Part shown: positions 1 to 11,684 of the stretch, piece after piece
How positions within the stretch are numbered: position 1 is the first letter of the stretch
How the letters are laid out: every line of letters starts with the position of its first letter
Assembly: GCA_027021195.1 (NCBI GenBank)
Contig: JALUUW010000029.1
Coordinates: 1-11,684 of the forward strand
From: Candidatus Pacearchaeota archaeon
GTDB taxonomy: Archaea; Nanobdellota; Nanobdellia; Pacearchaeales; GW2011-AR1
Length of the DNA: 11,684 nucleotides
Reading direction: 5' to 3'
Notes under the pieces: generated by a model
Seen by the model: only the letters and a program-made list of their open reading frames with translations
Told to the model about the DNA's origin: nothing
Databases searched by the model: none
Position numbers and translations under genes: made by a program

Positions 1-397
1 TAAGGATTGAATAAAGTCTAACCTTGTCAATTCTTTCACCCGCATACAAAAGTCTGGACATCTCTTCAGAAAACCTAACTATTTCCGGAGCTTTTCTCTT
101 AAGCTTTTTTGGAATTTCATCATACGAGATTTGACTGTCTATGTTAAATTTTTCATGAAGGAACTTTCTTGCAAGAGCATCAGCTTCATTCAGCAATCTT
201 GAAGGGCTTTCATACGAATTTATAAGTTCTCTGATTTTTATCTGATAAATGCTTTCTGCCTGCCGCTTCTTCAAATTCACTCTTTTACTGAGAGAAGACT
301 CAATCATGCTTAAGATTATAACTAGTATTGAAATTATTGCAGCAAGTATAAAAAAAATCCAGAAGTTTGCTGAAAACAGAAAATTTCCTAAAACCAT
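1..397 (-). CDS. hypothetical membrane protein, N-terminal part (3' end runs off the left window edge)
   Basis: Absent from the track because it has no stop in the window. Read on the minus strand from ATG (397..395), the frame stays open for 132 codons to position 2: MVLGNFLFSANFWIFFILAAIISILVIILSMIESSLSKRVNLKKRQAESIYQIKIRELINSYESPSRLL... It has one N-terminal hydrophobic helix followed by a charged helical region. I recognise no family. Confidence 0.55.
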   Translation of the reverse strand, partial: MVLGNFLFSANFWIFFILAAIISILVIILSMIESSLSKRVNLKKRQAESIYQIKIRELINSYESPSRLLNEADALARKFLHEKFNIDSQISYDEIPKKLKRKAPEIVRFSEEMSRLLYAGERIDKVRLYSIL

Positions 398-418
398 TGC
401 TATTCGTACACAAATTTA

Positions 419-426
419 ATATAAAA
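419..426 (-). promoter_or_regulatory. TATA-like box (TTTTATAT on minus strand) for the 397..1 gene
   Basis: Octamer centre lies 25.5 nt upstream of the ATG at 397, which implies a leaderless or near-leaderless transcript. The AT-rich background makes chance matches likely. Confidence 0.35.
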
Positions 427-428
427 AC

Positions 429-436
429 TTTATTAA
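429..436 (+). promoter_or_regulatory. TATA-like box (TTTATTAA) for the 459 gene
   Basis: Centre lies 26.5 nt upstream of ATG 459. It sits back to back with the minus-strand box at 419-426 in a 61-nt divergent spacer. Confidence 0.35.
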
Positions 437-458
437 TGAAGTTATCTTAATTTAATTA

Positions 459-806
459 ATGAAAATTTATTATAAAAATAATGAAATCAGCATAAATGCA
501 AAAAAACTCTCTTTTTTTGGAAGAGTAATAGGCCTGATGTTTAAACTTCATCCAGAGAAAACTGAAAATCTTCTTTTTGATTTTGGGAAAAAAGTAAGTT
601 TTCCAATTCATTCATGGTTTGTTTTTTTTAAATTCATGGCAGTATGGATGGACAAAAACAACAGGGTGATAGAATGGAAGATTGTGAAGCCATTTAGGTT
701 TTCTGTAAGGCCAAAGATTCCATTTAATAAACTGATTGAGATGCCCTTAAACAATAAAAATAGAGAAATTATCAGCTTCTTCGTCGGAAGTGTGAGAAAG
801 ATTTAA
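459..806 (+). CDS. DUF192-like small protein (function unknown)
   Basis: 115-aa ORF. The pattern G-L-M-F ... LLFDF ... IHSWFVFFKFMAVWMDKNNRVIEW resembles the DUF192/COG1430 core (GLM..., hydrophobic-D-hydrophobic-hydrophobic-F-hydrophobic-D). Assigned by eye only. Confidence 0.55.
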   Translation: MKIYYKNNEISINAKKLSFFGRVIGLMFKLHPEKTENLLFDFGKKVSFPIHSWFVFFKFMAVWMDKNNRVIEWKIVKPFRFSVRPKIPFNKLIEMPLNNKNREIISFFVGSVRKI

Positions 807-827
807 ATACTTTAATTGCAAGTATAG

Positions 828-835
828 TTTATAAT
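828..835 (+). promoter_or_regulatory. TATA-like box (TTTATAAT) upstream of the 858 gene
   Basis: Centre lies 26.5 nt upstream of ATG 858. This conflicts with use of the GGAGG at 848-852 unless a second, upstream start is used (TTTAAATA at 802-809), or there is read-through from the 459 gene. Confidence 0.3.
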
Positions 836-847
836 AATTAAATAAAA

Positions 848-852
848 GGAGG
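848..852 (+). promoter_or_regulatory. Shine-Dalgarno-like GGAGG
   Basis: aaaGGAGGtagaaATG, with a 5-nt spacer to ATG 858. It is the only clear SD motif in front of any gene in this window. Confidence 0.5.
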
Positions 853-857
853 TAGAA

Positions 858-1043
858 ATGGGAAAAATCGTTGCTAAGAGTGTTGTTACAAGGAAGCCAG
901 GGTATCTTTACTATGTAGATGCAAAAGGAAATGTCTGTGAAGCAAAAATGGCTCGTGGCGGAAAAAAGAAAAAATCTTCCAAGAAGAAAGCCGCTAAGAA
1001 AACAACAAAGAAAAAAGCAGCAAAGAAGAAAAAAAAGAGATAA
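858..1043 (+). CDS. small basic protein with Lys/Ala-rich C-terminal tail (putative nucleic-acid-binding; no family recognised)
   Basis: 61 aa. The N-terminal ~34 aa look like a small beta-rich module (KSVVTRKPGYLYYVDAKGNVCEAKMARGG). This is followed by a 27-aa tail, KKKKSSKKKAAKKTTKKKAAKKKKKR. It has a strong SD and is followed by T-rich terminator-like tracts. Confidence 0.75.
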   Translation: MGKIVAKSVVTRKPGYLYYVDAKGNVCEAKMARGGKKKKSSKKKAAKKTTKKKAAKKKKKR

Positions 1044-1054
1044 TCTCTCTTTAC

Positions 1055-1106
1055 TTTTTATTTATTATTTTTATTGTTTTGATTTTTAATCTTAAATATT
1101 CTTTTT
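1055..1106 (+). terminator. cluster of oligo-T tracts (archaeal intrinsic termination signals)
   Basis: Four T5 runs at 1055-1059, 1068-1072, 1083-1087 and 1102-1106, directly downstream of the stop at 1041-1043. Confidence 0.45.
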
Positions 1107-1164
1107 ATTTTCTATGGCAGCTTATTCATAAAATAGCACCTGTTTATAACTTTCCCTGATTAGT

Positions 1165-1172
1165 TTTATATA
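1165..1172 (+). promoter_or_regulatory. TATA box (TTTATATA) for kae1
   Basis: Centre lies 25.5 nt upstream of ATG 1194, and no SD is present. This supports ATG 1194 rather than the TTG at 1179 used by the track. Confidence 0.45.
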
Positions 1173-1193
1173 CTTGTTTTGTGCCCCTTTATT

Positions 1194-2195
1194 ATGGCGA
1201 TTGTTATAGGCATTGAAAGCACAGCGCATACATTCGGAGTTGGAGTGGTAAGGAACGGGGAAATTCTTTCCAATGTTAAGAGAGTTTATACAACTGAAAA
1301 AGGAGGGATAATTCCTGTTGAAGCGGCAAGGCATCACTTCAATAACAAAGAAGAGGTTTATTTTGAGGCTCTTGATGGAGCAGGTATTGAAGAAAAAGAT
1401 ATTGACGCTGTTGCATTTTCGCAAGGCCCGGGACTTCCTCCCTGCCTGCTTGAAGGGATGAATTTTGCAAAGGAACTCTCACAAAAATTAAAGAAACCAA
1501 TTGCTCCTGTGAATCACTGCATTGCCCATCTTGAAGTAGGAAGAATCACTGGAGCAAAAGATCCTGTTATGCTGTATGTTTCAGGGGCAAATACCCAGAT
1601 AATTGCATATGCTTCTGGGAAATACCGAGTGTTTGGAGAGACTCTTGATATAGGGGTTGGAAATTTTATTGATAACTTTGCAAGATACATAGGAATCGGT
1701 TTTCCCGGAGGCCCTGCAATACAGAAGCTTGCCGAGAAAGGAAAAAATTATGTAGAGATTCCTTACAAAGTCAAAGGAATGGATGTAGCTCTCTCCGGAA
1801 TACTTACTAATTTGAAACATAAGGCTGAAAAGGGATACTCTTTATACGATTTGGCTTATTCAATGCAGGAAACTGTTTTTGCAATGCTTGTTGAGACTGC
1901 TGAACGCGCACTGGCACATACTGGAAAAAAGGAGCTGCTTCTGGGCGGGGGAGTGGCATGCAACTCGAGGCTTCAGGAAATGTGCAGGATAATGTGCAAA
2001 GAGAGGAAAACCGGTAAAGTAAGGTTTTTTTGCCCTCCAAAATCCCTTCTTACTGATAATGGGGCGATGATTGCCTATCTCGGAGAGATAATGCTCAATA
2101 ATGAAAGATGCATGAAATATTCTCCAAAACAATTAAGAATGGTTGACATAAAACCCAGGCAAAGGACCGATGAGGTGGAAGTCAGATGGAAGTAA
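1194..2195 (+). CDS. kae1: tRNA N6-adenosine threonylcarbamoyltransferase Kae1 (KEOPS catalytic subunit), not fused to Bud32
   Basis: The N-terminus IGIESTAHTFGVGVV, the metal-binding motif VNHCIAHLEVG, SGANTQ, GGGVACNSRL and the C-terminal TDNGAMIAY are all hallmark Kae1/OSGEP/TsaD motifs. The track start at 1179 is a TTG; I prefer the ATG at 1194 (MAIVIGIE...). Confidence 0.93.
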   Translation: MAIVIGIESTAHTFGVGVVRNGEILSNVKRVYTTEKGGIIPVEAARHHFNNKEEVYFEALDGAGIEEKDIDAVAFSQGPGLPPCLLEGMNFAKELSQKLKKPIAPVNHCIAHLEVGRITGAKDPVMLYVSGANTQIIAYASGKYRVFGETLDIGVGNFIDNFARYIGIGFPGGPAIQKLAEKGKNYVEIPYKVKGMDVALSGILTNLKHKAEKGYSLYDLAYSMQETVFAMLVETAERALAHTGKKELLLGGGVACNSRLQEMCRIMCKERKTGKVRFFCPPKSLLTDNGAMIAYLGEIMLNNERCMKYSPKQLRMVDIKPRQRTDEVEVRWK

Positions 2196-2283
2196 GTTTT
2201 AAACAACAAGAAAACTTTATAAACCAATCTTTGCCTTATTATTTATCCTATGAACGAAAGCGAGGATTTTATATTCTCCTTCG

Positions 2284-2291
2284 TTATAAAA
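2284..2291 (+). promoter_or_regulatory. TATA-like box (TTATAAAA) for the rpl7ae operon
   Basis: Centre lies 30.5 nt upstream of ATG 2318, and no SD is present. An alternative upstream box, TTTATAAA, lies at 2216-2223. Confidence 0.35.
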
Positions 2292-2317
2292 CAGGAATTA
2301 AATAACAGATAGCAAAA

Positions 2318-2617
2318 ATGGATATATATAGCATAATTGAAAAGGCAAGAAAAACAGGAAAAGTTGAGAAAGGTACAAACGAAGTTACAAAGGCTATTGA
2401 GAGGGAAACCGCAAAACTTGTTGTGTATGCCTCTGATGTGAATCCTAAAGAGATTGTCCAACATCTGCCTGTTTTATGCAAGGAAAAAAAGATTCCCTGC
2501 AAGGAAGCTGACAGCAAGCAGAAACTCGGCATTGCGGCAGGACTTCCAGTGGCTACATCTTCAGTTGCAGTTATTGAACCAGGAGATGCCAAAAAAGACA
2601 TTGAATCTTTAAAGTAA
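2318..2617 (+). CDS. rpl7ae: ribosomal protein L7Ae (eL8 family; K-turn binding)
   Basis: [44 protein letters not shown] matches the L7Ae core (KGTNE.TKA.ERG.AKLV..A.DV.P.EIV.HLP.LCEEK..PY). Operon context with S28e and L24e agrees. At 99 aa it is short. An in-frame TAA at 2303-2305 rules out any N-terminal extension. Confidence 0.88.
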
Positions 2618-2645
2618 ATTCTCATATGGCCTTACAACTATTAAA

Positions 2646-2936
2646 ATGGCAAAACAGCAAAAGGTAAAAGAAGGAAAATCCCAGTCTTCCAAGGGAAGCG
2701 ATAAGATTTTAGGAGAAACAGTTCCTGCGGTTGTAGAGGAGATTATTGGAAGGACAGGGTTCAGAGGAGAGATAACTCAGGTTAAATGCCTTGTTCAAGA
2801 GGGGAAAGACAAAGGAAGGTCAATGAGGAGAAATGTTAAAGGCCCTGTAAGGATAGGAGATATCTTAATGCTAAGAGAAACTGAAATTGAAGCAAGAAGA
2901 ATCAAATCCAAAGTAACAAAGGGAGTTTATACTTGA
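2646..2936 (+). CDS. rps28e: ribosomal protein S28e
   Basis: [59 protein letters not shown] matches the S28e core almost position by position. It carries an extra ~24-aa Lys/Ser-rich N-terminal extension. Confidence 0.92.
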
Positions 2937-2937
2937 G

Positions 2938-3189
2938 ATGGTTAAGGGGGACTTTCAGGACATATTAGAAAGTGCATTGGGTCTGGAAACAGAAGATGAA
3001 AAGGCACTTGAAGGCCTGGCAGGAGGAGCAAGATTTTATGTCTTGGAGATTAATACAGAAGGCAAAAAAAATCCGGAAGAATATGTCAATAGAATCATTG
3101 AGTCTCTGAAAAGCGAAGGATACAAAGTCCCTATGACTCGGGCAGATGGAGACATTTATCATATTCACATTACACAACAACTGAATTAA
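2938..3189 (+). CDS. hypothetical acidic 83-aa protein embedded in the ribosomal-protein operon
   Basis: The ATG lies 1 nt after the S28e stop (TGAgATG), and its own stop lies 1 nt before the L24e ATG (TAAaATG). Composition is non-repetitive, with a predicted beta-alpha-beta-beta pattern (FYVLEI / PEEYVNRIIESLKSEGY / KVPMTR / DIYHIHI). I recognise no family. Confidence 0.65.
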   Translation: MVKGDFQDILESALGLETEDEKALEGLAGGARFYVLEINTEGKKNPEEYVNRIIESLKSEGYKVPMTRADGDIYHIHITQQLN

Positions 3190-3190
3190 A

Positions 3191-3403
3191 ATGCCAAAAT
3201 GTGTTTATTGCGGGAAAATGTATGATGTGCCAAGAGGGCTTACCTTGGTAATGAACAGCGGAGCTGTTAAGCACTTGTGCTCTTCAAAATGCAGGAAAAA
3301 TATGGAGATGAAAAGAAGGAAAGTCAACTGGATAAGAAAGAAGGGAGCTGCAAAAAAAGACATTAAAGAAGAGATTAAGGCTGAAGTTGAAGAAACCAAG
3401 TAA
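3191..3403 (+). CDS. rpl24e: ribosomal protein L24e (zinc-ribbon type)
   Basis: MPKCVYCGK...RGLTLVMNSGAVKHLCSSKCRKN matches the L24e CxxC...CxxxC signature (FCSSKCRKN). It has a Lys/Glu-rich tail. Confidence 0.92.
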   Translation: MPKCVYCGKMYDVPRGLTLVMNSGAVKHLCSSKCRKNMEMKRRKVNWIRKKGAAKKDIKEEIKAEVEETK

Positions 3404-3444
3404 GATTTCTGAAGCAGAGCATTAAGTTTTTGTTAGAAAAGAGG

Positions 3445-3939
3445 ATGGTGAAAAAAAACAGCAAAAACAAGAAGAAATCCAATCAGCAAAGCAGGTCTTC
3501 TCTGGATTTTGCCAAACCAGTAACAGGATTAAACCTTAGATTTTATATTTTTCTTTTTTTGGCTATTAGTGTTATTTCATCTTTTTTTTCAGTATTTATT
3601 CTGTTTTCAAAGCCTTTAGAAATAAAGGAAGTTGATGCAAAGTTTATTATAGGAGAGAATCCGGGGTTTGACCTAAATTCGAGCGCGCTTGTTTTCGGAA
3701 GGATTCCTCCGGGAGGATCATCAACAAGAAAGGTAGTCATTGACAATAGTTTTAGCTTTCCAATTGAGGTGAAGATTCTCGCAAGCAGGAATATTGCGGA
3801 ATTTGTTATTGCTCAGCCTGTTACAATCATTGAGGCAGGGAAAAATGCCTCTATTCCAATAAGCGTTTACATTCCGCAGGACAATGGATTTGGGGATTAT
3901 TACGGGAAAATCCGGTTTGAAATCTATAAGTCATCTTAA
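3445..3939 (+). CDS. membrane-anchored protein with extracellular beta-sandwich-like domain (PapD/ASH-like pattern), function unknown
   Basis: A basic N-terminus (MVKKNSKNKKKSNQQSR) is followed by one TM helix (LRFYIFLFLAISVISSFFSVFILF). A ~100-aa domain then shows the alternating pattern LVFGRIPPGGSSTRKVVIDNSFSFPIEVKI...IEAGKNASIPISVYIP...GDYYGKIRFEI, typical of Ig-like sandwiches. The track start at 3430 is a TTG; I prefer ATG 3445, but the start is uncertain. Confidence 0.7.
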   Translation: MVKKNSKNKKKSNQQSRSSLDFAKPVTGLNLRFYIFLFLAISVISSFFSVFILFSKPLEIKEVDAKFIIGENPGFDLNSSALVFGRIPPGGSSTRKVVIDNSFSFPIEVKILASRNIAEFVIAQPVTIIEAGKNASIPISVYIPQDNGFGDYYGKIRFEIYKSS

Positions 3940-3972
3940 GTTTAGTTGCACAGGCAATCAATACAAGAAGTT

Positions 3973-3980
3973 TTTTATAT
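3973..3980 (+). promoter_or_regulatory. TATA-like box (TTTTATAT) for the large surface-protein gene
   Basis: Centre lies 24.5 nt upstream of ATG 4001. This supports 4001 as the real start rather than 3884. Confidence 0.4.
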
Positions 3981-4000
3981 GGGCTTTTCATTTTATTGAA

Positions 4001-6004
4001 ATGAGAAAGACGGTGATTGTTTTAATGAGCTTGTTTATATTGCTTAATCTTTTTATTGTGATTCTCAGCTTTTATTCCCTTAAACCTTCGTCCCTAAGAA
4101 ACTCTTCCGGAACACTAATTACTGGCAGGGGAACTTCGGGGACTGTCGGCCTGGTTATTCTCGGGCCTGAGTTAAATGTGTTTATACACAGCCCTGAAAA
4201 TATCACTTATAACTTCAGCATAGGAGACGATTACATTATTGATTTGAATGTCTCTGCTGATTTTACAGTTGATACTTGGTGGTACAAACTGGAAGACCTT
4301 CGGCACGGCACAACAGTTAATGAGAGCGTTGTCTTTACCCCGAATGACACTATTAATGCTGTAAGGTGGTCAAATAAGATAACTGTCTTTGCAAATGACT
4401 CTTCAGGAAGCTCGGCAAGTTCCAGCGTGATTTTTTTTGTTTCTGTTCCAAACAGCGCTCCTGTTTTAGGGGCAATTGATGATGGGATTTTTGTATGCGA
4501 ATCAAATTCACTTTCTTACTCATTTAGCGCATCAGATGCTGATGAGGATGACCTTACTGCAGACATCAGCCCGAAAAATCCTTTTTTTGTATCTTCTCCA
4601 ACAAGAATTAATCTCACTACAGTCATCTCATCAATTTTCTCAGGAAATCTGACAAAAAGCGATGTTGGAATATACTCTGAGGTAGTATCTGTTTCTGACG
4701 GAGAGTATGTTGATACTAAAAATACAAATATAACTGTTATTGAAATTAACAATGCCCCTTCAGTTGAGAATGTAGGGGTTCAGACAATTTACACACAAGG
4801 AGATAACAGCACTTTCTACAAAGAGGTTCAGGTTAGTGATGTAGAAAACGGAAATCAGAGTTCAGGAAACTTTACATTTAACCTCACATTCCTTAACGGA
4901 AACAAATTCTTTGATATCACTCAATTTGGAGTTATGAATGTCAGTGGGAACGACAGCATAATAGGGGTTTACAATCTTAGTCTTTGCGTGACTGACAAGG
5001 CTATTGAAAACATACACCAAAACATAAGCCTTTGCGGACAAGACGGGCTAAACCAGACAGTGTGCCAGAACTTCAGTCTGACTGTGACTGATGAAAACAG
5101 GGCGCCTACTATTACAAACTACTATCCATCTAATTTTTCATTAAGCATTTCTGGAACAGGAACGCTCTCCTTTAATATAACAAAATACGATCCTGACGGA
5201 ACAATTCCAGATACATACTGGTATGTTGACGGCTTTCTTAAAGAATATGATTCAGGCAGCTCTTATGACAAGTTTGAATACAGCTTTGGTTGCGGAGTTT
5301 CTGGAACTCATACTATTAAAGCAGAGATAACTGACGGATTACTGAATGATTCGGTTGAATGGACTGTAAGTGTTGAAAGAGTTCAATGCCCTCTTCCTTC
5401 TGAAGGAGGCGGGGGAGGTGGAGGCGGCGGAATAGAGGGCTGTGCCACTAACTGGGCTTGTGATACTTGGGAAGTGTGCCAGAATGCAAAGGCAAGTTTG
5501 GAAATAGGTCTTTTGTCAGGAGAGGATTACAGAACTGTTAAGGACTCTTGTTTGGAGCAAAATCTTGATGATTCATCCTGCGGTGTCCAAATAAGAAAAT
5601 GTTTTGACTTAAATTCATGCAATTCAAGCGCAGGGCAGCCTCCAGAGTTTCAGGGATGTTATTATCTTGAAAAACCAAGCTGTTTTGACAATGTTAAGAA
5701 CTGTCACGATGGAGATTGTGAGTTGCTTGTTGATTGCGGAGGCCCATGCGATCCATGCCCGACTTGCTCTGACGGCATACAAAACCAGGGGGAGCAGGAT
5801 GTTGATTGCGGAGGCCCATGCCCATGGAAATGCCCTGCTGAAAAACCCCTTCAAGCAAACAAAATTCAAGTAGTCCTTTTCTGGTCTATTCTTATAATGC
5901 TGGTATTATTGGCAATCATCAAGGTCATAAAGATTGTTAAACTGAGGGAGAAGCTGATTCAAATAAAAAGAAACATAATGAAAAATGAAATTAATGAATT
6001 ATAG
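4001..6004 (+). CDS. large modular cell-surface protein: signal/TM, Ig/cadherin/PKD-like repeats, Gly9 hinge, Cys-rich stalk, C-terminal TM anchor
   Basis: 667 aa from ATG 4001 (MRKTVIVLMSLFILLNLFIVILSFYSL). The ectodomain has ~100-115-aa modules ending in N-x-A-P (NSAP 4451-4462, NNAP 4748-4759, NRAP 5096-5107). One segment is PKD-like (YDPDGTIPDTYWYVDG...GTHTIKAEITDG). I count 24 N-x-S/T sequons by hand. Gly9 lies at 5405-5431. There are 19 Cys between 5387 and 5833, including two VDCGGPC motifs. The TM helix VVLFWSILIMLVLLAIIKVIKIV is followed by a basic tail. Confidence 0.85.
   Translation: MRKTVIVLMSLFILLNLFIVILSFYSLKPSSLRNSSGTLITGRGTSGTVGLVILGPELNVFIHSPENITYNFSIGDDYIIDLNVSADFTVDTWWYKLEDLRHGTTVNESVVFTPNDTINAVRWSNKITVFANDSSGSSASSSVIFFVSVPNSAPVLGAIDDGIFVCESNSLSYSFSASDADEDDLTADISPKNPFFVSSPTRINLTTVISSIFSGNLTKSDVGIYSEVVSVSDGEYVDTKNTNITVIEINNAPSVENVGVQTIYTQGDNSTFYKEVQVSDVENGNQSSGNFTFNLTFLNGNKFFDITQFGVMNVSGNDSIIGVYNLSLCVTDKAIENIHQNISLCGQDGLNQTVCQNFSLTVTDENRAPTITNYYPSNFSLSISGTGTLSFNITKYDPDGTIPDTYWYVDGFLKEYDSGSSYDKFEYSFGCGVSGTHTIKAEITDGLLNDSVEWTVSVERVQCPLPSEGGGGGGGGGIEGCATNWACDTWEVCQNAKASLEIGLLSGEDYRTVKDSCLEQNLDDSSCGVQIRKCFDLNSCNSSAGQPPEFQGCYYLEKPSCFDNVKNCHDGDCELLVDCGGPCDPCPTCSDGIQNQGEQDVDCGGPCPWKCPAEKPLQANKIQVVLFWSILIMLVLLAIIKVIKIVKLREKLIQIKRNIMKNEINEL
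5728..5821 (+). repeat. 22-nt perfect direct repeat (5728-5749 and 5800-5821) encoding the duplicated VDCGGPC motif
   Basis: tgttgattgcggaggcccatgc occurs twice, exactly 72 nt (24 codons) apart, with different flanking bases on both sides. A diverged third copy (attgactgcggaggcaactgtc) lies at 6607-6628 in the next gene. Confidence 0.9.
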
Positions 6005-6926
6005 ACATTTTTTTTTCAGCCTGGTTTTTTTTATTTTGATTATAAGCCTTGCCAGCAGCAAAAGCTCTCCTATTCAGCCTGTAAGTGCAGAAGAAGGATG
6101 TTTTCCCCAATACGAGTGCGGAAACTGGAGCGAGTGCAATAACGATAGCATTCAAACAAGGGTTTGCACAGATAAAAGATGCAATAAAAAAGACATAGTT
6201 GAGAGAAAATTCTGCAATATTCCTAACTGCAAGCCGGCAATTGCCTGCAGCAACTGGAGCAGCTGCAACTACCAGAGAAAGATGAGCGATGTCCTAAGAG
6301 AGAGGCTTGTTTTTGAGGGATATCAGGAAAGAGAGTGCGTTGATTTAGGAGGATGCGCTGAAGAATGGACTGAAACAAGAAGCTGCAGCCTTTCTTTTCC
6401 TGTTGAAATAAAGAAAACAAAGTGGTGTTTTCAGGATTATGTGGAGATATTTGATCTGAATTCAAAAAGGCTTGTCGGGAGAATAACTGAATCAGGAATT
6501 GACAAGGATTTAGGGGCAAAAAGAGTGGATATTCTTTTTTTGACCTCAGACGAGGATGCCTATTGCGATTATTGTTTTGACGGAGTTAGAAATTATGACG
6601 AAACAGGAATTGACTGCGGAGGCAACTGTCCCGAATGCATTGAAAAGGCATATTTTTCTGACTGGCTGTCTTTGGCAATTGCAACTTCATGGCTTTCCTT
6701 TGCAATACTGCTAATCATTTTAATATGGAGCAAATCAAAAAGATATGCATTTTTTAGAGATTCATCTAAAAAAGAAATAGCCAAGAGGAGCATCAGGGAG
6801 AGGATTGCGGGCTTCATCAGAATGGCGAAGATAGGTACAGAAGAAGAGAGGATGCTTGAAGAAAAGATTAAAAAGATTATTGTCGAGAGCCTTTTGTTTT
6901 CAAAAAAGACAAAGGAAAAGCCATAA
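5985..6926 (+). CDS. Cys-rich type-I membrane protein sharing CxNWSxC and DCGGxCxxC modules with the upstream surface protein
   Basis: 313 aa with a signal-like N-terminus (FFFSLVFFILIISLASS). Motifs are CGNWSEC (6117-6137), CSNWSSC (6246-6266) and CFDGVRNYDETGIDCGGNCPEC (6573-6638). The last lies 7 aa before the TM helix WLSLAIATSWLSFAILLIILIW, which is followed by a ~70-aa Lys/Glu-rich cytoplasmic tail. The start overlaps the upstream gene by 20 nt; an alternative ATG is at 5994. Confidence 0.8.
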   Translation: MKLMNYRHFFFSLVFFILIISLASSKSSPIQPVSAEEGCFPQYECGNWSECNNDSIQTRVCTDKRCNKKDIVERKFCNIPNCKPAIACSNWSSCNYQRKMSDVLRERLVFEGYQERECVDLGGCAEEWTETRSCSLSFPVEIKKTKWCFQDYVEIFDLNSKRLVGRITESGIDKDLGAKRVDILFLTSDEDAYCDYCFDGVRNYDETGIDCGGNCPECIEKAYFSDWLSLAIATSWLSFAILLIILIWSKSKRYAFFRDSSKKEIAKRSIRERIAGFIRMAKIGTEEERMLEEKIKKIIVESLLFSKKTKEKP

Positions 6927-6934
6927 TATTTAAT

Positions 6935-7681
6935 TTAAAATGGCTGTCTCGGCATTGGAACAGGATTTCTGAAAGAAGTCAATATCTTTCTTATGATGAA
7001 TCTCGTATTAACAACATCAGAGATTATTGCTGTTAGCACCAGCCTTCCAACAACAACCTTAAATATGCCTTCTTGATAAGGTATTCTTGCAGCAACTGAA
7101 AAATTCTCTATTATTTGGGATATTTCCTCTTTACTCAAAATTATTCCGGTTTTTTTCATTCCTTTAGGAGTTATCACCTTTATATTCTCTTCAGGGCCGT
7201 CGCATTCAATAGATTTTACAAAAGGATCTGCTATGAGGGGGTTTAGCTTTCCAAGATTTATTGGAGTATCGGTAGGAATTGGTTTTAGGTATTGAAATCT
7301 TTGAGGAAGCTTTATGTCAGGAATCGTAAGCACCCTTCTTTTTCCAACCGGTTTTGGCGGAGCTATTAAAGGGTATTTTTTTTCTGTGTTTTTTGGAGAG
7401 GTGTTTTTGGCATAATTGAGTGTTTCTTTTTTTGGAGAGATTTTCTGTCTTATTATTTCCTCAAGCTCCTTTTTTTCATCAGCTTTTTTTTTCTTTTCTT
7501 CTTTCTTTTTTTCCCTGAGGATTCTCTCAAGCTCAAAAACTTCTTTTGTTTTTGAGTTTTTTATCAGTTCTTCTGTAAATTTAAGCAGAAAAAGGGTTCT
7601 AAACTCATTTGATGTTTGTTTGAGCATTTTACAGAGGACTGGTTTTAGGAGAGGATATTGATTTTCTGTACTCTTCTGCAT
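6935..7681 (-). CDS. stand-alone homologue of the N-terminal domain of FlaI/PilB (GspE/VirB11-type) secretion ATPases; no ATPase domain
   Basis: Residues 143-232 (nt 7255..6986) read LGKLNPLIADPFVKSIECDGPEENIKVITPKGMKKTGIILSKEEISQIIENFSVAARIPYQEGIFKVVVGRLVLTAIISDVVNTRFIIRK. This follows the T2SSE N-domain pattern (L..DP.vedIscdG...v.V....g...Tni.fs.EEl...i..la...g..i....P.vd..L..G.R........g..FtIRK). The ORF stops 16 aa later, before any Walker A motif. The probable real start is ATG 7627, 1 nt after the upstream stop. The longest ORF starts at 7681. Confidence 0.7.
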   Translation of the reverse strand: MQKSTENQYPLLKPVLCKMLKQTSNEFRTLFLLKFTEELIKNSKTKEVFELERILREKKKEEKKKKADEKKELEEIIRQKISPKKETLNYAKNTSPKNTEKKYPLIAPPKPVGKRRVLTIPDIKLPQRFQYLKPIPTDTPINLGKLNPLIADPFVKSIECDGPEENIKVITPKGMKKTGIILSKEEISQIIENFSVAARIPYQEGIFKVVVGRLVLTAIISDVVNTRFIIRKILTSFRNPVPMPRQPF

Positions 7682-8126
7682 CTGTTCCCTGTTCTTTTAC
7701 CATCCCATGAGGCGGGAAATTTCCAAATGGATTTACCACTCTTTGGGTAGGAGCAGATGTTTCTTCTTCAGGAATTTTTTCATGCATCAGTGCAATTCCT
7801 TTGGCAATTGTTTTGTTCTGCTCAAGAAGGCTATCTACTTTTTCAAGTATTTTTTTGCTGTCTTTATTGCTTTTATCCATACTGAAATCCTTTTCAGCCA
7901 GCGCCTTTGCGGATATTTCAAAAAGCTCAAGCAATTTTGAGATTTGATTTGCGAGGTTGTCAAAACTAATTGACAAATTAGTCATAACTTTCTGCAATGA
8001 AACAAAATTCTCTATAAGTATATTTTCTATTTTTTTTTCATGAGTGGAATCTGAATGAGAAGTTGTCCTGTGCACTCGCTCTCTTTTAGAAGTTGTTTTT
8101 TTTGAAAGCGTCCTCTTTTTTTTCAT
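7629..8126 (-). CDS. hypothetical coiled-coil protein with basic N-terminus
   Basis: 165 aa. The basic N-terminus MKKKRTLSKKTTSKRERVHR is followed by heptad-like helical segments (IENILIENFVSLQKVMTNLSISFDNLANQISKLLELFEISAKALAEK; ILEKVDSLLEQNKTIAKGIALMHEK) and a Pro/Gly-containing tail. Its stop is tightly coupled to the downstream ATG at 7627. Confidence 0.7.
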   Translation of the reverse strand: MKKKRTLSKKTTSKRERVHRTTSHSDSTHEKKIENILIENFVSLQKVMTNLSISFDNLANQISKLLELFEISAKALAEKDFSMDKSNKDSKKILEKVDSLLEQNKTIAKGIALMHEKIPEEETSAPTQRVVNPFGNFPPHGMVKEQGTDAEEYRKSISSPKTSPL

Positions 8127-8146
8127 AACTCTTAAAGGGGTTTATG

Positions 8147-8154
8147 ATTTAAAA
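8147..8154 (-). promoter_or_regulatory. TATA-like box (TTTTAAAT on minus strand) for the 8126 gene
   Basis: Centre lies 24.5 nt upstream of ATG 8126, inside the 41-nt spacer after the ppsA stop. Confidence 0.4.
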
Positions 8155-8167
8155 ACTCTTCGGAAAA

Positions 8168-10645
8168 TTAAAAGATATCCACTTTTTCACTGTTTTTCTC
8201 AGCGGCATTTTTTACACTGTCTTGCTTTTCAACACTTTCATTGGGATTTTCTATCCCTTCTCCCACTTCTTTTTTTGAGTATTTCAGAAGATGCTTATTT
8301 TCTTTTTCATTTTTCCAAGTGATTTTTCCACTACTCTCAGCACTGCTCTCATTTTCCAATTCTGCTATATAATCAGCAATATCTGCAGCAACGTCTGCGT
8401 TTACGCTTATGCTGTCAATCCCTTTTTCAATGAGGAATTTTACCATTGGCTTTTTGCTGCCGGCCTGACCGCAGATGCTTGTTTCAACATTATTTCTCTT
8501 GCATACTCTTATCACAAATTCCATTTGATGCAGCACTGCAGGATGCATTTCATCATAAAGGTGCTGAACATCCTCGTTTCCCCTGTCAACAGCGAGGATA
8601 TACTGGGTAAGGTCATTTGTTCCAAACGATATGAAATCAATTCCTTCTTCACAAAGGCTTTTTATAATTTGAACTGCAGCAGGAGTTTCTATCATAACAC
8701 CTACTTTTGCTTCAGTAAAACCTATTTCTTTAAGAAATTCCTTGACTTTCTTCAACTCATCCACCATGATAATCTGAGGAAGAAGCAATCCCACCTTTTT
8801 TCCGCTTTCTGAAACTCTCTTTAATGCTTTAAGCTCTGCTTTGAGTATTTCTGGGTTTTTTAAGCCATATCTTATTCCGTGCATTCCAAGCATTGGATTT
8901 GCCTCAATGTCTTTTGGAGCACCTTCAAGGTTCTCGTATTCATCGCTTCTTATGTCAGAAGTCCTTACCCATATCTCCTCAAAATAATCCGCGATGCTTT
9001 TAATTCCCTTAAAAATCACTTCTTCATAGTCATCCATTCTATTTTGGCTTAAAAAATATTCAGGGTGTTTTCCAGACTCAGCTATTATTCCCTCCATTCT
9101 TGTCAGCCCTACAGCCTTTACCTGTGTTTTTGACGCACGCTCAGCAAAATTCGGAAGGTCAACAACGACTTTTATTTTTGTCTTTGTTTTTGCGGTTACT
9201 GCCCTTATTTCTTTTTTTACGCTTTCAGAAACTCTTCCTTTGTAAATTCTTCCTGTAAAACCATCAACAGTTATTATTTCTCCTTCTTTGAGTCTTTTTG
9301 TTGCTTCTCCAGTCCCTACTATGCATGGAATGCCCATTTCTCTTGATACAATTGCAGCGTGAGCTGTAAGGCCTCCCTCATCAGTGACTATTGCTGCTGA
9401 TTTCTGCATGCTCACAACCATGTCCGGATTTGTCATCTCTGTTACAAGAATATCTCCTTCCTTTATTTTCTGCAAGTCCTCTTGTGTTCTAATAATTCTT
9501 ATTTTTCCAGAGGCAATTCCCGGAGACGCAGCAAGCCCCTCCAGAATTGCTTCTCCAGATATTTCTTTGACAGAATCGCCGTCAGAGAGGTCTATTCTTT
9601 TTTCTATAGTTGTTATTGGTCTTGTCTGGACAATGTAAACATCTTCATTCTCAATTGCAAATTCTATATCTTGTGGTTTCTTATAGTGGTCCTCCAACTG
9701 CAAGGCAAGCTGTGCAAGCCTTTTTATTTCATAATCACTGAGAACAGGGGACTTTGCTTTTTCTTCACGTAGCTTTACGATTGCTTTGTTTCCTCCAGAG
9801 TCTCTTGTTATTGCAATTTTCTTGTTTGATATTTTTTTATCAAGTATTTTTAGCTCTCTTGAAACAACATATTTGTCAGGAGTGATTTTTCCAGAAACAA
9901 TCCCCTCTCCAAGACCAAACACTGCCTCGAGTATTATGTTGTCATTTTTGTATGAAGGATCTTTTGAGAATATAACTCCTGATTTGTCAGAGTCAATCAT
10001 TTTTTGAACTACGACTGCAAGACTCGCCTCTTCATGCAGAAATCCTTTTTTGTTTCTGTAGTAGATTGCTCTGGAAGTGAATAAAGATGCAAAGCATTTT
10101 TTTATCTTTTTTATTAAATCATATCTTCCTTTGACATTTAAAAAAGAGTCTTGCTGCCCTGCAAAACTCGCCTCTGCCAAATCCTCTGTTGTTGCAGAGC
10201 TTCTGACAGCAACAAATATAGGTTCAGGGGTTTTTTTAAGAAGGTCGTGCGCTGTCTTCCCCTCAAGAGACTCGTCAATGTCAAGGCTTTCATATGCTTC
10301 AATAATTTCCTCCTCCATCTCACTCGGAAAACCCGAGTTAATAATGAGGGCTCTTATTTGCTCTGCAATCTCGTCAAGCTGCTTTGTATTTTCATAATCA
10401 ATTTTCTCAAGCAATTCCTTTATTTTTTTATCAAGCCCTGCTTTTTTGATGAAATATCTGTAAGCATGCGCTGTGACAACAAATCCCGGCGGCACCGGCG
10501 CTCCTGCATTATAGATTTCTGAGAGGTTTGCACCCTTTCCTCCTGCAACACTTCCAGAATCTTTGCTTAGTTCAGAAAACCATTTAACAAATTCCACTCT
10601 CTCAATATCATCCTTTGTTTTAGCGACCTCTTTTTCATTAAGCAT
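8168..10645 (-). CDS. ppsA: phosphoenolpyruvate synthase (pyruvate, water dikinase)
   Basis: 825 aa. It shows the N-terminal ATP-grasp motif VAGGKGANLSEI, the phosphohistidine swivel motif GGLTAHAAIVSREMGIPCIVG, and the PEP-utilising TIM-barrel motifs GMHGIRY, FISFGTNDLTQY and ICGQAGS. A ~60-aa low-complexity acidic/Lys tail is appended. Confidence 0.95.
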   Translation of the reverse strand: MLNEKEVAKTKDDIERVEFVKWFSELSKDSGSVAGGKGANLSEIYNAGAPVPPGFVVTAHAYRYFIKKAGLDKKIKELLEKIDYENTKQLDEIAEQIRALIINSGFPSEMEEEIIEAYESLDIDESLEGKTAHDLLKKTPEPIFVAVRSSATTEDLAEASFAGQQDSFLNVKGRYDLIKKIKKCFASLFTSRAIYYRNKKGFLHEEASLAVVVQKMIDSDKSGVIFSKDPSYKNDNIILEAVFGLGEGIVSGKITPDKYVVSRELKILDKKISNKKIAITRDSGGNKAIVKLREEKAKSPVLSDYEIKRLAQLALQLEDHYKKPQDIEFAIENEDVYIVQTRPITTIEKRIDLSDGDSVKEISGEAILEGLAASPGIASGKIRIIRTQEDLQKIKEGDILVTEMTNPDMVVSMQKSAAIVTDEGGLTAHAAIVSREMGIPCIVGTGEATKRLKEGEIITVDGFTGRIYKGRVSESVKKEIRAVTAKTKTKIKVVVDLPNFAERASKTQVKAVGLTRMEGIIAESGKHPEYFLSQNRMDDYEEVIFKGIKSIADYFEEIWVRTSDIRSDEYENLEGAPKDIEANPMLGMHGIRYGLKNPEILKAELKALKRVSESGKKVGLLLPQIIMVDELKKVKEFLKEIGFTEAKVGVMIETPAAVQIIKSLCEEGIDFISFGTNDLTQYILAVDRGNEDVQHLYDEMHPAVLHQMEFVIRVCKRNNVETSICGQAGSKKPMVKFLIEKGIDSISVNADVAADIADYIAELENESSAESSGKITWKNEKENKHLLKYSKKEVGEGIENPNESVEKQDSVKNAAEKNSEKVDIF

Positions 10646-10666
10646 ATTTTTAGTAAATTCAGAAAC

Positions 10667-10674
10667 TTAATAAA
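10667..10674 (-). promoter_or_regulatory. TATA-like box (TTTATTAA on minus strand) for ppsA
   Basis: Centre lies 25.5 nt upstream of ATG 10645, and no SD is present. Confidence 0.4.
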
Positions 10675-10702
10675 GGTTTTTATTAATTTTCAAATGCATT
10701 TC

Positions 10703-10876
10703 TTATTTGCTTATGGCATCAACAGGACAAACTTCAATTGCTTCATCTACGCAGGGAATGTCTTTTTGCGATTTAACATGCGCTTTATTGTCATCTCCCA
10801 TCTCAAATACTTCTTCGCAGATTGAAGCGCAAGATCCGCATCCTATGCATTTTTCATGATCAATTTTTATTGCCAT
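10703..10876 (-). CDS. fdx: single-cluster [4Fe-4S] ferredoxin (Thermotoga/Pyrococcus type)
   Basis: Absent from the track because it is only 57 aa. My own minus-strand translation is MAIKIDHEKCIGCGSCASICEEVFEMGDDNKAHVKSQKDIPCVDEAIEVCPVDAISK. CxxCxxC plus the distal C-P provide four cluster ligands. The CxxxC/internal Cys pair and the VFEMGDDGKA-like segment match small monocluster ferredoxins. Confidence 0.85.
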   Translation of the reverse strand: MAIKIDHEKCIGCGSCASICEEVFEMGDDNKAHVKSQKDIPCVDEAIEVCPVDAISK

Positions 10877-10898
10877 GTAGATATAAATTGCAGATAGG

Positions 10899-10906
10899 TT
10901 TATAAA
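10899..10906. promoter_or_regulatory. perfectly palindromic TATA box TTTATAAA shared by divergent fdx and lemA
   Basis: The centre (10902.5) lies 26.5 nt from the fdx ATG (10876, minus) and 25.5 nt from the lemA ATG (10928, plus). The spacer is only 51 nt, and neither side has an SD. Confidence 0.45.
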
Positions 10907-10927
10907 GTTATTTTTTTTAATCTGGCT

Positions 10928-11479
10928 ATGGTGTTGGTCTGGTTGCTATTAGGCATTGTTGTTTTAGCGGCAATAGTCTTTACTTATTATTATAACCGGT
11001 TTGCTGTATTGGAAAACAGGATTGATAATTCCCTTTCGCAAATTGATGTTCAGCTAAAGAGGCGTGCGGACCTTATTCCAAACCTAATAGAGACAGTGAA
11101 AGGATTTGCAAGGCATGAAAAAGAAGCTATAAAGGCTGTTACAGCTGCACGTAAGGCGCTTGTTTCAGCTAAAGGAATTGAAAAAAAGGTTGAGGCAAAC
11201 AACCAGCTGGAGTCAGCATTAAAAACAATCTTTGCAATTGCAGAGGGCTATCCGGATTTAAAGGCAAATACAAATTTTCTTGAATTGCAGAGAGAGCTCT
11301 CTTCAACAGAAGACAGAGTCGCATATGCAAGGCAATACTATAATGACAGCATTCTTGCTTACAATAACTTATGCAGGACAATGCCAGGAGCTTTTTTTGC
11401 CAGGCTCTATGGAAGAAAGGAAAGAGAATATCTTAAAATTGCAGAGTCTGAGAGAAAGCCTGTTAAAGTAAAGTTTTAG
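10928..11479 (+). CDS. lemA: LemA family membrane protein
   Basis: An N-terminal TM helix (VLVWLLLGIVVLAAIVFTYYY) is followed by NRF..LENRIDNSLSQIDVQLKRRADLIPNLIETVKGFARHEKE...YPDLKANTNFLELQRELSSTEDRVAYARQYYNDSILAYNN, the characteristic LemA signature. Confidence 0.9.
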   Translation: MVLVWLLLGIVVLAAIVFTYYYNRFAVLENRIDNSLSQIDVQLKRRADLIPNLIETVKGFARHEKEAIKAVTAARKALVSAKGIEKKVEANNQLESALKTIFAIAEGYPDLKANTNFLELQRELSSTEDRVAYARQYYNDSILAYNNLCRTMPGAFFARLYGRKEREYLKIAESERKPVKVKF

Positions 11480-11609
11480 TAGATAAACCAAATATCCGGA
11501 TACTGTAAAGTAAACCTCTAAACTTAACATTTACAAAACCGAAAATTAATTCTACTGTGTTTTATTTAATTGTAAAAAGAGGTTGGGCAGTTTTACCTGC
11601 CCATAGCAC

Positions 11610-11684
11610 ATGAGATTAAGCCCGTTAGAACGTAAACTCATGACTAAAGCAGTAAAGAATGGCAACAATATAAACCTTGTGGCT
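11610..11684 (+). CDS. possible 5' end of a gene running off the right edge (very uncertain)
   Basis: ATG 11610 opens a frame that stays open for 25 codons to the window end (MRLSPLERKLMTKAVKNGNNINLVA). A TATA-like TTTATTTAA lies at 11561-11569. A competing minus-strand open frame also covers this region. Confidence 0.25.
   Translation, partial: MRLSPLERKLMTKAVKNGNNINLVA

Follow-up and report, generated by a model that had tools for sequence, protein, structure and literature searches.

Three consecutive genes, g1, g2 and g3, lie on one strand of an 11,684-nt window (the whole stretch of DNA analysed), and a sequence-only reading had taken them for an adhesion or host-contact module of a small-genome archaeon. 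The question is whether the trio forms such a module or belongs to something else. The small-genome assignment is borne out; the organism is a member of DPANN, and the best database matches of the trio are labelled Pacearchaeota or Nanoarchaeota. ORF coordinates and hydropathy also agree with the description of three consecutive same-strand genes for membrane or surface proteins. All three products are predicted to be extracytoplasmic from hydropathy, the positive-inside rule and the distribution of Cys residues and N-x-S/T sequons. Every member is annotated as 'hypothetical'. Searches of Pfam and NCBIfam gave no model at or above cut-off for g1–g3, and they identified no classical S-layer protein, pilin or archaellin among them, as the reading had stated. 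The features are listed below in window coordinates.

3445–3939, + strand: g1 (ORF from 3430/3445), 164 aa counted from ATG; basic N-terminus, one TM helix (residues 35–53, nt 3547–3603) and an extracytoplasmic ASH/PapD-like Ig domain (residues ~60–160)
3972–3980, + strand: possible archaeal TATA box TTTTTATAT, 21–29 nt 5' of the g2 ATG, suggested by inspection of the sequence
4001–6004, + strand: g2 (ORF from 3884/4001), 667 aa from ATG 4001, a start supported by homologues; type-I membrane glycoprotein, founding member of a conserved family of ~650–670 aa
4007–4162, + strand: g2 leader; hydrophobic helix (residues 3–25; 4–22 by hydropathy), disordered linker and 'ITG..G.V.L.I' segment (residues 38–54)
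4163–5386, + strand: four tandem beta-sandwich domains of g2 (residues 55–150, 151–250, 251–365 and 366–462)
5387–5437, + strand: Gly-rich hinge (G9) of g2, kept across the family; pLDDT <50 at residues 467–478
5438–5836, + strand: Cys-rich stalk of g2; CxxWxxC...QxRxCxD domain (residues 480–560), then two ~25-aa CxxCxDGxxNxxExxxDCGGxC repeats (residues 561–612)
5861–6001, + strand: TM helix (residues 621–643; 622–640 by hydropathy) and Lys/Arg-rich cytoplasmic tail of g2
5985–6004, + strand: g2/g3 overlap of 20 nt, from the g3 ATG at 5985 to the g2 TAG at 6002–6004 (11 nt if g3 starts at ATG 5994)
5985–6926, + strand: g3, 313-aa type-I protein (310 aa from the other ATG at 5994); signal peptide (residues ~9–27), two or three CxxWxxC modules (residues 39–134), predicted small beta domain (residues ~139–190), one DCGGxC repeat (residues 194–218, motif at 211), TM helix (residues 229–251; 229–247 by hydropathy) and helical cytoplasmic tail of 62 aa (66 aa after the hydropathy-defined helix)

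The product of g1 is a membrane-anchored ASH-type Ig domain with an N-terminal anchor, in line with its earlier description as a TM plus beta-sandwich protein. Hydropathy places a single TM helix after a strongly basic N-terminus. In the PDB, the g1 family profile (A4) matched FAP65 and Hydin at their ASH domains (E 6e-10), and several family members match the Pfam Ig families ASH, Cep192_D4 and HYDIN_VesB.

The product of g2 is a membrane-anchored, sequon-rich protein whose four Ig/cadherin-like domains are followed by a Gly hinge and a stalk of Cys repeats. If the TATA box is real, the gene would be transcribed from a promoter of its own into a near-leaderless mRNA. The AF2 model has a mean pLDDT of 84, with values mostly >90 in the beta-sandwich domains, where the family has invariant D/E/N/P columns, and <50 in residues 27–51 of the leader; the DCGG repeats of both g2 and g3 are modelled at similarly low confidence (pLDDT <50). 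Foldseek matched the model to tandem Ig and cadherin arrays. Domains 2 and 3 are cadherin-like and carry the linker motifs DADED, EINNAP, DVENGN, DENRAP, YDPDG and ITDG, which align when the g2 profile is compared with the EC repeats of protocadherin-15 (E 2.9e-9). The likeness to cadherin and protocadherin EC repeats, PF17803 and Big_9 covers xxDxG, DxD-type and 'VxVxDxNDNxP'-type linkers as well as the tandem beta-sandwich fold, and one g2 homologue has precomputed PF17803/PF17963 matches. However, g2 itself scores 15.8 bits against the Pfam cut-off of 25.1, only domains 2 and 3 match, and the linkers are modified (EINNAP, DENRAP), some canonical Asp residues of the Ca2+-type motifs being replaced by Asn or Glu. 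The stalk, TM helix and tail are unrelated to those of animal cadherins. The protein contains 24 N-x-S/T sequons, compared with 8.9 expected from its own composition (none of 2,000 shuffles reached 24) and with 0–3 in each cytoplasmic protein of the window; 23 of them lie in or just ahead of the four beta-sandwich domains. All 24 Cys residues fall within the predicted ectodomain, with DCGGxC at residues 579 and 603. The TM helix and tail are always present in the family and poorly conserved in sequence. The earlier picture of a multi-domain, glycoprotein-like protein with DCGGxC, a TM helix and a basic tail holds for g2.

The third protein was correctly recognized as a Cys-rich type-I protein; it has a signal-like N-terminus and a TM helix, and its 18 Cys residues all lie in the predicted ectodomain. 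Its similarity to g2 (BLASTP E 3.9e-5) is much clearer between profiles (hhalign 99.3%, E 1.6e-20), where the g2 stalk is homologous to g3 residues 79–250. The Cys module common to g2 and g3 is thus confirmed, and at the level of sequence g3 is shown to be a stand-alone paralogue of the g2 stalk-plus-anchor. The module had been called rare, but it matches 1,597 protein clusters and ranks among the C-terminal cassettes found most often in DPANN surface proteins. The CxxWSxC...QxRxC pattern of g3 and the g2 stalk resembles thrombospondin-type repeats (TSRs), and the top Foldseek matches of g3 are semaphorin-5A TSRs. These fall short of significance (E 0.08, probability 0.41), and no Pfam TSP_1 match was found, so that the likeness is a lead and not a family membership. 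The g2/g3 overlap suggests translational coupling, as the sequence-only reading had proposed; such an overlap is seen in four genomes, and the two genes are fused in others. A g3-like gene overlaps or abuts g2 in L037 (11-nt overlap), L085 and L086 (2-nt gap), lies between g2 and a giant glycoprotein gene in L037 and L087, and is fused in frame with g2 in P0092. In L088, the g2::g3 fusion is followed by giant glycoprotein–MoxR–DUF58–VWA. g3 is an optional, sporadic and fast-evolving member of the cluster, with 43–46% identity where g2 of the same contig has 70%, and 31% versus 56% on another contig.

Gene order in species-representative genomes places the trio in a wider context. In Pacearchaeota and Woesearchaeota, the order is ...g1–g2–(g3)–giant cadherin-like glycoprotein–MoxR–DUF58–BatA-like VWA, and g1–g2 are core members of a locus of about 12 genes. 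Homologues of g1 (29–42% identity) adjoin g2 upstream in many relatives, directly so in 23 of 60 loci. The giant glycoprotein gene comes first downstream in 33 of the 51 loci with enough flank, and 25 of 45 loci have both it and MoxR. The Woesearchaeota-labelled loci L053–L064 have the same order, and in L002 the cluster genes lie on one strand with intergenic gaps of 2–82 nt. On the present contig (L084), giant glycoprotein–MoxR–DUF58–VWA is found at 1830–8853 and g1–g2–g3 at 12987–16468; the partner half, whose giant glycoprotein has ~1,370 aa, lies ~7 kb upstream of the trio. VWA–DUF192–K61–Kae1 directly follow the cluster in L024 and L038, which fits g1–g2 having moved. The link of g1–g2 to MoxR–DUF58–VWA is one of gene order, and it is broken here and in L005, L006, L013, L014, L016, L040 and L085. 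Comparison of these gene orders indicates that g1–g2–g3 have been separated from their usual partners by rearrangement in this genome. The trio is not the self-contained module it was taken for, and the sequence-only interpretation as a whole is partly supported. The three genes form a displaced part of an envelope gene cluster that is larger, widely conserved and hitherto undescribed, and they are not a host-specific attachment module.

It is unlikely, in our view, that g2, together with g1 and g3, extends outward from the DPANN cell to bind a host surface through its cadherin-like domains. Cadherin-like repeats of the Ca2+ type are classic adhesion modules, the lineage has reduced genomes, the wider cluster of relatives includes a LamG-domain giant protein, and g2 occurs in two or three paralogous copies in some genomes (one MAG supplies L013, L037 and L047). 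However, comparison with relatives shows that g2 is conserved: at least 471 full-length homologues are 48–70% identical to it, all of ~650–670 aa. The ectodomain had been described as variable, but identity to the family is 53–63% in the Ig domains and 76% in the repeats, the most conserved part, and per-domain identities revealed no hypervariable tip or variable distal domain. All 24 Cys residues are invariant or nearly so, and 13 of the 24 sequons recur in 70% or more of family members. This uniform conservation, across an order-level group and many habitats, argues against host-specific recognition, while it would be compatible with a conserved host ligand. Within the same pairs of genomes, g2 is also about as well conserved as the VWA and DUF58 proteins. 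The fast evolution of g3 would favour host contact, but its ectodomain is only stalk-like, and no link of the trio genes to any host was found.

The upstream genes of relatives raise another reading, in which g2 is the membrane anchor of a tafi/TasA-like donor-strand-exchange fibre. The parts would be the LamG giant, ~210-aa secreted proteins, 373/400-aa Ig proteins with C-terminal TM helices and in some cases a SipW-type signal peptidase; once the leader is cleaved off, the g2 'TG..G.V.L.I' strand would be donated to the last subunit, with g1 as a membrane-bound chaperone. The order 740(LamG)–163–400–63–219–373–g1–g2 is conserved, with the same upstream genes in the close relative L085, and this neighbourhood holds the parts list of the haloarchaeal tat-fimbriae, whose tip adhesin is TafC (PMC11821415). 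The LamG protein matches TafC (E 5e-5), but it does so through the generic LamG domain; the C-terminus of the protein is similar to the 219 family. A SipW-type signal peptidase adjoins g2 in L006 (E 6e-17), and ~155–165-aa ORFs that are SipW-like by sequence motif lie near g2 in L005 and L013. The g2 leader and TG strand are common to the ~210-aa secreted proteins (219 family), and this segment is predicted to be unstructured in the g2 monomer model. The leader motif is enriched (20% vs 3.5%), and hhalign of A5 against A2 gave a probability of 87.6% and E 3.5e-6 over the first 60 residues, although this match takes in the hydrophobic helix, which inflates the scores. The fold of g1 is PapD-like, and the first domain of the 373/400 family is a relative of g1, but ASH is a widespread Ig variant that does not imply a chaperone. 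Furthermore, no similarity was detected between the 219 family and TasA, AbpA, tafi subunits (including TafA) or any solved structure, Tat motifs are missing, g2 is far larger than TafF, and this 31-kb contig has no fibre-like genes. We regard a fibre anchor as improbable. A lattice-forming or lattice-anchoring S-layer glycoprotein, comparable to SlaB under SlaA in Sulfolobales, is a very remote prospect for g2 (with g3). While g2 is sequon-enriched, C-terminally anchored, Ig-like, conserved and probably abundant, it resembles no S-layer family, and S-layer proteins usually diverge far faster than 50–70% identity across an order. L085 has a separate gene for an 830-aa PF05124 S_layer_C protein 2.5 kb from its g1–g2–g3, indicating that the S-layer protein is distinct from g2.

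We tentatively propose, at somewhat less than even confidence, that g1–g3 belong to a constitutive cell-envelope assembly of Pacearchaeota/Woesearchaeota-type DPANN that works with a Bat-like MoxR/VWA module. The g2 ectodomain would be an N-glycosylated, Ca2+-stiffened rod of ~20 nm on a cross-linked Cys stalk. g3 would be made in step with g2 and pair laterally with the stalk of g2, to which it is homologous, adding a longer cytoplasmic tail, and g1 and the related 373/400-aa Ig proteins would lie at the membrane face. In the BatA-like protein, TM1 and TM2 are joined by a basic loop, the MIDAS motif reads DSSKS and a TM helix lies at the C-terminus; these features predict that its VWA domain faces outward, like the periplasmic VWA domain of its homologue BB0173 in Borrelia (PMC5700661). 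This MIDAS/VWA domain may bind the acidic glycoproteins, and cytoplasmic MoxR and DUF58 may assemble or remodel the complex by analogy with other MoxR–VWA pairs.

The closest analogue of the g2 cluster is the bacterial Bat (Bacteroides aerotolerance) operon (MoxR–DUF58–BatA/BatB–BatD), in which BatA/BatB combine TM and VWA parts and BatD is an Ig-like membrane protein. The genes after g2 encode MoxR (AAA_3, bpMoxR), DUF58 and BatA_N+VWA in the same order, and both systems co-encode membrane-anchored Ig-like proteins. The present cluster differs in being archaeal, in lacking genes for BatB, BatC (TPR) and BatE (SH3) as well as any BatD (PF13584) match, and in its partners, which are N-glycoproteins with cadherin-like domains and stalks of Cys repeats; g1–g3 of the present genome are not adjacent to the module. 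The bifidobacterial PFNA operon (FN3 surface protein–MoxR–DUF58–transglutaminase) likewise co-encodes an Ig-type anchored protein with MoxR and DUF58 (PMC8430577). In this bacterial operon, a kinase and a transglutaminase take the place of the VWA protein, and there is no Cys stalk. By analogy only, the parts of the g2 cluster resemble those of integrin heterodimers, which have a VWA/MIDAS ectodomain, Ig-like 'legs', a tandem Cys-rich stalk, single TM helices, short basic tails and divalent-cation dependence. Here the parts are on separate polypeptides in another arrangement, the cytoplasmic partner is an AAA+ ATPase, and no homology is shown. The proposed envelope assembly would yield a surface scaffold or coat of a housekeeping kind, binding conserved self partners, rather than a variable host-recognition device.

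The window has a low GC content (30-43%) and corresponds to locus L001, taken from a 31-kb metagenome contig, from L001 position 6001 onward. Archaeal housekeeping genes are present (Kae1, L7Ae, S28e, L24e, PEP synthase, and LemA), the closest relatives of the window proteins are labelled Pacearchaeota, Nanoarchaeota, or Woesearchaeota, and no tRNA, Rfam family, or tandem DNA repeat was found in the region. The surface-protein trio and its two neighbours are located as follows; for g1-g3, the coordinates, sizes, and 20-nt overlap described in the sequence-only reading all hold.

3445-3939, plus strand: g1, 164 aa.
4001-6004, plus strand: g2, 667 aa; the start at ATG 4001, not ATG 3884, is backed by homologues.
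5985-6926, plus strand: g3, 313 aa; it starts with an ATG 20 nt upstream of the g2 stop.
6935-8126, minus strand: g4 (248 aa) and g5 (165 aa), convergent with g3.

Hydropathy and the positive-inside rule place the bulk of g1, g2, and g3 outside the cell, in line with the earlier description of mostly extracellular, membrane-anchored proteins. All 24 Cys residues of g2 and all 18 of g3 fall within the predicted ectodomains. Scans of g1-g5 against Pfam and NCBIfam gave sub-threshold matches only. g4 and g5 are uncharacterized, probably cytoplasmic proteins, g5 being coiled-coil-like; their homologues lie less than 2 kb from g2 in loci L006 and L040, in differing arrangements. A relationship of g4 to the archaellum ATPase FlaI was rejected, as a weak NCBIfam match to the FlaI N-terminal region (E 0.0045) found no corroboration in PDB or Pfam. 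Two small ORFs precede the trio. K61 (858-1043) encodes 61 aa with a tail rich in Lys (KKKKSSKKKAAKKTTKKKAAKKKKKR); the protein has no family assignment, is 60-86% identical among relatives, and is always located there between the DUF192 gene and Kae1. p83 (2938-3189) is an 83-aa acidic ORF between S28e and L24e. No counterpart was detected in relatives by tblastn, and S28e directly adjoins L24e in L009; p83 may be a lineage-specific insertion into a conserved ribosomal-protein cluster.

A word-indexed search yielded at least 471 g2 homologues with full-length identities of 48-70%; nearly all are 620-700 aa long, and none bears a functional name. g2 contains 24 N-x-S/T sequons, where its composition predicts 8.9 and none of 2,000 shuffles attained 24; the cytoplasmic proteins of the window contain 0-3. 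An AlphaFold2 model built from 113 sequences (mean pLDDT 84) consists of an N-terminal helix, a disordered linker, four beta-sandwich domains (residues 55-462, pLDDT mostly >90), a Gly9 hinge, a Cys-rich domain (residues 480-560, pLDDT 84-93), two low-confidence DCGGxC repeats, and a long TM/tail helix. The tandem beta-sandwich repeats of about 100 aa matched cadherin and Ig arrays in Foldseek (E 1e-13 to 1e-15), and profile positions 119-333 of the family matched the EC repeats of protocadherin-15 (E 2.9e-9); the single-sequence Pfam Cadherin_4 score was below the cut-off. The g2 segments ISVSDG, DADED, and VIEINNAP align to the cadherin linker motifs of the xxDxG, DxD, and VxVxDxNDNxP types, respectively, and the aligned columns D179, D181, E182, N250, P253, D280, E282, N366, P369, D397, D399, and D445 are invariant. 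Some canonical Asp residues of the predicted Ca2+-linker motifs (DxD, DRE, and DxNDNxP) are replaced by Glu or Asn. A match of g2 to the myxosortase-M36 family is a cadherin-like stretch.

The g2 ectodomain had been described as variable. This view did not survive comparison of the homologues: conservation is even along the ectodomain, a pattern unlike that of a variable recognition protein. Identity to the window g2 is 53-63% in the Ig domains, 76% in the DCGG repeats, and 23-27% in the TM and tail; the Cys residues are all invariant or nearly so, and 13 of the 24 sequons are retained in at least 70% of members. Between the same pairs of genomes, conservation of g2 (50-55% identity) is similar to that of the VWA and DUF58 proteins, lower than that of Kae1, PEP synthase, and MoxR, and higher than that of g1, g4, and g5. 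Some genomes encode two or three g2 paralogues (L013, L037, and L047 in one MAG; L009 and L041 in another), and shortened paralogues of 545-583 aa without the first Ig domain occur among multi-copy genomes. An '[ILV]TG' motif, leading into a strand of alternating hydrophobic pattern, is found 5-15 residues past the N-terminal hydrophobic helix (g2 residues 38-54, window 4112-4162). Among ORFs of L002-L083, it occurs in 20% of those with an N-terminal hydrophobic helix versus 3.5% of others, and its carriers include the g2 family, the family of secreted ~210-aa proteins, and signal-peptidase-like ORFs. This segment may mark where processing occurs or act as a donor strand.

Indexed searching found four relatives of g3, and both g1 and g3 at first appeared to be orphans with 3-4 relatives; exhaustive searching, together with tblastn and jackhmmer on related loci, overturned this view. 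The exhaustive g3 search returned at least 1,597 representative protein clusters at E <=1e-3, 94 of them at E <=1e-30, so the Cys modules can no longer be called rare. Residues ~35-250 of g3, comprising the full ectodomain and TM, recur as a C-terminal cassette in proteins of 240 to 3,379 aa and also as a family of small stand-alone proteins. The ~25-aa unit CxxCxDGxxNxDExGxDCGGxCxxC, for which no Pfam model was found, is present in 1-6 copies just before the C-terminal TM, in many cases in proteins labelled Woesearchaeota or Altiarchaeota, and arrays reach 39 copies in the unannotated protein P0132. The bacterial homologues P0128 (annotated Chitinophagales), P0150, and P0172 carry arrays of 12-32 matched stretches, and all three end in a T9SS sorting domain (Por_Secre_tail), indicating that the repeat is common to bacteria and archaea.

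Profile-profile comparison showed that g3 residues 79-250 are homologous to g2 residues 478-642 (probability 99.3%, E 1.6e-20). g3 is therefore a stalk-and-anchor paralogue of g2 that lacks the Ig rod and has a longer helical cytoplasmic tail. Identity of g3 versus g2 to the respective homologues is 43-46% versus 70% on one contig and 31% versus 56% on another; judged from these values, g3 is evolving much faster than g2. The g3 fold had no significant PDB match. The top non-significant matches were thrombospondin-type repeats, and this identity was rejected for the CxxWxxC modules (no Pfam TSP_1 match; non-significant Foldseek E 0.08). A PF18895 T4SS_pilin match (18.2 versus 26.6 bits) covers only the TM helix and is an artefact. 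Residues ~270-300 of the g3 tail (window ~6790-6885) contain the motif S/T-x-EE-x-R-x-x-EEKI, which is shared with the closest g3 homologues, P0122, P0129, P0130, and P0175, and may dock a cytoplasmic partner; g3 subfamilies beyond the closest homologues have a helical tail of another kind.

Homologues of g1 (29-42% identity) are located directly upstream of g2 in many relatives. In a profile search, the g1 family matched FAP65 and Hydin at their ASH (PapD/MSP-like) Ig domains (E 6e-10), and the Pfam models ASH, Cep192_D4, and HYDIN_VesB Ig matched 3-7 of 26 family members. Within the L-x-FG...N ASH signature, F84, G85, and N101 are invariant or nearly so. By hhalign (probability 82%, E 1e-5), g1 shows a probable relationship to domain 1 of the 373/400-aa membrane Ig proteins, which are encoded just upstream of g1 in relatives. 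A class III (pilin) signal in g1 was dismissed because the candidate site, PVTG|LNL, has no charged -2 residue and homologues lack the motif altogether. The Pfam and NCBIfam scans gave no S-layer, pilin, or archaellin family match for g1-g3, which bears out the initial impression that none of the three resembles these classical surface proteins.

The gene order around g2 homologues was compared in 79 species-representative loci. The recurring upstream half is a LamG giant (~740 aa), then genes for proteins of 163, 400, 63, ~210, and 373 aa, then g1 and g2; g2 is followed by a giant cadherin-like glycoprotein (~1,300-1,400 aa), MoxR, DUF58, and a BatA-like VWA protein. With enough flanking sequence, g1 is immediately upstream of g2 in 23 of 60 loci, the giant glycoprotein is the first gene downstream in 33 of 51, and both the giant glycoprotein and MoxR are present in 25 of 45. 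This order is retained in Woesearchaeota-labelled loci (L053-L064). g1 and g2 thus belong to a longer conserved cluster, and the trio is not a module of its own as previously supposed. The partners that usually lie downstream of g2 are encoded on the same contig, upstream of the window.

L084 (same contig), 1830-8853: giant glycoprotein (1,375 aa, 106 sequons), MoxR, DUF58, and BatA-like VWA protein.

The MoxR, DUF58, and BatA_N+VWA genes adjoin one another here (L084 5973-8853), and such genes lie next to g2 homologues in most relatives; in the present genome, this Bat-type module does not adjoin g1-g3. Between the VWA gene and g1 lie DUF192, K61, Kae1, L7Ae, S28e, p83, and L24e. Ten other genes, including a 360-aa minus-strand ORF and g1, separate g2 from its usual partners. 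Since the VWA gene is directly followed by DUF192-K61(-Kae1) in L024 and L038, the simplest history is that g1-g2(-g3) moved ~7 kb downstream.

A g3-like gene follows g2 in L085 and L086; in L037 and L087 it has g2 on one side and the giant glycoprotein on the other. In P0092 (locus L088), g2 and a g3-like sequence form an in-frame fusion, which is followed by the giant glycoprotein, MoxR, DUF58, and VWA genes. In three further proteins of ~910 aa, g2 is joined to an extra TM and to the g3 middle module. The fusions leave both ectodomains outside, a consistent topology, and provide Rosetta-stone evidence that g2 and g3 function jointly.

Given conservation across the entire g2 ectodomain, we favour, tentatively and at somewhat less than even odds, a housekeeping scaffold with conserved self partners as the product of this locus. 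Host adhesion by g2 or the trio is possible: the cadherin-like repeats, the LamG neighbour, the fast-evolving g3, and the expansion of g2 paralogues in some MAGs all fit, but the even conservation of g2 argues against it. Several observations also suggest that g2 might anchor a donor-strand fibre. The LamG protein has a match to TafC, the tip protein of tafi (E 5e-5; PMC11821415), a SipW-type peptidase adjoins g2 in L006 (TIGR02228, E 6e-17), and g2 and the ~210-aa proteins share a leader and a 'TG..G.V.L.I' segment. On the other hand, the ~210-aa family resembles no known fibre subunit: searched to E 5, its profile gave no PDB match, and Pfam yielded nothing relevant, so that no TasA-, DUF1102-, or TafA-like subunit was identified in this family. 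The 373/400-aa family gave only weak WxLIP_HBD and CARDB matches against PDB and Pfam. SipW-type candidates were found by motif near g2 in L005 and L013, and none in the window or most loci. An S-layer role for g2 is unlikely, as g1-g3 match no S-layer family (e.g., PF05124 S_layer_C or PF04122) and a separate S-layer protein is encoded in the close relative L085, whose g2 is 63-65% identical.

L085, 12036-14528: S_layer_C protein (830 aa, PF05124), 2.5 kb from the g1-g2-g3 genes of L085.

This lineage therefore has a canonical S-layer gene. A more far-reaching and quite improbable reading is an integrin-like adhesion machine under inside-out control in DPANN archaea. MoxR AAA+ and DUF58 would form a cytoplasmic motor that works via the BatA-like membrane protein, with its MIDAS/VWA domain turned outward, and the stalked cadherin-like glycoproteins (g2, g3, and the giant paralogue) would be switched in conformation or clustering, regulating attachment to other cells; in a variant, g2 would anchor a new donor-strand-exchange fibre.

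For the favoured scaffold, we propose a mechanism that goes beyond the observed domain content, homologies, gene order, and fusions. g2 would form a rod ~20 nm long, glycosylated and stiffened by Ca2+, that stands on a Cys stalk held by cross-links, and g3, translationally coupled to g2, would pair with the homologous g2 stalk. The MIDAS/VWA domain of the BatA-like protein is predicted to be displayed outside the cell because of its basic TM1-TM2 loop, DSSKS motif, and C-terminal TM; as a precedent, the VWA domain of Borrelia BB0173 is periplasmic (PMC5700661). The outward VWA domain would bind the acidic glycoproteins, and cytoplasmic MoxR and DUF58 may aid assembly or remodelling, by analogy with MoxR-VWA pairs elsewhere.

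The domains are of known kinds: cadherin-like, ASH, and a Bat-like module. As in Bat-type clusters, the MoxR, DUF58, and BatA_N+VWA genes lie side by side in this contig, whereas no Pfam matches to the Bat-type partners BatB, BatC (TPR), BatD, or BatE (SH3) were found among the cluster proteins. No account of the locus emerged from the literature, whether searched for the motif or for DPANN combined with MoxR, cadherin, or surface protein. The g2 family, the Cys-repeat stalk cassette, and the link to MoxR-DUF58-VWA appear to be undescribed in Pfam, NCBIfam, and the searchable literature.

Pacearchaeota and Woesearchaeota rank among the most abundant uncultured archaea of groundwater and sediments. 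To our knowledge, almost nothing is known about their envelopes and cell-to-cell contact. Our analysis resolves what had been three 'hypothetical proteins' into a system that is defined and open to testing. It comprises a conserved family of cadherin-like glycoproteins of ~660 aa; a stalk-and-anchor cassette with Cys repeats, widespread but uncatalogued, which occurs in at least 1,597 protein clusters and forms tandem arrays in T9SS proteins of Bacteroidota; and a conserved link between these and a Bat-like MoxR-DUF58-VWA module. The families are targets for metaproteomics, cryo-ET labelling, and structural work, and they offer a handle on the role of Bat-type modules.

What the first reader, a model, noticed from the sequence alone, without database searches (positions are those of the whole stretch)
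5441..6638. Shared Cys-rich modules: TSP1-like CxNWSxC...QTRxC and disintegrin-like C-[FS]-D-G-x-x-N...DCGGxCxxC next to the membrane
Two motif types recur across both proteins. The first is C-x-x-W-x-x-C: CATNWACDTWEVC (from 5441), CGNWSECNNDSIQTRVCTDKRC (6117-) and CSNWSSC (6246-6266). The WSxC...QTRxC spacing recalls thrombospondin type-1 repeats. The second is CFDNVKNCHDGDCELLVDCGGPCDPC (5681-), CSDGIQNQGEQDVDCGGPCPWKC (5765-5833) and CFDGVRNYDETGIDCGGNCPEC (6573-6638). This one recalls the CGNG..E.GEECDCG start of disintegrin-type or myxococcal Cys-rich repeats. In both proteins the last DCGGxCxxC ends within about 7-14 residues of the TM helix, so it behaves as a conserved juxtamembrane module. 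Disulfide-rich extracellular modules of this kind are poorly characterised in archaea. They could define a family-specific stalk or a recognition or sorting element.
Basis: partly seen in the sequence, partly recalled or inferred. Interest (0 to 1): 0.65.

Follow-up and report, generated by a model that had tools for sequence, protein, structure and literature searches.

The report
Disulfide-rich stalk modules of DPANN surface proteins
Two adjacent archaeal surface-protein genes carry two real, widespread but uncatalogued cysteine-rich repeat modules, one a shortened thrombospondin-type-1-like repeat and one a 24-residue four-cysteine unit with no solved structural relative, which together form a membrane-proximal cassette in many DPANN archaea.

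Summary
The motifs are at the stated coordinates and are far beyond chance. Both belong to large repeat families, not to these two genes only.

**W-C module.** The C-x-x-W-x-x-C motif is the core of a 44-residue, six-Cys module, C-x-P/E-x-W-x-C-x2-W-S-x-C...G-x-Q-T-R-x-C-x-D-x-N-x-C-G-T-x3-K-P-x3-Q-x-C. An exhaustive search found 2,612 cluster representatives, with tandem arrays of up to 13 copies. Three weak but concordant lines link it to thrombospondin type-1 repeats. It fails formal TSP1 membership.

**DCGG module.** The C-x-D-G-x2-N-x2-E-x3-D-C-G-G-x-C-x2-C motif is a 24-residue, four-Cys tandem repeat. It occurs at 571 or more loci in species-representative genomes: DPANN, Altiarchaeota, Bacteroidota, Polyangiaceae. 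It models confidently (pLDDT 89) and has no Foldseek or sequence match in the PDB. The disintegrin and myxococcal readings are not supported.

**Cassette.** In archaea the modules combine as W-C, then DCGG(n), then a TM helix: 49 of 74 ORFs have both neighbours. In bacteria DCGG has neither a W-C module nor a following TM helix.

**Best reading.** A disulfide-stapled stalk that holds varied ectodomains off the membrane. The structure is partly shown; the function is inferred.

The parts
3430..3939 (+). Upstream partner gene: a small protein with an N-terminal TM helix and one Ig-like domain (169-aa ORF; database aa).
   Evidence: Weak Pfam Ig-like hits to CFAP65, Cep192 and HYDIN. Homologues lie directly upstream, on the same strand, of the cassette-bearing gene in 21 other genome loci.
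4001..6004 (+). Protein A (667 aa from Met40 of the 3884..6004 ORF), a type I surface protein. Order of parts: signal/TM, about 450 aa of cadherin-like beta repeats with 23 N-x-S/T sequons, a Gly9 linker, one W-C module, two DCGG modules, a TM helix and a basic tail.
   Evidence: Gene call on the source contig. About 30 orthologues of 574-704 aa occur in Woese-, Pace- and Nanoarchaeota MAGs. Sub-threshold Cadherin_4 and Big_9 hits in orthologues. Sequon count.
5402..5434 (+). Gly9 flexible linker (EGGGGGGGGGI) between the ectodomain and the cassette.
   Evidence: Sequence. Conserved as a Gly run in orthologues.
5441..5659 (+). W-C module of protein A (C520-C592). It has the six core Cys plus a roughly 30-residue loop insertion carrying an extra Cys pair.
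   Evidence: Alignment A1. HMM hit at 62.4 bits. The same inserted form occurs in all A orthologues.
5681..5758 (+). DCGG module 1 of A (CFDNVKNCHDGDCELLVDCGGPCDPC), with an extra CHDGDC Cys pair in the loop.
   Evidence: AF2 model with pLDDT 93-94 over this part.
5765..5833 (+). DCGG module 2 of A (CSDGIQNQGEQDVDCGGPCPWKC), canonical form.
5864..5920 (+). C-terminal TM helix of A, 10 residues after the last Cys. It is followed by a Lys/Arg-rich tail (5921-6001).
   Evidence: Hydropathy and sequence. The positive-inside rule places the Cys modules outside the cell (inference).
5994..6926 (+). Protein B (310 aa; ORF from 5985). It overlaps the end of A by 11 nt. Order of parts: signal peptide, two W-C modules, a roughly 60-aa beta middle domain, one DCGG module, a TM helix and a 65-aa tail.
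   Evidence: The same architecture occurs in 16 homologues.
6099..6215 (+). W-C module 1 of B (C39-C77), short canonical loop.
   Evidence: AF2 pLDDT about 90 with three strands.
6228..6386 (+). W-C module 2 of B (C82-C134), with an 18-residue loop insertion.
6387..6563 (+). Middle beta domain of B (..EIKKTKWC..DYVEIFD....LVGRI....VDI..).
   Evidence: Conserved in the B-like family (alignment A4). AF2 predicts strands at pLDDT about 75. No family hit.
6564..6638 (+). DCGG module of B (CDYCFDGVRNYDETGIDCGGNCPEC).
6663..6728 (+). TM helix of B, 8 residues after the last Cys.

Best explanation
The region encodes the membrane-proximal parts of two co-transcribed type I surface proteins of a DPANN (Woese/Pacearchaeota-like) archaeon. 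These parts are built from two independent extracellular mini-domains.

**W-C module.** About 44 residues, six Cys, three strands. It is a shortened, divergent thrombospondin-type-1-like repeat. Strand A carries two Trp, strand B carries Q-T-R, and strand C ends in K-P-x3-Q-x-C. An extra disulfide (C2-C4) ties strand A to strand B.

**DCGG module.** About 24 residues, four Cys, no regular secondary structure. D, N, E and D are invariant next to C-G-G. This pattern suggests a small double-disulfide knot, possibly with a cation site.

**Cassette.** In DPANN archaea the two are joined as one W-C module, then 1-7 DCGG modules, then a TM helix.

**Most likely role.** The cassette acts as a rigid, protease- and heat-resistant stalk. 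It anchors interchangeable ectodomains (cadherin-like repeats in A) and holds them a fixed distance above the membrane. It may sit next to the small Ig-like membrane protein encoded just upstream.

**What is shown and what is inferred.** Shown: module boundaries, recurrence, cassette order, outside topology by sequence logic, C2-C4 coupling, and confident models. Inferred: disulfide formation, rigidity, the stalk role, any cation binding, and any contact with the upstream protein.
For: **Recurrence**
- The W-C profile finds 2,612 representatives at E<=1e-3 and 526 at E<=1e-10. Arrays reach 13 copies (11 to 13 in the top-scoring proteins), most often 44 residues apart.
- The DCGG profile finds 602 proteins in the word-indexed search. 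It finds 571 or more loci among species-representative genomes.

**Cassette**
- Of 74 archaeal DCGG ORFs, 50 have a W-C module ending 6 residues or fewer before the first DCGG.
- 53 have a TM helix within 25 residues after the last DCGG, and 49 have both.
- N-terminal parts differ between families.

**Disulfide logic**
- Of 641 W-C copies, 590 keep all six Cys and 45 lack exactly C2 and C4. Single losses are nearly absent.
- 507 of 531 DCGG copies keep all four Cys.

**Fold**
- W-C modules in the B model have pLDDT about 90 and three strands each.
- The DCGG pair model has pLDDT 88.9.

**TSR link**
- a 4-Cys variant aligns over profile positions 1-50 of 55 of TSP1_ADAMTS, at 18.6 bits.
- hhalign.
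- properdin and Sema5A TSRs are the top Foldseek hits.

**Extracytoplasmic setting**
- Signal/TM at the N-terminus, 23 sequons, and a basic tail after the TM helix.
- Bacterial relatives are lipoproteins or T9SS cargo.

**Upstream partner**
- Conserved in 21 loci.
Against: - No experiment supports the stalk role. It rests on position and composition alone.
- The TSR link never reaches a curated threshold: Pfam 18.6 bits against a gathering score of 23.8, Foldseek E 0.09, hhalign about 50%. The window's own three copies give no Pfam hit even at E<=10.
- In B a 60-residue domain separates W-C from DCGG, so the cassette is not rigidly fixed.
- In bacteria DCGG works without a membrane anchor nearby, so juxtamembrane placement is not intrinsic to the module.
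- Many DPANN archaea are anaerobes. No disulfide-forming enzyme is seen in the 21 kb around the genes.
Confidence: 0.55

Rival explanations
1. The modules are primarily adhesion or recognition elements rather than passive spacers. Like eukaryotic TSRs they would bind glycans or proteins on a host or partner cell, serving the episymbiotic lifestyle of DPANN and CPR organisms. The tandem arrays would be multivalent binding surfaces.
For: - The TSR resemblance. TSRs are treated in the literature as adhesive modules (PMC3417536).
- Long W-C arrays of 5-13 copies occupy large parts of many proteins.
- They occur in small-genome lineages, and some carry PG_binding_1.
Against: - In the window and in 49 of 74 archaeal ORFs the modules sit at the membrane-proximal end, the position least accessible to a partner surface.
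- Surface-exposed residues of the repeats are mostly Thr, Ser and Asn with low conservation. The conserved positions are the core ones: Cys, Trp, Arg, Asp, Pro.
- No ligand information exists.
Confidence: 0.25
2. The DCGG module is a metal-binding Cys cluster (Zn or Fe, or a Ca site with Cys ligating a second metal) rather than a double-disulfide knot. Under this reading it serves metal capture or redox sensing at the membrane surface.
For: - C-x2-C and C-x3-C spacings.
- 29 of 66 module pairs give weak Pfam hits to FeoB_associated, a Cys-rich membrane protein family (best E 0.027), plus scattered zinc-ribbon and RING hits.
- One source annotated a fragment as a Zn-ribbon protein.
- Invariant D, N, E and D.
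- Likely anaerobic hosts.
Against: - All such hits are far below the curated cut-offs and cover only the C-G-G-x-C-x2-C stretch.
- The proteins are extracytoplasmic in both archaea and Bacteroidota, where paired Cys in tandem repeats usually form disulfides.
- Four copies lack exactly C2 and C4 (pattern C.C.), which hints at pairwise bridges, but the counts are small.
Confidence: 0.1
3. The DCGG-plus-TM end is a sorting or processing signal, analogous to PGF-CTERM/archaeosortase or LPXTG/sortase. It would be recognised and cleaved so that the protein is attached to lipid or to the cell wall.
For: The tripartite look of motif, TM helix and basic tail at the C-terminus of A and its orthologues.
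Against: - The module also occurs in the middle of proteins, in 2-17 tandem copies, and at N-termini.
- Many archaeal members continue for 170-350 residues after the TM helix.
- No NCBIfam sorting-signal model hits the window's proteins at E<=1.
- No sortase- or archaeosortase-like gene lies on the 21-kb locus.
- The linker between the last Cys and the TM helix is not conserved.
Confidence: 0.05

Closest known systems
Thrombospondin type-1 repeat (TSR; Pfam TSP_1 PF00090, TSP1_ADAMTS PF19030)
   Same: - A small three-stranded extracellular Cys-rich repeat used in tandem.
- Strand A with Trp in a W-S-x-C context, a Gly turn, then strand B with Q/x-T-R-x-C. The tail K-P-x3-Q-x-C resembles the ADAMTS-type TSR end (that last comparison is from memory).
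- The only Pfam family repeatedly hit.
- The best hhalign and Foldseek leads.
   Different: - About 44 instead of 55-60 residues.
- Trp spacing W-x4-W, with a Cys between, instead of W-x2-W.
- One conserved Arg instead of an R-x-R ladder.
- It lacks the S-x-T-C-G Cys and its partner.
- It has two extra N-terminal Cys and a C2-C4 bridge.
- It stays below every curated threshold.
- It is found in DPANN archaea and PG_binding_1-bearing bacteria rather than in animals and apicomplexans.
NCBIfam NF033662, acidic double-disulfide repeat (acid_disulf_rpt)
   Same: A short acidic tandem repeat of about 32 residues with four Cys. One DCGG lipoprotein (P0017) gives a weak hit over profile positions 3-22.
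   Different: The score is 18.6 bits against a cut-off of 41. Proteins with 10-17 DCGG copies do not hit it at E<=0.1, so DCGG is not covered by that model.
Small Ca-binding Cys-rich modules (LDL-receptor class A, Notch/LNR), and disintegrin or Myxococcus Cys-rich repeats
   Same: Short extracellular modules whose fold depends on disulfides, with clustered Asp, Asn and Glu. They are used as tandem spacers.
   Different: A pLDDT-89 model has no Foldseek match in the PDB. There is no HMM hit to Ldl_recept_a, Notch, Disintegrin, DUF4215 or TIGR02232 for DCGG. DCGG has four Cys in 24 residues, against six in 35-40.
Membrane-proximal stalks of archaeal surface-layer proteins (for example the SlaB-type stalk, or the Thr-rich linker plus C-terminal anchor of haloarchaeal S-layer glycoprotein)
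   Same: A C-terminal TM anchor preceded by a dedicated spacer that carries a glycosylated ectodomain. This comparison rests on general knowledge and was not tested here.
   Different: Here the spacer is made of disulfide-rich mini-domains, not coiled coil or Thr-rich linker. Whether A forms a lattice is unknown.

Membership tests
Thrombospondin type-1 repeat (Pfam TSP_1 / TSP1_ADAMTS) | Scores above the curated Pfam gathering threshold. | tested here: not met
   The window's three copies give no hit at E<=10. Among 61 family copies, 6 hit TSP1_ADAMTS, best 18.6 bits against a gathering score of 23.8.
Thrombospondin type-1 repeat (Pfam TSP_1 / TSP1_ADAMTS) | W-x2-W(-x2-W) Trp ladder on strand A, intercalated with an R-x-R ladder on strand B. 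| tested here: not met
   Column frequencies in 641 copies: W (95%) and W (97%) are five positions apart with a Cys between. There is a single Arg (90%) preceded by Gln (79%). Stacking geometry could not be inspected.
Thrombospondin type-1 repeat (Pfam TSP_1 / TSP1_ADAMTS) | Elongated three-stranded fold. | tested here: inconclusive
   AF2 gives three strands per module at pLDDT about 90. The top two Foldseek PDB hits are properdin 8q6r_D and Sema5A TSR3-4 8ckk_A, but with E 0.09-0.24 and low TM on the multi-domain model.
Thrombospondin type-1 repeat (Pfam TSP_1 / TSP1_ADAMTS) | Six Cys with TSR connectivity (C1-C5, C2-C6, C3-C4 in group 1; from memory). | tested here: not met
   Co-loss of C2 and C4 in 45 of 641 copies implies a C2-C4 bridge between strands A and B. 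The TSR S-x-T-C-G Cys is absent.
Thrombospondin type-1 repeat (Pfam TSP_1 / TSP1_ADAMTS) | Profile-profile similarity to TSR alignments. | tested here: inconclusive
   hhalign gives probability 42-51% and P 1.6-2.6e-4 over 13-17 columns. Controls give probability 1% or less.
Disintegrin domain | Pfam Disintegrin HMM match and disintegrin fold. | tested here: not met
   No hit at E<=10 for the window's modules or for 66 module pairs. No Foldseek PDB match at E<=10.
Myxococcus cysteine-rich repeat (TIGR02232 / DUF4215) | HMM match to C-G-N-G-x2-E-x-G-E-E-C-D-D-G-N type repeat. | tested here: not met
   No NCBIfam or Pfam hit for the window's proteins or for multi-copy DCGG proteins.
NF033662 acidic double-disulfide repeat | Score above the curated cut-off (41 bits). 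| tested here: not met
   1 of 14 DCGG proteins scanned gave 18.6 bits. Proteins with 10-17 copies gave nothing.
FeoB-associated Cys-rich membrane protein (PF12669) | Score above the gathering threshold (27 bits), in a small membrane protein. | tested here: not met
   29 of 66 module pairs gave weak hits, best E 0.027. Searches show about 10-11 bits, covering only the C-G-G-x-C-x2-C stretch.
PGF-CTERM / archaeosortase-type C-terminal sorting signal | Signature motif adjacent to the TM helix, detected by NCBIfam sorting-signal models, with a sortase gene in the genome. | tested here: not met
   No NCBIfam hit at E<=1. No such gene on the 21-kb locus. The whole genome was not available.

The most novel reading that the evidence does not exclude
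The W-C module is a true prokaryotic branch of the thrombospondin-type-1 superfamily. It is abundant in DPANN archaea and in CPR-like bacteria. This would mean that TSRs, usually treated as an animal and apicomplexan adhesion domain, have an ancient or laterally shared prokaryotic pool. Its partner DCGG is a new double-disulfide mini-fold, possibly cation-binding. The W-C, DCGG(n), TM cassette, together with the conserved upstream Ig-like membrane protein, would be a lineage-wide cell-surface anchoring system of DPANN archaea.
Probability: 0.3. Interest if true: 0.65.

Novelty: new variant of a known kind. Interest (0 to 1): 0.5.

Why it matters
DPANN archaea and similar small-celled organisms live attached to other cells, and their surface proteins are almost entirely unannotated. 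Naming two modules that recur in thousands of these proteins gives annotators handles for a large amount of 'hypothetical' sequence. So does the fixed order in which they meet the membrane.

If the W-C module is confirmed as a TSR relative, it bears on where a classic 'animal' adhesion domain came from. The DCGG unit models confidently and has no solved counterpart. At 24 residues it is an easy target for structure determination and a possible compact scaffold.

The conserved gene pair (small Ig-like membrane protein plus cassette protein) gives a concrete, testable unit for studying how these archaea build their surface.

Tried and rejected
- **Pfam and NCBIfam on the window's proteins and excised modules.** No family hit. 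The only result on B was a chance T4SS_pilin hit on the TM helix.
- **PDB sequence searches.** Queries were P0011 and the W-C and DCGG profiles. Only chance hits: a designed TM protein, a 24-aa toxin (HSTX-I, E 0.066) and a mitoribosomal Zn-ribbon protein (E 0.99).
- **Foldseek of the DCGG model against PDB and BFVD.** Nothing found.
- **PF28492.** It is listed for one DCGG fragment (P0114) and is absent from the local Pfam copy. Because 119 of the 120 listed DCGG proteins lack it, it probably covers the beta-helix part that follows the repeats, not the repeat itself.
- **A-B gene pair as a conserved unit.** Kept only in the closest relative (L082). No B-like gene follows 30 or more other A orthologues. 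The more distant B homologue P0004 follows an unrelated Lys-rich coiled-coil protein.
- **DCGG in viral contigs.** Only 3 weak loci.
- **The listing of cluster members for ten W-C proteins.** No organism names returned.
- **Five literature searches.** No description of either module.
- **Cys co-loss analysis for DCGG.** Too few variant copies to fix the connectivity.


Full report
**Setting**

The window is AT-rich (about 38% GC). It carries archaeal housekeeping genes: Kae1/TsaD, ribosomal L7Ae and S28e, and an ORF that I read as ribosomal L24e. It comes from a 31-kb metagenomic contig (ENA ERZ27262676). The finding covers the 3' third of protein A and most of protein B.
- Protein A: gene call 4001..6004, 667 aa. 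The mechanical ORF starts at 3884.
- Protein B: 5994..6926, 310 aa.
- B overlaps A by 11 nt on the same strand.

Residue shuffling shows they are not chance. Expected counts are 0.03, 0.0 and 0.004 for the three patterns, against 3, 2 and 3 observed. None of 20,000 shuffles reached the observed counts. Homologues keep the Cys and signature residues invariant.

**The W motif is part of a larger module**

Aligning copies from A, B and their first homologues gives a six-Cys unit, here called W-C (A1):

C1-x-P/E-x-W-x-C2-x2-W-S-x-C3-[loop]-G-x-Q-T-R-x-C4-x-D-x-N-x-C5-G-T-x3-K-P-x3-Q-x-C6

- B has two copies: one with a short loop and one with an 18-residue loop.
- A has one copy with a roughly 30-residue loop that holds an extra Cys pair.
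- An exhaustive profile search of 1.84 billion cluster representatives found 2,612 proteins at E<=1e-3, 526 at E<=1e-10 and 32 at E<=1e-30. HMMER matched up to 13 stretches per protein.
- Successive copies are most often 44 residues apart.
- Partner domains include CARDB, an archaeal S-layer domain and PG_binding_1.
- One 12-copy protein sits between uvrC and uvrA and carries PG_binding_1, so the module also occurs in bacteria.
- No Pfam or NCBIfam model covers the repeat above threshold, even in 7-11-copy proteins.

**Disulfide evidence for W-C**

Among 641 distinct copies, 590 keep all six Cys and 45 lack exactly C2 and C4. Single losses are almost absent. This argues for a C2-C4 bridge. Mapping onto TSRs suggests C3-C6 and C1-C5 for the rest, which is inference.

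**Is W-C TSP1-like?**

Three independent but weak lines agree.
1. When 61 single copies were scanned against all 24,736 Pfam families, the only family hit by more than one copy was TSP1_ADAMTS, with 6 copies and best E 0.0024. The best copy is a 4-Cys variant. It aligns over profile positions 1-50 of 55 at 18.6 bits, against a gathering score of 23.8.
3. In the AlphaFold model of the B ectodomain, each W-C module has three strands at pLDDT about 90. The two best Foldseek PDB hits out of 350,542 chains are properdin and semaphorin-5A TSR3-4. Both are non-significant (E 0.09 and 0.24) on this flexible multi-domain model.

Formal TSP1 membership fails on threshold, Trp spacing, the Arg ladder and Cys pattern. 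I therefore call W-C a shortened TSR-like variant, with roughly two-in-three confidence that it shares the fold.

**The DCGG motif is a 24-residue tandem repeat**

The consensus is C1-x-D-G-[IV]-x-N-x2-E-x2-[VI]-D-C2-G-G-x-C3-x2-C4-x2 (A2, A3, A5).
- In 531 copies, E is 100% conserved, D-C-G-G 97-99%, D 94% and N 91%. All four Cys are present in 507 copies.
- The word-indexed search found 602 proteins.
These come from Woese-, Pace-, Nano- and Micrarchaeota, Altiarchaeota, MAGs labelled Methanosarcinales, Saprospiraceae, Flavobacteriales and other Bacteroidota, and a Polyangiaceae genome.
- A model of A's module pair with 66 aligned sequences is confident: mean pLDDT 88.9, and 93 or more over residues 1-50. 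It has no regular secondary structure.
- The model has no Foldseek match at E<=10 in PDB or BFVD. It has no PDB sequence relative.
- Disintegrin, the myxococcal repeat, LDL-A and LNR are not detected.
- The only recurrent Pfam signal is a far sub-threshold match of C-G-G-x-C-x2-C to FeoB_associated.
- One lipoprotein hits NF033662 weakly, but multi-copy proteins do not.

**The two modules form a cassette in archaea**

Results:
- Of 74 archaeal ORFs with DCGG, 50 have a single W-C module ending 6 residues or fewer before the first DCGG.
- 53 have a TM helix within 25 residues after the last DCGG. 49 have both.
- All 12 bacterial ORFs lack both features. Some of these are T9SS cargo with up to 17 copies, and one has DNRLRE and fibrinogen-like domains.
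- Other bacterial proteins carry the repeat right after a lipobox.

Protein A is the commonest archaeal form. About 30 orthologues of 574-704 aa share the same layout. Protein B is a rarer form in which a conserved 60-residue beta domain sits between W-C and DCGG.

**Context**

- The A-B pair is kept only in the nearest relative.
- The small TM plus Ig-like protein upstream of A (3430..3939) is conserved upstream of cassette genes of two different families in 21 loci.
- No oxidoreductase or sortase-like gene lies on the surrounding 21 kb.

**Interpretation**

Several features point to a disulfide-stapled stalk that anchors and spaces variable ectodomains:
- the position next to the membrane;
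- conservation confined to core residues;
- modular copy number;
- the Gly9 hinge before the cassette in A;
- use of the DCGG repeat as a spacer in unrelated bacterial secreted proteins.

A direct adhesive role, metal binding by DCGG and a sorting-signal role remain possible, in that order of likelihood.

**Literature**

Five full-text searches found no description of either module. A review treats TSP1 as an animal-type domain acquired by apicomplexans (PMC3417536).

**Verdict**

- The modules are widespread and uncatalogued rather than specific to these genes.
- This is a solid domain-discovery lead of moderate interest.

Noticed in passing
window 3430-3939 (+): A small protein with an N-terminal TM helix and one Ig-like domain. 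It has homologues directly upstream, on the same strand, of W-C/DCGG/TM cassette genes in 21 genome loci from two different cassette families. This is a conserved gene pair of unknown function.
   Followed up: partly
L037, L041, L042, L055, L060, L067, L077 (cassette ORFs): A second archaeal family has W-C, then 3-6 DCGG modules, then a TM helix. This is followed by a helical, Lys/Glu-rich tail of about 200-250 residues, presumably cytoplasmic, with conserved motifs such as Y-S-G-Y-K-I-x-K-P-E-L. In L047, L049, L067 and L077 a large cadherin-like repeat protein is encoded downstream; the downstream ORFs in L037, L055 and L060 were not examined.
   Followed up: partly
window 6935-7681 (-): A 248-aa protein with a weak NCBIfam match (E 0.0045) to the N-terminal part of the archaellum ATPase FlaI. 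It has no ATPase domain. The overlapping 165-aa ORF at 7629-8126 (-) has no family hit.
   Followed up: no
window 858-1043 (+): A 61-aa protein with a conserved-looking N-terminal half (KPGYLYYVDAKGNV) and a long Lys/Ala-rich tail. It has no precomputed Pfam family on the source contig.
   Followed up: no
L001 438-3318 (upstream of the window on the source contig): A cluster of a MoxR-type AAA ATPase, a DUF58 protein and VWA/BatA proteins lies a few kb upstream on the same contig.
   Followed up: no
P0076 and P0102 (proteins): Two DCGG-repeat fragments come from eukaryote transcriptome or proteome sets (eukprot entries 'Awhi' and Rhodomonas salina). They could be contamination or genuine eukaryotic copies.
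   Followed up: no
L089 3334-12714: Two adjacent giant proteins (1,934 and 1,174 aa) carry PG_binding_1 and Kre9_KNH hits. The first also has 12 W-C copies. They sit between uvrC and uvrA on a 64-kb bacterial-type contig.
   Followed up: no
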